Assembly: GCA_963675595.2 (NCBI GenBank)
Contig: CAXXLZ010000002.1
Location: 3,712,001 to 3,776,000, forward strand
Origin: Thermodesulfobacteriota bacterium
Lineage (GTDB): Bacteria > Desulfobacterota > Desulfarculia > JACQYL01
Direction: 5' to 3'
Length of the DNA stretch: 64,000 nt
The notes under the pieces are model-generated. The model ran no database searches. It had not been told where the DNA came from and saw nothing but the letters and a program-made list of their open reading frames with translations. The stretch's first letter is position 1; each line of letters opens with the position of its first letter. The position numbers were made by a program, and so were the translations under genes. Positions 1-64,000 of this stretch are shown piece after piece.

Positions 1-1639
1 CCAAATACATGACATCTTCAATATGTATGCTTTTTTTTATAGGACTAACCTTGCGGATGATATAGCCGGTTGTGCCATAAGACCTCCAATTCTTGATTTT
101 TTTAATTACAATGGAATATTGCTATCTAAGGCATTAGAAAATTATGATAAGCCAAATAGGTTAATTTTGCATCTTGGAGATGCAGCAGATATGTCAACAG
201 CTAACGAGCTATATAATTTTTTCGAGTTAATGAATAAATGCGGTTCTACTTGGTTTATGGCACCAGGCAACCATGATGGATTCTACTATGGAATGAGTAA
301 TCCATTCAAATTCGGAAAAGAATGGGAAAAAGCTTCAACAGATATTTTCAGATCACAAGCAGATGCTGATACTAAGAATAATATCGGAGGTCAGCTAACA
401 AAAGATAGATTTGTCGCCAGCTATTTAGCCGCCTTAATCCTTCAACCGAATGCTCCTTGGGCTGAAACATTGAAGTCTGAGCTCGATGTAAATATTAAAG
501 ACTTAAGATTTAATAAGGAAACCTATTGTGACGTTGTGAGTCAGATATATAATAATGACATAAAATATAATAATCAAGAGATATATGAAAAGGAAATTGA
601 CTTCTCGAAGATCAAAAATTCGAGACTGGATAAGTTAAAGTTTCATATTAATAGAAACGATATCATGCGAGGACAGTCATATATTATGCAATCATTAAAA
701 ATAAACGATAATTTAGATAATATAAGTCAAAATGTATATATTATAGTACTTGATACATCAAGTTATAAGTCATGGCGAACAGTTTTTCACCCTTTTATCC
801 CTTGGTCATGGCTTAGTAATGAATACAATGCAGGAGTGTGGGGCGAGATAGGCAAAGATCAAGCCTGTGTCATGAAAAGTTGGACAGACAGCTACTCTAA
901 AGACTCAAAGTGGATTCTTGCTGGACATCATCCGTATAAAAGCATAAAAATGTCAAAAAACGTGAAAGAAGCATTTAATGTGACCCTTAATAAAGGAAAA
1001 TTACCATATTTCATTTCAGCTCATACCCACTCAGGGAATATTTTTCGGCACGATGATAAGTTTACTGAAATAAATGTCGGTAGTATAGTAGATTATCCTA
1101 TGGAATATAGAGATTTCCAGTTACGAATCGATTCAATATCCAATGTACATATTCAATCTAACCATTACTCACTTATAAATAGTTTTCTTAGTACATACAA
1201 GGATCAACCTAATTACATAATCAACTCGAGTTACTTAGACTACATGAATAGTAATGGCAATTCTCGGGAAATCGAAATTGTTATTAAAACCATGATATTA
1301 GATGTCATTACCGATATTCTAAACCAAATGAAAAACGAAGGGTTATGTGGAAGTTGTGAGAAGGAATTCAAGCTAGTCGAGGATTCGAAGAAAGTTATAA
1401 ATAGGCTAAAAGGCGTACCATCGCATCAAATACGTTTTGATAATGAGCTTGAGGAATTGCAGGCCTATCTGTTAGAGCTAAATGAAATAATACGAGATTC
1501 TAAGTTTCTTGAATCTGAAGTTGGCGAATATTATGCGATGAAGCATTCTTGTTTTGCCAGTAAAGCAGAACATGATGTTAATGGACGAATTAGTAAAAGG
1601 AGAGTCAATAAACTGCGACTTGGTAAGGCAACGAGGTGA
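1..1639 (+). CDS. Calcineurin-like metallophosphoesterase, 5'-truncated by the window edge; AT-rich, probably horizontally acquired
   Basis: Motifs LHLGDAAD, APGNHDG, AGHHPY and SAHTHSG. The frame is open upstream of ATG 23 (QIHDIFN), so the true start is probably outside the window. Much more AT-rich than the rest of the window. Confidence 0.85.
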   Translation, partial: QIHDIFNMYAFFYRTNLADDIAGCAIRPPILDFFNYNGILLSKALENYDKPNRLILHLGDAADMSTANELYNFFELMNKCGSTWFMAPGNHDGFYYGMSNPFKFGKEWEKASTDIFRSQADADTKNNIGGQLTKDRFVASYLAALILQPNAPWAETLKSELDVNIKDLRFNKETYCDVVSQIYNNDIKYNNQEIYEKEIDFSKIKNSRLDKLKFHINRNDIMRGQSYIMQSLKINDNLDNISQNVYIIVLDTSSYKSWRTVFHPFIPWSWLSNEYNAGVWGEIGKDQACVMKSWTDSYSKDSKWILAGHHPYKSIKMSKNVKEAFNVTLNKGKLPYFISAHTHSGNIFRHDDKFTEINVGSIVDYPMEYRDFQLRIDSISNVHIQSNHYSLINSFLSTYKDQPNYIINSSYLDYMNSNGNSREIEIVIKTMILDVITDILNQMKNEGLCGSCEKEFKLVEDSKKVINRLKGVPSHQIRFDNELEELQAYLLELNEIIRDSKFLESEVGEYYAMKHSCFASKAEHDVNGRISKRRVNKLRLGKATR

Positions 1640-1677
1640 AAAGGTTTTCTCTACGCACTGGGTCACATCCTATGAGA

Positions 1678-2084
1678 TAGGGCACGTTGTTGACCGACAT
1701 GACAAACGCTGGTATGCCTTTGGAGTTGTTGATACAGATGAGATGTCCCGACTAAGACGCCCTTCAAACGTATTCCACTTTCATGTCAACACGTCCGTCA
1801 CGGATTGAAGACGACACATGACACTACCGGGCGTATCAGGCGGCCGACGGATCGTATTGGCCGGCTTCCGAGAGGTCCTGATGCCTTCTGAAAGCCGGCA
1901 ATAAGGTAAAGGCAAGTAGCCTTTTTTGTTTTTGGGCGGTAACAGAGCTTGGTCCATCGCACAGGGAACCGGCGCGACGGTTGGAGCTGAGCGCTCCCGC
2001 GGTTGCTTATTCGGTTGAAAGAGGGGAGTCTATTGCCCGTGAAAACGGGTATCGTTTAATGGCGGAGTACTTTACTTTTTTACC
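1678..2084. repeat. ~405-bp non-coding direct repeat, copy 1
   Basis: Aligns without gaps to 6099-6505 at offset 4421, with about 42 mismatches in 404 nt by manual count (~90% identity). Confidence 0.95.
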
Positions 2085-2123
2085 ATCGTCCCTCTATTCC
2101 ATTCGATTTGTTATTCGATATGG

Positions 2124-2188
2124 GTCCAACAACAGGCGGACAACTGGTGATATCCGGCTCGCAACTAGTCGACCGCTGAACCCGAGCG
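2124..2188 (+). other. Degenerate integron attC-like site
   Basis: GTCCAAC (RYYYAAC) ... GCGGAC ... CCGCTGAACCCGAGCG. The terminal GTT is missing and the left arm appears shortened. Confidence 0.4.
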
Positions 2189-2208
2189 AACTTCTTGGAG
2201 GCAAATTC

Positions 2209-5200
2209 ATGCCCGCCTTCATAAAAGACGGTCCCGATATTCCCGAACGACTATTGCAGGCGCAAGAAGATGGGCGCGTGGTCTTCTTCTGCGGTGCGGG
2301 TATTTCCTATGCCGCAGGGTTACCCGGATACTCGGATTTGGTGAAGAGGCTCTATAAAGAAGCGGGAGTCATCCCGAATCCGGTGCAGCAAACTGCGATG
2401 AAGAAGCACCAGTACGACACAGCCTTTGGTCTGTTGGAAGGTTATGCGCTTGGTAAGCGCAAAAGGGCACGATCATTTCTTTCGCAGATATTGAGCCCGA
2501 ATTTGGATGGTTCACATGCGAAAACCATGCACGAAGCATTGCTAACCCTGGCGAGATCGAGGGAAGGGAAGCTGCGTCTCGTAACCACTAACTTCGACCG
2601 GATTTTTGAGGAGATTCTTGGCGACAGCGAAGAGCGTTTCGTAGCTCCTCTGTTACCCGTCCCAAAAAGTCGATGGTGCGGATTGGTATACCTGCACGGG
2701 CTGTTACCTTCAGAGCCGGATCCAGACAAGCTCAACCGGCTCGTGCTGTCCAGCGGCGATTTCGGTCTTGCCTATCTTACGGAGCGTTGGGCCGCTCGTT
2801 TCGTAGGCGAGTTGTTCCGCAATTTTTCGGTTTGTTTCGTCGGGTACAGCATCGGCGACCCCGTGTTGCGTTATATGATGGATGCTCTTGCCGCTGATCG
2901 GCTGATGGGAGAATCTTCGCCGGAGATGTTCGCTTTCGGTGGCTGTTCCAAAGGAAAGGAAACTGAAACGTACAACGAATGGCAGGCGAAAAACGTCACG
3001 CCCATAATGTATTGGAAGCACCGAGAACACGTCCATCTACGTAGGACCTTGCAGGCTTGGGCCGAAGTCTACCGGGACGGCGCAAGCGGCAAACGGATGA
3101 TCCTTGCCCAGCACGCCGCCAGCCCACCGTTGACCTCGTCTCGGGAAGACTATGCCAACGGCAGGGTCTTATGGGCACTTACCGATGGATCGGCGGCCAA
3201 ATTTTTCGCCGACCTCGATCCTGTTCCTCCACTTGAATGGATTGATGTCCTATCCGTGAATCAGTTCGGGATAGAGGATCTGCCCCGGTTTGGAATCAAT
3301 CCTGATGGCAAAGAAGACAAGAATCTGTCTTTCAGCATGATTCGACGGCCCGCGCTACATAGGTTTGCACCGGAAATGTGCTTGGTTGACACGGGTGCTC
3401 GATTCAGTAGATGGGACGACGTGATGAGACATCTGGCCCGCTGGCTCACGCGTCATCTCAACGATCCCCGCCTTGTACTGTGGTTGGCCGAACGGGGTGG
3501 AAGGTTGCACGATGTATTTGTACAACTTGTCAAAGATCGAATCGACGACGTCGATAGATGGCAGCGGACGGATAACAGGGATGAGATGGAATGCATCCTC
3601 AAGGCCGCACCCAACGCCATCCCAATACCTTTCATGCGTACCCTATGGCGGCTTTTTTTAACCGGCCGCGTAAAGACCTCCGGGGACAGAGCAATCAACT
3701 TATACGCATTGGAGGAATGGATCAGAAGGGACGGCTTTACACCAAGTTTTCGTCTGAGGTTTCTGGAGTTGATAAGGCCGCAGGTGAAGTTGCGCGGTGA
3801 GTTTTTCCCGGGAAACAATCGAGCCAGCGTTTCGTCCCAACCGAATCGTACCGAACCATCGGTTGGGTGCGAAGTGGTCCTGTTCGACGATCATGTTCAT
3901 GACACATTGCAGGAATTCAGGAGGGGAGCACACTGGCAAGCGGCTTTGCCGGGCATGTTGAATGACTTTACCGCCCTACTACGCGATGCTCTCGATCTGA
4001 TGGGGGAACTGGGTGGAGCGAACGACCAAGAAGACCGCAGTTATTTCGACCAGCCTTCGATCAGTGAGCATCCGCAGAACAGGGGATTTCACGACTGGAC
4101 CGCGCTGATTGAGCTGACGCGCGATGCCTGGTTGGCCAAGGCGCAAACGGATCCTTCGCGAGCAAGGCATGTGGCCCAAGAATGGATGAGCGTACCCTAT
4201 CCCCTCTTCAAACGTTTGGCCTTCTTTGCCGCCGCTAACAGCGAAGCCGTGCCCCCTGCCACCGCTCTTGGCTGGCTGCTTGACGACGATCACTGGTGGT
4301 TGTGGTCGGATGAGACCGAGCGAGAGGTCATGCGATTGTTGGTGGCTCTGGCGCCGAAACTGGATTCTGAGAGTCGGGGAAAGTTGGAGGAAGCGATCTT
4401 GAAGGGGCCCCCGCGTGAAATGTTTCGGGTTGGACTCGATACTGATAAATTGAACGACATGTTAGACCATGAAGTATGGCTCAGATTGGCCAAAGTGAAG
4501 AATACCGGGGCAACATTGGGTCCACAGGCGGAAACAGAATTGGGTCGATTGGCGGCCCGAAATCCTGAATGGGTACTGGCCAGAGACGAACGTGACGAGT
4601 TTCCTTTTTGGATAGAGAGCGGGTGGGGCGCCAAAGCGGATGGTTCGGCAGACGAGAAGCCAATTGGTCGAGCTTCACTGGTCGAATGGCTCAGAAAGCA
4701 TCCTAAATGTGACCGTTTCAGTGGAGATGACCTTTGGGGCAGAATCTGTCGAGATGATCTTTCAACCGCCGTTGCTGCTTTGGACGACCTGATGTGGGAA
4801 GACCTAGTTTACGGTGATCGATGGGCTGAGCTGTTACAGGTCGCTACAGAAGAAGACTGTCTTGACCTTTCTTGGCCAAGCGTACCAGCAGTTCTCATGA
4901 AAGCGTCAAACGAGCTTCTCATCCAGATCGACCGCTATCTCGGTCGATGGCTGGCATCTCAAGCGGAGGTATTCAAAGAGAAAGAAGAGGTGTTTTTCGG
5001 CCTTATTCGTCGTCTTTTCGAGCTGGATTATGGGGACGACCAACAAGAGCCAGACCCCGTGATAAGAGCGATCAACCATCCTGTCGGACTCGCAACGAAA
5101 GCCCTATTGAATTGGTGGTATCGCCAGGAACTGAGAGAAGCCAAAAGTCTTGAGGATCAGATTCTCAACCTGTTCACAGAACTATGCGACACCAACGTGA

Positions 5201-5982
5201 ACAAGTTCCACTACGGTCGTGTCGTATTGGCGACCCATGTCATTTCGTTGTTTCGCGTTGATGAGGAGTGGACGCGAAATCATTTGCTACCCTTGTTCGA
5301 CTGGCGGCAATCCAATACTGAGGCCTATGGTGCTTGGGGAGGTTTTCTGCAATCTCCGAGGCTATACGGACCGCTTCTATCCGAAATCAAGGGACCCTTC
5401 TTGGAAACGGCAGCACATTACAGCCAGCTTGGGCATTTCGCTGAGCAATTTGCGGGCCTGCTTGCCTTGACCTCCTTGCTTCTTAGCGAAGTATTCACAG
5501 AAAGAGTACTTGCAGAGGCGACAAACAAGTTGCCTGAAAAGGGCCTGGTAAGTGCATTACAAACGGTTACCCGCGCCCTTAAGGGTGCCGGTGACCAGAG
5601 CCAAAATTATTGGAGAAATCGAGTTGCGCCTTATTTGAAGCAGATTTGGCCAAAAAGCAGCGGAAAGCTTACTTTCGCAGTGTCGGAAAACTTCGCAAGG
5701 CTTTTCATTGCTGCTGGAGAAGCCTTCCCGGAAGCGATGCACGAGTTCCACGATTGGCTGAAGCCAGTGCAGTATCCGGGTTCCATCATTCACGGCTTGC
5801 ACGCAAATCGTCTATGTACTCGGTTCCCATCGGATGCCCTTGCTTTATTGGCTGCCGTGATCGGCGAAAACCCGGGCAGGATGCCTGGTAGGCTCCGGAA
5901 TTGTCTTATCGATATCCGTGAGGCGAACCCCGAGTTGGCTGAGGACCCACGCTTTCAAAGGCTCCAACGACTCACCGAATAA
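2209..5982 (+). CDS. dsr1: Defence-associated sirtuin, Dsr1-type (N-terminal SIR2 NADase plus long helical region), 1257 aa
   Basis: GGAGG RBS before ATG 2209. N-terminus GPDIPERLLQAQEDGRVVFFCGAGIS, with SIR2 motifs VTTNFD, YLHG and FVGYSIGDP. The stretch SSGDFGLAYLTERWAARFV and the length match Dsr1. Confidence 0.85.
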   Translation: MPAFIKDGPDIPERLLQAQEDGRVVFFCGAGISYAAGLPGYSDLVKRLYKEAGVIPNPVQQTAMKKHQYDTAFGLLEGYALGKRKRARSFLSQILSPNLDGSHAKTMHEALLTLARSREGKLRLVTTNFDRIFEEILGDSEERFVAPLLPVPKSRWCGLVYLHGLLPSEPDPDKLNRLVLSSGDFGLAYLTERWAARFVGELFRNFSVCFVGYSIGDPVLRYMMDALAADRLMGESSPEMFAFGGCSKGKETETYNEWQAKNVTPIMYWKHREHVHLRRTLQAWAEVYRDGASGKRMILAQHAASPPLTSSREDYANGRVLWALTDGSAAKFFADLDPVPPLEWIDVLSVNQFGIEDLPRFGINPDGKEDKNLSFSMIRRPALHRFAPEMCLVDTGARFSRWDDVMRHLARWLTRHLNDPRLVLWLAERGGRLHDVFVQLVKDRIDDVDRWQRTDNRDEMECILKAAPNAIPIPFMRTLWRLFLTGRVKTSGDRAINLYALEEWIRRDGFTPSFRLRFLELIRPQVKLRGEFFPGNNRASVSSQPNRTEPSVGCEVVLFDDHVHDTLQEFRRGAHWQAALPGMLNDFTALLRDALDLMGELGGANDQEDRSYFDQPSISEHPQNRGFHDWTALIELTRDAWLAKAQTDPSRARHVAQEWMSVPYPLFKRLAFFAAANSEAVPPATALGWLLDDDHWWLWSDETEREVMRLLVALAPKLDSESRGKLEEAILKGPPREMFRVGLDTDKLNDMLDHEVWLRLAKVKNTGATLGPQAETELGRLAARNPEWVLARDERDEFPFWIESGWGAKADGSADEKPIGRASLVEWLRKHPKCDRFSGDDLWGRICRDDLSTAVAALDDLMWEDLVYGDRWAELLQVATEEDCLDLSWPSVPAVLMKASNELLIQIDRYLGRWLASQAEVFKEKEEVFFGLIRRLFELDYGDDQQEPDPVIRAINHPVGLATKALLNWWYRQELREAKSLEDQILNLFTELCDTNVNKFHYGRVVLATHVISLFRVDEEWTRNHLLPLFDWRQSNTEAYGAWGGFLQSPRLYGPLLSEIKGPFLETAAHYSQLGHFAEQFAGLLALTSLLLSEVFTERVLAEATNKLPEKGLVSALQTVTRALKGAGDQSQNYWRNRVAPYLKQIWPKSSGKLTFAVSENFARLFIAAGEAFPEAMHEFHDWLKPVQYPGSIIHGLHANRLCTRFPSDALALLAAVIGENPGRMPGRLRNCLIDIREANPELAEDPRFQRLQRLTE

Positions 5983-6045
5983 ACGCCCCTTCTTTCGTTA
6001 TCCCTCCATAATTGCGCAGGGGGCCGTCCTCCATTTCTCCCCTCG

Positions 6046-6098
6046 ACAAACCACCGGCCTCCGGTCCCTCCACGGCCGGGCGGTTTCCAGTTGTGAAG
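6046..6098 (-). repeat. Duplicated 3' tail of the amidase gene (att-like direct repeat of 7267-7319)
   Basis: 50/53 identical to 7267-7319. Both copies encode [17 protein letters not shown], and all three differences are synonymous. Confidence 0.9.
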
Positions 6099-6505
6099 TA
6101 GGGGACGTTGTTGACTAACATGACAAACGCTGGTAGGCCTTTGGAGTTGTTGACACAGATGAGATGTCCTGACTAACACGCCCTTCAAACGTATTTCACT
6201 TTCTTGTCAACACGTCCGTTCCGGATCGAAGACGACACATGACACTCCTGCGCGTGCTTGGCGGCCGACGGATCGTCTTGGTCGGCTTCCGTGAGCTCCT
6301 AATGTCTTCCGAAAGCCGGCAATAGGGTAAAGGCCAGAAGTCTTTTTTGTTTTTGGGGGGTAAAAGAGCTTGGTCTATCGCACAGGGAGCCGGCGCGACG
6401 GTTGGAGCTGAGCGCTCCCGCGGTTGGTTCTTCCGTTGAAAGAGGGGAATCCATTGCCCGTGAAAACGGGTATCGTTTAATGGCGGAGCAGCTTACTTTT
6501 TTACC
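6099..6505. repeat. ~405-bp non-coding direct repeat, copy 2
   Basis: Ungapped ~90% match to 1678-2084. It begins immediately after the duplicated amidase tail. Confidence 0.95.
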
Positions 6506-6541
6506 GGCCTCCCCATCGGCACCATAAGGATACCAAAATAA

Positions 6542-6667
6542 CTCAAAAAAGGAAGATTGCTGGTCGTAATCCATACTTTTCGAGAAGAAAGTGAAGTGGC
6601 CGTCACTATTAGAAATATTTCAAGCCGAAAAGCAACAATGCAGGAAATCAAAACCTATGGTGAGTGA
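6542..6667 (+). pseudogene. BrnT-family toxin remnant (C-terminal half only)
   Basis: Translates as GRLLVVIHTFREESEVAVTIRNISSRKATMQEIKTYGE*, a typical BrnT C-terminus. There is an in-frame TAA at 6539-6541 and no N-terminus. Confidence 0.75.
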
Positions 6668-6669
6668 AC

Positions 6670-6870
6670 ATGAGAAAAGAGTATGATTTTTCAAAAGGAG
6701 AAAAAGGCAAGTTTTGTCATCCGGATATGAAATTGAACATTCCCATTTATCTTGATGATGAGGTTTCAGCTTTTGTCGACAAAATCGCTTCGAAGAAGGG
6801 AATTGACCGATCCTCGGTAGTGAACGAGCTTTTCAAGGGTGATATAAAGCTCGCTGAGGCCATGGAATAA
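6670..6870 (+). CDS. BrnA/CopG-like antitoxin
   Basis: MRKEYDFSKGEKGKF N-terminus and an RHH-like C-terminus. It lies directly after the BrnT remnant. Confidence 0.8.
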   Translation: MRKEYDFSKGEKGKFCHPDMKLNIPIYLDDEVSAFVDKIASKKGIDRSSVVNELFKGDIKLAEAME

Positions 6871-6879
6871 ATTTCCTTC

Positions 6880-6935
6880 GGAGAACAAAGGCATCCACCG
6901 GATCGCCGTTAAGCGACCGCTTGATGCCGACTGCC
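6880..6935 (+). other. Degenerate integron attC-like site after the antitoxin
   Basis: GAAC-aaa-GGCATC-C-ACCGG-ATCGC...GCGA-CCG...GATGCC-gac inverted-repeat layout, starting 10 bp after the stop codon. The R' GTT is absent. Confidence 0.5.
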
Positions 6936-7104
6936 GATGGCTGTTGTTCAATTCAAGTACTATTATCCTATCCTTGAGCCTCGATCGGCGCGTGACACTC
7001 AAGAATACCTGATGAATACACAATTCGATCAAAGGGCCAAAGCCTCGGCTCCTCAACGGCCGGGAACAGGAACAACATCCAGCGAGGACACCTACTGATC
7101 CCTC

Positions 7105-7186
7105 AGCCTCTCCGCCGAAGGCGGTGAGGCCCGCTTGAAACGTTTCAAGGGGGGCGCACGGGGGGAACTTTTTGAAAAGTTCCCCC
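7105..7186 (-). repeat. REP-like intergenic element (GGGGGAAC-TTTT/AAAA-GTTCCCCC palindrome plus GC hairpin)
   Basis: Reverse-complement match to 12282-12366. The core palindrome also occurs at 8745-8775, with a variant at 10031-10062. Confidence 0.8.
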
Positions 7187-7204
7187 TGTGAACGATTACA
7201 GATC

Positions 7205-7231
7205 GGGAACGGGTTTGAAATCCGCCCCTAC
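7205..7231 (-). repeat. GTAG-type REP sequence
   Basis: The minus strand reads GTAGGGGCGGATTTCAAACCCGTTCCC: a GTAG tetramer followed by an imperfect GC hairpin. Confidence 0.6.
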
Positions 7232-7263
7232 GGGTTCACTGCCGCGCAGGCAGCCCCCTCCTC

Positions 7264-8694
7264 TCAACAAACCACCGGCCTCCGGTCGCGCCACGGCCGG
7301 GCGGTTTCCAGTTGCGAAGCCACACGAAACAAGGTTGTTTCGTCGCCGTATCTCCCCATGAATTGGATCCCGATGGGCAAACCTTCGCCGTTCCAGAACA
7401 GGGGCACGGTCATGGCGGGTTGTCCGGTTACATTGGCCGCCGCGGTAAAGGGCATGAATTCACCGGACCGGAACAGGCCCTTGAGGGGTTCTTCCGGCGG
7501 GGAGTCGAAGGTGCCCAGCGGAACGGGCGGTTCCGCCAGGGTCGGGGTGAGCCACAAATCATAGGTTTCAAAGAATTGCGCGATTTGTCGGGAAATCCCC
7601 TGCAGCACCGTGAGGTTGCGGACGTGGTCCGCGGCCGTCTGCTTGAGGCCGATTTGGTACCAGGCCCAGGTGAGGGGTTCGAATTCCTCCGGAGACAGGC
7701 TCTTGCCCGAAAGCCGCGCCATGTCCATCATGTCCGCCGTCTTGCCTCCGGCCCACAGCTTGAACAGAGCGCTGCCCATGGCTTTGACGTTCATTTCCGG
7801 GGAGGCTTCCTCCACGTGATGGCCCAGTTCGGAACACAAAGCCGCCGCTTTTTGCACCGCGTCCGCGCAATCGGGATGCACAGGATCCCCCTTGGGGGTT
7901 CGATCCGTGAAACCGATGCGCAGGCGTCCGGGTTCCACGCCCAGTTCCCGGCTGAAGGGGCGCTGCGGAGCCGGCGCATAGTAGGGATCGCCCGCGCCGG
8001 GACCGCTGGTGGCGTCCAGCAGGGCGGCGCTGTCGCGGATGGACCGGGTCACCGCGTGTTCACACACCAATCCGTGCATCACGTCCCCGAAGTCGGGACC
8101 CAGCGGATTGCGGCCCCGCGTGGGCTTGAGCCCGAACAGGCCGCAACAGGACGCGGGAATGCGGATGGACCCGCCGCCGTCGTTGGCGTGGGCCATGGGC
8201 ACGATACCTGCGGCCACGGCGGCCGAGGACCCGCCGCTGGACCCTCCGGTGGTGCGTTCCGGATCCCAGGGATTCCGGCAGGGCCCGAAGAGTCGGGATT
8301 CCGCCGTGGGCAGCAGGGCCAGTTCGGACACGTTGGTCTTTCCCAGGAGCACCAAGCCGGCTCGTTTCCAGCGCAGCACGATTTCACTGTCGTGATCCGG
8401 AATGAAATCCTTCATGAACCGGCTGCCGGAAGTCATGGGAAGCCCGGCCCAGAACGCCTGAAAGTCCTTGACCAGAAAAGGCACGCCCCGGAAAGGTTCC
8501 ACGGGAGCCGCGTCTTTGGCCGCTTCCAGAGCCTGGTCGAACGCCTTGGCAATCACTGCGTTCAATTTCGGGTTCAGTGCCTCGATGCGTTCCACGGCCG
8601 CTTGAACCAGTTCCAACGGGGTGATTTCTCTCTTCTTGATGAGTTCCGCCTGCGCAACGGCGTCCAGGAAAGCCAAGTCTTGGTGATCGACCAT
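7264..8694 (-). CDS. Amidase signature family protein
   Basis: [33 protein letters not shown] and GLPIGIQ motifs; 476 aa. Confidence 0.95.
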
Positions 8695-8744
8695 GGAAAA
8701 TTCCTTTTAGAGGCTTGAGGGTTGGTTTTGGATCAGGGATGGGC

Positions 8745-8775
8745 GGGGGGGGAACTTCTGAAAAAGTTCCCCCCC
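8745..8775. repeat. REP-like palindrome
   Basis: GGGGGGGGAACTTCTGAAAAAGTTCCCCCCC, the same family as 7161-7186 and 12282-12312. Confidence 0.8.
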
Positions 8776-9023
8776 GTTGCCCCCCTTCCAAACTTCCAAA
8801 GCGCGCCGGCCCGCCTTCGGCGTGACGGCTGACGGGCGAGTCCGGGAGAATCGCCGCTGCGAATGAGCCGAAAAAACAGTATAGCCGAGGGGCGTAGGTT
8901 GGATCAATGGATGGAGTTCGCGGAATGAGGGGCCGGAGGGGCGCAGGTGTGGGCTCAATTGGACATGGATGGTGGTTGACGGGCTTGAGTTCGTCGTTTG
9001 TGGAAGAGAGCGCGTCGATGTAT

Positions 9024-9135
9024 AATCTGCAGGTAGCTCCCATGGAAGTGCTGCGACGGCGGCGAGGCCAAGGTGGTTCAGGTGCGCCAAGTTCGGGCGG
9101 TGATTCTGAAATATAACATGGGAGGTGATCTGTAG
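9024..9135 (+). pseudogene. hicA: HicA-family toxin remnant
   Basis: NLQ, then a frame disruption, then DGGEAKVVQVRQVRAVILKYNMGGDL*. The stop abuts the hicB ATG, and there is no intact N-terminus. Confidence 0.65.
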
Positions 9136-9348
9136 ATGCTGAGATACGAGATCATCATTTATTGGAGTGAGGAGGACGGCGTGTTTGTGGCGGAAGTTCC
9201 CGAATTGCCGGGTTGTGCCGCACATGGCGCAACGGAGGAAGCCGCCCTCAAAAACGTGAAGGATGCCGTTGGGCTGTGGATCGATACGGCTCGGGAATTT
9301 GGAGATCCGATTCCGGAGCCCAAAGGGCGTCGTCTCATGTACGCGTAG
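9136..9348 (+). CDS. hicB: HicB-family antitoxin
   Basis: YEIIIYWSEEDGVFVAEVPELPGCAAHGATEEAAL...PIPEP, a typical short HicB. Confidence 0.9.
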   Translation: MLRYEIIIYWSEEDGVFVAEVPELPGCAAHGATEEAALKNVKDAVGLWIDTAREFGDPIPEPKGRRLMYA

Positions 9349-9477
9349 AACCGTGACGGTAGCGGTACCGATGCGGCCTTGCACGGCCGGACCTCTTCGG
9401 GTACGGCTCGATCATCGGTGGGAGAGGATGAACAGAGAATGTCATTGTCGGGAATCAACAACCCAAAGGAGAACCGA

Positions 9478-9972
9478 ATGAAAATCAGAATGACGGCATT
9501 GATCGCGGTGGTTTCCGTTTTCGTGCTCATGTTCGCAGGGGTGTCTTTCGCGCAGAAAGGCATGGGACAGGGCATGGGACAGGGCATGGGACAGGGCATG
9601 GGACAGGGAGGAGGCGGTTGGGGCAAAGGCGGCGCCTACAGCAGGATGTATGATCCCAACAGTGTGGTGACCATCACGGGTGAAGTGGTGAGCGTGGATA
9701 AGATCACGCCCATGAAGGGCATGTCCCACGGAGTTCACATTACGGTGAAGACCGACACGGAAACCGTGTCCGTGCATCTGGGGCCGGCCTGGTATCTGGA
9801 AAATCAGGACATCTCCATCCAACCCAAAGACGTGGTCACGGTCACGGGATCGCGCATCGACTTTCATGGTCAACCGGCCATCATTGCGTCTCAAGTGAAA
9901 AAAGGTGAAGACATGATCACGCTTCGGGATGAGCAGGGGGTTCCCGTGTGGAGCGGGTGGAAACAGCGGTAA
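9478..9972 (+). CDS. Exported OB-fold-like protein (MamS/MamX-like domain) with GMGQ repeats
   Basis: AAGGAG RBS, signal peptide ending SFA, motifs VHLGPAWYL and LRDEQGVPVW. Confidence 0.7.
   Translation: MKIRMTALIAVVSVFVLMFAGVSFAQKGMGQGMGQGMGQGMGQGGGGWGKGGAYSRMYDPNSVVTITGEVVSVDKITPMKGMSHGVHITVKTDTETVSVHLGPAWYLENQDISIQPKDVVTVTGSRIDFHGQPAIIASQVKKGEDMITLRDEQGVPVWSGWKQR
9559..9606 (+). repeat. 12-bp tandem repeat GGCATGGGACAG x4 (encodes GMGQ)
   Basis: Four perfect in-frame copies are visible. Confidence 0.95.
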
Positions 9973-10030
9973 TCAGATTCCGCCGCATGTTGAGGTGAGA
10001 AAGCCAAGCCGTATTCATTTCGTGGTGTGT

Positions 10031-10062
10031 CCGGGACAACCTTTTGAAAAGGGTCGTCCCGG
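10031..10062. repeat. REP-like palindrome variant
   Basis: CCGGGACAACCTTTTGAAAAGGGTCGTCCCGG followed by CCCCTTTCCAAGACTTTC, a tail similar to the one after the 8745 copy. Confidence 0.55.
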
Positions 10063-10410
10063 CCCCTTTCCAAGACTTTCCGAGAGGGTTGCCCGCTCGC
10101 GCGTCGCAACCGGGGTCGGGGAGGCTCTCCGAACAGGTTACCGGATCCAACCCACCGGAATGCTCGACGAGGGCGTGGCGGCTTGAATGCTTTCAATGGA
10201 TGGAGAACCTCATCGGTTCGGCTCCGTGCCCGGCGAGGCGTTGATTTCGTGATCAATGCAGGGTAGGAGTAAGAGAGCCGGCACGGGTCCTGAAACGGCC
10301 CCGAAGGATAGGATTGTCGGCGGGCGGGCAAACGCTCCCATCCAGGCCCATCCCTTGACGCACGTTCGGTCTTTTTCATTGAACCCTCATCGGTATCAGG
10401 AGGTTGCGGG

Positions 10411-11676
10411 ATGTCGAAGAAGAGAAAACTCGGAAGAGGCGTTGCGATCGTCGGCGCCGGTATGTCGAAGTTCGGGATGTTCAAGGACAGAGACTCCAAG
10501 GACGTATTCGTGGAGGCATATAAGGAAATGATGGCCTCCATAGACAAAGGCTTTGATCCCAACGATATCGACGCCTTGTACCTGGGGAACTTCACCAACG
10601 ATTTCTTTATGCACCAGGCCCACTGGGGACCCATCGTCACCGATTTGATCGGCATTACCCCCAAACCGGCGACGAGAACGGAAGGCGCGTGCGCATCGAG
10701 CGCTCTGGCGTTTCGTGAAGGCGTGTTCGCCATTGCGTCGGGCTTCTACGATCTGGTGCTGGTGGGCGGACTCGAAGAAATGTCCAAGCGCACCACCGAG
10801 GAAGTGGCCGAAGGGTTGGCCCTGGCGTCCGTACCTTACGAAATGAAAGTCGGTTTCACCTTTCCCGGCGTGTTCGGAACGCTGGCCACCGCGTATTTCG
10901 ACAAATACGGCGCGTCCCGGGAAGACCTCATGAACGTCACCATCAAGAGCCACAACAACGCGCCTCTGAATCCCAAGGCGCAGTTTCCCGTGACCATCCG
11001 TGACTTGATGGAATCCAGAAAAGCCAAGATGGAGCAGAAAGGCATGCCGGCTCCGGAGTGGCAGGATGAAAAGGATTTCCTCCGGGATCCGGCCATGAAT
11101 CCCGCGGTGGCGTGGCCCATGCACCTGTTCGACTGCTGCCCCATCAGCGACGGCGCGGCCTGCATGCTGCTGGCCTCCGAAGATATCGCCAAGAACTTCA
11201 CGGATACGCCCATTTCCATCATCGGGATCGGGCAGGGCAGTGGTCGCGGGCTCCACGCCGCGGCGGAACTCACCTCCTTTGAAGCCACCAAGAACGCGGC
11301 GGAAGAAGCCTACGGCATGTCCGGACTGACGCCGGAGGACATTCAGTTCGCCGAAGTGCACGACTGCTTTTCCATGGCGGAACTCATCCACATCGAGGAC
11401 CTGGGCTTCTTCAAGGCGGGGGAAGGATACAAGGCCGTGGGCGAAGGGTTGACGCGGCTGGACGGCCCCAAGCCCATCAACACCTCCGGCGGTCTCAAGT
11501 GCAAGGGACACCCGGTGGGCGCCACGGGCATCGCCCAGTTGTATGAAATCTGGACGCAGCTTCGAGGACAGGCCGGCAAACGCCAGGTGCCCATCAAGGA
11601 CCTGCGCATCGGCGGAGCCCACAACCTCGGCGGTACGGGCGGAACCTGCACCTTTACCATCCTGGAGAGGAGATAA
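10411..11676 (+). CDS. Thiolase, SCP-x/archaeal type (acetyl-CoA acyltransferase)
   Basis: EGACASS, EVHDCF, GHPVGATG and HNLGG motifs; AGGAGG RBS. Confidence 0.92.
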   Translation: MSKKRKLGRGVAIVGAGMSKFGMFKDRDSKDVFVEAYKEMMASIDKGFDPNDIDALYLGNFTNDFFMHQAHWGPIVTDLIGITPKPATRTEGACASSALAFREGVFAIASGFYDLVLVGGLEEMSKRTTEEVAEGLALASVPYEMKVGFTFPGVFGTLATAYFDKYGASREDLMNVTIKSHNNAPLNPKAQFPVTIRDLMESRKAKMEQKGMPAPEWQDEKDFLRDPAMNPAVAWPMHLFDCCPISDGAACMLLASEDIAKNFTDTPISIIGIGQGSGRGLHAAAELTSFEATKNAAEEAYGMSGLTPEDIQFAEVHDCFSMAELIHIEDLGFFKAGEGYKAVGEGLTRLDGPKPINTSGGLKCKGHPVGATGIAQLYEIWTQLRGQAGKRQVPIKDLRIGGAHNLGGTGGTCTFTILERR

Positions 11677-11680
11677 ACCC

Positions 11681-12097
11681 ATGATCGACAAACCGTTGAG
11701 CGATGTTTCATATGAGCAGTTCCTGAGGGAAGACAAGCTCATGGGGTCTCGCTGCAAGAAATGCGGAGACGTATTCACCCCTCCCAGGCCCATTTGCCCC
11801 AAATGCACCGATTCCGAGCTCGAATGGGTTCAGATGAAGGGAACCGGCAAGCTCGCGGCCTTTACCTGCATTTCCATCGGCCCCGGGTTCATGAACGCGG
11901 AAGGATTCAGCCGCAAGAATCCCTATTGCGTCGGCGTGGTGGAACTGGATGAAGGCACCAGAGTGGACGCCCGCATCGAAGGCGTGGACACCCTGAATCC
12001 GGAGACCATCAAAGTGGGTACGCCCATGACGGTGAAATTCCTCCATCGGGGCGAAGGGATCGACCAGAAGGTATTTCTCGCTTTTGAACCGGTCTGA
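11681..12097 (+). CDS. DUF35 Zn-ribbon/OB-fold thiolase partner
   Basis: CKKCG...PPRPICPKC zinc ribbon plus OB region; directly follows the thiolase. Confidence 0.9.
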   Translation: MIDKPLSDVSYEQFLREDKLMGSRCKKCGDVFTPPRPICPKCTDSELEWVQMKGTGKLAAFTCISIGPGFMNAEGFSRKNPYCVGVVELDEGTRVDARIEGVDTLNPETIKVGTPMTVKFLHRGEGIDQKVFLAFEPV

Positions 12098-12130
12098 CGC
12101 CCGGTTGCTTGAATTCGTCGGTTGAACGTA

Positions 12131-12168
12131 CCGGGGGACGCTTTCCATAAGCCCCCCGGTTTTTTTTT
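12131..12168 (+). terminator. Rho-independent terminator
   Basis: CCGGGGG...CCCCCGG stem followed by a T run, just after DUF35. Confidence 0.75.
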
Positions 12169-12281
12169 CGCGGACCTGCTTCTCCGAAAATCGAAGGGTC
12201 AAGTCCACAAGATTTTTTGACGAGGCAATCCGCAATTCCCTATGATTGATTGTGGATGACGAAATTCCGTACGCATTCACC

Positions 12282-12366
12282 GGGGGGGAACTTTTTAAAA
12301 AGTTCCCCCCCCGGTACCCGCTCTCAAAAATTTCAACCAGGCCTCACCGCCTCCGGCGGAGAGGCT
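12282..12366 (+). repeat. REP-like intergenic element, inverted copy of 7105-7186
   Basis: GGGGGGGAACTTTTTAAAAAGTTCCCCCCC...GGCCTCACCGCCTCCGGCGGAGAGGCT. Confidence 0.8.
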
Positions 12367-12541
12367 CCATGCGGCGAGTGGATTTCCGGATTCGGGCGCC
12401 TTTGTCGAAGGCTCCGTTCCTAATGCGTCCGGCAATCGGTTTCCCTACCTACCCTGCGGGCGGCTACGAAATTTCGGATGGGTTCCGGCTCCGTAGGAAT
12501 CGGGGACGACTTCTTGGTTTGACTGCAAGGGAGGAGACGAG

Positions 12542-15487
12542 GTGTTTTCACCGGCGAAGCTTTGGAAAACCCGTTGGGGAAAGGCGGCCGCGGTTTCCGT
12601 CGTGCTGCTTCTGCTCTATACCGTGGTGGGATTTCTCGTGGTCCCGTGGACCGCGAAGTCCATGCTCGCGGAGAAACTCTCCCAAGCCCTCAACCGGCAG
12701 GTCTCCGTGCAACGGGTACGAACCAACCCGTACACTTTTTTCGCGCAGGTGGAGGGGCTGGAAGCCAAGGACCCGGATGGGAAGACTTTCTTCTCCTTGA
12801 AAAGTTTTTCAGTGAACATGGGGTTCTGGTCCTCTCTTTTTCACCTGGCTCCCGTGGTGAGCGAATGCTTGTTGGAGGACCCGTATGTTCGCGTGGTGCG
12901 ACACGCGGATGGGCGGTTTAATTTTTCGGACCTTACCGAAGCCGACGACAAAGAGGAGGCTCCGCCGGAACAAAAAGCCCCGGAAGGCGGGGACGTGCCG
13001 GCCTTTTCTCTGTCGAAGTTCAAAATTTCCGGAGGGAGCATCGACTATCAGGATGAGAAAAAGCACTTCAGCCACGATTTTAGCCGGTTGGCCCTGGATT
13101 TACCCTTTATTTCCACCATGAAGAAGGAGTCCGAAGGCGAATCCGTGTTCTCGTTTTCGGGGGAGACTTCGGCCGAGGAGGTCGTGCTTTCCGACGGGGC
13201 TCTGGAACTGCGGCCGTTTCGGGTGTCGGGAACGATCGAACTGAAGGGCATTCCCATCAAAAAGTATACGCCCTATTTCGCGGATCTGATCCGGTTCGAG
13301 ATTGCGGACGGGTCGTTGTCCGTGAAGTCGAGCTTCCGGTTCGGCGCGATTGCCGAGGATTTGCCGGAAATTCATGACGTGGGATTGAAAATCGATTCTC
13401 TCCGCCTGGTTTCAACGGACAAGGTTCCTTTTGTGGTCATCCCTTCCCTGGCCGTGAAGGACGCGGATGTCCATCTCAAGGGCAGACGCGTGTCCGTGGG
13501 AGAGATTTCGACGGAACAAGGGGAGGTCCGGGTTCTGAGAGATGAAAACGGCGCGCTGAATCTGCAGAATCTCGTGGCCGGCGGTGGTGCGGACACCAAG
13601 GAAGCGCCCGAGGAATCGGAGACGACTTCGGAGGACGCTTGGGTCTTCGAGCTGAAAAACGGGCGTGTGGGTCATTATGCGGTTCACGTGGAGGATCGGG
13701 TTCCCGCCGATCCGGCGGTGGTGGACTTGCGGGACCTTGCCGTGGAAGTGACCGATCTCAAGACGGAGGAGAACGCCGAGGCGAAAATCCGCGTTGCCTC
13801 CAACATCAACGACAACGGCACGGCGGAAATTCAAGGCCGAATGACCCTGATTCCCTTGAGCCTGGACCTTTCCCTGGACGTCCAAAAAGTGGACCTGCCT
13901 CCTTTCCAGCCGTACCTTCCGCCGAACGTCAAGGTGGTGCTCAAGAAAGGTTATGCCCAGACCAAGGGCGAATTCCGGTTGGACGCGAGCGGCTCCTCGG
14001 ATCCCGAAATCTCCTACGCCGGCGATGTTTCGGTGATGGACCTGGCGACCGTGGATGACGTGTCACAAAGCCGACTCATCGACTGGGACGCCCTGGAATT
14101 TTCCAAAATGGACCTGAACGTGCGTCCGTTCCGTTTGTCCGTCAAGGGTGTCGGACTCACGGGAATGCGTTGCCGCCTGATCATCGAGAAGAACGGCGCC
14201 ATTAATCTGGCCGAGGCTTTCGCCTCCTCACCCGCGAAAGACGGCGGGGAGCCGGAGGAACCTTCACCCGCCGAGAAGGATGCGTCGAATTCAGCGTCCG
14301 TCGATGTGGGCGGGGTCACGGTGCAAAACGGGCAAATCGATTTCTCGGATTACAGCATTCAACCGAATTTCAACAGCGCGTTGCAGGAACTCACAGGCAC
14401 CGTTTCCCGGTTGCATACGGGGCAGAAAGAGCCCAGCGAAATCCTGATCCAGGGGAAAATGGGGGAATACGCGCCTCTTGAAATCAAGGGGAAGGTCAAT
14501 CTTTTCAGCAAAGGTCTGTATGCGGACGTGGGTCTGAACTTCAAGAACATCAACCTGGATCCCATGGACCCGTACTCGGGAACCTATCTGGGATACGTCA
14601 TCAAGCGCGGTCGATTGAGCCTGGCGTTGAATTACCAGTTGGTCGAAAATAGACTACAGGCCAAGAACCGCATCCGGTTGGATCAGTTCGAGTTGGGAGA
14701 CAATGTTGACAGCCCCAAAGCCACCTCCCTGCCGGTTCGATTCGCCATTGCGCTGCTGAAGGACAGGGACGGGAACATCGACTTGAACATTCCGGTTGCG
14801 GGAGAAGTGAACGACCCCAAGTTCGACTTGGGCGAGGTCATTGTAAAAGCACTGACCAGCCTGGTGTCCAAACTGGTCAGCGCGCCTTTCGCCGCCCTGG
14901 GCGCGGTTTTCGCCGGCGGCGAGGACCTGAGCTTCGTGGTGTTTCCCTACGGCAGCGCGGAACTGACCCTGGACCAGGAAGAGAAGCTCAACAACCTGGA
15001 GACGGCGCTTTACGAGCGTCCCGAGCTGACCATCGAGATTCGAGGTCGGGCGGTGGAGAATTTGGACTCCCCGGCCCTGAGGGACAACCAGTTCGAGATG
15101 CTGCTCAAAATGGAAAAGAGAAAGGATCTCCAGCAGAAGGGGACTTTCGCGCCGCCCCTGGAAGAGATCAAGGTACTCCCCGGAGAGCGGGAAACCTACA
15201 TCCGGCAGGCCTACGAGCGGTCCGATTTTCCCAAGCCCAAGGATGCCCGGGGCAAAGTCGTACCCATTTCTTTCGAGGAAATTCGGAAGCTGCTCTTCAC
15301 TCACGTGGAGGTGCCGCGGATGGAATTGACCGATCTGGCCGATGAACGGGCCGAGAACGCCAAGAAGTATCTGCTCAGGGACGGAAAAGTCTCACCGGAT
15401 CGAATCCGCGTAGCGGACGGCCAAGTCGTGGCCGAAGCGGAGGGTCGGGACGACGGACTGGTGGGAGTGAATTTCGAACTGAAATAA
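12542..15487 (+). CDS. DUF748 (AsmA-like) envelope protein with OmpA-like C-terminal region
   Basis: N-terminal TM anchor, DGRFNFSDL, LPVRFAIALLKDRDGNIDLNIPVAG and LADERAENAKKYL; 981 aa. Confidence 0.85.
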   Translation: MFSPAKLWKTRWGKAAAVSVVLLLLYTVVGFLVVPWTAKSMLAEKLSQALNRQVSVQRVRTNPYTFFAQVEGLEAKDPDGKTFFSLKSFSVNMGFWSSLFHLAPVVSECLLEDPYVRVVRHADGRFNFSDLTEADDKEEAPPEQKAPEGGDVPAFSLSKFKISGGSIDYQDEKKHFSHDFSRLALDLPFISTMKKESEGESVFSFSGETSAEEVVLSDGALELRPFRVSGTIELKGIPIKKYTPYFADLIRFEIADGSLSVKSSFRFGAIAEDLPEIHDVGLKIDSLRLVSTDKVPFVVIPSLAVKDADVHLKGRRVSVGEISTEQGEVRVLRDENGALNLQNLVAGGGADTKEAPEESETTSEDAWVFELKNGRVGHYAVHVEDRVPADPAVVDLRDLAVEVTDLKTEENAEAKIRVASNINDNGTAEIQGRMTLIPLSLDLSLDVQKVDLPPFQPYLPPNVKVVLKKGYAQTKGEFRLDASGSSDPEISYAGDVSVMDLATVDDVSQSRLIDWDALEFSKMDLNVRPFRLSVKGVGLTGMRCRLIIEKNGAINLAEAFASSPAKDGGEPEEPSPAEKDASNSASVDVGGVTVQNGQIDFSDYSIQPNFNSALQELTGTVSRLHTGQKEPSEILIQGKMGEYAPLEIKGKVNLFSKGLYADVGLNFKNINLDPMDPYSGTYLGYVIKRGRLSLALNYQLVENRLQAKNRIRLDQFELGDNVDSPKATSLPVRFAIALLKDRDGNIDLNIPVAGEVNDPKFDLGEVIVKALTSLVSKLVSAPFAALGAVFAGGEDLSFVVFPYGSAELTLDQEEKLNNLETALYERPELTIEIRGRAVENLDSPALRDNQFEMLLKMEKRKDLQQKGTFAPPLEEIKVLPGERETYIRQAYERSDFPKPKDARGKVVPISFEEIRKLLFTHVEVPRMELTDLADERAENAKKYLLRDGKVSPDRIRVADGQVVAEAEGRDDGLVGVNFELK

Positions 15488-15584
15488 GTGCGACCGACCC
15501 GTTTCGGGCCGGCCGCACTCAAATACTTGACCGGGGGGGCTGGTCGATCGCCCCCGGCCGAGGTGTTTCGGAATAAGCCGGCGG

Positions 15585-16580
15585 CTATTCCGCCTTGATT
15601 TTCTTGATTTCTTCCGTGAGTGCCGGGACGTAGTCGAAAAGGTCTCCCACCACGCCGTAATCCGATTTCTGAAAAATGGGCGCGTCGGGGTCCTTGTTGA
15701 TGGCCACGATGACTTTCGAGGAGGCCATACCCGCCAAGTGCTGGATGGAACCGGAGATTCCGCAGGCGATGTAAAGGTTGGGGGTGACCACCTTGCCCGT
15801 CTGTCCGACCTGATCCCCGTGGTGCCGCCATCCGGCGTCCACTGCGGAACGGGAAGCGCCCACCGTGGCTCCGAGCACGTCGGCCAGCGCTTCGAGAATG
15901 GCGAAGTTCTCTCCGCTCTTCATTCCTCGACCGCCGGAAACGATGATTTCCGCTTCGGTAAGGTCCACCTTGCCGGTTTCGTCCGCCAGGACTTCCACCA
16001 CTTCCGTTTTGAGGGACGCCGCATCCAGGGACACGGGCTTGGTTTCCACCTCGGCCTTCCGGCTTTCGTCCGGGGGCGCCGGGGTCAACACGTTGGGACG
16101 GGCCGTGGCCATTTGCAGGCCCTCACCCTGATACCCCACTTCGGCCATCACCTTGCCGGCGAAAATAGGCCGGGTGGCCACCAGGTTGCCGCCGTCGTCC
16201 AAGTCGAACCCCACGCAGTCCATGGCCAGGCCGGCGTCCAGTGCGGCGGCCAAACGAGCCGAGAGGTCCTTACCCTGGGCCGACGCTCCCAGAAGCAGAA
16301 TCGCGGGGGCGCCTTCTTTTGCCACGGGTACGATGGCTCCGCAGTAGGCGTCCGTGGTGTAGGCGGCCAGTTTGTCGTCTTCCAGCACGATGACGCGGTC
16401 CGCGCCGTAAGCGCCCAGGCCCGCCGCTTTTTCACCGATGCCGGGGCCTCCGGCCAGCACGGAGGTAACCTGACCTCCGGTTCGGTCCGCCAGCCTTCTC
16501 GCCTCACTGATCACCTCGAAGGTGACCTTTCGAATGTCTCCGTTGCGCTGTTCCGCGATCGTCCAAATATCCTTTGCCAT
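15585..16580 (-). CDS. etfA: Electron transfer flavoprotein alpha subunit
   Basis: [30 protein letters not shown] and [11 protein letters not shown] motifs. Confidence 0.97.
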
Positions 16581-16643
16581 ATCGGTGATTCTCCCTATGG
16601 TCTGGAGGTCGTTTGTCGCTTGATGAAGAACCGGGCGAACCCG

Positions 16644-17438
16644 TTAGATGACTTTGGCCTCTTCGCGAAGCAGCCTGGCCAATTCGGCGGAGGTTTCCTC
16701 CACCGTTTCCCCGGAAACGATCTTGCCCGCTTCTCGCTGGGGAGGAGGCGTCAATTTGAGCACCCGGGATCGGCTTCCAGCGGCGCCCACGGTGGCGGCG
16801 TCCAGTCCCAGGTCCGCGGCTTTCTTTTCCTCCATCGGTTTCTTCTTGGCTTTCATGATACCCGGCAGGGAGGCGTAGCGAGGCTCGTTGAGACCTTTCT
16901 GGCAGGTAATCAAGGCCGGGAGGGAGGAGCGGATGACCAGGGTCGCGCCTTCCACGGGACGGTTCACCGTAACGGAGGTCGCATCGTCGGCGACTTCCAC
17001 TTTGGTGATTACGGAAAGGTTGGGGATTCCTAAATATTCCGCCAGGGCGGCGCCCACGGTGGTATTGTCGTTGTCGATGGCCCGCTGTCCGCAGAAAACC
17101 AGGTCGTGCGGAATCGTCTTGATGGCCGCGGCCAGGGCTCGCGCCACGGCGAAGGAGTCGCCGCCTTCCAGCGCGTCGTCGTTGAGCAGCATGCCCTTGT
17201 CCGCTCCCATGGCCAGGGCCGTGCGTACGGCTTCCGTGGCCCTCTTGGGCCCCAAGCTCACCACGGTCACCGTTCCGCCGAGTTTCTCTCTAAGGCGCAG
17301 GGCCTCTTCCACCCCGAATTCGTCATAGGGGCTCATGACCCATTTGATGTCGTCCGTCACGATTCCCGTGCCCTCCGCATTGATCTTGATTTGGGTCTCG
17401 GTATCGGGAACCTGCTTGATGCATACCACGATCTCCAT
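16644..17438 (-). CDS. etfB: Electron transfer flavoprotein beta subunit
   Basis: VCIKQVPD, ALAMGAD and NEPRYASLPGIMKAKKK motifs. Confidence 0.97.
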   Translation of the reverse strand: MEIVVCIKQVPDTETQIKINAEGTGIVTDDIKWVMSPYDEFGVEEALRLREKLGGTVTVVSLGPKRATEAVRTALAMGADKGMLLNDDALEGGDSFAVARALAAAIKTIPHDLVFCGQRAIDNDNTTVGAALAEYLGIPNLSVITKVEVADDATSVTVNRPVEGATLVIRSSLPALITCQKGLNEPRYASLPGIMKAKKKPMEEKKAADLGLDAATVGAAGSRSRVLKLTPPPQREAGKIVSGETVEETSAELARLLREEAKVI

Positions 17439-17522
17439 TTCCGTCTCCTTTCCCTATGGGGAATTGGGGTTGCGGCCATGATGATTCAATCCCCCGCATG
17501 TTCGGGGGGGGATGGCCGCTTG

Positions 17523-18122
17523 TCAGTCGGTTTCGGAATCCCGGCGCAGACCGGCCACAAAGATATCGCTGATTTGCTTCGCAGCCACCTCGGGGGTGTA
17601 GGACCGTTTCGAGGAGAGAACCCAGTAACGGGACATCTCGTCCAGCGCCCCGAAAAAGGCCCTTTGAGCGATACTTGGGACGGCGTCCTTGCGGAAGACC
17701 CCTTGTTCCTGCCCTTCCCGGATGATTTCCGAGATGAGATGGAGGTATTCCCGGAACTGCTCGTTTCTATATTCCTTCATGAACTTGCTGCTTTGGCGTA
17801 TTTCCACTTGAATGACTTCAGCGAGCTCTTTGTCGGATTGCACGAGTTCGAGATGGACTTTTGCGAACCGGCGGATTCTTTCCACAGGATCGTCCAGGGA
17901 AGCGAGCTGCTCTTTCATGCGGTGGAGAATCTTCTCCATTTCCACTTCAAAGAGGCTGATGAGGATATCGTCTTTGTTTTGGAAGTAGAGGTAGATGGTG
18001 CCGTCGGCGACCTGCGCCTCCTTGGCGATTTCGGACACCTTGGCGTTGTAGAAGCCTTTCTTGGCGAAGACCTTGACAGCGGCATTGATGATGCGGTTAT
18101 ATTTATCCGTATTTCGCTTCAT
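17523..18122 (-). CDS. fadR: TetR-family regulator, FadR/YsiA-like
   Basis: TetR HTH IAKEAQVADGTIYLYFQNK and VIQVEIRQSSKFM; lies upstream of etfBA, with a FadR-type operator in front. Confidence 0.8.
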   Translation of the reverse strand: MKRNTDKYNRIINAAVKVFAKKGFYNAKVSEIAKEAQVADGTIYLYFQNKDDILISLFEVEMEKILHRMKEQLASLDDPVERIRRFAKVHLELVQSDKELAEVIQVEIRQSSKFMKEYRNEQFREYLHLISEIIREGQEQGVFRKDAVPSIAQRAFFGALDEMSRYWVLSSKRSYTPEVAAKQISDIFVAGLRRDSETD

Positions 18123-18146
18123 GGCATTTTGCGGCGGGGAGTGTTT

Positions 18147-18166
18147 ATGAATGATTGTTCATTCAT
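18147..18166. promoter_or_regulatory. FadR-type operator palindrome
   Basis: ATGAATGA-TTGT-TCATTCAT, a perfect inverted repeat 25 bp upstream of the tetR start. Confidence 0.85.
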
Positions 18167-18170
18167 GAGG

Positions 18171-18199
18171 AATGTAGCCCAGCGCCCCAACCCTGTCAA
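18171..18199 (-). promoter_or_regulatory. Sigma70 promoter of fadR-etfB-etfA
   Basis: Minus strand TTGACA-N17-TACATT, directly upstream of the operator. Confidence 0.75.
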
Positions 18200-18232
18200 G
18201 TTTTTTTTCCCTTTCGGCATGCCCTTAATCCA

Positions 18233-19114
18233 ATGACTCGTCCCCACAAACAGTGGCATGTCTTCACCGTTTCCGCACCCGCGGAACTGGAAGATGCTTT
18301 CTCCGTCCTCCTCTTGGAGGAAGGATTCCAAGGCGTTCTGGTGGATTCGGGACCCGACGGGAGCGTCGTTCTTACCGTTTATGCCGAAAAAGACGGTACG
18401 GAGGCCCCCCGAAGCAGAGTCCGACGCGTTCTCCAAGCCGTGGCCGATGCCTTTCCCGACTCCCGTCCCGCCGGCCTTTCCGAGTCGAGTCTCGAAGATG
18501 AAAACTGGGCCGAGAACTGGAAGCAATATTTTCTCCCCTTCAAGCCGGCTTCCCGTGTGGTCATCCGACCTTCGTGGATTCCCCATGAGGGCGCTCCGGA
18601 CGAGATCGTGCTCACCATTGATCCCGGGCGAGCCTTCGGTACGGGTCAACACGAGACCACCGCCCTGTGCGTGGAACGACTCGAAATCCTCCAAACCTCC
18701 GGCCCGCCTCGTCGCCGAGTGCTGGACGCGGGTACCGGTACGGGTATTCTCGCCATGGCCGCGGCGCGGTTGGGAGCCTCCCGCGTTCTCGCCGTGGACA
18801 TTGATCCCGAAGCGGTTTCCGCGGCCCGAAAGAACGTGGAGATCAACGGACTGAATGATCGGGTCGAGGTGTCCGATCGTGGGCTCGATACGTTGGATGA
18901 ATCTTTCGATCTGGTGGTGGCGAACCTCGACAAGCGGACCCTGCTGGAAACGGCGTCCTGCCTGACCCGCTTGATCGCGCCCGGAGGCGTGCTTCTGCTT
19001 TCGGGGATTCTGCTGGATCAGGAATCGGATGTGAGAGACGGATTCGGGGGATTCAAGCTGGTGGAAAGGCGGTCCCGGGGAGAATGGGTGTGCCTGGAGC
19101 TATCGGCGGTCTGA
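18233..19114 (+). CDS. prmA: Ribosomal protein L11 methyltransferase
   Basis: ENWAENWKQYF, IDPGRAFGTGQHETT and VLDAGTGTGIL motifs. Confidence 0.93.
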   Translation: MTRPHKQWHVFTVSAPAELEDAFSVLLLEEGFQGVLVDSGPDGSVVLTVYAEKDGTEAPRSRVRRVLQAVADAFPDSRPAGLSESSLEDENWAENWKQYFLPFKPASRVVIRPSWIPHEGAPDEIVLTIDPGRAFGTGQHETTALCVERLEILQTSGPPRRRVLDAGTGTGILAMAAARLGASRVLAVDIDPEAVSAARKNVEINGLNDRVEVSDRGLDTLDESFDLVVANLDKRTLLETASCLTRLIAPGGVLLLSGILLDQESDVRDGFGGFKLVERRSRGEWVCLELSAV

Positions 19115-19881
19115 GACGGTTTTACGCGCCCCCGGAGCAGATTCGGGAGGACCGGGCTCTGCTCCTGGACGAGGAGGCTCGTCACGTCCGAGTGACTCTG
19201 CGTATGAATCCGGGCGATGAACTGGCCGTTCTGGACGGTATGGGCCGCGCTTATCGAGGCCGCATCGAGGCCCTGGGCAAAGACCGGGTGGTGGTTCGCA
19301 TCGAAGATTCGGTACGACGTGAAGAAGCGCCCCGTTTTCGTTTCACTCTTGCCTCGGCGCTTATCCGCAACGAAAAGATGAAATGGGTTCTGCAGAAGGC
19401 GACGGAACTGGGCGTCACGTCGATCCGACCCTTTGTCTCCCAGCGATGTGTGGCCCGGAGCGGCGGCCCTTCCTGGATGGAAAGAAACCGAAGAATTTTG
19501 GTGGATGCCGTGAAGCAGTGCGGGCGGTTGGTCTTGCCCGAGTTGTTCGAGCCCGTGGCATTCGAAGAACTCATTGCGGCTCGCAGTGATGCGGATTCGC
19601 GCATTCTTCTGTGGGAAGGAGTCTGCGAACCGTTGAAAAATATCCTGAGTCGGCTGAACCGTCCCGAACACGTCCTGGCCGTGGTGGGGCCCGAAGGCGG
19701 TTTCACTCCGGAGGAGGTTCGGCTGGCGACGTCCGAGGGGTTCGCCGTGGCTAGCCTGGGCGCCGGCGTCCTGCGGGCGGAGACCGCCGCCGTTGCTTTG
19801 GCCGGGATACTAGGGTACGAATTCGGGGATCCGGTTCGGCAGGATTCCACCGAAGACACTGGGCTGGAGGAGGAAACATGA
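19084..19881 (+). CDS. rsmE: 16S rRNA m3U1498 methyltransferase (start uncertain)
   Basis: QKATELGV, VGPEGGF and LRAETA motifs; follows prmA. Confidence 0.93.
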   Translation: MGVPGAIGGLRRFYAPPEQIREDRALLLDEEARHVRVTLRMNPGDELAVLDGMGRAYRGRIEALGKDRVVVRIEDSVRREEAPRFRFTLASALIRNEKMKWVLQKATELGVTSIRPFVSQRCVARSGGPSWMERNRRILVDAVKQCGRLVLPELFEPVAFEELIAARSDADSRILLWEGVCEPLKNILSRLNRPEHVLAVVGPEGGFTPEEVRLATSEGFAVASLGAGVLRAETAAVALAGILGYEFGDPVRQDSTEDTGLEEET

Positions 19882-21176
19882 AGTGTCCAAAGTGTGGCTA
19901 TACTTCCTTTGATTACCTGGAGTCCTGCAAGAAATGCCATGCGGACCTTTTTGACGCCCGCGACTCCCTGGGGATGACCGATTTGCCTTCCGAAGTTTCT
20001 CCGGATGTGTTGCGGTTTCCCCGTGTGTTTCCCGAGTCTTCGGAAGAACCCGAGCAGGCCGAGGAAATTCGGACGGAGGACCGGGATGAGCCTGGAATTC
20101 CCGAAGAGCCCTCATCTTCGGAGACCCTCGAAGAGGACTGGATCGAACTTCCCGAAAGCGACGTGGTGGAAGCGGTGGGATTTCCCACTGAGGAACCCGT
20201 TGAGTACGTTGGAAAAAGCCCCGTGGAAAACCTCGAACCTGCCGACGTCTCGGTCTCGGCCGTTGCCGTGGAAGGGCTTGACGTCGGATCGCCCTCCGAG
20301 TTTGAGGATGATTTCTTGAACGCATTCCCCGAGGAAGTCCCGGAAGAGGCGGTGGAGGAAGCACCGGAAGAGACGGCCGACAAAGTTCTGGTGGAGGCGC
20401 CCGAAGAAGTCGTGGAAGAGATCGAGCAAGTCCCGGATGAGTTCTCTGCCGTGCTCTTGAACGGGATTGCGGAGGAGCCCGGCGGTCGGCTCGCCGAGGC
20501 CGAAGAAGTCGAGCCTATCAAAGACGAGTTCTCAACGGAAACCGTCTGCCCCTCTTCCGAACCCTCTTTGGAAGGTCCTTCGGCATTTACCCCCGAGATA
20601 TTTTCGGAAGCCGCGCCCGAAGAAGTTTTCGAGGAGACTGAATTTGAGGAGCCTCAAGGTTTCGAGGTCGAGGACGAAACCGGAACCGAAACGGAAGAAA
20701 TCGAGAGGGGGGCCGAGCGCCTACAGGCTTTCGAGGAGATCGATCTGGATTTTGTTTCCGAGGAGGACTTGTTGCTCGAGGATTCCGATGATGATGAGGA
20801 GACGGGCCTGGAAGCCGATTCCCGGGAAATCGGGGATTCCCTGGAAACCGACGACTCCGAAGAAGGGTTCGACTTCATCGAGTATGAGGACGAGGATGAA
20901 ACCTTGGCCGAGCTCAGGGGGTCGGTGATGGACTCGGATGTCTCCCAAGAGATAGCCGGTGCGTCCGAACAAGGTCCCGTATCGGCCGAAGCGTCCGACC
21001 CGGACCTGGCTATGCTGGTGAGTGAGGTCACGGGCGCCGCGGATTCGGAAGTCGAAAGGAGACCGTTCGATCCAGGGAGCGGACGAAAGCCGGCCAGGGA
21101 ATTCGTGCTGGACGATCCTTTCGAGCTGTCCGACGAAGAAATTCTGGCGGTGATTCCCGATCTGGACGACGAGTAA
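19878..21176 (+). CDS. Highly acidic protein with N-terminal zinc ribbon
   Basis: MKCPKCGYTSFDYLESCKKC followed by ~400 aa of Glu/Asp-rich low complexity; GGAGG RBS and ATGA overlap with rsmE. Confidence 0.8.
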   Translation: MKCPKCGYTSFDYLESCKKCHADLFDARDSLGMTDLPSEVSPDVLRFPRVFPESSEEPEQAEEIRTEDRDEPGIPEEPSSSETLEEDWIELPESDVVEAVGFPTEEPVEYVGKSPVENLEPADVSVSAVAVEGLDVGSPSEFEDDFLNAFPEEVPEEAVEEAPEETADKVLVEAPEEVVEEIEQVPDEFSAVLLNGIAEEPGGRLAEAEEVEPIKDEFSTETVCPSSEPSLEGPSAFTPEIFSEAAPEEVFEETEFEEPQGFEVEDETGTETEEIERGAERLQAFEEIDLDFVSEEDLLLEDSDDDEETGLEADSREIGDSLETDDSEEGFDFIEYEDEDETLAELRGSVMDSDVSQEIAGASEQGPVSAEASDPDLAMLVSEVTGAADSEVERRPFDPGSGRKPAREFVLDDPFELSDEEILAVIPDLDDE

Positions 21177-21243
21177 TGGGATCACCGAAGCACCGGCTTT
21201 CCGGAATTGAACAAAGGCTCGAATCCTTGTTAGGATGACATGT

Positions 21244-21714
21244 ATGAAAATATGTAAGCTGCTTCATCCCGAACAGGTGATCCTGGACGCCCGAGCTCCG
21301 GACAAGGAAGCGGCGCTTCGCATGACGGCCGAGATATTGTCCGACAAGGGAGTGGTCGAACACCCCGAGCGGCTCTATGAAGAGCTCAGGGCCAGGGAGG
21401 GGGTCATGAGCACCGGCATCGGGGGAGGTTTCGCAGTGCCTCACGCGGCCAGTGATGAAGCCGGTGAAACGGGTCTTCTGCTTCTCCGCTTGGCCGGACC
21501 GGTGGACTTTCAGTCCATCGACGAGAAACCTGTGGACGTCATTTTGGCCGTAGTCGTCCCACGGGATTACCGGTCCCTACATCTTCAAATTCTTGCCGCT
21601 ATTTCGAGGCTTTGCCGCAAGACGGATTTTTTGGAGGCCGTGCGAAAGGCTCGAGATCCTGAGGCCCTTCTTCGGGACATTGAGGTCCTGGAGGAGCGGA
21701 TCGCGTTTCATTAG
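21244..21714 (+). CDS. PTS IIA (Ntr/fructose-type) domain protein
   Basis: REGVMSTGIGGGFAVPHA phospho-His motif and DFQSIDEKPV. Confidence 0.9.
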   Translation: MKICKLLHPEQVILDARAPDKEAALRMTAEILSDKGVVEHPERLYEELRAREGVMSTGIGGGFAVPHAASDEAGETGLLLLRLAGPVDFQSIDEKPVDVILAVVVPRDYRSLHLQILAAISRLCRKTDFLEAVRKARDPEALLRDIEVLEERIAFH

Positions 21715-21751
21715 AAAATTTTTTTCTTTTTTCTCGGACTGGATCCACCGG

Positions 21752-22150
21752 ATGCATTTACTATTCGTGGTGATGAACAACGAAGAACTCCTGGACGACC
21801 TCATAACCGGATGGCTGGACATGGGCATTACCGGGGCCACGGTGGTGGAGTCCACGGATTCGGTCCAACTGATCAGTTCGCATGTGCCCATTTTCGCGGG
21901 GTTTCGGGCCCTGACCAGCGGCGGCGTCCCTCATAACAAGACCATCTTCACCGTGGTGGAAACCGACGAGTTGTTGGAGCGGGCCGTCGAATACCTGAAT
22001 CACATTTGTGACGATGTGTGTGTTCCTCACCAAGGCGTTTATTTCGCGGTTCCCCTGACTCGATTCGGGCGGCTGGGGGAGGAACAGGACCCCGAGGAGA
22101 ACCGGCGTCACCTTGAGAAGAAATTGGGCAAACCCATCAAGTCGGATTGA
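21752..22150 (+). CDS. PII-like small protein
   Basis: GITGATVVES...PIFAG...NKTIFTVV...GVYFAVP pattern of PII-like proteins. Confidence 0.65.
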   Translation: MHLLFVVMNNEELLDDLITGWLDMGITGATVVESTDSVQLISSHVPIFAGFRALTSGGVPHNKTIFTVVETDELLERAVEYLNHICDDVCVPHQGVYFAVPLTRFGRLGEEQDPEENRRHLEKKLGKPIKSD

Positions 22151-22242
22151 CGAGTCGCGAAACTTCCGCACTTAGTCGGGGGCGCTTCCCCGAATCTCTC
22201 TGTGTACTTTCCAAAGACGATGTCTTACTTTCCCGGGCCGAC

Positions 22243-23604
22243 TCACCGTTTGTTGGTTTCCTTCACCATGTTCAGCACGGCTTTGAACGTGATGGGCCCC
22301 GCCATCTGGTTGATGGTGATGGCGGCAAGCACAATGGTGGTGAGGTAAAGCCCCATTTCGGGAAACTGCCGTTCCGTAAGCCGGGCCAGTCCGATGGCGA
22401 CCCCCGCTTGGGTGAGATAGGCCATCCAGGCAAAACGATTATGCAGGGGGGGATCCTGGGACAGCGTGCCCGCCAGCCACGATCCTCCCAGCAGCCCCAC
22501 GGTACGAACCGCGGCCAGACCAACGGCCAGCGGCCATGTTTTCAGCAGCGCTCCCAAGTCGAGGGCCGCTCCCGCCAGAGCGAAGAACAGGACGTAGACG
22601 GGCAGGGAAAACCGGTCCAGGCTTTCCAGAAAATCGGGTCCCGTCCTGCTGAAGTTCTGCACCGTGAAACCGGCGCTCATGCAGATGAGCAGAGGCTCAA
22701 GGGTCATGGAAACATGTAGAAGGTCATGAACCCAGTGCTCGAACCAGATGGAAACGCGGGTTACGCTGAAAGCGAAAAGCAACAGGAACAACGGGATGTC
22801 TTTTCCGATGCGGTCGATGTAGAGGGCGATGGCTTTGCCCAGCAGCAGTCCGATGACCAGGGCACCCAGAATTTCCGGGAGAACGGCGACCATGGAGACC
22901 CACATTCCCGGACTTTGGGGCAGCAGCATGGTTTTCGCCGCCGACAGCACAACGGTGAACAGGACGATAATGACCACGTCCATGGCCACGGTCACACCCA
23001 GTACGGTCTCCGTGAACACGCCCTTGGCTCGGGTTTCGCTGATAACGGCAATGGCGGAGGAAGGGGAACGGGCTACCGCCGCCACACCCAGAAGCATGGC
23101 CAGGGCTGCGGTTTGGGACGAGGAAAGCTCGGAAAAGGAGCCGAACAGGGACGCGGTGAGCATGAAGAATCCGCAAGTCAATGCGAAGATAAAGAAGGTC
23201 TGGAACGACAAGTTGAGCAATATGGCCTTCATTCGTTCCTTGAGGAAGTCCCAACGAAGCATGCCTCCGGCGGAAAGGGCGATGAAGCTGAGGGCGAGTT
23301 CGTCGACGAGCTTGAGGTTCTCCACCAAATCTTTGGTGAGCAACCCGGCAACGTGAGGTCCTGAGACGATTCCGGCGAACAGATAGCCGGTGAGCAAGGG
23401 AAGCCCCAACGTCTTGAACATCTGAGCGCAGGCGTATGCGGCCAGGAGCACGAAGCCCAGGGAGAAATCCACCAGGCCGGTGTACTGACGATGGACGGTT
23501 ATTTCGATACCTCCCGCGATCCACCAAGCCAGAGCGACCAGACCGGTCAAGGCAAGAAAATAGGGAATCAAGGGAGCGGGTTTAGTCTTTGCCGGTGTCT
23601 TCAT
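22243..23604 (-). CDS. Cation:proton antiporter family protein
   Basis: Many TM segments; LPLLTGYL, ARSPSS, TVAMD, VLFFALAG and TQAGVAIGLA motifs. Confidence 0.85.
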   Translation of the reverse strand: MKTPAKTKPAPLIPYFLALTGLVALAWWIAGGIEITVHRQYTGLVDFSLGFVLLAAYACAQMFKTLGLPLLTGYLFAGIVSGPHVAGLLTKDLVENLKLVDELALSFIALSAGGMLRWDFLKERMKAILLNLSFQTFFIFALTCGFFMLTASLFGSFSELSSSQTAALAMLLGVAAVARSPSSAIAVISETRAKGVFTETVLGVTVAMDVVIIVLFTVVLSAAKTMLLPQSPGMWVSMVAVLPEILGALVIGLLLGKAIALYIDRIGKDIPLFLLLFAFSVTRVSIWFEHWVHDLLHVSMTLEPLLICMSAGFTVQNFSRTGPDFLESLDRFSLPVYVLFFALAGAALDLGALLKTWPLAVGLAAVRTVGLLGGSWLAGTLSQDPPLHNRFAWMAYLTQAGVAIGLARLTERQFPEMGLYLTTIVLAAITINQMAGPITFKAVLNMVKETNKR

Positions 23605-24799
23605 CTTGCTTTCCGAAAAGCAGTTGGTTCAGTCCGTAAGGACTCAGGAAGAACGTGAGAATAATGGCCGGAAGGACGACGCTCACGGCGCGGGTCCCGG
23701 CAGGGCCTTGGAATCCCTGAGAGAAGTCGAGGAGTATGGCGAGGGAAAGTCCGCCCATGTCCAGCAGGCCCAATCCCAACTGCGGGGAAATTTCACGAAG
23801 TCCCATGAATAGACGGGGAATCAGAACCCCCGCCGCCACTTTGGACATGATGCGAACCAGGCAATAAGCGCCTCCCAGAGCGAGCCATAAACCGGAGCCG
23901 CTCTTCCACGAAACGCCCAGGAAGAGCAGAATCAACAGGTAGACGGGTTTTTCCACGGTGGTCAGAATTTGATAAATGCGTTCCTTTTCTCGGGAGAGGT
24001 TCACCATGCAGACGCCCACGAAAAAGTTGGCGATCAGTGGGGAAAGGTTCAGCACGGATGCGGCGCCGCTGGTAAGCACCGCCAGGCCCACGGCCGCCAG
24101 GATGAGTTCGCTTTGGGTCATTCTCTTTCCCAGGAGAAGCAGAAAGACCGCGGTCAGTCCCAATCCCAAGCTCAGGCTTACAGCCAGGTCCTTGCCGATC
24201 TGGAAAAGCCAATCCGAGGAGTCCATGGAGGCGGAGCGAAGGGCGAATGCAAGACCGAAAAACAGGAGCGCGACGAACCCGTCGAGGCCGGCGATGGTTT
24301 GCAGCAGACGGACCAGGGAAGTACGGGTCGTTTCTCGGGAGCGGACCATCAGCGAAAGCACCGATTGGCCGGTACATGCGGCCACGGCCGCCAGCGTCAG
24401 CGAGACGGACAAACGGGGTCCCTCCGCCATGGAACGGACCAGGGGCAGCACCGTATAGGCTGCGAGAAACACGGACACCAAGGTGAAAAGAACCTGGAAA
24501 TTGGCGGCGGCCAGATATTCGAAGGGTAAACGACGAAGTTTGGACACTTCGAATTGAAACCCGAACAAGAGTCCCACCCAGCCAAGAAGGAGCGCGGTCA
24601 AAGGGGCCAGACCTCGCTGGGTCTCTTCGTCCACCACGTTCAAAAAGGCGGGTCCCAGGAGCAGTCCCAGGAACAGAAACTCGATGCCGGTGAAATGGAC
24701 ACGGACCGCCGCAAAGGGCAGGCGGAAGCCGCGAAAAGACATCCGATACCCGATGAAGGCGAGACTCACCACAAGCAGAAGCACAAACACGGCTTTCAT
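23582..24799 (-). CDS. Cation:proton antiporter family protein (second subunit or paralog)
   Basis: Many TM segments; GLLLGP, GWVGLLFG and LNLSPLIANF; overlaps the next antiporter gene. Confidence 0.75.
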   Translation of the reverse strand: MKAVFVLLLVVSLAFIGYRMSFRGFRLPFAAVRVHFTGIEFLFLGLLLGPAFLNVVDEETQRGLAPLTALLLGWVGLLFGFQFEVSKLRRLPFEYLAAANFQVLFTLVSVFLAAYTVLPLVRSMAEGPRLSVSLTLAAVAACTGQSVLSLMVRSRETTRTSLVRLLQTIAGLDGFVALLFFGLAFALRSASMDSSDWLFQIGKDLAVSLSLGLGLTAVFLLLLGKRMTQSELILAAVGLAVLTSGAASVLNLSPLIANFFVGVCMVNLSREKERIYQILTTVEKPVYLLILLFLGVSWKSGSGLWLALGGAYCLVRIMSKVAAGVLIPRLFMGLREISPQLGLGLLDMGGLSLAILLDFSQGFQGPAGTRAVSVVLPAIILTFFLSPYGLNQLLFGKQDEDTGKD

Positions 24800-25305
24800 C
24801 CTTTCATGGATACCTCAAACAGTGAATGGGAATCCAGAACTAAGATGAAAGACGGCTCCTCCGATTCGGAGTCGAGGCCTTCGAGCCGCTCTCGGACGGC
24901 GGAAAATCCGGGAAGCCGAATTCGAGGAACATTTAGGGTGCGTCGGAGGCAAGACGCGACGGAAGGCGGGAGCCGCGCGGAGGTGGGATTTGGCGAATTA
25001 AGGTTTGCACGGTCTGCAACGGATCGGGTATTTGTTGAGGCGGAAAGTTGTCCGGCGGGACACGGTCGCGTCTTGGGGGAGGGACCTTGTGGGAATCCCC
25101 TCGTGGAGGATCCTGCCGCGCGTGACGAGATCAGGGAAGCGTTCACAAAAAGGTGGGCTCGGTTTCAGGCTGTCCGAGTGCCGGGTTTCTTGTCGTTTTG
25201 CAGGAGTATTTGACAGTCAAAAGGCCGTTTGAGAAGAGAGTCCTTTGTTGGGCGCTTAAATTCTCCTAATATCAAGACGATATGGGGTCTTTATGCGCCG
25301 GTGGC

Positions 25306-25321
25306 GGGCACGAAACTTGCT
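25306..25321 (+). promoter_or_regulatory. Sigma54 promoter upstream of the CBS gene
   Basis: GGGCACGAAACTTGCT (GG-N10-GC, close to the TGGCACG-N4-TTGC consensus). Confidence 0.7.
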
Positions 25322-25377
25322 CTTGTTATAAAAGAGCGCTCTGTCGAAGATTGACTTCCCACCACGGAGGACCCGTC

Positions 25378-25803
25378 ATGAATATGGGTGACGCGCTGAC
25401 CCGGATCAGAAAATTACCCTATCTCACCCTTCCGGGAACCGCGACCATGGAGGAGGCCGTCTGCCGCCTCTCCGAGAATCAGCACCTCCGCGGCATTTAT
25501 GTCGTGGACGAAGACGGAAGATTAACCGGTAATCTTACCCTGGGTGTGCTGGTGAAAAACTTGATCAGCACTTCCGACGTTGTGCGGCATTCCATTCGAT
25601 CTCACAACGGTCGGGCCCACCATGACCAACTCTCGGAAATCGTGAGCAAATATGTGATTTACGCCAAGGCCGAAGACGACTCGGCGAAGATTCTCCAGCG
25701 GATGGTGGACTACGGTCTCAAGGAAATCCCGGTGTTGGACGATACCGGAAAAATCCTGGCCAATGTCGGCATCCTGGACTTGTGGCAGCTGGTGTCTCAC
25801 TGA
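25378..25803 (+). CDS. CBS-domain pair protein
   Basis: IYVVDEDGRLTG and IPVLDDTGKILA motifs; GGAGG RBS. Confidence 0.85.
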   Translation: MNMGDALTRIRKLPYLTLPGTATMEEAVCRLSENQHLRGIYVVDEDGRLTGNLTLGVLVKNLISTSDVVRHSIRSHNGRAHHDQLSEIVSKYVIYAKAEDDSAKILQRMVDYGLKEIPVLDDTGKILANVGILDLWQLVSH

Positions 25804-26223
25804 TCCGAAGGATTGGTGGGTTCCTAAAACACGAGTCGTCCCGAGGTTACGGAACGAGAATCCGGCTGTGGAGCGTCCCAAAGAGACGTGCGGGAAACCG
25901 CAGGTTTCCCGCACGAGGAGGATGGAAGAAGGGGAATTTCGGACGTTTGCAGTATTGCGCCCTCAGACCGGCTGAAACGCCCTGGGGATTATCCGGCCTG
26001 CAGAATCTCAGAGTACCAATCCGACTCATTCGGTTAAATACAGGGAGTGCCCCATTTGACTCTCCTTTGCACTCTAGTCGAGGGGAGACAAAAGTCCCCG
26101 TCTTCAGGAACCCGTCCGATTCAGGAAAGGATTCGACGACTTGCCCGACATTACCGATCCAAACACGTTTTGGCCGCCCGCAGTCCAGGCCGTTTCGACA
26201 TCGGTTGGAACCGGAGGAATATC

Positions 26224-27573
26224 ATGTATTCGACCTTGGTGAAGGGTGCGGCGGTCCTGGTGCTGGCGTGGCTGGGACTTACGGCCTCCGCTCCGAACGC
26301 AACGGCACAGAGCTCATCCCCGGAAACTTCCCATAAGAGCTCCTGGTGGGAGCGCTGGTTCGGCGAAGATCGTTTGGATTGGGGAGGCCACCTGAAGAAC
26401 CGGGTCACCCTTTCTCTACCGTCCGACGACGGTCTTTTGACGGCCGGAGAAACCGATCCTCTTTGGGACGAGCAGGCCGAGCTCCGACTCAAGGCGGCCT
26501 ATCATGTTACTCCGGACATCACTCTGGAGGTCCACAACGAGACTTACTATTTGGCGAGCGGGACCAAACGAGCGCTTTCCTTGCTGGGAGGCTCGGCGGG
26601 TTTGTATCCCGGTGTCGGCCTGAACGACGACAGACGACTGCTGGACCTCACCTGGAACATCGAGGAAGACCGGGACGAGCTGTGGCTGACCCGCTTCGAT
26701 CGCCTGTTTTGCACCCTGGATTACTCCGATGGGTATTTGAGGGTGGGACGCCAAGCCATTACGTGGGGTCACGGCCTGCTGTTCAATCCCATGGACGTGT
26801 TCAGTCCTTTCGCCCCCACCACCTTGGATCGGGACTATAAGCAGGGCGAGGATGCCGTGCTTTTCGAACATCGTTTGGGAGAGAGCCTGGGGGACGTTAC
26901 TCTTCTCCAGGTGTTCCGGCGGGACCCCGATTCGGAAGACGCCGAATGGAGCCAATTTTCGCTGGCAGGGAAATACCATACGTTTATTCCCGGCACACAG
27001 ACCGAGGTGACCTGCATTGCGGGTAAACATTTCGAAGATTTGGTGTTTGGTGCGGGGCTCGTGGGGTATTTGGGGGGGGCGGCATGCAGGTTGGACGCCA
27101 CGCTGACACGGTTGCAGGGTGGAGATACCTTCTCGAGCATGACGGCCAACCTGGATTATGCTTGGATGTGGTGGGGCAAGAACCTCTATGGCTGGGTGGA
27201 AGTTTACTACAACGGACTTGGACAGGGACGAAAGGACTACGAAGACGCCTGGAACCGGGAATCGGTTCGGGAGCGTCTCGATCGAGGAGAACTCTTTGTG
27301 CGGGGTCGTTGGTATCTGGACACTCAGGTGCGCATCGAATTGCACCCCCTGGTGAATCTTTACGTGAACACCATCACCAACCTGCTGGATCCGAGCGGAA
27401 TCGTGCAGCCTTACATCACCTGGGACGTTACCCAGAACGTGGGCCTCCACCTGGCGGGAACATTCTACTGGGGGGCGGAGGAGACGGAATACGGAGGAGT
27501 CCCGGTGCCGGGTACCCAATGGACCGACAAGCCACCCACCACGCTATATTCGTGGGTCGCCTGGTACTTCTGA
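26224..27573 (+). CDS. Putative outer-membrane beta-barrel protein
   Basis: Signal peptide, LRVGRQAITWG, FNPMDVFSPF and C-terminal WYF. Confidence 0.75.
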   Translation: MYSTLVKGAAVLVLAWLGLTASAPNATAQSSSPETSHKSSWWERWFGEDRLDWGGHLKNRVTLSLPSDDGLLTAGETDPLWDEQAELRLKAAYHVTPDITLEVHNETYYLASGTKRALSLLGGSAGLYPGVGLNDDRRLLDLTWNIEEDRDELWLTRFDRLFCTLDYSDGYLRVGRQAITWGHGLLFNPMDVFSPFAPTTLDRDYKQGEDAVLFEHRLGESLGDVTLLQVFRRDPDSEDAEWSQFSLAGKYHTFIPGTQTEVTCIAGKHFEDLVFGAGLVGYLGGAACRLDATLTRLQGGDTFSSMTANLDYAWMWWGKNLYGWVEVYYNGLGQGRKDYEDAWNRESVRERLDRGELFVRGRWYLDTQVRIELHPLVNLYVNTITNLLDPSGIVQPYITWDVTQNVGLHLAGTFYWGAEETEYGGVPVPGTQWTDKPPTTLYSWVAWYF

Positions 27574-27622
27574 AAGTGCTTAGGAGAAGTCGGGTAGGCC
27601 GCGCCGGCGGGCCGTCGCCCAT

Positions 27623-28411
27623 TCAAGGATTGGGGTGCGCGGATTTCTTCGCAATAAGGGCGGCTCCCAGGGCTCCCACGTGATCCACCTTGTCGGGAAT
27701 CATCAGCCGCAGATTCAGCAACTCCTCGAAGGCGCGCATTACGCCTTGATTCCGGGCCACTCCCCCGCAGAACATCACCCGTTCTTCCACTCCGACGCGG
27801 TGAAGCATGTTGGCGACCCTCTCACAGACCGCCAGGTGAGCGGCACGGATGATGTCCTCTTTGGCCGCGCCTTGAGAAAACAATGAAATCATTTCCGATT
27901 CGGCGAATACCGCGCAGATGCTGCTGACTCGAAGCTGTTTCTCGGATTTGGCCGAGAGTTCTCCCAGATCATCCAGGCTGATCCCGAAGACGCCTGCGAG
28001 CATTTCCAGAAAGCGTCCCGTTCCGGCCGCGCATTTGTCGTTCATGGCGAAATTCAGGACATTCCCCTTCCCATCCACCGAAATGACCTTGGAATCCTGA
28101 CCGCCGATGTCGATGATCGATCGGACGTCCCTGCTGAGAAAATTAGCTCCCATTCCGTAGCAGGTAATCTCAGTGACCGCCCGTTGAGCAAAACCGATGC
28201 TTTTTCTTCCGTAGCCCGTGGCCACGATAAAGGATATGTCCTGCTGCTCGATGCCGAGTTCCTTTAGAGCGTGATCCAGGACCTCACGACTCGAACGAAG
28301 GATATCTCCTCCGGTGAGAGTCCTGTGATAGGCAAGAACCTCGTTTTGCTCATTGATGATCACGAATTCAGTGGTGGAAGAACCGGAATCGATGCCGCCG
28401 AATATGGCCAT
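27623..28411 (-). CDS. 2-hydroxyacyl-CoA dehydratase activator (HgdC/BcrAD-type ASKHA ATPase)
   Basis: GIDSGS, ATGYGR, DIGGQD, MNDKCAAGTGRF and CAVFAESE motifs. Confidence 0.92.
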   Translation of the reverse strand: MAIFGGIDSGSSTTEFVIINEQNEVLAYHRTLTGGDILRSSREVLDHALKELGIEQQDISFIVATGYGRKSIGFAQRAVTEITCYGMGANFLSRDVRSIIDIGGQDSKVISVDGKGNVLNFAMNDKCAAGTGRFLEMLAGVFGISLDDLGELSAKSEKQLRVSSICAVFAESEMISLFSQGAAKEDIIRAAHLAVCERVANMLHRVGVEERVMFCGGVARNQGVMRAFEELLNLRLMIPDKVDHVGALGAALIAKKSAHPNP

Positions 28412-28647
28412 GCCGTGCGCCTCCTTTGCCGATGACTCGCGTTCTCCGGTTTCAGAGAACGGCGCTCGTCAGCTAAACCACATTGCCGAAGGAATCTCAA
28501 GTGATTGCTCAAACGGATCGCGCGCGTGCGAAGCGTCCCGGGCGCCGGGGCACCGGGCGTCTTGACCTTTTCCGGCGATTGGGTCAGGATGGCCGACGGA
28601 CTACGGGGACCGGCTTGAACCGGATATCCGAACTTGAAGGAATACGC

Positions 28648-29070
28648 ATGAGTTCATACCAAACCGTGAGCAAAGACATTGAATTGCGCCAACGTGACTT
28701 CGACGTCATGAGACATGTGAACAACTCCATATTGTTCACCTACTTCGAAGAGGGAAGGAAGGAATTCTTCTCCCAAGTCTTCGGGATTGTCGATCCGGTT
28801 CAGTATGATTTTATTTTGGCGCACATTCGATGTGATTTCGTACTGCCGATCTTGATCGACGACCCCATCCGACTGGAAATCTGGATGGGGAAGATCGGCA
28901 CCAAGAGTTTCAATTTCAAGTACCGGTTGAGGCATCGGACGGACGCTTCGATCGTCTATGCCGTGGCGGAGTCGGTGCAGGTTGCCTACGACTACGAAAA
29001 GAGTCGGACCAAGGAGGTCTCACAGGAATTCCGTGGGAGGGTGGCGGCATATCAAGAACAGGCCTCCTGA
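28648..29070 (+). CDS. Acyl-CoA thioesterase (4HBT/hot-dog fold)
   Basis: DFDVMRHVNNS...YFEEGR motif. Confidence 0.85.
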   Translation: MSSYQTVSKDIELRQRDFDVMRHVNNSILFTYFEEGRKEFFSQVFGIVDPVQYDFILAHIRCDFVLPILIDDPIRLEIWMGKIGTKSFNFKYRLRHRTDASIVYAVAESVQVAYDYEKSRTKEVSQEFRGRVAAYQEQAS

Positions 29071-29237
29071 CGTGCTTCCTCGGAGGGATGCGGGTCCTGT
29101 TGGTTGTCTCCCTCCGGGTCACACCGGGGCTGATTCGGCAGTGCACGCGGAACCCGGCCCGGACGTTGTTTGACCGTCCCCCATCGTCCCGTTCTCACTC
29201 TGTCGCCTCGTTTTCATACCAATTTCCGGAGTAGGGC

Positions 29238-29666
29238 ATGAACCTGTATGTCGTATCCATCCTGCTCACTATTTTGGCCAACGCTTCCTACCACATCTGC
29301 CAGAAATCCATTGCTCCCGGCGCCAATCCCCTTCTATCCATGGCGGCGACCTACACAACCGCCCTAGCGGCCACCCTCATCGCACTTCCGGTGTTTGGAG
29401 GGGATTCCGTGTCCGTGGAAGGATTTCGCGCGTTGAATTGGGCCAGTTTCGCCTTGGGGTTGGCGATTTTCCTTTTCGAGATCAGCTTCCTGCTGACCTA
29501 TCGCTCCGGTTGGAACCTGAGCATCGCGGGCCTCTATTCCAATGTGGCGGCGGGTATCCTGCTGGTCCCCATCGGACTGCTCTGCTTCAAAGAAACCCTT
29601 ACACCCAGGAATGTGTTGGGTATTGTCCTCGCATTGGCGGGTATTTATCTCATGAGCCGGGACTAG
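29238..29666 (+). CDS. Small EamA/DMT-family membrane protein
   Basis: About 5 TM segments; YRSGW and FKETL motifs. Confidence 0.75.
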   Translation: MNLYVVSILLTILANASYHICQKSIAPGANPLLSMAATYTTALAATLIALPVFGGDSVSVEGFRALNWASFALGLAIFLFEISFLLTYRSGWNLSIAGLYSNVAAGILLVPIGLLCFKETLTPRNVLGIVLALAGIYLMSRD

Positions 29667-29776
29667 CGTAGAACGGCATGAATTCATCATGCGAGGGATT
29701 GCCGTTTGAGACGGTCTCCCAGTCTCCAGGTTACACTGAAGAGCTGCCGAGATGGGGCGCCCGCCCGCCGCTGAGT

Positions 29777-31234
29777 CTATTCCGTATCTTCTGCGGTCGA
29801 CGAGACGATTTCGACATGAGACGGCGTCAACACCACCACGGGTTCCATGCTGCGGAGGGAACCGAAAACCGTGCGCCTGAAGCGCCCTCGTTTCAGGATG
29901 AGGTGAGCCGTTTCCAAAATGGGGTGGAGTCTTCCCGGGGCGTCGCTTTGATTCAGGAAGGGGATGCGTTCCGCATCCGGAGGGCTGCTTTTGAACAGGC
30001 CCTCGGGATGAGCGGCCAAGGCGGCCGTCGCGTCCGGGGTTACCATGGCGCCCATAGGAATTCCGGATAGACGCGCGAATCGCTCCGGAGCGAAAACCGT
30101 TTCGGCGTCCAGTGGACGGTAGAGGGCGGAGAGTCCCATCACTCCCACAACCAGGCTGGTTCCTTCGGGAACGACGGGCTCGTGTTCGCGGGGGGCTTTT
30201 AGGGACCGCCGCGCCGCGCCGTCGGCCTCGACGATGACATGGGCGTCCTCGGCTTCGCGAAAAAGTCGGCTGAAAGCGGCGGGATTCAACCCCGTGACCT
30301 TGCCCACGGGGAGCATTCGGTCGGCCAGTGTTACATGTCCGTATCGATGCAGGAGGTTCGATAGAAGACCCCTGGAGACGGCCTTACCCTCGAGCAGTTC
30401 AAGGTGCGGGGACTGTTCCGGTTCGGGGGGATAGATGCGCGTGGACGTGGTGGTAATCACCGGGCGGCCCGAATTCACCAACTCCCGGGCCAATGCGTAC
30501 ATGAGAGCGGTCTTTCCTCCCGCCCCTACCAAGGCGACTCGGCGGTGGTGTTGCAGTCCGAACGCTTCTATCAGGTTATCCTTGGGACCCAAAGGTTCCC
30601 ATGTAACGGTGCATCCGGCTTGCTCTTCAAGTCTACGAAGGTCTTCCACCGTGTCCAAATCCATTACGGGCGTTTCCGGGAGGAAAACCGGCTCGATCCA
30701 TTCCGGGTGATTCCGCAGGAGGGAACGCGCTCCTTCGTCGCCTCCGAGTTCGATCAGGCGAGGGATCAGAGTTGCGTCGAAAACCACGGGATGGCTTCTC
30801 CGGGTATGCTGATAGGCGGCGCATACGGGCTTCGATGTGGACCGGAAAGAGTCCAAAACCCGGTTTACGGTTCTTGAGTCCAGGAAAGGCTGGTCGCCCA
30901 GTATCACCATGATGCCGTCGGGACGTCTTTCTCGGACTGAGCGGGCGCCCAAACCCAGGGAACTCCCCATTCCTTCTTGGGGTGCCGGGTTTTGGATCAC
31001 GGTGAGTTTGCTCCGGGCAAGGAAGCGAGCGAGGCGACTGCGGATGTCGGCGGCATGGAACCCCAGCACGAGAAGAACGTGGTCCAGGTCCGAGTCGAGA
31101 GCCGCCTCCAGGGTTATTTGAAGCAAGGGTTTGCCGTTGATCTTCAGAAGCTGTTTGGGGAGGCTCAACCGGCTTCCGGAGCCGGCTGCGAGAATAATGC
31201 CCGCCACTCGAGTTCTTTCGATCATGGGACGCAC
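29777..31234 (-). CDS. yqeC: MocA-like nucleotidyltransferase fused to YqeC (Se-dependent molybdenum hydroxylase accessory protein)
   Basis: N-half ILAAGSGSR...KQLL, GDQP, GDEGAR and DLDT. C-half VGAGGKT, TTSTRI and VEADGAARRSLKAPREHEPVVP. Confidence 0.85.
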   Translation of the reverse strand: MRPMIERTRVAGIILAAGSGSRLSLPKQLLKINGKPLLQITLEAALDSDLDHVLLVLGFHAADIRSRLARFLARSKLTVIQNPAPQEGMGSSLGLGARSVRERRPDGIMVILGDQPFLDSRTVNRVLDSFRSTSKPVCAAYQHTRRSHPVVFDATLIPRLIELGGDEGARSLLRNHPEWIEPVFLPETPVMDLDTVEDLRRLEEQAGCTVTWEPLGPKDNLIEAFGLQHHRRVALVGAGGKTALMYALARELVNSGRPVITTTSTRIYPPEPEQSPHLELLEGKAVSRGLLSNLLHRYGHVTLADRMLPVGKVTGLNPAAFSRLFREAEDAHVIVEADGAARRSLKAPREHEPVVPEGTSLVVGVMGLSALYRPLDAETVFAPERFARLSGIPMGAMVTPDATAALAAHPEGLFKSSPPDAERIPFLNQSDAPGRLHPILETAHLILKRGRFRRTVFGSLRSMEPVVVLTPSHVEIVSSTAEDTE

Positions 31235-31836
31235 ACCACGAAAGGCTTGATTCGGTCGTATTGGGCGGAAGTGAGAATCTTGTCCTCTTTCAGCTGTTGG
31301 AGATTCCGAATCGGACGGTGCGTCCGGAGATATTCCCGTACCCTCCGAAGCCGAGCTTCGGACAAATAGGGGAGAGCCTCCAGCTCTTCATAGGAGCATC
31401 GGTTCAGGTCCAGAGGCATGCCGAGCAGTATTCGGTACCGCGTCTCCATCGTTCCCATGTGCAACTTGGAAACGCCTTCTTCGGAAACCGTGAGCTCGAC
31501 GCGGCTGCCGTGCGGAATCCGGCCGGGAATACCGTCCACGATCACCGGCCGAGTATCGCCGAATCCCGCCGCTTCCAGGAGGGCTTGAGGTGCCGGGGGG
31601 GCGTCGAAAAGGTAGACCCGGGGCTCTTGACGGGGCAAAGCCAATTCCACCGCCACCTTCGGGCCGGGTTCGATTCTTCCGCCGTCGTCGGTCGGCTGCG
31701 GCTGGAACCAGGGAGAAAAGCGATAGGCCAGGAGGAGGCAGGCCGTGAGGATTACGGGTGCACGGAGAGCGGTGTGCGAGCCGGTACGGGATTCCCGGTC
31801 GGTCGGTCTCTTGAAGATGGTGTTCAACATGAACAT
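31222..31836 (-). CDS. ComEA-like helix-hairpin-helix protein
   Basis: TM segment and C-terminal LDLNRCSYEELEALPYL HhH. Confidence 0.7.
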   Translation of the reverse strand: MFMLNTIFKRPTDRESRTGSHTALRAPVILTACLLLAYRFSPWFQPQPTDDGGRIEPGPKVAVELALPRQEPRVYLFDAPPAPQALLEAAGFGDTRPVIVDGIPGRIPHGSRVELTVSEEGVSKLHMGTMETRYRILLGMPLDLNRCSYEELEALPYLSEARLRRVREYLRTHRPIRNLQQLKEDKILTSAQYDRIKPFVVCVP

Positions 31837-32001
31837 GTATTATACTAATTTGTTTATATCTTGGGCATAGTATGTTGCCCCGCCTGCGAAAGGGACCCGC
31901 CGCCGTTCGTGAAACGGTGCTTGGTGAACCGGGCGCCCTGCCTGAAGCGCAGATCCGCAGGAATTCGAGGCGATATCCACTCTGAAGGGAGTATTGGGCC
32001 G

Positions 32002-32358
32002 ATGACGGACAGGGAAGCGATCTTGGGCTTGATGATGGGGGAACGGATTAAGGCCGCCCTGATCATGGGGAATAGTCTTGCACAGGGGGTTGAAGGATTG
32101 GCGGAAAGAGACCGGAAAGGCGCGGAAAGCCTTTTCGTCATGTATTTGAGGATGCTGCTGAATGAAGTGACGATTGCGTCCCGGGTTTCTCCGCAAGAGG
32201 AATGGGATGGAATGCTGAAGAGTATGGAGAAGGCCTTGGTCATGGCCGAATCCGGGGTCGCCTTCGAAGCCCCGCATCACTTGACGGACGCTCTGACGAA
32301 AGCGACCACGGTCGCCGGCCGTACGATGAAATACTTGCAGGACAGGGAGTTGCTCTGA
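32002..32358 (+). CDS. Hypothetical helical protein
   Basis: 118-aa ORF with GGGAG RBS and host-like codon usage. Confidence 0.6.
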   Translation: MTDREAILGLMMGERIKAALIMGNSLAQGVEGLAERDRKGAESLFVMYLRMLLNEVTIASRVSPQEEWDGMLKSMEKALVMAESGVAFEAPHHLTDALTKATTVAGRTMKYLQDRELL

Positions 32359-32736
32359 TCAGGGGAAAAGCCGACGATGCGCGGGGTCCGACGACGGCCG
32401 GGAGGCCGGGATCGATTAGGCTACGGTCTTTGAAACGGTCCTATGACACGAATCGCAGAAAAAGTAATTAGGTCCCTCGATGATCTGACCGCATTTCCTG
32501 CAGGTCCGTTTCTTACTGTTTAAATTGGCTTTCATACGGTTCTCTTTCCGTATGGATTTGACCGACTTTCTTCTACTCATGGTGCCGTCTCTCTGTCGCG
32601 ATTTAGGTCGCCGGGAATGAGTACTTCTGTTTCTGGCATTATATTTGAATCATCTGAAAAGTCAATAAAGTATGGACAGGAATCCTGATTCGGCCATATT
32701 TTTCGAGTCCGAGCGGATTCATCGGCTGCAGAAAGG

Positions 32737-34218
32737 ATGTCGGTCCTGACCATGGAAGGCCTGTGGACTCAAATTCGAGCGCTGGTTCCGGATTTGGAGC
32801 GTCTACGCATGTTGGTGGAGTCGGTAAACGGTTCCGCATACCTGGTGGGCGGCGCATTGAGGGATTTGTTGGACGGCAGGGAACCAACGGATTTCGACGT
32901 GGCCGGCTCCGTGGCGGAGCCCGAACTGGTTCGACGATTCGCGGGTGAACTCCATGCATCGTGGTTTCGGCTGGACAATCGTCAAGCGCTCTATCGGGTG
33001 GTTCGGAAAATGCCCGGTGGAGGCGTTATCTCCTTCGATTTTACGGCGCTCAAAGGGCCGACCATCGATCGAGACTTGGCCTTGCGGGATTTTACGGTCA
33101 ATGCAATGGCTCTGAACCTTCGCCGGCCCGATCAAGGACTTATCGATCCTCTCGGCGGTGCGGAAGATATCAAACACCGAAGGCTTCGGCTTGCGGGACC
33201 CGATGCAATCCGAGACGATCCGCTACGGCTGTTGAGGGCCTACCGATTCGCCGCCCAGTTAGGACTCGATATTTCCGCCACCCTCCAGGGTGTGTTGCAC
33301 AACGTTGCAGGCTTGAAACGGGTTTCCGGGGAACGAATCCGTGACGAACTGTTTGGACTCCTGCAGGTTTCCCGGTCCTCGGCCATGATCAGACGAATGG
33401 CTCAAGACGGAGCTTTTTTCGAGGTATTTCCGCCTGCGGCCGACATGGTCGGGGTCACGCAGAATGAATATCACCACCTGGACGTGTGGCATCACTCGCT
33501 TCTCACATTGGAGTTGATCGAGGATCGGATAGTGACGTGTCGGGACGTTCCGGATGAGGCCGAATCGTCGGTGAGAGACTCTTTGAACGAAGAGCCGGTG
33601 CCGGGAAGACCTCTGAAAGCATGGCTTAAACTGGCCGCTTTGTTCCATGATTTGGGCAAACCTCGGGCCAGGTTCATAGACGAAAACGGGCGGGTGCGAT
33701 TTTTTCGCCATGAAGCCTACGGGGCGGAGATGGTTCCGGGGGTTCTCGAACGGTTGGCGCCGTCCCGAAAAGAGGTGGATTGGGTTCAGCTTGCGGTGCG
33801 AAATCATATGAGGCTGGGGCAGTTGTTCACTGCGCCCCGCGTCACCCCGAGAGCCATGTCGCGTCTAGTGCAAAGGGCCGGCAACCGGTTTCATGCCTGG
33901 TTTCTCCTTTTTCTGGCGGACTACGGTGCGACTCTGGGGCCGGCTTCCTCGGGTGGAGACTTGTCTCCGTTCGCTCCTCGCATACGTGAGCTGTTTCGGC
34001 TCAACCGAGAGAAGTCCGCGGCCGAGGAGCGACCTCGCCTGATCACCGGTCGGGATATCCTGTCCGTTTTCAACGTTCCGCCCGGGCCTGTTTATGGTAA
34101 GATATTAAAAGGAGTGGCGCTGGGGGTTCTCGAGGGGAGAATCACGACCCGGCGGGAGGCATTGGAAGAGGCCGGAGCCTTTCTCGAAAAAACTGAAAAG
34201 AGACGTGACCCGGACTGA
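32737..34218 (+). CDS. Class II tRNA nucleotidyltransferase with HD domain, probably CC-adding
   Basis: VGGALRD..DFD, RDFTVNAMA, DDPLRLLR, SGERIRDE and FHDLGK motifs; the flexible loop before RDFT is absent. Confidence 0.88.
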   Translation: MSVLTMEGLWTQIRALVPDLERLRMLVESVNGSAYLVGGALRDLLDGREPTDFDVAGSVAEPELVRRFAGELHASWFRLDNRQALYRVVRKMPGGGVISFDFTALKGPTIDRDLALRDFTVNAMALNLRRPDQGLIDPLGGAEDIKHRRLRLAGPDAIRDDPLRLLRAYRFAAQLGLDISATLQGVLHNVAGLKRVSGERIRDELFGLLQVSRSSAMIRRMAQDGAFFEVFPPAADMVGVTQNEYHHLDVWHHSLLTLELIEDRIVTCRDVPDEAESSVRDSLNEEPVPGRPLKAWLKLAALFHDLGKPRARFIDENGRVRFFRHEAYGAEMVPGVLERLAPSRKEVDWVQLAVRNHMRLGQLFTAPRVTPRAMSRLVQRAGNRFHAWFLLFLADYGATLGPASSGGDLSPFAPRIRELFRLNREKSAAEERPRLITGRDILSVFNVPPGPVYGKILKGVALGVLEGRITTRREALEEAGAFLEKTEKRRDPD

Positions 34219-34225
34219 TATCGCC

Positions 34226-34840
34226 ATGGCAGACGTTATTCATATTCGCAGGGGTGTTGCTCCGGAGAGCAATCTCATCGTTCAGAAACCATTGGAAATG
34301 CGTTGGATCGACTGGGAGAGCGGTTCTCCGATCCAGGTATCGAGGAGGGAATCCGAACGTTTCGAGCGGGAGCGAGAACGGTCGCTTCGTGAAGATGGTT
34401 CGATCCCGCCCGGGATACCCAATCATTACTCACTGAAGAATGGGCCGGAAATTACGTTGTGGGCGTTGTACTGCCGGAGAAACGATCCCGACGCCATGAG
34501 AGAAGTGTACTATCTTGCCGGTCTGATGGAGTGCATGACTCACGTTCCGCATCCGGTGTTGCGTACGGTGATGGTTCGAGGGTTCTATCGAACGCTGCAG
34601 GAGCTTCAGGAACGGCTGGGAGTCTTCTGGCGAGGGCGGATCCACCACTTCTTGTTCCCCACCGCAGCCGAACACGGCACGTCCGGGGACTTCGTCCGGA
34701 GCCTCCAAAGTGCGGAGACACTGCGTGACCTGTTCGTAGCCATTCGAGAGGAAACGGAGGACCAATTCCTTGTTCTGGGCAGTGAGTACGTATTTTATCT
34801 GCCACGCATCACCCACTGCTGCGGACCGGGATGCTGCTGA
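34226..34840 (+). CDS. Hypothetical protein
   Basis: ~204-aa ORF directly after the nucleotidyltransferase, ending CCGPGCC. Confidence 0.6.
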   Translation: MADVIHIRRGVAPESNLIVQKPLEMRWIDWESGSPIQVSRRESERFERERERSLREDGSIPPGIPNHYSLKNGPEITLWALYCRRNDPDAMREVYYLAGLMECMTHVPHPVLRTVMVRGFYRTLQELQERLGVFWRGRIHHFLFPTAAEHGTSGDFVRSLQSAETLRDLFVAIREETEDQFLVLGSEYVFYLPRITHCCGPGCC

Positions 34841-34879
34841 ACGGCCGTTCTTTTGGAGAAGTCATGGTACAAAGGCGAA

Positions 34880-34910
34880 GGGCGGGAATTTTTGAGCAAT
34901 TCCCGCCCCG
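34880..34910. terminator. Terminator-like hairpin between convergent genes
   Basis: GGGCGGGAATT...AATTCCCGCCC stem. Confidence 0.65.
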
Positions 34911-35021
34911 TTTCTTGAATACTCTTCGGTCGAGCGACCGTGGGACGCAGCGCGGTTCCTGAAAGGCTCAAGGCCCCCGCTATGCGGGTTCCCCGAAATC
35001 GTCGCTTAGGGGCCGTACCTC

Positions 35022-36005
35022 CTAAATCAGCACTTCGATATCGGCCTGTTGGCGGAGTTTGGAAAAGAACTCCTTCTTTTTTTCCGAGCGCATTTCCTGC
35101 TCAATCTTTCGCAGAATGGATTTTTTCACCCACTCGAAGTCGAGTTTTCGAGGATCCCGCTTTTCCGTCACTTTGATCAAGTGATATCCAAACGGGGTTT
35201 CCACGATCCCGCTTACCTCGCCTTCAGCCAAGGAGAACGCGACCTTATCGAATGCAGGGTCCATGCTTCCGGGCAGAATCCAGCCCAAGTCCCCGCCCCT
35301 CTTGGCTCCGGGACCTTCGGAATATTCGTCGGCCAACTTGGCGAAATCCTCTCCGGACCGAAGTTTCTTCAAGATTTCGGCGGCCTTGTCGTGTGCTTCT
35401 TTGCGTTGAGCTTCGTCGGCATCGGCTTTGACGCGGATGAGTATGTGGCTGACCCGCACGGCCTCCTGCTGAACGAATTCCTGGGGATGCTCATTGTAAT
35501 AGGCCTGAGCTTCTTGCTCGGCCTTGGCTTCATCCACTACCAACTTCCGATCCAGAAGCTTCTGTATTCGTTTCCCTCGACGAATGATGTCTTTCAGCTC
35601 TTCCAGCGTCCGCCCACTGGTTTGGAGCGCCTGTATGAACTTGGCATCCCCACCGTAACGCTGTTTGAACTGCTTGATGGTTTCCTCCACCTCTTTGTCG
35701 GAAACGGTAATTCCGTCGGCGTCGGCTATTTCCTCCAGGAGCAGTTCGTCGATCATCGTATCCAGGATCTTTTTCTTGAGCGTTTCCTGTTCTTCCGGCA
35801 GGACTTCCTGGTCGATGCTGCGGTTGCGCTCAATGGCCAGCTTGAGATTCTTATTCAAATCGTCCATGAGGATGGGTTTCCCATTCACCTTGGCCGCTAT
35901 GGCGTCGCCGTCGGCGGGAACGGAGTCCGCGCTTCGGCTCACGGAGAAAGACGCGAGGCAGAAGACAAGGCAAAGAGAAATGGTGAAGGTTCTGCTGAGG
36001 TTCAT
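35022..36005 (-). CDS. PpiC/SurA-type peptidyl-prolyl isomerase, exported
   Basis: Signal peptide, AKVNG, SHILI, GGDLGW and ETPFGYHLIKV motifs; AAGGAG RBS. Confidence 0.92.
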   Translation of the reverse strand: MNLSRTFTISLCLVFCLASFSVSRSADSVPADGDAIAAKVNGKPILMDDLNKNLKLAIERNRSIDQEVLPEEQETLKKKILDTMIDELLLEEIADADGITVSDKEVEETIKQFKQRYGGDAKFIQALQTSGRTLEELKDIIRRGKRIQKLLDRKLVVDEAKAEQEAQAYYNEHPQEFVQQEAVRVSHILIRVKADADEAQRKEAHDKAAEILKKLRSGEDFAKLADEYSEGPGAKRGGDLGWILPGSMDPAFDKVAFSLAEGEVSGIVETPFGYHLIKVTEKRDPRKLDFEWVKKSILRKIEQEMRSEKKKEFFSKLRQQADIEVLI

Positions 36006-36305
36006 AACCACTCCTTTTGACGCGATATTGAGCGTGGATCGGGAAAGGTATTTTGTCGTGAGTACCGAACGTGTTTCCTGGTGTCCGGCGGCACCCCGAC
36101 GGTGCGCCGCACTTTCTACGATCTCCGATCCGCCCTGAGGGGAACCCTCCGTATTCAAATCTCCATTCTTTCACGCCGGCCCGCTTTTCGGCAAGCACAG
36201 TTTTCGTTTTCTTCACACGGAACCGGAGTTTTTGGGGATTCCCATCCCGGACTCTTACCCATTCGTGCATGGAAGCCCGATCAGCCTATCGCCGGCCACA
36301 CCTGT

Positions 36306-37172
36306 TCAACGGCCCTGTCCTCCTCTGCCTTGCCCACCTCTTCCTCTGAGGGAAGAATCTGAAGCACCGAAACCGGAACGGGGACCTCCAAATCCCGCCT
36401 TCCCGCGTATTTCCGTCAGCAGATCGGAAAGAGGGCGGCCTCGCTTCAACTGACTTTCCATCGCGCCTGTAATTTCCGCCGCCGAGTAACCCAGCTTGTG
36501 GGCTCGCGCTGCAATCTCTACGAAGCTCCCGGATTCGGACCGCAAATATCCCGATTGGATCCCGGCCGTAACCAGTTTGACTCCCAGTTCCTGAGGGAAG
36601 CCCAACTCCGTCAGGTCGGCGAGGGCTTGGCTCGCATGCACCATGGTTCCGGGGGAACGACTGTCCAGAGAGGCGATCTCTTTCATGATTTCAGGGCGGA
36701 CCCCACGCTCGAGGGACAGGGCCGTGGCTTCGAGAGTCTTGCGATCTGCGGTCTTCCCGAGGATTTCAGCGGCGGAACCATAGGTGGCAAGCTTGCGATC
36801 CAGAACCGATTCGATCAGAGGAGCCGGAGCGCCTTTGGCTATTCCTTCCAACGCCTTGTCCACGAATGATTCGGAAGGAAAATTTTCCTTCTTCGCCCGA
36901 ATGATCGGATGCAGGAGACGGGCGACGTCGTCCGCGGTGAGCGCGGCGCCCGACGCCCTCGACAACAGGTTCATCACTTGTTCCGGGGGGATTCCCGCGT
37001 TCTCCGCGCTGCGCAATTCTTGATGAATCTCCTGGGCGTTGGGACCATAGGCGGATAAGGCCGTTTGTTTCACCGACGCCCAAGGGTCGGACGCCCGAGC
37101 ATAGGATCCTGCCGGAAAGAGCATCAGGAGCGCTAAGCACAAGCGGAGCAGCAGACTAAGAAAGGGCTTCAT
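36306..37172 (-). CDS. Exported helical hypothetical protein of the CBM48-ECF operon
   Basis: Signal peptide, DKALEGIAKG and Gly/Arg-rich tail; overlaps the anti-sigma gene. Confidence 0.7.
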   Translation of the reverse strand: MKPFLSLLLRLCLALLMLFPAGSYARASDPWASVKQTALSAYGPNAQEIHQELRSAENAGIPPEQVMNLLSRASGAALTADDVARLLHPIIRAKKENFPSESFVDKALEGIAKGAPAPLIESVLDRKLATYGSAAEILGKTADRKTLEATALSLERGVRPEIMKEIASLDSRSPGTMVHASQALADLTELGFPQELGVKLVTAGIQSGYLRSESGSFVEIAARAHKLGYSAAEITGAMESQLKRGRPLSDLLTEIRGKAGFGGPRSGFGASDSSLRGRGGQGRGGQGR

Positions 37173-37845
37173 GTGAGTTCCCCAATCTCAGGACGGCGTT
37201 CTTCCTGCCGAAACCGTCGTCTTTGTAATAGGCCGCTCGGTCGTCGGACTTCCAGTGCCCATCCACATAAAACATGTACTCGTAAACATCGGGTTTCAGC
37301 GGAACCGTTGCAGTCCAGACGCCGTTGCCGGAAACGTCCGCCAGGGGAATTTCTTCCGGTTTCCATTGGTTGAATGTCCCGGCGATGTATACGGCTGCCG
37401 CACCCGGATCCCTGTAGGTAAATTGGACGAGGTATTCTTTGGCGGGTTTCGATGCCGGAACACCCCCGAAAGGTACCCGTTGCAGGGCCGGACCCGCCAC
37501 CAGCAGCAGGACCATGGCGATGCACGCGCCGGCGAAAGCCTGAGCCAAATTCACACGGATGGTGCGGGGTCGGGTCAGGGCGATCCATAACCTGACCGGC
37601 AAGGAGCGTTGAACCTCCCTGACTCGGGTCATGACGTGGGAGGTGAATTCCTCGGGTGGTTCCAGGTCATCCAAACTTCGGAACATTTCACCCAGAGACG
37701 CCAGTGCCGGGTCTTCGTCCACGTCGTGATCCGGCGTCCGCCCTCCATGGGCGGGGACGATCCCGTCGCCGCGGTCCAACGTTTCCTCGGATCGCAACGT
37801 TGAAATAGTTCCGGAAGGGTCGCGGTTCGTTTTTTCCGAACTCAT
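37156..37845 (-). CDS. Putative anti-sigma factor with extracytoplasmic CBM48 (glycogen-binding, AMPK-beta-like) domain
   Basis: EPPEEFTSHVMTRV, one TM segment, then VYIAGTFNQW...GVW...YEYMFYVDGHW..D...DDGFGRKNAVL; ATGA overlap with the sigma gene. Confidence 0.8.
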   Translation of the reverse strand: MSSEKTNRDPSGTISTLRSEETLDRGDGIVPAHGGRTPDHDVDEDPALASLGEMFRSLDDLEPPEEFTSHVMTRVREVQRSLPVRLWIALTRPRTIRVNLAQAFAGACIAMVLLLVAGPALQRVPFGGVPASKPAKEYLVQFTYRDPGAAAVYIAGTFNQWKPEEIPLADVSGNGVWTATVPLKPDVYEYMFYVDGHWKSDDRAAYYKDDGFGRKNAVLRLGNSHEALS

Positions 37846-38399
37846 GGCTTTCCTCCTAATTCGGCGATGGCCTCTCGGGCTTTCTCCAGGCCGCGATAAA
37901 CTCTCATCTTTGCCGCGCTGAGGCTGATCCCCAATACCTGCGTGATTTCTTCAAAACTGAGTTCCTGCAGATATCTGAGAATCACCGCTTCCCGCAAATC
38001 CAGCGGCAGACGTTGGAGGGCTTTTTCAAGGTTCGCCGTCACCTGCTTTTTCCCCACCAGTTCATCGGCGGGGGGAAACGCTGAACGTACCTGCCGTTCC
38101 AGAGTTTCGGTCTGATCCAGCAAGGTTTCTCTCTTCTTTTCAAGATGGTTTCGAGTCAAATTCAGACAGATGGTATAAAGCCAAGTGAAGAAACTCCGTT
38201 TGAGATCGAATCGGTGAAGGTTGGCGTACGCTCTAACGAAAGCTTCCTGTGACAAGTCCAGAGCGTCTTCCCGGTTCGATGTCATACGGTAGGCGAGGTT
38301 GTACAAAGGTTTCTTGTAACGATGGACGAGACTTCCGAACGCTTCCTTGTCCCCCGCCAGAACGTCCTCAACGATCAGCGCGTCGCGTGTCGGGTTCAT
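37842..38399 (-). CDS. ECF sigma-70 factor
   Basis: DLSQEAF, FFTWLYTICLN and LSFEEITQVLGISLSAAKMRVYRG motifs. Confidence 0.93.
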   Translation of the reverse strand: MNPTRDALIVEDVLAGDKEAFGSLVHRYKKPLYNLAYRMTSNREDALDLSQEAFVRAYANLHRFDLKRSFFTWLYTICLNLTRNHLEKKRETLLDQTETLERQVRSAFPPADELVGKKQVTANLEKALQRLPLDLREAVILRYLQELSFEEITQVLGISLSAAKMRVYRGLEKAREAIAELGGKP

Positions 38400-38498
38400 C
38401 CGAATGTCACCGAAAACGGGTGGCTCGGAACGGGGCCGTTGTCGGCCGTTCCGCGTCCGCCGTTCATCCTTTTGGTTTTCGGGCCTTTCATAAGGTTA

Positions 38499-40048
38499 CT
38501 AGAGTTTAGAGCCATGCGGGGCAGCCAAGTTTGTATAGAAGAGCATAGTTCTCCAAGACGGGTTGAATACCGTTGACGTAAGGCTTTGAGATGATTGACT
38601 GAACACGGATATCAGGCAGCGCGCCCCAAGTCTTCCGGAGAATCGGTGAATTCCGGTTGGAATTTTTTGGATTTCCGGTTCCACATGGCTCGCACGTTTA
38701 AGTTGCCGAAAAGACGACCGATGGCTGCGGCCATCCAGCCGGCGGTGGCGGGCCTGTTCTTTCTCCAAGGGATTGGAAACATCGTATAGGCCGCGTTGGG
38801 ACCCAGGCAGAGCGCCAAGAGCCGTGGCAAGCCGTAGGCCAGGCACAAGATCATGCTCCATCGAGCCAATGTCTGCCGTGTCTGCTGCCAAGCATTTTTC
38901 AGTCCGAACAGGTGCTTGATCTCGTTGAACATGGGCTCGGTCCACCATCGTCGTGCATAGCGTGTAATCACTTCCGCGCCGTCCATGTCGGGATCGGTAC
39001 TGATCAGAAGATGCCAATCGGACCAAGAGGGGTTGTCGGACATAAACCGGCACCACACGATCTTGCACAACCGGCCGTCCAGGAAGCGGACTTTGGCTTT
39101 GGTTTGGTAGAACTGGAAAACTCGTTCCGAGCCGTAGGCAAAGAGGGTTTTCTCCACCGGACGACAGAATCGTCCGATGTTTTCCAACGTGAGTTTTTCC
39201 CCATACTTTCTGGGTCTGCCCCGTTTCTTCCGAGGCGGATTGTCCGGAGGCAAAAACAGGGCGGTATCTTTGCGGACTTGGCCGATGACCGTCACACCAT
39301 CGCGAATCAGGGGAACCACCAGGGAGCTTTTCATATACCAGGCATCGAGCAGCAGAATAATGAGAAAGCGATCCGGCAGCCAAGTCATGAGAACGGACAT
39401 CAAGAGCCGCGCCGCGTCCAGTTTGGTGGTGTTCCCTTTTTTGCGGATGAGCCGAAACAAGAGGGGAAACGCGGCTACCCGGCCCTTGTGGCGGCAGATG
39501 ACAGCCAGAGAAACCCGAAGCTGTCCCCACAGGAATTTGGGGCGGTTGGGCCGGTGCGCGTGATCGTAATGCCAACCGGCGCAGGGAGCTTTCTTGGACG
39601 ATCTGGGCAAAGGGAAGTCGTCTATGGCGAACTCGATGGATCGGTTTGGAATCCGTTTCAGGATCAGGCGCATCCATTGCCGGGCTAGCGCAAGCCATTG
39701 GAATCGGCCCTTTTCGATGGCCTTGTAATAGGCGGTCCAGGACAACTGGGGCCGAACGGCCAGAAGCGCGGAAGAAATATGGCCGCCGCGGCAGACCATA
39801 CATCCCATCAGGAGTTCCAGAAGAGTCGGAGCTATTCTGCACGGAACGGCCTGAAATAGAAAGGAAATCCACTGCGATAGGAGCATAAGTGCTTGAGCCG
39901 TCGAATCCATTGGTTGACCCCCAAGGAAAGGTTTCTTTCCTTAAAGGGCCGCCAAAGGCGGCCGCGCATCCGCGCGGCAATGTCAAGTACTTTGTTGTCT
40001 TTATTCGCATTTTTCCTATACCAAGGGTCGCCAGACTCTAAACTCTAG
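38499..40048 (-). mobile_element. Insertion sequence, 1550 bp, IS701-like (IS4 superfamily) DDE transposase
   Basis: Perfect 13-bp terminal inverted repeats CTAGAGTTTAGAG; 8-bp direct repeat TAAGGTTA at 38491-38498 and 40049-40056. Confidence 0.92.
38612..39910 (-). CDS. DDE transposase (IS701-like)
   Basis: AIDD, LLDAWY and YARRWWTEPMFNEIK catalytic motifs; 432 aa. Confidence 0.92.
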   Translation of the reverse strand: MDSTAQALMLLSQWISFLFQAVPCRIAPTLLELLMGCMVCRGGHISSALLAVRPQLSWTAYYKAIEKGRFQWLALARQWMRLILKRIPNRSIEFAIDDFPLPRSSKKAPCAGWHYDHAHRPNRPKFLWGQLRVSLAVICRHKGRVAAFPLLFRLIRKKGNTTKLDAARLLMSVLMTWLPDRFLIILLLDAWYMKSSLVVPLIRDGVTVIGQVRKDTALFLPPDNPPRKKRGRPRKYGEKLTLENIGRFCRPVEKTLFAYGSERVFQFYQTKAKVRFLDGRLCKIVWCRFMSDNPSWSDWHLLISTDPDMDGAEVITRYARRWWTEPMFNEIKHLFGLKNAWQQTRQTLARWSMILCLAYGLPRLLALCLGPNAAYTMFPIPWRKNRPATAGWMAAAIGRLFGNLNVRAMWNRKSKKFQPEFTDSPEDLGRAA

Positions 40049-40085
40049 TAAGGTTATATACAGCGGTATTCGTGGAAAGCCACAT

Positions 40086-40430
40086 TTACTCAACCAGAAC
40101 CAGAGAGTTCAGGCGACCGAAACCGTCGGGAACGTTTCTGCGTGCATTGGGATCAGGGACCCATTTTCCGCCGTCAATAACGAACATGTACTTGTACATC
40201 CCCGCGGGAAGGAGCACATCGGCTTCCCAGGTGCCCGAATCGTTCTTTTTCAGGGGGGTGATACCCACCTCCCATGAATTGAACGATCCGACCACATATA
40301 CGGATTCGGCCGAGTTGTACGGCAGCTCAAAAGTGTGCACACGAGATGCCGCGGCGCCTGCGCATGCCGCTCCGAACACGCCGCAACCGACAAACAACAG
40401 TAAGGTCGCTAAATTCCGAACCAGGCCCAA
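40086..40430 (-). CDS. Small exported CBM48 (glycogen-binding) protein
   Basis: Signal peptide, then VYVVGSFNSW...GTW...YKYMFVIDGGKWVPDP...DGFGRLNS. Confidence 0.85.
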   Translation of the reverse strand: MGLVRNLATLLLFVGCGVFGAACAGAAASRVHTFELPYNSAESVYVVGSFNSWEVGITPLKKNDSGTWEADVLLPAGMYKYMFVIDGGKWVPDPNARRNVPDGFGRLNSLVLVE

Positions 40431-41389
40431 TGGAATCTAAGCCCCCCCATGACTTCGGTTCGTTCGTAGGTCTTGAAACCGATATTGGAGCTGTTCAACG
40501 ATTTGTCGAAGGAAAGGAACAGCTCGACTTTTTCCGTAATTGCATATGTGAGAAAAGTCCAGAAACGGTGCCGTTCATCGTTTCTGGTGATCAGCCGCTG
40601 TCTCGGTCCCACTCGCCAGTCGGGATAATCCCAGGAACTGAAATGGTATCCCAGCGCTATTTCGAGTTTCGGTGTTACCGTCTTCTTCAAACCCATCAGA
40701 AAGTGGTGTACGGTGTGTTCGTCGATGGCGTTGGAGGAACCGGCCCGGGTGAACCTGTAGGCGGCCTCGACCAGGGTATCGAACAAGAGCAGATAGGTGA
40801 TCCCCAACTCACCCTCGTAAGTGTGATCTATCTGGGCTTCGTCCAATCGGATGGTCCATCGTCCCAGGTCGAAATCTCGGTTTTCGTACTCCCAGATTCC
40901 ATAAGCACCGGACAGACGGATACTCAGAGCATCCGAGACGTGCCGGGTGAGGGACGGCGCCACGCGGTAGCCCCATCCTGAGTTTTCGGGGTCCCCTTGG
41001 TCGTCCAGGGATTCGATGCGCGCCGAGCAGCCCGCAAACCAGCCGGGGAGGATCACGGCGGTGATTTCGCTCCAACCACCGTGAAATGAGCTTCCCGAAG
41101 AAAGGGCGGTATAACGGGTGTAGGTGAAATCATAACCAAGGGCCAAGTTCCATCGATCGGAAATGGGTAGGAAAGCGGACAGAGCGGGATTAACCCCAAA
41201 AAAGGGAGACGCCGTTTTCCTGTGATCGTTCTTTCGGTCGACGTTGTCGTCGTTCCCTCCGAAAGTGGAAATTTCGGCGGACAGGTCCATGGAAGAGGCC
41301 TTGTCCGGGCTGATGATCAAACCCAAGAATAGTATTCCGGCTAGCAACAGAAAAGTAATATTTGGGATGGCGGCCGTCGTTCGGGGCAT
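40409..41389 (-). CDS. Putative outer-membrane beta-barrel protein
   Basis: Signal peptide, alternating beta-strand pattern, aromatic C-terminus. Confidence 0.7.
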   Translation of the reverse strand: MPRTTAAIPNITFLLLAGILFLGLIISPDKASSMDLSAEISTFGGNDDNVDRKNDHRKTASPFFGVNPALSAFLPISDRWNLALGYDFTYTRYTALSSGSSFHGGWSEITAVILPGWFAGCSARIESLDDQGDPENSGWGYRVAPSLTRHVSDALSIRLSGAYGIWEYENRDFDLGRWTIRLDEAQIDHTYEGELGITYLLLFDTLVEAAYRFTRAGSSNAIDEHTVHHFLMGLKKTVTPKLEIALGYHFSSWDYPDWRVGPRQRLITRNDERHRFWTFLTYAITEKVELFLSFDKSLNSSNIGFKTYERTEVMGGLRFHWAWFGI

Positions 41390-41531
41390 AGCCCCATACT
41401 ATAGCCTGAAATGTGGTTCGGCGGGAGTCTTTTGTGGAGAGGAGGCATGATTCGTCCTGAAAGATTCGTCCCCTGCTCGGCCGGAGGAGCCACGAGACTG
41501 TCGCTCCTCCGGTCGGACGATCGAGGATTTC

Positions 41532-41966
41532 CTACGACCGGCCGCCGCCGTTGCGCGCCCCGGAATTCCTCCACAAAGGTCGACCGTCATCTCCCCGCAA
41601 GGGAACCAGGATGTCGTCGATGGTTATGGCCGTAAGAAGATTGCGTTCTTCTCCGTTGAGGGTGACGGTGTATCCTTCTACGGTCACCGTCTCGCCTACC
41701 GTGGGTTTGTCCACTTCGAGCGTCTCCCAGTACCAGTCCGGCCCGAGGCTGAAAAAGTATTCATTCCCTTCGGGAAGGGCGATTTCCAGCCCTTGTCCCA
41801 GGGGACCCACGGTGACCACCTCTCCCGTGTAAACGAAAGGCGTCTTATCCAGGGTGGCACAGGACCCGTCCTGAAGTCTGCTGCGATCACCTGCAGCCCA
41901 AGACCCCACGGAAAAGCACAAAGCCAGCGTCAACACCGTGAAATAAATCATTCCTTTTCTGATCAT
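41532..41966 (-). CDS. Exported OB-fold-like protein (MamS/MamX-like), paralog of 9478-9972
   Basis: Signal peptide; TGEVV, LGPDWYW, GETVTVEG and LRGDDGRPLW motifs. Confidence 0.65.
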   Translation of the reverse strand: MIRKGMIYFTVLTLALCFSVGSWAAGDRSRLQDGSCATLDKTPFVYTGEVVTVGPLGQGLEIALPEGNEYFFSLGPDWYWETLEVDKPTVGETVTVEGYTVTLNGEERNLLTAITIDDILVPLRGDDGRPLWRNSGARNGGGRS

Positions 41967-42145
41967 AAAACTTTTCTCCTGTGATGTGATTTGAACTCTA
42001 TACAGACGGGGTATCTGGAAAGTCACGGGTCGATGAAATTTTTTTGCGGGGCTTCATCTCCGAAAAGGTGAGCGGGGTTATTGCCGCCCCTGATCGTCTG
42101 TGGTATTTAGAGCCCTGACGATAACCCTCGAAAATCTGGTCGGCT

Positions 42146-44362
42146 ATGCGTTTATCATCATATGTGGGGTGTTGGTTTCAGGTGCTGGTCCTATTCTTTC
42201 TGCTGGTTCCGTTGGAAGGCCTGGTTTTGGCCAACCCGGGCGGAGAGGCGGTTTCCGACGTCAGTTTCGATCTGGGAGAAGGTCCATGGCTGGTTGAAGG
42301 GGATCGCGCCGAATTCGACCCGGACGAGGGCGTCATTTCCGTAACGGGCAATGTCCGCATATCGCAGGAGGGAAGATTCCTCACGGCGGACCAGGTGATT
42401 TACCATCAGACGCTTCAGGAGGCCGAGGCAATCGGCAACGTTCTCGTCGTGAGTCATCAGGGATCCGCCAGGGGAGAGCGTCTGTGGATCGACATGAAGA
42501 ACCGGTTGGGCAAAATCCAGGCCGGTGAAATTTTTATTCGCGACGGGAATTACTATCTCCGGGGAGAGAGTATCGAGAAGGTCGGTGAGAATCGTTATCA
42601 TTTGGTGGACAGCTCCTTTACCTCCTGCGACGGCGATTGTCCCGCCTGGAGTTTTAAAGGAAAAGAAATCAGGGTGACCATAGACGGATATGCCTTCCTG
42701 ACGTCGGCGGTTTTCGAAGTCAAGGGGATTCCGGTTCTGTACGTGCCTTATTTCGTGGTGCCGGCCAAAGTCACACGCCAAACCGGACTTCTCATTCCGC
42801 GACCCGAATATTCGACACGCAGCGGTTTTGGAATCGATGTGCCTTTTTATTGGGCCATATCCGATCAAGCGGACGCCACTCTCTACGAGCACTACATGTG
42901 GGATCGCGGACTCAAACAGGGCGCCGAGCTGCGATATCTGACGAGCGATCAATCCGGAGGGACGATTCAGTTCGATTTTCTGAACGACCAACTGGACGAC
43001 GACGGGTACATCAACGACGGATACTCCCGTACGAATGAGTCTCGTTGGTGGCTGCGGTCCAAGCATGACCAGGAACTGCCCTGGGACGCCTCTCTGAAGT
43101 TGGACCTGGACCTGGCGAGCGATCAGGATTTTCTTCGCGAGTTCAGTTCATCCTACAGTGGCTTTCGCAGCTCCAACCAAGCATTTATGAAGGATTACGG
43201 CCGTAGCTTAGGGGAAGAAACCTCCCTCTATCGGAAATCCGTGCTCAACGCGACCAAGAATTGGGATCAGGCCGGCGTGACCGGGAGCGCCACCTATTTC
43301 CAGAGCTTGGTGAAAGAGCCGGAAAACCGGACGGCCCAACAGCTTCCTTCCCTCGCTTTTTCAGTGCCGTCGCTGCCGTTGGGAAATTCGCCCGTTTTTG
43401 CCCAACTGGACGCGGATCACTCCTACTTCTGGAGAGCGGACGGTCCCCGCGGGCACAGGACCCGGTTGAATCCTGAAATCTCTCTTCCTCATCGACTGGA
43501 CAGCGGGCTGGTGATCAGTCCTTTCGCCCGGGTCGATGAAACCGTCTATTATGTGGAAAACGAGGCCGACGGAGTGGAAAGCGGAACGGACTCTCGTTTC
43601 GAAGGGGGCGGCGGAGTCGAGACCAATGCCGTTCTTTCCCGAGTTTTTGATGTGGGAGCCGGGAGTCTGACTCGGATGCGCCACGAGATCAAACCCGTGG
43701 TTCGCTATGAATATCGTGCGGTGAACCGGTCGACGGAAGGGCCCATGTTTGATCCCTACGACGGTATCGAGGACGCCAACCGAATCAGCTATGGGGTGCT
43801 GAATGTGCTCAAAGGCAGGTTCGACGGTGCGGGGGGAGAGAGGTCGTATCGGGACTTGGCCAGGATGCGGGTTCTGCAATCCTACGACTTCGATGAAAAT
43901 CCCGTCGACCGAGTGGATCCAGGCGAGGCGGTCGACGAGCCCCACCGCCTTTCCGATCTTTCCTTTGAAATGGAAGTCTATCCCTTCTCCTACCTGCAGA
44001 TGTTCACGGATGCCATGATCGACACTTATGACGGGCAGGTGGCGGAGTTTAACAGTTATCTGATGGGCCGCGATCCACGGGGTGACTTTTTCAGTCTGGA
44101 CTACCGGTATACCAGGGACCGAGTTGAACAGTTGAACGCCTTTGTGCGTTTCAAAGTGACGGAAAACTTCTTCCTGCTCGGAAACGTGAAGCGCACATTA
44201 AAGGGAGACGCCACCATCGAAACCGGGGCCGGTGCCCAGCTTCAGTTTCAGTGCTGGGGCATGTTGATGAAGTATGAAGAGCTCGAAGACGATGACCGCT
44301 TTATGGTGCTTTTCGACCTGGCGGGCGTCGGTTACGCCGGGCCGCTTTCAACCGGGTTTTAA
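42146..44362 (+). CDS. lptD: LPS assembly protein LptD
   Basis: OstA-like N-terminus, FTSC..C.PAW, RQTGLLIP, PFYWAI and QCWG near the C-terminus. Confidence 0.9.
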   Translation: MRLSSYVGCWFQVLVLFFLLVPLEGLVLANPGGEAVSDVSFDLGEGPWLVEGDRAEFDPDEGVISVTGNVRISQEGRFLTADQVIYHQTLQEAEAIGNVLVVSHQGSARGERLWIDMKNRLGKIQAGEIFIRDGNYYLRGESIEKVGENRYHLVDSSFTSCDGDCPAWSFKGKEIRVTIDGYAFLTSAVFEVKGIPVLYVPYFVVPAKVTRQTGLLIPRPEYSTRSGFGIDVPFYWAISDQADATLYEHYMWDRGLKQGAELRYLTSDQSGGTIQFDFLNDQLDDDGYINDGYSRTNESRWWLRSKHDQELPWDASLKLDLDLASDQDFLREFSSSYSGFRSSNQAFMKDYGRSLGEETSLYRKSVLNATKNWDQAGVTGSATYFQSLVKEPENRTAQQLPSLAFSVPSLPLGNSPVFAQLDADHSYFWRADGPRGHRTRLNPEISLPHRLDSGLVISPFARVDETVYYVENEADGVESGTDSRFEGGGGVETNAVLSRVFDVGAGSLTRMRHEIKPVVRYEYRAVNRSTEGPMFDPYDGIEDANRISYGVLNVLKGRFDGAGGERSYRDLARMRVLQSYDFDENPVDRVDPGEAVDEPHRLSDLSFEMEVYPFSYLQMFTDAMIDTYDGQVAEFNSYLMGRDPRGDFFSLDYRYTRDRVEQLNAFVRFKVTENFFLLGNVKRTLKGDATIETGAGAQLQFQCWGMLMKYEELEDDDRFMVLFDLAGVGYAGPLSTGF

Positions 44363-44863
44363 ACCTCGGAATAATGAATAGTTTCAATCTGTTTGCTTTT
44401 CGACAAATTTCCTTGATCCTTTCTAAAAAGTCCTGTAATAAATTTCTCGACTACGCCGATTTGTTAAGTAGAGCTGAACGGCGTAAATCGATTCGTTTTT
44501 CTTCCCACCCAATGGACAATCTTGCGTTTCCGGCGCCGCACAGGCGCTTGCGGGGGGCCTTCGGATGGAAAGACTTTTGGCCGGCGCACTCCGATTCGCA
44601 GGCCGACAACTGTCCGAAATGTGCGACAAATGCATCTGGTTTGAGTTCGATGATGAGAGCGAACGATGCATTAACCGATATGAACTCTGCTGTATCCTCC
44701 ATGTGGAGGAACACTTCTCTTCCGCCGACCGGCGCTGAAGCAACCGCTTTTTCGAGCCTGAACCGTGGAAGAAGGGTTCGGGCGAGCCGTAGAGTCTTTG
44801 TGTCCCCCCTACCCATACGACGTAACCTTCCGATTCATGGAAGTCGTTTGTTTCGGGTCTTCC

Positions 44864-44891
44864 TTGCAATTCGCGCGCGGTGAGATAGAAT
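44864..44891 (+). promoter_or_regulatory. Sigma70 promoter upstream of the structured leader and ABC operon
   Basis: TTGCAA-N16-TAGAAT. Confidence 0.6.
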
Positions 44892-44897
44892 GCTAAA

Positions 44898-45100
44898 CTC
44901 TTCGCGGGTGTGCGCTGGGAGCATCCGATTCAGACGACAGGCGGCTCCGCATGCCGGAGGGGTAGACAGCCGTTGAAGATGGGACGGGATGTGGTGAGGG
45001 CGCTTTCCCGGCCGGCCGGCGTCCGACTATGATCGGAAGCCGCGGAAGTCATTAACTCGGAAGCAACGGTAAACCTCCGGGTGTTCCGAGTGTTGTCGAG
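44898..45100 (+). ncRNA. Candidate structured RNA or leader, family not identified
   Basis: 44913-44927 pairs with 45078-45092 (14/15 including GU); inner GCGGCTCCG/CGGAAGCCGC helix; an alternative 8-bp stem 45055-45062/45084-45091. Confidence 0.45.
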
Positions 45101-45114
45101 CCGTAAAGGTGAAC

Positions 45115-46107
45115 ATGAAGAATGCAGATAGGGAAAACGTGCTCCTCGATTCATTTCGGGCAAAGGTGCCCGAAGGCCGGAGCGTCATGGCGTCGCTTGC
45201 TCGCGCCAAGAAGGTCTGGATGATTCTGATGATATTCGGTTTCATCTGTCGGGATGTTCCCATCAGTGCGAAGACGGTGGTGGATGCCGCCGGACGACAG
45301 GTTACCGCCCCCGATGCTCCTCAACGAATCATCTCCATGGCTCCGAGCGTTACGGAAATGCTCTTCGCCTTGGGTTTGGGGCCGCGGGTCGTCGGAGTCA
45401 GCCGGTTCAGCGATTATCCTCCGGAAGTCCAAAACCTCCCCAAAGTGGGGCCCTATGTGGACATTCACATTGAAGCCGTTCTGGGGCTGAATCCGGACTT
45501 GGTTATCGGTGCTGAAGACGGAAATCCCCACCACGTGACTTCGAAGCTGAGAGAACTCCACATCCCCGTTTACATTACCAATCCCAGAGATTTCCAAGGT
45601 GTTTTCCATTCGCTTGAAAGCCTGGGTGAGCTGCTGGGGGCCGAGGAGCGGGCCGCCGCTTTGGTTGGGGATATGAAGAGGCGTTTGGAGTGCATTCGAT
45701 CTCTGACCTCCGGATTGCCCCGACCCAAAGTGCTTCTGCAGATCGAGCATACTCCGCTGGTTACGGTCAACCGTGACACGCTGCAAAGTAAGCTCATCGA
45801 GCTGGCGGGCGGCGACAATCCGGCGCAGGGAGAACCGGTTCACTACCCGCGCTACAGCATGGAAACGGTGCTGCAATCTCAGCCGGATGTCATCATTATC
45901 AGTACGATGCTGGACCAGAGCTCTCTGCAATCGGAGATAGACGGATGGAAACGGTATTCCGTTCTTCCGGCGGTAAGAAACGGACGAATCTACGCAATAT
46001 CCCCCAACATCATCGCAAGGGCGGGCCCACGCATTATCCAAGGTCTGGAGACCATGTTCAAGATGATTCATCCGGAGGTGTCGCTTGATTGCGGCAAAGC
46101 CTCGTAA
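45115..46107 (+). CDS. btuF: BtuF-like cobalamin/siderophore ABC substrate-binding protein (start uncertain)
   Basis: RIISMAPSVTEMLFALG, SDYPPE, LNPDLVI, AVRNGRI and RAGPR motifs. Confidence 0.8.
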   Translation: MKNADRENVLLDSFRAKVPEGRSVMASLARAKKVWMILMIFGFICRDVPISAKTVVDAAGRQVTAPDAPQRIISMAPSVTEMLFALGLGPRVVGVSRFSDYPPEVQNLPKVGPYVDIHIEAVLGLNPDLVIGAEDGNPHHVTSKLRELHIPVYITNPRDFQGVFHSLESLGELLGAEERAAALVGDMKRRLECIRSLTSGLPRPKVLLQIEHTPLVTVNRDTLQSKLIELAGGDNPAQGEPVHYPRYSMETVLQSQPDVIIISTMLDQSSLQSEIDGWKRYSVLPAVRNGRIYAISPNIIARAGPRIIQGLETMFKMIHPEVSLDCGKAS

Positions 46108-47098
46108 CATCTTGTTGGTGTGCGGTATTCTATCGGGGCTTTTCTGTTTGGTAGCGGCTCTGGGACTCGCTTCCGGTGCCGTGCCTCTCGGATTCGGCCG
46201 GCTCTGGGAAGTGCTTCGGGGCTCGTCGGGCAGCGCCGTGGAGGAGATGATTGTTCTGGATCTCAGACTGCCGAGAGTGCTGCTGGCCGGAGTGGTCGGT
46301 TTCGGCTTGGGGCAGTGCGGCGTCGTTTTCCAGACCTTGCTCAGGAATCCTCTGGCCGAACCGTTCATCCTGGGAATCTCCAGCGGTTCGGCTCTGGGCG
46401 CCATCGCGGCCATTGTATTGGGCCTGCAATTCCCCGCAGCCGTTTCCGTGTGCGCCTTCGGGGGAGGATTGGTCACCATCGCCCTGATCCTCGGGATTTC
46501 CCAGGGACGCGGTTCGATGAACACCACGACGCTGCTTCTCACCGGCGTGGTCCTCAACGCCTTCTTCTATTCCATCATCATGTTCTTCGTTTCCACCTCC
46601 ACCGAGGAAAAGCTTCACGCACTCTTGTTCTGGCTGTATGGCGACCTTGGGAGAAGTCAGTATCTGCATGTGGCGGCCGTGGCTCCGGTTGTGATTTTGG
46701 GGGCCCTGTTCCTTTACGGGTATGCCAAGAGTCTCAACCTGCTGGCTGCCGGAGACGAGGCGGCCCATCACTTGGGTATCGAAGTGGAAAAGACCAAGAT
46801 CGTCTTGTTTGTGACGCTTTCCCTCATCACGGGGTTCGTAGTTTCCGTCAGCGGGGTGATCGGTTTCGTCGGCCTCATTGTCCCGCATCTGGTCCGCATG
46901 GTTCTGGGATCGGACCATCGTGTTCTGCTTCCCGCCGCAGGTCTTTTCGGGGCGTGTTTTCTGGTGGCGGCGGATACGGCGGCTCGAGTGGTCATCGCTC
47001 CCACCGAACTGCCCGTGGGAGTGATCACGGCGTTTCTTGGAGCGCCTTTCTTCATTCTTGTGCTCAACCGGAAGGGAAGCGGATGGAGCCCGTCCTGA
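46085..47098 (+). CDS. btuC: FecCD/BtuC-family ABC permease
   Basis: LRLPRVL, RNPLAEP, GFVGLIVPH and ELPVG motifs. Confidence 0.85.
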   Translation: MIAAKPRNILLVCGILSGLFCLVAALGLASGAVPLGFGRLWEVLRGSSGSAVEEMIVLDLRLPRVLLAGVVGFGLGQCGVVFQTLLRNPLAEPFILGISSGSALGAIAAIVLGLQFPAAVSVCAFGGGLVTIALILGISQGRGSMNTTTLLLTGVVLNAFFYSIIMFFVSTSTEEKLHALLFWLYGDLGRSQYLHVAAVAPVVILGALFLYGYAKSLNLLAAGDEAAHHLGIEVEKTKIVLFVTLSLITGFVVSVSGVIGFVGLIVPHLVRMVLGSDHRVLLPAAGLFGACFLVAADTAARVVIAPTELPVGVITAFLGAPFFILVLNRKGSGWSPS

Positions 47099-47922
47099 GG
47101 GCCGAGGACCTTGGTGTAGGTTACGGGGAACAAGACGTCCTCGAAAACATTTCGTTCCAGGTGTACGCGGGAGATTTTCTGTCCGTCATCGGTCCCAACG
47201 GGTCCGGCAAGACCACGCTGCTCAGGGCCCTCAGCGGGGCGATTCGCGCCAGAACCGGCAATGTGATGTACAAGGGAATTCCAGTCCGTGACTACTCGCG
47301 AAAGCAGCTGGCGAAGAGCATGGCCTTTGTGGCTCAGGAATACGCCTTCACCCATCCCATGACGGTGAAGGAAGTCGTGCTCATGGGCCGCTACCCTCAT
47401 CTCTCCCGGTTGTCCTTCGAAGGCCCTCACGACCTGGAGGTGGCCCGACAAGCCATGCGGTTCACCGATACGGAGCATTTGGGGGATCGAAGATTTCAGG
47501 AACTGAGCGGTGGAGAACGTCAAAGAGTCATCATCGCCCGGGCGCTGGCACAAGAGCCTGAGATCGTTCTCTTCGACGAGCCCACGGCTTTTCTCGACAT
47601 CGGGCACCAGGTGGATTTCTTTGATCTCATCTGGGATCTCAACCGGAATCGCGGACTGACCATCGTGGCCGTATCCCACGACATCAACCTCGCGGCCCAG
47701 TACAGCGGACGCATGCTGTTGATGCAAAAGGGACGCGTTTATCGTCTCGGAACGGTTTCGGAAGTGGTCACGGAGGATGCCATGCGGGCGGTTTACGGAA
47801 AGCAGGTCCTGCTGGATCTGAATCCGGTGACCGGCTCACCCAGGATTACCTTGTTGGGGCGAAACCAGGGCGCGGAGTCGGGCGCGGTCGTCGAGCACAG
47901 GGTGATGCCCGAGAACACGTAA
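47083..47922 (+). CDS. btuD: ABC ATPase (BtuD/FecE-like)
   Basis: GPNGSGKT, LSGGERQR, DEPT and HDINLA motifs. Confidence 0.85.
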   Translation: MEPVLRAEDLGVGYGEQDVLENISFQVYAGDFLSVIGPNGSGKTTLLRALSGAIRARTGNVMYKGIPVRDYSRKQLAKSMAFVAQEYAFTHPMTVKEVVLMGRYPHLSRLSFEGPHDLEVARQAMRFTDTEHLGDRRFQELSGGERQRVIIARALAQEPEIVLFDEPTAFLDIGHQVDFFDLIWDLNRNRGLTIVAVSHDINLAAQYSGRMLLMQKGRVYRLGTVSEVVTEDAMRAVYGKQVLLDLNPVTGSPRITLLGRNQGAESGAVVEHRVMPENT

Positions 47923-47985
47923 GCCTGTCATCTCGAAGATTCTTTTTAGGCATTCACGGGGGGCAGGAAATTCGCCGAAAACATA

Positions 47986-48017
47986 AGCGGGATGCCCTTC
48001 GGAGGGTATCCCGCTTT
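47986..48017. terminator. Bidirectional terminator-like hairpin
   Basis: AAGCGGGATGCCCT-TCGG-AGGGTATCCCGCTT between convergent genes. Confidence 0.75.
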
Positions 48018-48058
48018 AAATCTGGAAAAACGGAAACAGGCTTGCGGAAGGAGGGCGA

Positions 48059-48379
48059 TTATTCTTTAGCCTTGCCCTTCAACTCCTCGATTTCTTTCTT
48101 GAGAACCTGTACCTCGTCTTCGTACTTCTTGGCCTCGGATTTGTATTTTTCAACATCTTCAGGCTGTCCGTAGGTAGTGGTAAATCCTTCTTCTTCTTCC
48201 TTCTTGCGCTCTACACGGTCTTTGAATTCCTCAAGTCCCAGGTAGGTGGCCAGCGCGCCTCCGAGGATGAGCACCAGCGGAATTCCCCCGCCCAAAAGCA
48301 TCAGAAAGCTTTTCCAGAATACAATGATACCCACGATCCCAAGTACGAGTGCAGCGATACCTCCAATCAACGCTGTCAT
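48059..48379 (-). CDS. Small membrane protein with coiled-coil tail
   Basis: Two TM helices then a charged tail; AAGGAGG RBS. Confidence 0.75.
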   Translation of the reverse strand: MTALIGGIAALVLGIVGIIVFWKSFLMLLGGGIPLVLILGGALATYLGLEEFKDRVERKKEEEEGFTTTYGQPEDVEKYKSEAKKYEDEVQVLKKEIEELKGKAKE

Positions 48380-48600
48380 AACCACTACCTCCTTCAATGT
48401 ATTTATGTTTACGATTGTGATTCGTTGTTCAAAGTAAAGCGTCTATATATCAGGAACCGCCTGCCGGAAACAAGATATTTTTGACGCGCTCATCTCGCAG
48501 GAAAGACCGTGAAACCTTAAGATGCCGGGTTCCCTGACGAGTCGCAGGCTTTCGAGGAAAAAGAAACAAAAACTCGATGAATAGTCTTATCCCCTCCCAT

Positions 48601-49044
48601 CTACTCGACTCCGGAGCTTGCTCCGGCCCGCTTCAGTATTTGGTCTCGGAGACCTTTGGGGTTACGGACCCCGTAAAGGACCCGAACTTCTCCTTGAGGA
48701 GATTTCAGGTGAACGGCCAAGTTGCCGATGCCGAGGGCGCTTTGGGTGAGTCCGCGCCGCAACTCCACCGAATCGATGTTCGCAAAGGGGATTTCTTCAT
48801 CCCGACCTCCGGGAATACCGTTATTGACGATCAAGACGCCGTCCGTCCAGGTGTAGGCGGTTGTCGACCTTCTCAATATCACGAAAGCTGCAATCAGGCC
48901 GCAGATTACCAGCCCTTCCGTCCTGTAGGGAGCGTATTGCGGGTTCACCTGGGGTCCCAAGAGGAACAGCGCGGCCGCAGTGTAGAACACAAAATAGCTT
49001 GACCAAGCGGGACGGATCGTGACGCTCGATTCCGAGGTGACCAT
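48601..49044 (-). CDS. Bacterial PH-domain membrane protein
   Basis: Two TM segments, then EEIPFANIDSVELRRGLTQSALGIGNL. Confidence 0.7.
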   Translation of the reverse strand: MVTSESSVTIRPAWSSYFVFYTAAALFLLGPQVNPQYAPYRTEGLVICGLIAAFVILRRSTTAYTWTDGVLIVNNGIPGGRDEEIPFANIDSVELRRGLTQSALGIGNLAVHLKSPQGEVRVLYGVRNPKGLRDQILKRAGASSGVE

Positions 49045-49068
49045 GCGTACTCACGTTGATGAACGGTT

Positions 49069-49782
49069 TTACTTGATTTTGGCTCGCAGCTTGGCCTGAT
49101 AGCCGTCGTAGACCCGGTCGATCAGGGCCAACAGCGACTTCCTGACCTCTTTGGTATCTGGAAGCTCAAGGGGTTTGGGTAGGTCGAGAGACTCCCATAC
49201 CACGGGGCGGATGATCATTTTGCTTTCCACCGACATGAGTTCTTCCGGAGTGAAATTCCCCCCCAGAAACTTCTGACGCTCGAGTTGCAGCACGTCCATA
49301 TTCTTGAGGAAGTGAATGATCGACAACAAATCAAACTCTTTGCGGAACCAGTCAACATTGGCGTTGGCCGCTTTGCAGTCTTCACAGAGTTCGTAATAGA
49401 GCTCTTTGTACCTACCCGCCCACATGACGAGTCGATCATAAGACTCCAAGACGATCCGCCTGTACTTGGCTCGAAAGGTGAATCCCCCAGCGGAAATGAG
49501 TCGGATCCGCCTCATGTCGAGATCGGATCCGAAGAATTCGAAAGGACGGATCCGCTCTACGCCGATGATGTTGATGAACTCTTTGATGTACGAAGGATCG
49601 ATCAGGAGCCCGAACATTCTGAGGAACCGCTTTCCCACCAAAGTGCGGTATTTCTTCGCGCGTTCGGTCCTTTCATGAAACTCCTGAAGCACCTCTTCGA
49701 CGACACGCCGATTCAGCAGGTAGTTTTCAACGACCTCCTGCTTTACGGCTTTAGTGAGGCCTAAAACAAAATCGTCTTCCAT
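49069..49782 (-). CDS. Hypothetical protein
   Basis: 237-aa ORF in operon context with host-like codon usage. Confidence 0.7.
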   Translation of the reverse strand: MEDDFVLGLTKAVKQEVVENYLLNRRVVEEVLQEFHERTERAKKYRTLVGKRFLRMFGLLIDPSYIKEFINIIGVERIRPFEFFGSDLDMRRIRLISAGGFTFRAKYRRIVLESYDRLVMWAGRYKELYYELCEDCKAANANVDWFRKEFDLLSIIHFLKNMDVLQLERQKFLGGNFTPEELMSVESKMIIRPVVWESLDLPKPLELPDTKEVRKSLLALIDRVYDGYQAKLRAKIK

Positions 49783-49861
49783 GACCGCATTCTTTCAAGC
49801 CCGAGGTTATTTATCAAGCACTGATTCCCCGTTTCAGCGGCGATTATCACGCGGAGCGGAC

Positions 49862-50797
49862 TCAGAAATGAAACAGATAAAGCCAAGCGTAATAAGTCGC
49901 CATGGAGCACAATGTGGTCAGTGAGACCATGTTTGCCGCCCACTGAGGATCACCGCCCAATTCCGCACCCATGACCACGGTTACGGTGGCCGTGGGCGCC
50001 GCCAGAAGCACCGTCGCCGTGGCCTGGGAGAGCGGGGGCGCGTCGCCCATCCAGAACAGAAGGGTGCCGGCCGCGGGGAGTAACACCAGCTTGAACATTA
50101 AACAGATCGCGGCCAACGGCGCCGTACCGGAGAGAGCCCCCAAAGACAAGGTCGCTCCGATGATCAGCAGGGCCAAAGGGAGGGCCATGCCGGCGATCAT
50201 CTCCATGCTTCGCTTCAGGACATCCGGCAAAGGCAAGCTGAATAAGGAGAAAGCAACCCCAAGCACCAGGGCAATGATCACGGGGTTGAGCAGCACGGGT
50301 TTGAAAAGCCTCAACAGACCGGGACGGCGGTTCTTGCCGGAGGCGCCGAGTCGGGTCAGGATGAGAATGGAAAACACGTTCTGGATAAGGATCAGAATCG
50401 CCATCATGAAAGCGGCGGCGGTAAGTCCGCGGTCCCCATAAACATAGTAGATCACTGCGACACCGACGTAGCCTATGTTGCCGTGCACGCCGGTCTGAAT
50501 GAAACTCGCCCTGGTTTTCTGCAAATTCGGCCCTTTGAGGAGGAACCCGGAAAGGACGATAACCGAAATCGCCGCGGCGAGGAAGGCTGCGAGTATGCAT
50601 AACGCGCTCATCAGATGGAACGCTTCACGAAAAGGTGCCTGGGCGACTTTCAAGAAAACGAGAAACGGAATGGCAAAGTAATAGATCAGGCGATTTGCGG
50701 GAGCGACGAAGGCGGTGGGAATGAATCCCAGTCGCTTTCCGGCGACGCCCAGGAACATGACCAGAAAAACCGGTGCTATGCGTAGAAAGAGTTCCAA
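49862..50797 (-). CDS. AEC (auxin efflux carrier) family transporter
   Basis: About 10 TM segments; GNIGYVG, LNPVIIA, PLALLIIG and APTA motifs. Confidence 0.88.
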   Translation of the reverse strand: MELFLRIAPVFLVMFLGVAGKRLGFIPTAFVAPANRLIYYFAIPFLVFLKVAQAPFREAFHLMSALCILAAFLAAAISVIVLSGFLLKGPNLQKTRASFIQTGVHGNIGYVGVAVIYYVYGDRGLTAAAFMMAILILIQNVFSILILTRLGASGKNRRPGLLRLFKPVLLNPVIIALVLGVAFSLFSLPLPDVLKRSMEMIAGMALPLALLIIGATLSLGALSGTAPLAAICLMFKLVLLPAAGTLLFWMGDAPPLSQATATVLLAAPTATVTVVMGAELGGDPQWAANMVSLTTLCSMATYYAWLYLFHF

Positions 50798-51124
50798 CTT
50801 CTCGCTCGCGTGAAGTGATCATCGGTAGGAAAGTCCCCGACCTTCTTCCAAAGGAATGCATCGTATATTCCCCGAAGGGGGGCTTGTCAAATGCAAGAGC
50901 CGGCTTGATGTGGGGTCGGCTTCTCCGAGCGGAATGATGGGAATGAACCGATGGATCAACGAAAGCCGCGGGAAAGGTCGGTGAAAACCTTGGCAGAGCT
51001 CGTGTCCGGATTCCCCGCGCGATCCACGGGCAAATCCCCGCGATGTGGGAATGAGAGATAACTTCGTGAGAAGTCGTGTATGACGGCTTATGAAATCCGT
51101 TGTGGCGGGGGCGTTTCACATGAA

Positions 51125-51559
51125 CTAAAGGGATCCATAGTCCCCACGATCCAGCTTCATGCGTTCTCTCGCGGCCGTCACGGTCATTTCCTGCGTCAGA
51201 ACCTTCAAAGGCGGCGTGAGGGACAAGGATTGTCTGCTGAGGCTCAGGAGTTGATCGTCAAGTTTCCGAAGGGTGCGATCAAGATCGACGGCGGTCTTCG
51301 TGGGATTCAACAGCTCTTCGCGGTACTCTTCCATGGTGTGAAGCACAAGCTCCGCCTGCAAAAGCGCGGGCTGTTCCTGTGCGGTCGTCGCGGAAACGGC
51401 TTCCGTCCTGCCGGCAGGCGCTGCGGCACGGATGTCCTCTTTCCGGGAACTCTGCAGACCCGTTAAGACGTCCTTAAAGGTCCGGGAATTTTGCTCTTTC
51501 ACTTTGGACCTCTGGTGTGTGGTTTCTCCGGCAACCAAGTTTGAATTGATGACCACCAT
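51125..51559 (-). CDS. Hypothetical protein
   Basis: GGAGG RBS; ends ERMKLDRGDY; preceded by a sigma54-type promoter. Confidence 0.65.
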   Translation of the reverse strand: MVVINSNLVAGETTHQRSKVKEQNSRTFKDVLTGLQSSRKEDIRAAAPAGRTEAVSATTAQEQPALLQAELVLHTMEEYREELLNPTKTAVDLDRTLRKLDDQLLSLSRQSLSLTPPLKVLTQEMTVTAARERMKLDRGDYGSL

Positions 51560-51608
51560 GAATCCTCCGCTGGACGGGAAAGGTACGAATGCTTTGAACT
51601 TTACATTT

Positions 51609-51624
51609 AGCAAGATTCGAGCCA
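51609..51624 (-). promoter_or_regulatory. Sigma54 promoter
   Basis: Minus strand TGGCTCGAATCTTGCT (GG-N10-GC). Confidence 0.7.
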
Positions 51625-51767
51625 GGGAATAGGGAGGCGGAAACCGTTGGGAATCAGTGATGAACTGCGCTGGGAGTGCGTTGGGACCCCTTACAGGTGG
51701 GCGAGAAATAACCGGGAGGGAGGCAGTTTTTTCGCTATCGGGCCAATGTCGTGGTCGGTGAGGTGAG

Positions 51768-52424
51768 TCACCACGGTGACAGCCGTCCGTCTCTCAGCGT
51801 CATTCCATCCGTGGCCGTTCGCGACAAGAAATCTCGGTGGTGGGACACGATGATCATGGCGATGGGTAGGTGGATGAGAATATTCGTAAGCCGGTCCAAA
51901 GTGTTTTCGTCCAGCCCTGAATCCGGTTCGTCCAGAAGGAGGACGTCCGGCTGCATGGCCATGACCGCGGCAAGAGACACGAGTCGCTTTTCGCCGCCGG
52001 ACAGCCGATGGGTGATGCGTTCTTCGTAGCCGTGCAGCCCCAGGGCGTCGAGAGCGGTGTGCGCGGCCTCGAGCGCTTCTTCCCTGCTCTTCCCCAGGTT
52101 CAAAGGGCCGAAGCTCACGTCTTCGATCACGCTCGGAGAAAATAACTGATCTTCCGCGTCCTGAAACAGTAATTGCACCCGTTTTCTTACCTGGAAGAAA
52201 TCGGTTTCCGTGCTGCACGGACGATCAAAGACTTCCACCGACCCTGAAACGGGACGGAGCAGCCCAACGATCAAGTGAAGGATGGTCGTCTTGCCTCCCC
52301 CCGTGGCGCCCGCCAAGCCCAGGCGTTGTCCCGGAAGCAATTCGAGATCAAGGCGGTCCAGAACCCATTTCCCGGGTTCATAGCCGAAGCGGATTTGGGA
52401 GAGTCGTATCAGGGGGTCGTTCAA
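51768..52424 (-). CDS. cbiO: ECF Co/Ni transporter ATPase
   Basis: GATGGGKT, FQDAEDQLF, LSGGEKR and LDEP motifs; probable TTG start overlapping the cbiQ stop. Confidence 0.88.
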   Translation of the reverse strand: MNDPLIRLSQIRFGYEPGKWVLDRLDLELLPGQRLGLAGATGGGKTTILHLIVGLLRPVSGSVEVFDRPCSTETDFFQVRKRVQLLFQDAEDQLFSPSVIEDVSFGPLNLGKSREEALEAAHTALDALGLHGYEERITHRLSGGEKRLVSLAAVMAMQPDVLLLDEPDSGLDENTLDRLTNILIHLPIAMIIVSHHRDFLSRTATDGMTLRDGRLSPW

Positions 52425-53170
52425 AACCAGTCCTTCCAGACCAAGGTCGTGAACACTAAAAGGGCGGAAGCGGAGAAGATGAGGTCCGCGCGAGAAAGCG
52501 TGAAATTCTCCAGTACGTAGAATTTGCCTTGAAATCCCCTGCACTTCATGGCGGCGAGAATGCGATGAGATCGGTCGAAACTTTTCACCATGAGCATGGC
52601 CACCAGATAGGCCAGGCTGCGATATGTATGAAGGTTCATGCGTGGATGGAAACACCTCATTTTCATGGCGGTGAGCAATCTGCGGTACTCGTGTTCAAGC
52701 ACGTCGATGTAGCGAACGGTGAAAAGGAAAAGGTGCGTCAGTTTATCCGGAACGTGCAAACGGCTCAAGGCATGGCCAAGCTTTACGGCATCCATGGTGG
52801 CCATGAAAAACGTCATGAGGAGCACGACGGCATTGCCTTTGACCGCGATGAGCAGGGCCTGAGTCAGTCCTTCCCGAGTATAGGAAAGGAAGCCCCATTG
52901 AAAAATAGGGGTCCCCGGAGCAGAGAGCGGAAGGACGAGTACCAACAGAACCATGAACACGTTCACTTCCTTAAGCCTTCGGGCTACCATGGGCAAAGGG
53001 AGGCGACACGCGGAGATGAGGAGAAGCGAGAACACCAGGCAGAAAACGGGAACGGCGAAGGAGGGGCTGATGGCCGCAGCAAAGGAAAATATGAACGCGC
53101 AGACGATGCGTACCCGTGGGTCGAGCCTGTGTACAAAGGAGTCACCGCGAAGAAAATGATCACAAGCCAC
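52421..53170 (-). CDS. cbiQ: ECF Co/Ni transporter T component
   Basis: HRLDPRV, TVRYI, AMKMRCF and AMKCRGF motifs. Confidence 0.9.
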   Translation of the reverse strand: MACDHFLRGDSFVHRLDPRVRIVCAFIFSFAAAISPSFAVPVFCLVFSLLLISACRLPLPMVARRLKEVNVFMVLLVLVLPLSAPGTPIFQWGFLSYTREGLTQALLIAVKGNAVVLLMTFFMATMDAVKLGHALSRLHVPDKLTHLFLFTVRYIDVLEHEYRRLLTAMKMRCFHPRMNLHTYRSLAYLVAMLMVKSFDRSHRILAAMKCRGFQGKFYVLENFTLSRADLIFSASALLVFTTLVWKDWF

Positions 53171-53171
53171 G

Positions 53172-53774
53172 TTATGCTCGTTTTCTGCTGTTGATGTAGA
53201 AAACCACTCCCGCCAAACCGAAAAGATATCCGATACCGCCCAGGATATCGTGAAGCCTTACCCGGTTCTCGTAACGTTCGATTTGTTCCCGCAGGGGGAC
53301 GATCTGTTTGGCAACGATTTTTTCCAGGGCCGAGGCTTGTATGACCCCTCCGGAATTGACCGGTGCCTTGGACTCAACTACGGCGTTTGGGGCTGAGGCC
53401 TTTTCCGAGGCTTCAGTGATTTCCGGCGCGGATGAATCGGCCGTTTCCGGGACTCCGAGTTCTTCGGCTGAAAGGGTGTATTCCGCCGCATGGCCGTCCC
53501 CGAGATCGGCCACAATGTGATGCGCGACGACGGCGGAAGTTTCGAAGGTGAATTCGCCTTGACCGTTGGTGGTCGTCCGACCGAGAAGGGTTCCATCGGG
53601 AGCCTCAAACCGAACGGAAACATTTTGGGCTCGCCCCCCACCGGGAAAATAGACGTATCCGGATATGGTTTTCCCTTCAGCCCAAGCGAAAAGATTGACT
53701 TTATGGGCCAGGCCGGTGGTAACGACCAGGCAGAGAGACAGCATCAGCGCTGCGGCAGTGAAATTTCTAAGCAT
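53172..53774 (-). CDS. CbiL/NikL-like accessory component
   Basis: AHKVNLFA, GDGH and DILGGIGYLFG motifs; lies between cbiM and cbiQ. Confidence 0.8.
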   Translation of the reverse strand: MLRNFTAAALMLSLCLVVTTGLAHKVNLFAWAEGKTISGYVYFPGGGRAQNVSVRFEAPDGTLLGRTTTNGQGEFTFETSAVVAHHIVADLGDGHAAEYTLSAEELGVPETADSSAPEITEASEKASAPNAVVESKAPVNSGGVIQASALEKIVAKQIVPLREQIERYENRVRLHDILGGIGYLFGLAGVVFYINSRKRA

Positions 53775-54402
53775 ATGCGGGCCCCTTGATGCTTGACGCG
53801 ATCGGAGCTTCCAGGATTTCAGGCCGAACCTTGCGGAGGAAGACCACCGCGGAACCCGTAATTAGTCCTTCAATTACCATGACGGGGAGATGGGCGACAA
53901 CGATCAATTTGACCACCGTGACAAAATTTCCGCTGGAAGCCAACAGCGAAAGCCCCACCAGGACTGCGCCCAGGGCGATTCCGGTCACGCCCGCCGCCGC
54001 GCCCATCCAGAACGCAATTTTGAGGGGTCGGTTTCGGATCATGCTTCCATAAAGGTAGTAACAGAGTACGCCTGGAGCGGCCATGAGCACGGTGTTCACA
54101 CCCAACGCGGTCAGGCCGCCGAAGCCGAACAACAAGGCCTGGAGGAACAGGGCCACGAGCAGGGCCGGAAAGGCGGCCCAACCCAGCATTACTCCGCACA
54201 GGCCGTTGAGAATGAGGTGAACGCTGGACGGTCCGATGGGAACGTGAACCAGCGAGGCGACAAAAAATGCCGAAGACATGACCGCCACCTGCGGTACCCG
54301 GTCATAGTCCATCTTCTTAAGACCCACGGCCACTCCCGCGGCGGCCAGAACCGCTCCTCCCAAAAGAACTTGTGACGCGAGGGCTCCCTCGGCTACATGC
54401 AT
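53767..54402 (-). CDS. cbiM: ECF Co/Ni transporter S component
   Basis: N-terminal MHVAEG, SSVHL and GGLTALGVN motifs. Confidence 0.92.
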   Translation of the reverse strand: MHVAEGALASQVLLGGAVLAAAGVAVGLKKMDYDRVPQVAVMSSAFFVASLVHVPIGPSSVHLILNGLCGVMLGWAAFPALLVALFLQALLFGFGGLTALGVNTVLMAAPGVLCYYLYGSMIRNRPLKIAFWMGAAAGVTGIALGAVLVGLSLLASSGNFVTVVKLIVVAHLPVMVIEGLITGSAVVFLRKVRPEILEAPIASSIKGPAYA

Positions 54403-54436
54403 TCGGCGTACCTCCCGAACTTGTTGGAAGTCTCAA

Positions 54437-54559
54437 CAGGCTGGTAGAAAATGCGATCCGCGAAGTTGCGCTTCATCCCCCGTCACTGCGGCGTGCTCTA
54501 TGCTCGCCTTATCCTTCGGGATCTGTGCGCCCTGCAGGTCATCATTTCTTAGCATCCTG
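54437..54559. mobile_element. MITE-like intergenic element (~123 bp)
   Basis: Imperfect terminal inverted repeats CAGGCTGGTAGAAAATG / CATTTCTTAGCATCCTG around an internally palindromic core; no ORF. Confidence 0.5.
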
Positions 54560-54714
54560 CGGCAACCGGACTCTTTCAACGAACTGCAGCAAAAGACTGC
54601 GGGCGTTCCGGTCGGTCGAACATTTTGCCGGGCGAAGCGCGGTGCGCCGTCGCCCGGTGACAAAGCTGTGTTGAAACGAGTGGATCATCAAACCATTCCG
54701 GAAGCTCCGGAGCG

Positions 54715-55506
54715 CTATTTCATATCCACCGTATGGACCCAGATCAGAGCGCCGAGTTCGACGCCCACCGGCTTGCCTTCAGGGTTCTTGATCTCTTTGT
54801 CGCCTTCCAGCAGGGCGGCGAAGGACCACCAGCCCGCCCTGGGCATGGCATAGGAAAAGACGCCGTTTATGTCGGCTTTGATTACCTGGGTGACAAAGGG
54901 GTCCGCCGGCACGGCGACCTTGCCTCCCGGGTTCAGATATTCCACTTCCACTTCGGCGAAGGGTGCGGGTTTTCCGTTTTGAATGACGACCCCCCGGAAA
55001 AGGTTCCCGGTCCACAGGCCGTAAGGACGCACCAGGGGTTGAATCTCCACGGGGAAGCCCACCATGTCGTCCCACCCTGACTCCGCGCCCATGGCGTCCA
55101 CCACTACCTTGGTGTAGTGAATGATCATGACGCCTTCCGCGGGTTCCCAGTAGGGCGCGGGTTCGATGTAAAACACGTAGTCCGACGGCCTCTTTACCTT
55201 GAAAGAGCTCTTGTAGGCCGTCTTACCGTCCACTTTGACGGCCTTCAGGTCATTCTTGAGATCATGCTTCTTGCCGTCGTACAAAACCCCGAACTGGACC
55301 GGCGCTCCCATTTCCATTACCGGTCCGTCGTCCATGGGATGGGTGAACACAATATCCAGGTCCACGGTTTTCGGTCCATCGGCGGTGACGATGTCCGTGG
55401 AGGGTACCAGAACCTGGAAATGGGCCTGAGCCGTACAAACGGAAAACAGAAACAAGGCGACGGTCGCGAAGATGAATCGGATGGGGTTTCTTGATATCAG
55501 AGACAT
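54715..55506 (-). CDS. DUF4198 periplasmic Ni/Co-uptake protein
   Basis: Signal peptide ending AQA-HFQ; FTHP, PYWEPAE, RPYGLW and GWWSFAAL motifs. Confidence 0.85.
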   Translation of the reverse strand: MSLISRNPIRFIFATVALFLFSVCTAQAHFQVLVPSTDIVTADGPKTVDLDIVFTHPMDDGPVMEMGAPVQFGVLYDGKKHDLKNDLKAVKVDGKTAYKSSFKVKRPSDYVFYIEPAPYWEPAEGVMIIHYTKVVVDAMGAESGWDDMVGFPVEIQPLVRPYGLWTGNLFRGVVIQNGKPAPFAEVEVEYLNPGGKVAVPADPFVTQVIKADINGVFSYAMPRAGWWSFAALLEGDKEIKNPEGKPVGVELGALIWVHTVDMK

Positions 55507-55588
55507 CTGTGTTCTCCTTTTTTCTATTCATTGGGTTCAAGGGGGCGGCGGATTTCGGCCCGGTTTGAATGCCGTTGCCGAAGAGTGC

Positions 55589-56851
55589 TTAAAATTCAAC
55601 GGCAAGTTGGCTCGTGAACATGTCCCGACTGTCCAGAGCGTCGTCGTTGTCGTCGAACTCGCCGTGCAGGTATTCAATGGACCAGGTGGTCCCGGGATAC
55701 AACTCGTAGGCGAACGCCGCACCGTACTGGCTTTCGGGCAGAAGCGCGTAAAGGTCCTTGGTCCCTTCGTACTTGACCGCCACCTGGAATCGTTCCAGGA
55801 ATTGATAGGCCAACTCGAAGTTCCACGCTGCCGGCCTGGGCTTCTTTTCGGTATCATCCAACACCGCGAACCCGAGCTCTCCGCGTTCAAATTCGGACAG
55901 CGCGGTAAGGTACTCTCCCGCGAGGGAGAAATCGCCCACATTGATGGTGGCGAATACCGAGATTCCTCCCACCAAGTCCTTGAGGGTGTCCACGGCGACC
56001 TCCTCTTGGAGTGTATCCGTGTCCGCCATGTTGCTGAGGTATCCAACCCCGGCGTTGACCTGGAATGGTCCCAATGAACCTTCCGGATTGAACACCTGGA
56101 CATTGGCCCAGAAGCTGTTCAGGTGGTCGTTCTCTTCGGTGGAGACTTCGCCGTTGAACACGCCCGCGGCGGCGTAAGCCCAAGGGCCTGAATACCCTAT
56201 GGCAACGGCGCTTTGCTGGAGTTCACCCAATTCCAATGTCAGGGGGTCCGAAATGAAGTAGCTGTCGAAGTTGCCGAAATGAGGATAGAATCGACCGCCC
56301 ACGAGGAAGAATGGGAAGTTCGCGGCTCCTCCCAAGGTGATGGTTCCCTCGTCCACGAGCAGGCCTTCACTCTCATCCTCTTCCCAGAGCAGGATCATGT
56401 GGGCGTTGACGTATTCATGGATTTGAGCATCGAATTCAAGTTGGGCGGTCGCCAAGGTGATATCGCTGCTCTCCTCATCCTTTTCTCCGCCTTTTTTGTT
56501 CAACTTGGTATAGTTGGCCTCCACTTCGAGAATTCCGTTAATGGAAACCCTCTGCATGATTTCGTCCAACACGCTTCCGAACTCTTGATGCTTTTTGCCC
56601 AATTCTTTCAAATGTTCGGTAAGTCGCTGATTTTCTTCCCTTATTTGTTTATATCCGCCATCCTGAGTCTGACGACTCTCCTGTGTTCTCTGTTCCAAGA
56701 TTTGCTCAAGTTGTTTCACGCGCTCCTGCAACGCCCTCAGTTCTCTTAAGACCTCGTCGTCGGACATCTGAGCCTGAGCGTAGGCCGGAATGGACAACGA
56801 CATCACCAGCAGGATTGAGAGCGCGCCGAACAGACAATTCCGCAATCGCAT
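55589..56851 (-). CDS. LbtU-like outer-membrane porin with N-terminal coiled coil
   Basis: Signal peptide, coiled coil, LLWEED, FISDPLTLELGE and C-terminal QLAVEF. Confidence 0.8.
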   Translation of the reverse strand: MRLRNCLFGALSILLVMSLSIPAYAQAQMSDDEVLRELRALQERVKQLEQILEQRTQESRQTQDGGYKQIREENQRLTEHLKELGKKHQEFGSVLDEIMQRVSINGILEVEANYTKLNKKGGEKDEESSDITLATAQLEFDAQIHEYVNAHMILLWEEDESEGLLVDEGTITLGGAANFPFFLVGGRFYPHFGNFDSYFISDPLTLELGELQQSAVAIGYSGPWAYAAAGVFNGEVSTEENDHLNSFWANVQVFNPEGSLGPFQVNAGVGYLSNMADTDTLQEEVAVDTLKDLVGGISVFATINVGDFSLAGEYLTALSEFERGELGFAVLDDTEKKPRPAAWNFELAYQFLERFQVAVKYEGTKDLYALLPESQYGAAFAYELYPGTTWSIEYLHGEFDDNDDALDSRDMFTSQLAVEF

Positions 56852-56911
56852 GATGATTCTACTCCTTTCCTGATACCGGAGAAGCTTTCACCGTCGTCCC
56901 ATGAAGACGAC

Positions 56912-56957
56912 AAAAAAAAGCCTCGAAGGTTTCCTTCTGGAAAGATGCCTTCGTGGC
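56912..56957 (-). terminator. Intrinsic terminator inside the leader of the porin-cbi operon (attenuator)
   Basis: Minus strand GCCACGAAGG...CCTTCGAGGC-T8, about 60 nt before the start codon. Confidence 0.7.
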
Positions 56958-57078
56958 CTTGGAGCTTCGTTCGTATATTCGGGCAAAACGGGAAAGCCCG
57001 CAGGGGCTTAATGAGTCGCACCGCCGAGGCGGCAGCCGGGTTCTCCTGGCAAAGAGCTTTCAAAGCTCAATTAACGCC

Positions 57079-57108
57079 ATATCAAACAGAATCGGAAGAA
57101 TTTGTCAA
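57079..57108 (-). promoter_or_regulatory. Sigma70 promoter of the porin-cbi operon
   Basis: Minus strand TTGACA-N18-TGATAT. Confidence 0.5.
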
Positions 57109-57236
57109 CCGGGTTTTTTCTGGGAAATCACGACCCTTGTCTCCGGTTCCGGTGTAATCTCAAAGAATCCGTTCCGACTCACCAAGGGGATGTGCTAAAC
57201 TCCGGCCCGTACGGTCGGCAACGTTTTCTTCACAAC

Positions 57237-57911
57237 ATGGATGAGGGATGCGTGTTTGTAACGTTCGAGGGCATTGACGGCGCCGGTAAGACCACGCAGG
57301 TTCGGCTGCTGGAAAACGCGTTGAAACGAAAGGGAATCCCCGTGCTTTGCACACGGGAGCCCGGGGGGACGGCTATGGGAGCGGCGATTCGATCGCTGTT
57401 GCTGGACTCGGGGCCCGACGAGCCGGTGATCGAGGCCGAGCTGTTTCTGATGCTCGCGGATCGGGCTCAACACGTGCGGAAAGTCGTTCTGCCCGCACTG
57501 AAGAACGGTGCTTGGGTGATTTCCGATCGTTTCTCGGACGCCACACCGGCTTACCAGGGGTATGGAAGAGGTTTGGACCTTGCCTTTCTGGTCCGTATGA
57601 ACTCATTGGCGACCGGAGGCCTGGAGCCCTCGCTGACCTTTCTTTTGGACTGCTCGGAAAAAACCGCCGTGCGGCGGATTCGGCAGAGACTGGGAGCTCT
57701 CGTCGGCGAGCGGGAAGGGGGACGCTTTGATCTGGAATCCGCGGCCTTTTTTCGAAGAGTGAGAGAAGGGTACTTGGCCTTATCCGGATCGGACAAAAGA
57801 AACCGGTTCCGAGTCATGGATGCGGAACGATCTCCGGAGGAACTTCATCGGCGCATTCTTGAATTCGTCGAAGAGTTGATGGAAGGCGGCGCATGGCCTT
57901 CGAGCAGGTGA
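57237..57911 (+). CDS. tmk: Thymidylate kinase
   Basis: FEGIDGAGKTTQ, TREPGGT, DRF and AYQGYGRG motifs. Confidence 0.96.
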   Translation: MDEGCVFVTFEGIDGAGKTTQVRLLENALKRKGIPVLCTREPGGTAMGAAIRSLLLDSGPDEPVIEAELFLMLADRAQHVRKVVLPALKNGAWVISDRFSDATPAYQGYGRGLDLAFLVRMNSLATGGLEPSLTFLLDCSEKTAVRRIRQRLGALVGEREGGRFDLESAAFFRRVREGYLALSGSDKRNRFRVMDAERSPEELHRRILEFVEELMEGGAWPSSR

Positions 57912-58891
57912 TCGGCCACGGACGCCAACTGGATTTATTGCGTCGTGCCATCCGAAACGACGCCCTGCATCACGGCCTGCTGATTACCGGAATTCCCGGA
58001 GTGGGCAAGCGGACGCTGGCGAGGGCCGTGGCTTGCGCTCTGCTTTGTGAAGGCCGAACCGGGGATGCCTGCCTGACGTGCGCCGCTTGTCGCCGCATGG
58101 AGCGGGGAGTACATCCCGATGTCGTTGAAGTGGTGCCGGAAGGCAAGTTTATCAAAATCGAACAGATCAGGGAGGTCCGCAAGACCCTGCTGTTCTCTCC
58201 GGTGCTTGGACCGCATCGAGTGATTTTGATTCTCGAAGCGCAACGGATGAACCTGGACGCCGGCAACGCTTTGCTCAAGAGTCTCGAAGAACCCCCCGAA
58301 GGAAATTTTTTCATTCTCACGGCACCCGACGAAAGGGCTCTTCTACCGACCATTGTCTCCAGATGCCGGCGCATCGAGCTCAATCCGCTTCCCCTGCGGC
58401 TGCTGCTGGATGTCCTGATCAACCGGGAAGGTGTGCCGAGAGATTCGGCGTCGGTGATTGCGGCAACATCCGGAGGGAGCCTCGGGAGAGCCTTGGAATC
58501 GGTCCCGAACGAAGAAAAAAAGGACGCCGGCATCGTCGCTGTGGGAGAAAGAATTTCGGCTGAGTTGCAGGGATTGAGGGAAAGTGATATTAAAATAATT
58601 TTGTCCATTGCAAAGCGTTGGAGCGAGCTTCCTGAAGAAGAGGAGCGGCTTCTGGATTTGGTTCGGTCCCGACTGAGGCAGCGGCTGCTTGACGGGAAAG
58701 CCGGGCAGATGGGAACGGGCGGCTCCTCAAGGGAAGAGGCCTGCGAAGACCTCCCCTTGCGGCCTGTGGACGCTCGGGAAGTCTTTATGCAGTTGGAGGC
58801 CGTTCAGGAAGCATCAAAGGCATTCAGGAAGAACGCCAACAAACGCTTGGTATGGGAAATCCTGCTGTTGCGTTTGGCGGGACACGGTTAA
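57893..58891 (+). CDS. holB: DNA polymerase III delta' subunit
   Basis: GVGK, zinc motif C..C..C, HPD, NALLKSLEEP and TIVSRC; tmk-holB synteny. Confidence 0.93.
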   Translation: MAFEQVIGHGRQLDLLRRAIRNDALHHGLLITGIPGVGKRTLARAVACALLCEGRTGDACLTCAACRRMERGVHPDVVEVVPEGKFIKIEQIREVRKTLLFSPVLGPHRVILILEAQRMNLDAGNALLKSLEEPPEGNFFILTAPDERALLPTIVSRCRRIELNPLPLRLLLDVLINREGVPRDSASVIAATSGGSLGRALESVPNEEKKDAGIVAVGERISAELQGLRESDIKIILSIAKRWSELPEEEERLLDLVRSRLRQRLLDGKAGQMGTGGSSREEACEDLPLRPVDAREVFMQLEAVQEASKAFRKNANKRLVWEILLLRLAGHG

Positions 58892-58905
58892 AGGGATTCC
58901 GGCGC

Positions 58906-59751
58906 ATGGCAAAAGTGGTGGGAGTGCGTTTTCGCCCCTATGGAAAGACCTACAATTTCGACAGCGGTCACTTCGTTCTGAACATCAGGGACAGAGTGAT
59001 GGTGAAAACCGACATGGGCATGAGTCTCGGAATGGTGGTGAGACCGCCGAAGGCCGTGGAAGAGGATCAGCTTCCCAATGAGCTCAAACCGGTTTATCGC
59101 CTGGCCACGGAGGAAGACATCCAGCGTCACGAGAGGAATTGCGAAGTCGAGCGGGAGGCTCATGCCTTCTGTCAGGAGTGCATACGCAATCGTAAGCTGG
59201 ATATGAACCTCGTCATGGTGGAAATGCTGTTCGATAATTCGAAAATGATTTTTTACTTCACTGCGGAAGGGCGCATCGATTTCAGGGAAATCGTCAAAGA
59301 CCTTGTACAGAGATTTCGCACTCGCATTGAGATGCGGCAGATCGGTGTTCGCAACCAGACGAAGATGGTCGGCGGAATCGGAAGCTGCGGGAGAGAGCTC
59401 TGCTGTACCCTGTTCATCGATAAGTTCGAGCCCGTCTCCGTAAAAATGGCTAAAGAACAACAACTCTCTTTGAATCCCTCCAAGATCTCGGGTTTGTGCG
59501 GTAGACTCATGTGTTGTTTGTCTTATGAATACAGCCAATATGTGCAACTCCGCGAAGTCATGCCGAAGTGCGGTGAACGGGTCGAAACCAAGTGCTGCAA
59601 AGGCAAAGTGATTCGTCAGAACGTGCTGAGATCCACCGTCTCCGTGTTCGGAGACGACGGCAAGGAAGTGGAAGTGCCCCTGGCGGAGTTGCGGGAACCC
59701 GTCAAACCCTCGGGAGGGAAGAAGAAGCCTGATAAGGAATCTCGTTCATGA
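58906..59751 (+). CDS. ricT: PSP1/YaaT (RicT) family protein
   Basis: RIDFRE, RIEMRQIG, CGRELCC and SGLCGRLMCCL motifs. Confidence 0.92.
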   Translation: MAKVVGVRFRPYGKTYNFDSGHFVLNIRDRVMVKTDMGMSLGMVVRPPKAVEEDQLPNELKPVYRLATEEDIQRHERNCEVEREAHAFCQECIRNRKLDMNLVMVEMLFDNSKMIFYFTAEGRIDFREIVKDLVQRFRTRIEMRQIGVRNQTKMVGGIGSCGRELCCTLFIDKFEPVSVKMAKEQQLSLNPSKISGLCGRLMCCLSYEYSQYVQLREVMPKCGERVETKCCKGKVIRQNVLRSTVSVFGDDGKEVEVPLAELREPVKPSGGKKKPDKESRS

Positions 59752-61652
59752 CCAATACCTTCTATATTACGACTCCGATTTACTATGTAAATGCGGAACC
59801 GCACCTGGGACACGCCTATACTACCATTGTAGCCGACGTCCTGTATCGGTTCCACCAACTCATGGGACGGGATTCCTTTATGCTGACCGGAACGGACGAA
59901 CATGGAGACAAGATCGTCCGGGCGGCCGAAAAGGCCGGAGTGGATCCAAAGACTTATGTGGATCGCATCAGTGCGGAATTCAGGGACACGTGGCCTCAAC
60001 TTGGAATTTTTCCTTCGAAATTCATTCGCACCACGGATTCGGAACATATTGCCGTGGTTCAGAGCATTCTCCAAAAGGTTTATGAAAAAGGCGACATTTA
60101 CTTCGGCGAGTACGGAGGCATGTATTGCTTCGGCTGTGAACGCTTCATCACGGAACACGAGGCGGTAGACGGCAATTGCCCCATCCATCAGGCTCCGCTG
60201 GAGTATATCGCGGAGCAGAACTACTTCTTCAGAATGAGTAAGTACCAAGACTGGTTGGTCGAGCATATACGGCAACATCCCGAATTCATTCAGCCGGAAC
60301 GATACCGGAACGAAGCGTTGTCCATGCTCCGGGAGCCTCTTGAGGATTTGTGTATTTCTCGCCCCAAGTCCCGCCTCGACTGGGGAATTCCTCTGCCTTT
60401 CGATGATCGGTATGTGACTTATGTATGGTTCGACGCATTAATCAACTACATCAGTGCGTTGGGATATCCCGACGGAAAGGATTTCAAGAAGTTCTGGCCG
60501 TCGAGTCATCACCTGATCGCAAAGGACATCCTCAAACCACACGGCATCTATTGGCCCTGCATGTTGAAGTCGGCTGAAATACCACCGTATAAAAGCCTCA
60601 GCGTGCATGGATACTGGAATGTAGACGAAAGCAAAATGAGTAAATCCCTGGGCAACGTGCGGCGTCCCCTCGAACTCAAGGACGTGTACGGACTGGATGC
60701 TTTCCGATATTTCCTCATGCGGGAGATGGTCTTCGGCCTCGACGCCAACTTCAACGAGGAAGCCCTGGTGCAGAGGATCAATGCGGATTTGGCAAATGAC
60801 TTGGGAAACCTGTTCAGCCGAACCGCGGGTATGTTGGACAAATACTTTCAGGGCGTGGTTCCTGAGCCCGGCGAATTCGGTCCCGCAGAGATCGAATTGT
60901 CGAGAGAAGCGGAGCGGGTTCATATCGAATATGTTCGCAGCATGGAAGAGTTCGCTTTTCACAAGGCCTTGGGATCGGTCTGGGAACTGATCAATCACGC
61001 CAATCGGTACATTGATCGTGAAGCTCCCTGGGTCCTGTTCAAAGAAAATCGCATGGAGCGATTGGCCACGGTAATGGCTTCGGGATTCGGTGTGATCCAT
61101 GTGGTTGCCGGTCTGTTGGAGCCCTTTGTTCCGGACACCTCTGAAGAAATGCGTCTTCGCATGGGAATCGAAGACAAACCTACGAGGTCCCTGGAAGCCG
61201 CGGGACTGGATTTTGCCTCCATGATTCCGGTGGGCAAAGAGGTTCGGAAGTCTCATGCTCTGTTTCCCCGGGTAGAGAAACCCAAGACCGAGGCTCGCGT
61301 AGAAAAGGACAAGCCTCAAGTTCCATCCGGTCCCACCGTTTCGCTGAAGGAGTTTCGGAAAGCGGACTTACGAGTGGGCCAAATCCTGAAGGCCGAGCGG
61401 ATCAAAGGGGCGGACCGATTGCTGAAATTGATCGTGGATGCGGGAGGGGAACGAACCGTGGTTTCAGGAATCGCCGAACACTATGCGCCCGAAGCCCTCG
61501 TGGGGAAGCAGGTGATCCTGGTGGTCAACCTGGAACCCGCCACCATTTGCGGCGTTCAATCCCAGGGTATGATTCTTACATGTGAACACGGCAAGACATT
61601 GCTCTTGACCACGGTCGATGGGGAAGCTTCACCGGGTGATGCCGTGCTTTGA
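59748..61652 (+). CDS. metG: Methionine--tRNA ligase with C-terminal tRNA-binding domain
   Basis: TTPIYYVN, HLGH, YVWFDAL and KMSKS motifs plus a C-terminal OB domain. Confidence 0.97.
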   Translation: MTNTFYITTPIYYVNAEPHLGHAYTTIVADVLYRFHQLMGRDSFMLTGTDEHGDKIVRAAEKAGVDPKTYVDRISAEFRDTWPQLGIFPSKFIRTTDSEHIAVVQSILQKVYEKGDIYFGEYGGMYCFGCERFITEHEAVDGNCPIHQAPLEYIAEQNYFFRMSKYQDWLVEHIRQHPEFIQPERYRNEALSMLREPLEDLCISRPKSRLDWGIPLPFDDRYVTYVWFDALINYISALGYPDGKDFKKFWPSSHHLIAKDILKPHGIYWPCMLKSAEIPPYKSLSVHGYWNVDESKMSKSLGNVRRPLELKDVYGLDAFRYFLMREMVFGLDANFNEEALVQRINADLANDLGNLFSRTAGMLDKYFQGVVPEPGEFGPAEIELSREAERVHIEYVRSMEEFAFHKALGSVWELINHANRYIDREAPWVLFKENRMERLATVMASGFGVIHVVAGLLEPFVPDTSEEMRLRMGIEDKPTRSLEAAGLDFASMIPVGKEVRKSHALFPRVEKPKTEARVEKDKPQVPSGPTVSLKEFRKADLRVGQILKAERIKGADRLLKLIVDAGGERTVVSGIAEHYAPEALVGKQVILVVNLEPATICGVQSQGMILTCEHGKTLLLTTVDGEASPGDAVL

Positions 61653-61846
61653 CGATCTCAGGTAGGAGCGACGGTCCGTTACCGAACCGGAGCTTTTTCC
61701 CTCTCCGAGGCACATGGGTAAGAGAAACGCGGGATGTCTTCGCCGGTCAGTGGGGTGAGGTTCATCCCGTTTCGTTTTTTCGCGGATTGTGAGGATGCGA
61801 AACGGTCGTTGCGAAAACGCCGTCTTAGAGGTTGCGAGGTGGTCTT

Positions 61847-62590
61847 GTGAGTAATCGGGAAAAGCATAACGAAGAATGTGAGCAAGGGGGAGAACCCTTG
61901 AGCGTCCGGTCGGCCGGTTCCGGAGCGGAGGCCGAAGCTGGTGGGAAACGAACATGCGACCCCGAGATCGAGAGCGTGGGCATTGCGGATATACTGCATT
62001 CATTGGGCAACATACTCGGAACGGTAATTATGAACGCCGAATTGGGAATACTGGAAACGGCCCAAGAATCCGAGGGGCGGCGTTGCTTTGAGTCGATTCT
62101 CCAGGCGGGGCGCAAGGCGAGAGATTTGGTGGATCATTGCGGGACTTCCCGTCGGTGGAAAAGAACGAGAATGGAGCCGAGAGAAATGCAGTCGAAATGT
62201 GTTGTCGGCGCTCGGGTCTTGCTGGTGGACGACGAGGAATCTTTGAGGACTTTGTGGGGGAGAATGATCGAGAGTTTGGGGTGTTCCGTTATGCGGGCGG
62301 AAAACGCCGAATCGGCGCTGAAATGCTTTCGCTCGGATCCTGCGAGGGTGGACTTGGTGATCACGGACATGAACATGCCCGGGATTTCAGGTCTGGAATT
62401 GTCCGAACTCATTCACCGGGAGCGACCGGAGCTTCCAATTATGCTGAGCACGGGCTTTGAGAACGAGTGCGAGCCGGAAGAGCTTCAAGCGGCCGGAGTG
62501 AGGGTAATCCTGAAAAAGCCTTTGGAGCGGGGGGAACTGGCCATGGAAATCGAGAAGGTCTTTTCCTCGAGGCGCCTCCGATCCTCATGA
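61847..62590 (+). CDS. Response regulator: HisKA-like segment fused to a receiver domain (start uncertain)
   Basis: ILHSLGNILGTVIMNAEL, then VLLVDDE, DLVITDMNMP and KKP. Confidence 0.75.
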   Translation: MSNREKHNEECEQGGEPLSVRSAGSGAEAEAGGKRTCDPEIESVGIADILHSLGNILGTVIMNAELGILETAQESEGRRCFESILQAGRKARDLVDHCGTSRRWKRTRMEPREMQSKCVVGARVLLVDDEESLRTLWGRMIESLGCSVMRAENAESALKCFRSDPARVDLVITDMNMPGISGLELSELIHRERPELPIMLSTGFENECEPEELQAAGVRVILKKPLERGELAMEIEKVFSSRRLRSS

Positions 62591-62762
62591 ATAGGTAGGG
62601 TTGGTGGGAGATATCGTGCAATACGTCTCCGAATCAAGGGATGGAAGGGGGTTTTGGAACGATAGCCGGTAGAGGACACCAAAAAAGTCCTTGAATTGCC
62701 GGCAAGGGTTCTTCATAATTCAAAAGATTGAGGATGGAGTTTGCATGACATAAGGAGCGGGG

Positions 62763-64000
62763 GTGTCCAGAATCCTGATCGTGGATGACGATGAATTATT
62801 GAACCAGACTCTGTCTCGGGTCGTCAAACGTCTGGGGCACGAATCGGTGTCCGCTTTCAGTCTGGCGGAGGGAATCCGTACCGCCCGCACCGGTGACTTT
62901 GATGTAGTGTTTCTAGACGTCAGAATGCCCGACGGCAACGGCGTTGAATCTCTTCCCTCCTTTCGGGATCTACCCTCCAATCCTGAAGTGATTATCGTTA
63001 CCGCTTATGGAGAACCCGACGGAGCGAGGCTGGCCATTGAAAACGGCGCTTGGGATTATATCAGAAAACCGGGATCCATCGACGGGTTTACCCTCCCTTT
63101 GCTCCGGGCACTCCAGTATCGTGCCGAAAAGCAGACGGCACGATGCCCTGTTGTGCTCAAACGGGACGCCATTATAGGAAACAGCCCCAGGTTGAACGAG
63201 GCCCTGGAACGGCTGGCTCAGGCGTCCGCCTCCAATTCCAATGTATTGATCATCGGCGAGACGGGTACCGGAAAGGAACTGTTCGCCCGCAGCATTCACC
63301 AGAATAGTCGCAGAGCGGTGGGAAACTTTGTGGTTGTGGACTGTGCGGCCCTGCCGGAGAAGCTCGTGGAAGGGATTCTTTTCGGTCACGAAAAGGGCGC
63401 GTACACGGGTGCGGATCGGGCCAAGGAAGGCTTGATCCGGCAGGCGGACGGCGGAACGCTTTTTCTTGACGAAGTGGGGGAACTTCCCCTTCATGTGCAG
63501 AAGGCGTTTCTTCGGGTCCTGCAGGAGCGGAAGTTTCGGCCTCTGGGGGCGAAAAGAGAGGTTGAAAGCGATTTCCGATTGGTGGCCGCGACTCACCGAA
63601 ATCTGGACGACATGGTGAAAGGAGGGAGTTTCCGGGAGGACCTGCTTTTCCGTTTGCGCTCTTTTTCCATCGAACTCCCTCCATTGCGCGAACGAAAAGA
63701 GGACATCAGGGAATTGACCCTCTCCCAAACGGCTGGTTTGTGCGATTTGCTGGGCCTGGAGATGAAAGGCTTTTCCTCCGATTTTCTGGAGGTGCTCTCC
63801 GCCTACGACTGGCCCGGAAATGTGAGGGAGCTGTTCAACGCCCTTGAGGAAAGCGTTGCCACAGCTCACTTTGAACCCACTCTTTTTCCCGCACACCTTC
63901 CCACCCGTATTCGAGTCAAAGCGGCCCAAGCTCCCCTCAAAGAGCATCAGGCTTCCTCTTTCTGTGATCGATCCGTGGCGGCCGCCGACCGCGCACCGAG
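62763..64000 (+). CDS. Sigma54-dependent NtrC-family response regulator, 3'-truncated by the window edge
   Basis: AAGGAG RBS and GTG start; ILIVDDD, GETGTGKELFA, FGHEKGAYTGA, FLDEVGE and WPGNVREL motifs. Not in the ORF track because no stop is reached. Confidence 0.92.
   Translation, partial: MSRILIVDDDELLNQTLSRVVKRLGHESVSAFSLAEGIRTARTGDFDVVFLDVRMPDGNGVESLPSFRDLPSNPEVIIVTAYGEPDGARLAIENGAWDYIRKPGSIDGFTLPLLRALQYRAEKQTARCPVVLKRDAIIGNSPRLNEALERLAQASASNSNVLIIGETGTGKELFARSIHQNSRRAVGNFVVVDCAALPEKLVEGILFGHEKGAYTGADRAKEGLIRQADGGTLFLDEVGELPLHVQKAFLRVLQERKFRPLGAKREVESDFRLVAATHRNLDDMVKGGSFREDLLFRLRSFSIELPPLRERKEDIRELTLSQTAGLCDLLGLEMKGFSSDFLEVLSAYDWPGNVRELFNALEESVATAHFEPTLFPAHLPTRIRVKAAQAPLKEHQASSFCDRSVAAADRAP

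Follow-up and report, generated by a model that had tools for sequence, protein, structure and literature searches.

How is an island of unlike genes built downstream of an amidase gene when none of its units encodes a recombinase? This question is raised by a window of 64,000 nt (contig CAXXLZ010000002.1, positions 3,712,001-3,776,000 of the forward strand, assembly GCA_963675595.2), which was analysed together with the rest of the 6.79 Mb genome. Two units in the window have the same ends, a repeat (here called R) and a copy of the amidase 3′ tail, and carry unrelated cargo, as a first-pass annotation had correctly recognized. That annotation suggested that the units may be non-autonomous defence cassettes stacking at the amidase gene in an integron-like manner. 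The evidence presented below suggests that the relics of a transposon, a TIRtron, and not an integron-like machine, probably underlie the assembly of this recombinase-free defence island.

Layout of the island

The features are as follows, in window coordinates (negative numbers lie to the left of the window).

-3656 to -3235 (genome 3708344-3708765), ahead of the phosphoesterase gene: R_C, third full copy of R, found by BLAST against the genome
1..1639, + strand: 3′ part of a calcineurin-like phosphoesterase gene, 618 aa (PF00149, 37.6-39.4 bits)
1678..2094, + strand: R_A, relic TIRtron copy
2209..5982, + strand: dsr1, intact SIR2-family defence gene, 1257 aa (NF041818, PADLOC)
6013..6098, - strand: tail A, displaced amidase 3′ end (core repeat 6037-6098)
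6099..6522, + strand: R_B, relic TIRtron copy
6542..6667, + strand: brnT toxin remnant, 5′-truncated, last 41 codons and stop (PF04365)
6664..6870, + strand: antitoxin-like small ORF, 68 aa (weak matches)
7099..7195, no strand: palindromic miniature repeat of an abundant family (up to 91 overlapping genome matches)
7243..7319, - strand: tail B, amidase 3′ end now in use (core repeat 7258-7319)
7264-8694, - strand: amidase gene, 476 aa (PF01425, 330.2 bits)

The island spans genome positions 3704000-3719300. The 15 kb downstream of the amidase gene are divided by three directly oriented R copies (R_C, R_A and R_B) into blocks that differ in G+C content (0.485, 0.348, 0.531 and 0.438 in the four cargo blocks, 0.505-0.535 in the R copies and 0.561 in the genome), and each of the units A, B and C starts exactly at an R left end. 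The phosphoesterase gene, which starts 217 nt to the left of the window, has a G+C content of 0.348 and no match in a PADLOC search, is the cargo of the unit that opens with R_C; the suspicion that it belonged to a further unit was thus well founded. Contigs from two public runs, X1 and X2, possibly of the source sample, bridge phosphoesterase-R_A and R_A-Dsr1-tail A-R_B with zero differences, so the layout is not an assembly artefact. Dispersed repeats fill this genome, with several families of 50 to >140 matches, some of them inside the island; the miniature repeat at 7099..7195 has an inverted partner at 8748-8799, on the opposite side of the amidase gene.

Apart from an unrelated IS transposase, no recombinase domain was found in the ORFs scanned across 3704000-3719300, and the genome's 13 matches to the tyrosine integrase family PF00589 all lie more than about 380 kb from the island, the nearest being at C2:3101760 and C2:4230122.

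Cargo of the units

Unit A carries Dsr1, which scores 1645.9 bits against NF041818, over the curated equivalog cut-off of 1400, and 1408.8 bits against the PADLOC Dsr1. The likely start of the gene is the ATG at 2209; an ORF from a TTG at 1981 enters from the repeat. In unit B, a 5′-cut brnT is followed by the small antitoxin-like ORF. The fragment at 6542-6664 corresponds to positions 50-77 of 77 of BrnT_toxin (PF04365; E 1.5e-5, 25.7 bits), and the ORF, for which the ATG at 6670 is the likelier start, gives a weak match to NF050104 (MazE-type; 22.1 bits, under the cut-off of 65) and one to DUF6364 (E 0.032), while the BrnA Pfam was not matched at E up to 10. Consequently, a complete BrnT/BrnA module was rejected, and of the BrnT/BrnA remnant annotated at first the truncated brnT stands. 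With brnT severed at the repeat, unit B is no clean cassette. Nine other proteins adjoining copies of the terminal inverted repeat (TIR) were compared with PADLOC, with no defence match bar one weak mad8.

The repeat is a dead TIRtron copy

The repeat is real and occurs twice in the window, as first described, with a length of 417-424 nt instead of 405 bp. Its ungapped core of 300 nt (1673-1972 against 6094-6393; 88% identity) is extended by gapped alignment and BLAST against the genome to 1678-2094 against 6099-6513 (89% over 415 nt), and R_B reaches 6522 when compared with R_C.

R had been proposed to be a conserved leader or arm. Such a role as a dedicated leader or att arm was rejected, as R is shown by sequence comparison to be a fossil: a non-autonomous copy of a TIRtron, riddled with stops and shortened by internal deletion. 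A peptide from 6303-6491 matches open reading frames (335-361 aa, starting MPRLARLDAPG) from the genomes of relatives; tblastn with these proteins recovers R_A, R_B and R_C (E 1e-9 to 1e-12) as well as, in a further copy, D, a longer remnant that spans residues 226-334. R consists of the TIRtron left inverted repeat followed by about 40 nt of the 5′ leader, a stretch of about 160 nt of unknown origin, the stop-ridden remnant of the last ~60 codons, and a degenerate right end that retains only CGTCCCCAT of the element's end. In R_A, the left inverted repeat (1681-1706) departs from the intact element at 4 positions, and the pseudogene of the C-terminal helix-turn-helix (HTH) lies at ~1882-2067, before a degenerate right end; in R_B, the corresponding positions are 6102-6127 (1 mismatch) and 6303-6491. 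Over R positions 1-66, identity to the 5′ flank of the intact element is 78%. The stops are common to all R copies, which indicates that R spread after the death of the gene, and R_A, R_B and R_C have in common a deletion of ~310 nt relative to copy D.

R-type copies, nine in total, all begin with the TIRtron left inverted repeat (0-4 mismatches). Besides the island, they occur at four further loci beside unrelated accessory genes, in direct tandem at three of the four; the association of the repeat with varying genes was thereby supported, but the amidase tail is absent from these loci. The copies differ pairwise by 10-26%. Since none are closer than ~90%, there is no sign of recent movement, whereas for an unrelated IS 20 further copies reach at least 99.8%, and the relics look inactive now. 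Over the 36 pairs of R-type copies, identity is 90.7% in the left inverted repeat versus 77.9% in the interior. Within the island, R_B and R_C are 89.5% identical, and R_A, which lies between both, is 86% identical to either; this speaks against simple duplication of neighbours. At C2:4305851-4306426, 40 nt direct repeats of the R right end enclose a glyoxalase gene.

Searches for R-type interiors found none in 40 relatives, none among 185,579 species genomes, where the single match covered just the end motif, and none on the 85 metagenome contigs bearing the same end. Three metagenome contigs (L109, L111 and L114) do hold direct tandem arrays of this end, with an ATPase gene between two end copies in L111.

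An intact TIRtron elsewhere in the genome

A TIRtron is a Y1 tyrosine transposase gene (TIRYT) bounded by terminal inverted repeats, according to passages of Di Nocera et al. (2013; PMC3733652) and Quentin et al. (2018; PMC6006769). An HUH recombinase linked to the repeat, which the first-pass annotation had advised looking for, does exist: the genome has a single intact TIRtron (C2:143169-144257), whose inverted repeat matches every R left end. Its gene (C2:143192-144175), recovered with the relatives' proteins of 335-361 aa, encodes a protein 43-47% identical to them, with a Y1_Tnp domain (PF01797, 44.6 bits, cut-off 23). H60-I-H62 and Y119, which correspond to the HUH and tyrosine motifs, are invariant in an alignment of four proteins. 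At the C-terminus, residues 281-320 resemble HTH domains (HTH_23, HTH_3 and HTH_Tnp_ISL3; E 1e-4 to 4e-4, all below cut-offs), and TIRYTs with such an extension are placed in subclass 2.1 in the part of Quentin et al. (2018; PMC6006769) that treats them. The inverted repeats, GGGACGTTGTTGACTAACGTGACAAA, are perfect (26/26 nt) and lie 1,037 nt apart. Their sequence GGGGACGT fits the motif GGGGWSAS at 6/8 positions, a motif that passages of PMC3733652 and PMC6006769 report for the majority of TIRYT repeats, not for all. The family of this inverted repeat has 25 copies in the genome, some in dimers or clusters, and folding of the end gives no hairpin (z-scores -1.3 to 0.3).

The amidase gene and its tails

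The repeated amidase tail is likewise real. Given as 53 bp at first, it measures 62 nt as a core repeat (6037-6098 against 7258-7319; 92% identity) or about 85 nt in a gapped alignment with a 9 nt gap (6013-6098 against 7243-7319), and takes in the last 17 codons of the gene with the stop codon and the first part of the 3′ flank. The C-terminal residues of the amidase (QLE.ARPW..RRP) are common to the amidases of three relatives, and around the amidase gene no common gene order was found among the relatives. In tail A, the 17 codons encode the same residues as in tail B, and the stop TGA has become CGA. Exactly two tail copies were found in the 6.79 Mb genome, both at this island; as stated at the outset, none lies to the left of unit A, at 1678, and unit C is without any, so that only unit B has tails on both sides. 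R is thus not bound to the amidase gene.

The tails differ at 5/62 nt, and each of the three changes that fall within the 17 codons is synonymous, which is what two tails serving functional amidases in separate lineages would show; the test rests on these three differences, with p about 0.06 under in-place divergence as a rough estimate. Both tails end GAAG. The junction between tail A and R_B reads GTTGTGAAG followed directly by TAGGGG, the left end of R_B abutting tail A. Thus, the border of the tail duplication coincides with the R end to the base, and the joint sits in a 7/8 nt match between the amidase gene and the R outer end.

How the island may have been assembled

In the reading that we favour, with a probability of about one half, the fossil TIRtron copies mark the joints of a recombination-built island, and unit B arrived as one block. 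The island would have grown through recombination at R relics, much as IS26-type translocatable units do. Each block would be made up of one R and the DNA behind it, and would enter beside a resident R or beside a sequence that looks like the R outer end; the joining would be done by homologous or microhomology-driven recombination of the host, after transfer from related R-bearing genomes. Such donors are postulated, since no R-type interior was found in the other genomes and contigs searched. Unit B (R_B, brnT′, the antitoxin ORF and tail B) would have entered in one piece, derived from an amidase allele that had diverged, and joined where the R outer end GTGTGAAG meets the amidase sequence GTTGCGAAG; its entry would have displaced the old tail (now tail A) while leaving the amidase frame intact. 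We infer that blocks moved; no block was found at two places, and no empty site was found. The cut brnT means that at least one R-adjacent joint arose by deletion, which would also fit R playing no part. Likewise, the better preservation of the inverted repeat than of the interior hints at continuing use by a transposase, which the host-recombination route does not need.

This last point belongs to an unlikely alternative, in which the cassettes are mobilised in trans. The single intact TIRYT would nick the left ends of two successive R copies, or an R end and a look-alike; R, its cargo and the DNA up to the next cut would be excised as a single-stranded circle and reinserted beside look-alike sites, next to a GAAG-type target, and a cut inside the amidase gene would carry along a spare tail. 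The intact gene has invariant HUH and tyrosine residues, its inverted repeat matches the R left ends with 0-4 mismatches in 26 nt, and it is the left end that is conserved while the right end is degenerate. Moreover, all three units start exactly at that left end, both tails end GAAG, and the arrays in L109, L111 and L114 show the same tandem habit, with a gene between copies in L111. Against this, we know of no TIRYT that has been shown to move DNA. The lack of near-identical R pairs, such as those of the unrelated IS, also argues against it, as do the 4 mismatches in the R_A end, the truncated cargo of unit B, the missing tail to the left of unit A and the lack of a hairpin fold at the end. 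In addition, the G+C content of R is the same whatever the cargo, which indicates that R did not travel long with low-GC cargo. The mechanism of TIRYTs is called unknown in passages of PMC3733652 and PMC6006769.

Somewhat less probable than mobilisation in trans is a local tandem duplication of one [R, cargo, tail] at the microhomology between the R outer end and the amidase gene, after which the cargo of one copy was replaced, so that nothing moved as a unit. One duplication would yield the order R, x, tail, R, y, tail with a joint within the 7/8 nt match, and differences of 13% between R_A and R_B and 8% between the tails (5/62) are compatible with one age. By contrast, the cargo stretches retain no likeness beyond ~25 nt beside the tails, R_B resembles the remote R_C more than the adjacent R_A, the coding differences between the tails are synonymous in 3/3 cases, and the blocks differ strongly in G+C content. 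A comparably small chance is left for R as inert miniature-element fossils in a gene-poor, repeat-rich stretch, with cargo brought in by unrelated illegitimate events, since the wealth of dispersed repeats in the genome and in the island, the truncation of brnT (illegitimate joints do occur here) and the age of the R copies fit it, but three R copies exactly at borders between blocks of unlike composition, a tail border matching the R end to the base and direct tandems at three of the four other R-bearing loci do not.

Comparison with known systems

The island resembles several known systems in part. Like the TIRtrons described in passages of PMC3733652 and PMC6006769, the intact element combines a Y1_Tnp gene and a C-terminal HTH with long terminal inverted repeats, here starting GGGGAC, and belongs to a moderately abundant repeat family (25 copies here) with dimers and clusters. 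The relics differ in being 420 bp long, with a left end that is preserved, a dead remnant of the C-terminal gene part and a right end that has decayed, and in forming direct arrays with accessory genes in between. Neither relic arrays nor a link to cargo or defence are described for TIRtrons in the main-text passages of those papers.

REPIN-RAYT systems are likewise formed by a single-copy Y1 transposase gene and non-autonomous derivatives with its flanking repeat, and here too the repeat end is conserved above background. RAYT identity was nevertheless rejected (65.3 bits against the NF047646 cut-off of 80); the flanking repeat is no short folding palindrome and forms no hairpin, and it occurs in 25 copies rather than hundreds, long, unpaired and associated with variable genes.

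In IS26-type translocatable units and pseudo-compound arrays, direct element copies alternate with unrelated cargo, and growth by one element and adjacent DNA beside a resident copy would give the layout seen here. Unlike these, the island contains dead Y1/HUH relics instead of a live DDE IS, so that no conservative transposase reaction can be assumed, and a defence gene and toxin-antitoxin remnants instead of resistance genes. One-ended rolling-circle capture of the ISCR/IS91 type also involves an HUH enzyme, one good end with the other poor or missing, and downstream neighbour genes that are picked up, yet the R copies encode nothing. The IS91/ISCR enzymes form another HUH class.

Around unit B, the amidase 3′ end is duplicated as direct repeats, as in islands that integrate into gene 3′ ends and stack in tandem, with the element-side tail in use and the displaced copy without a stop codon; however, no PF00589 gene lies nearby, and such flanking on either side holds for one unit out of three. 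Finally, the units are serial, co-oriented, promoterless-looking and without an internal recombinase, as in integrons. Unlike integrons, the island has no intI-type PF00589 gene within about 380 kb, its repeat is a 420 bp dead gene copy (by inspection) and not a 60-140 bp attC hairpin, and its units reach 5 kb.

Implications

Judged by the refuting conditions given with the first-pass annotation, the view of the units as defence cassettes stacking at an amidase gene is weakened, while the looser pattern of a repeat with variable cargo stands. Should the unlikely case hold that the single intact TIRYT acts in trans on the relic left ends, it would be a Y1/HUH counterpart of gene capture by IS26 or ISCR, and TIRYTs would be neither merely domesticated nor idle. 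Defence islands free of integrases would then be built by capture of this kind, which could also mend a target gene by means of a spare tail carried along.

Layout of the amidase island

The first-pass annotation had reported two repeats at this locus, a long one heading each unit and a copied end of an amidase gene, and both were recovered by a repeat search of the window. The long repeat, called R here, aligns without gaps over a core of 300 nt (1673-1972 against 6094-6393, 88%), and by gapped alignment and BLAST its copies R_A (1678-2094) and R_B (6099-6513/6522) are 89% identical over 415 nt. A third full copy, R_C, lies 3.66 kb to the left of the window. The features of the island are listed here from left to right (C2 denotes the contig, of which the window is 3712001-3776000; other coordinates are those of the window).

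AMP-binding enzyme gene, between miniature repeats
C2:3706808-3707557, S1, a copy of a second repeat family (S)
163 aa ORF
C2:3708344-3708765, R_C
C2:3708826-3709286 and 3711216-3711339, S2, split by an insertion sequence (IS)
C2:3709337-3711215, the IS, 1879 bp, encoding a 569 aa transposase (DUF772 and DDE_Tnp_1_6)
1-1639, low-G+C phosphoesterase gene (618 aa, calcineurin-like domain at the N-terminus), starting at C2:3711783, 217 nt left of the window
1678-2094, R_A, followed by dsr1
6037-6098, tail A, a copy of the amidase 3′ end
6099-6522, R_B, followed by a brnT remnant, an antitoxin-like ORF and a miniature repeat
7258-7319, tail B, the end in use of the amidase gene at 7264-8694, minus strand (PF01425, 330 bits)

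The three R copies are co-oriented, as direct repeats, and each of the three units begins exactly at the left end of R. The G+C contents of the four cargo blocks are 0.485, 0.348, 0.531 and 0.438, against 0.561 for the genome, while the R copies hold one G+C content (0.505-0.535) regardless of cargo. The joints between the phosphoesterase gene and R_A, and along R_A, dsr1, tail A and R_B, are bridged without differences by contigs from public sequencing runs, which may derive from the source sample.

The shorter repeat (62 nt, 92%) comprises the last 17 codons of the amidase gene, the stop and the first bases beyond, and the likeness extends to about 85 nt once a 9 nt gap is allowed. Tails A and B differ at 5 of 62 nt; all three differences inside the 17 codons are synonymous, the stop codon is lost in tail A, and the C-terminus is common to relatives. 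A genome-wide search found exactly two copies of the tail, and none to the left of unit A. At the joint between tail A and R_B, the amidase sequence GTTGCGAAG resembles the outer end of R, GTGTGAAG.

Other repeats are found nearby. An abundant palindromic miniature repeat flanks the amidase gene as two inverted copies (7135-7186 and 8748-8799; 52 nt, 79% complementary), and several more families of miniature repeats, each with 50 to over 140 overlapping matches, are present in the island. At 9559-9606, a 12 nt unit, GGCATGGGACAG, is repeated four times perfectly inside ORFs without a Pfam match. The S repeats (about 700 bp, four copies, 73-82% identity; the other two at C1:509352-510023 and C1:120179-120772) look non-coding, and three of them precede different genes, namely the 163 aa ORF, the phosphoesterase gene and one for a DUF5677 protein. 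The IS that interrupts S2 has 20 other copies in the genome at 99.8% or more, one of which (C2:592758-594636) interrupts a methyltransferase gene that lies between two R copies.

Cargo genes

The cargo had been described earlier as dsr1 in unit A and a BrnT/BrnA remnant in unit B. The dsr1 gene is indeed present and intact (NF041818, 1645.9 bits against a cut-off of 1400, with a PADLOC Dsr1 match as well). Its start is most likely the ATG at 2209. R is ruled out as an extension of this ORF: the loss of a stop codon in R_A is all that keeps open the 1333 aa frame beginning with the TTG at 1981. For unit B, the description stands in part: brnT is reduced to its final 41 codons (PF04365 positions 50-77 of 77, E 1.5e-5), being cut on the right side of R_B, and the accompanying 68 aa ORF is antitoxin-like, without a firm family assignment. 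The phosphoesterase gene, with its G+C of 0.348, is clearly foreign; its product matched no PADLOC or NCBIfam model.

Of 400 other genomes searched in the phylum, 3 contain relatives of Dsr1 (42-62% identity), most of them located at the ends of contigs; none of these loci includes the inverted repeat described below. Among nine other proteins adjoining copies of that repeat, PADLOC recognized no defence family, with weak mad8 and LeoBC matches on one 754 aa protein.

R as a dead TIRtron copy

Read in one frame, R encodes a C-terminal helix-turn-helix peptide behind stops that are common to all copies. Among 94 other genomes of the class, this peptide matches open frames of 335-361 aa in two related genomes and, more weakly, in two more. 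The matched proteins start with MPRLARLDAPG, and as queries they match all three R copies of the island (E 1e-9 to 1e-12), as well as a longer remnant (residues 226-334) in copy D, elsewhere on the contig (C2:4306350-4307200). These proteins also identify a single intact gene in the genome, C2:143192-144175, 43-47% identical, whose product matches Y1_Tnp (PF01797, 44.6 bits; cut-off 23) and, weakly, helix-turn-helix models at its C-terminus. The His-hydrophobic-His motif and the Tyr are invariant across four homologues, and a sequence search against solved structures returned no match.

The intact gene sits between perfect 26 nt inverted repeats, GGGACGTTGTTGACTAACGTGACAAA, in an element of 1,089 bp. 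Elements of such make are named TIRtrons, and their proteins TIRYT, in PMC3733652 and PMC6006769, a term present in just two works (three entries) of the paper library searched. The element fits the definition except that its repeat agrees with 6 of 8 positions of the reported GGGGWSAS motif, and by the NCBI cut-off it is not a RAYT (65.3 bits on the equivalog model, under 80). Each R-type copy opens with the 26 nt repeat, with 0-4 mismatches, and positions 1-66 of R match the 5′ flank of the intact element at 78%. The helix-turn-helix remnant, the intact Y1_Tnp gene and the shared repeat and flank thus make it very probable that R is a dead, internally deleted TIRtron copy. It consists of an intact left end, about 160 nt of unknown origin, the C-terminal gene remnant and a decayed right end keeping only CGTCCCCAT. 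Compared with copy D, the same stretch of about 310 nt is missing from copies A, B and C, which places these three in one sub-lineage.

A known RNA was ruled out for both R and S by a permissive Rfam search (window 1-10000 and bases 1-12000 of the L044 island), which gave just two chance miRNA matches at E 0.6-0.8. A promoter and terminator scan of 1500-7400 found fewer sites than in shuffled sequences and no promoter in R, and DNA folding of both strands of R and of intact left ends gave no hairpin beyond shuffles.

Distribution of the inverted repeat

When up to 6 mismatches are allowed, the inverted repeat occurs 25 times in the genome. These occurrences include the two ends of the intact element, nine R-type copies, one 46 nt stub, six fusions to relics of a second TIRtron lineage, and several right-end-type or other joints. 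In the six fused relics (C1:506649; C2:2966286, 2972105 and 3822005; C3:1840 and 165435), the 26 nt repeat lies just upstream of the second lineage's left end. These relics keep that left end, the 5′ leader and the first 50-80 codons; the second lineage's own inverted repeat, seen in a related genome, is 52 nt. The locus at C1:506-514 kb has three modules in common with the amidase island: a relic, an S repeat and an 80 nt piece.

R-type copies occur at five loci, and direct tandems are found outside the amidase island at 4306407-4307918, 592465-595631 and 330882-333163. Their neighbours are a glyoxalase gene, a methyltransferase gene and ORFs without Pfam matches. The first of these, a glyoxalase/bleomycin-resistance-type gene (C2:4305851-4306426; L013:8845-9426), is bracketed by two direct repeats (40 nt, 88% identical) whose sequence is that of the right end of the R immediately upstream; a putative rubredoxin-like ORF, labelled by inspection, lies behind it. 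By plain count, without a statistical test, the first gene behind R is co-directional with it in 6 of 8 cases.

A search of 40 relatives gave no R DNA. The strict end motif has one match among 185,579 species genomes, in an unrelated delta-proteobacterial MAG (L029:2100-2300), in which about 38 nt from the left end of the repeat break the 3′ part of a putative HU/IHF-like gene (a label read from the translation). In metagenomes, 85 contigs carry the end motif, bounding intact TIRtrons, hairpin doublets, direct tandem ends and one small deletion derivative; none of the 85 carries an R-type interior or the amidase tail. One of the metagenome contigs, L111, is an example outside this genome of genes between ends of the inverted-repeat family: an ATPase_2/DUF234 gene lies between two direct right-end-type copies (212-2781), and a Fic gene and a DUF4143 ATPase gene adjoin these copies.

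Formation of the island

Judged from sequence, the island may be an accretion zone jointed by fossil TIRtron copies and built by host recombination, with unit B as one block, a reading to which we give a probability of roughly one half. Blocks consisting of one R and the DNA behind it would be added beside resident R copies or look-alike sequences by host recombination, following transfer from related genomes, in a manner akin to IS26 unit arrays. Unit B would have come as a single block, bringing along an amidase tail that derives from a diverged allele. Among known systems, the island is most like an IS26 or ISCR array, with the difference that the repeated element here is a dead Y1/HUH relic. 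It is neither an integron nor a classical integrase island, because it has no tyrosine recombinase in its vicinity and tail repeats enclose just one of the units.

The first-pass annotation had proposed instead that cassettes are mobilised in trans, an idea for which the intact TIRYT now supplies a concrete enzyme and which we consider unlikely. The inverted repeat is 90.7% conserved against 77.9% for the following 166 nt (36 pairs). No R pair is closer than about 90%, while the live IS has 20 near-identical copies, and we know of no demonstration of activity in the TIRtron family. Three public runs of one study contain the locus, as short contigs ending at every repeat; among these broken contigs, no tail-to-R or R-to-R joint is listed, and the listed joints all fall in abundant miniature repeats. 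One of the runs, X3, has only scattered identical pieces and is uninformative on the presence or absence of units.

Somewhat less probable again is a single local duplication followed by cargo turnover. R_B and R_C are 89.5% identical and either is 86% identical to R_A, though R_A sits between them. Homologues of the amidase (56-66% identity) occur in 3 of 20 relatives, where the surroundings share with this locus nothing but a 145 bp repeat (over 140 overlapping matches in this genome), and no empty site could be defined among the relatives examined. We regard with equal doubt the view that the R copies are inert bystanders; R also stands beside genes of other kinds at other loci, and at the amidase every unit starts at its left end. 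Finally, the tail is ruled out as the att site of a tyrosine integrase, since no such gene is near: none of the genome's 13 PF00589 matches lies within about 380 kb of the island.

Implications

For the many defence islands in which no recombinase is visible, the turnover of gene content is a standing question. In the present case, which comes from one genome, an island of this kind has joints that coincide with fossil TIRtron copies. Neither use nor coincidence of TIRtron relics with defence cargo is described in the accessible portions of PMC3733652 and PMC6006769. If the relics are bystanders, they call for caution, as a long conserved leader ahead of cargo may be a dead transposase gene. 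If they are instead recombination anchors or substrates of the intact enzyme, this would be the first biological role for TIRYT proteins and an extra route for shuffling genes such as dsr1.
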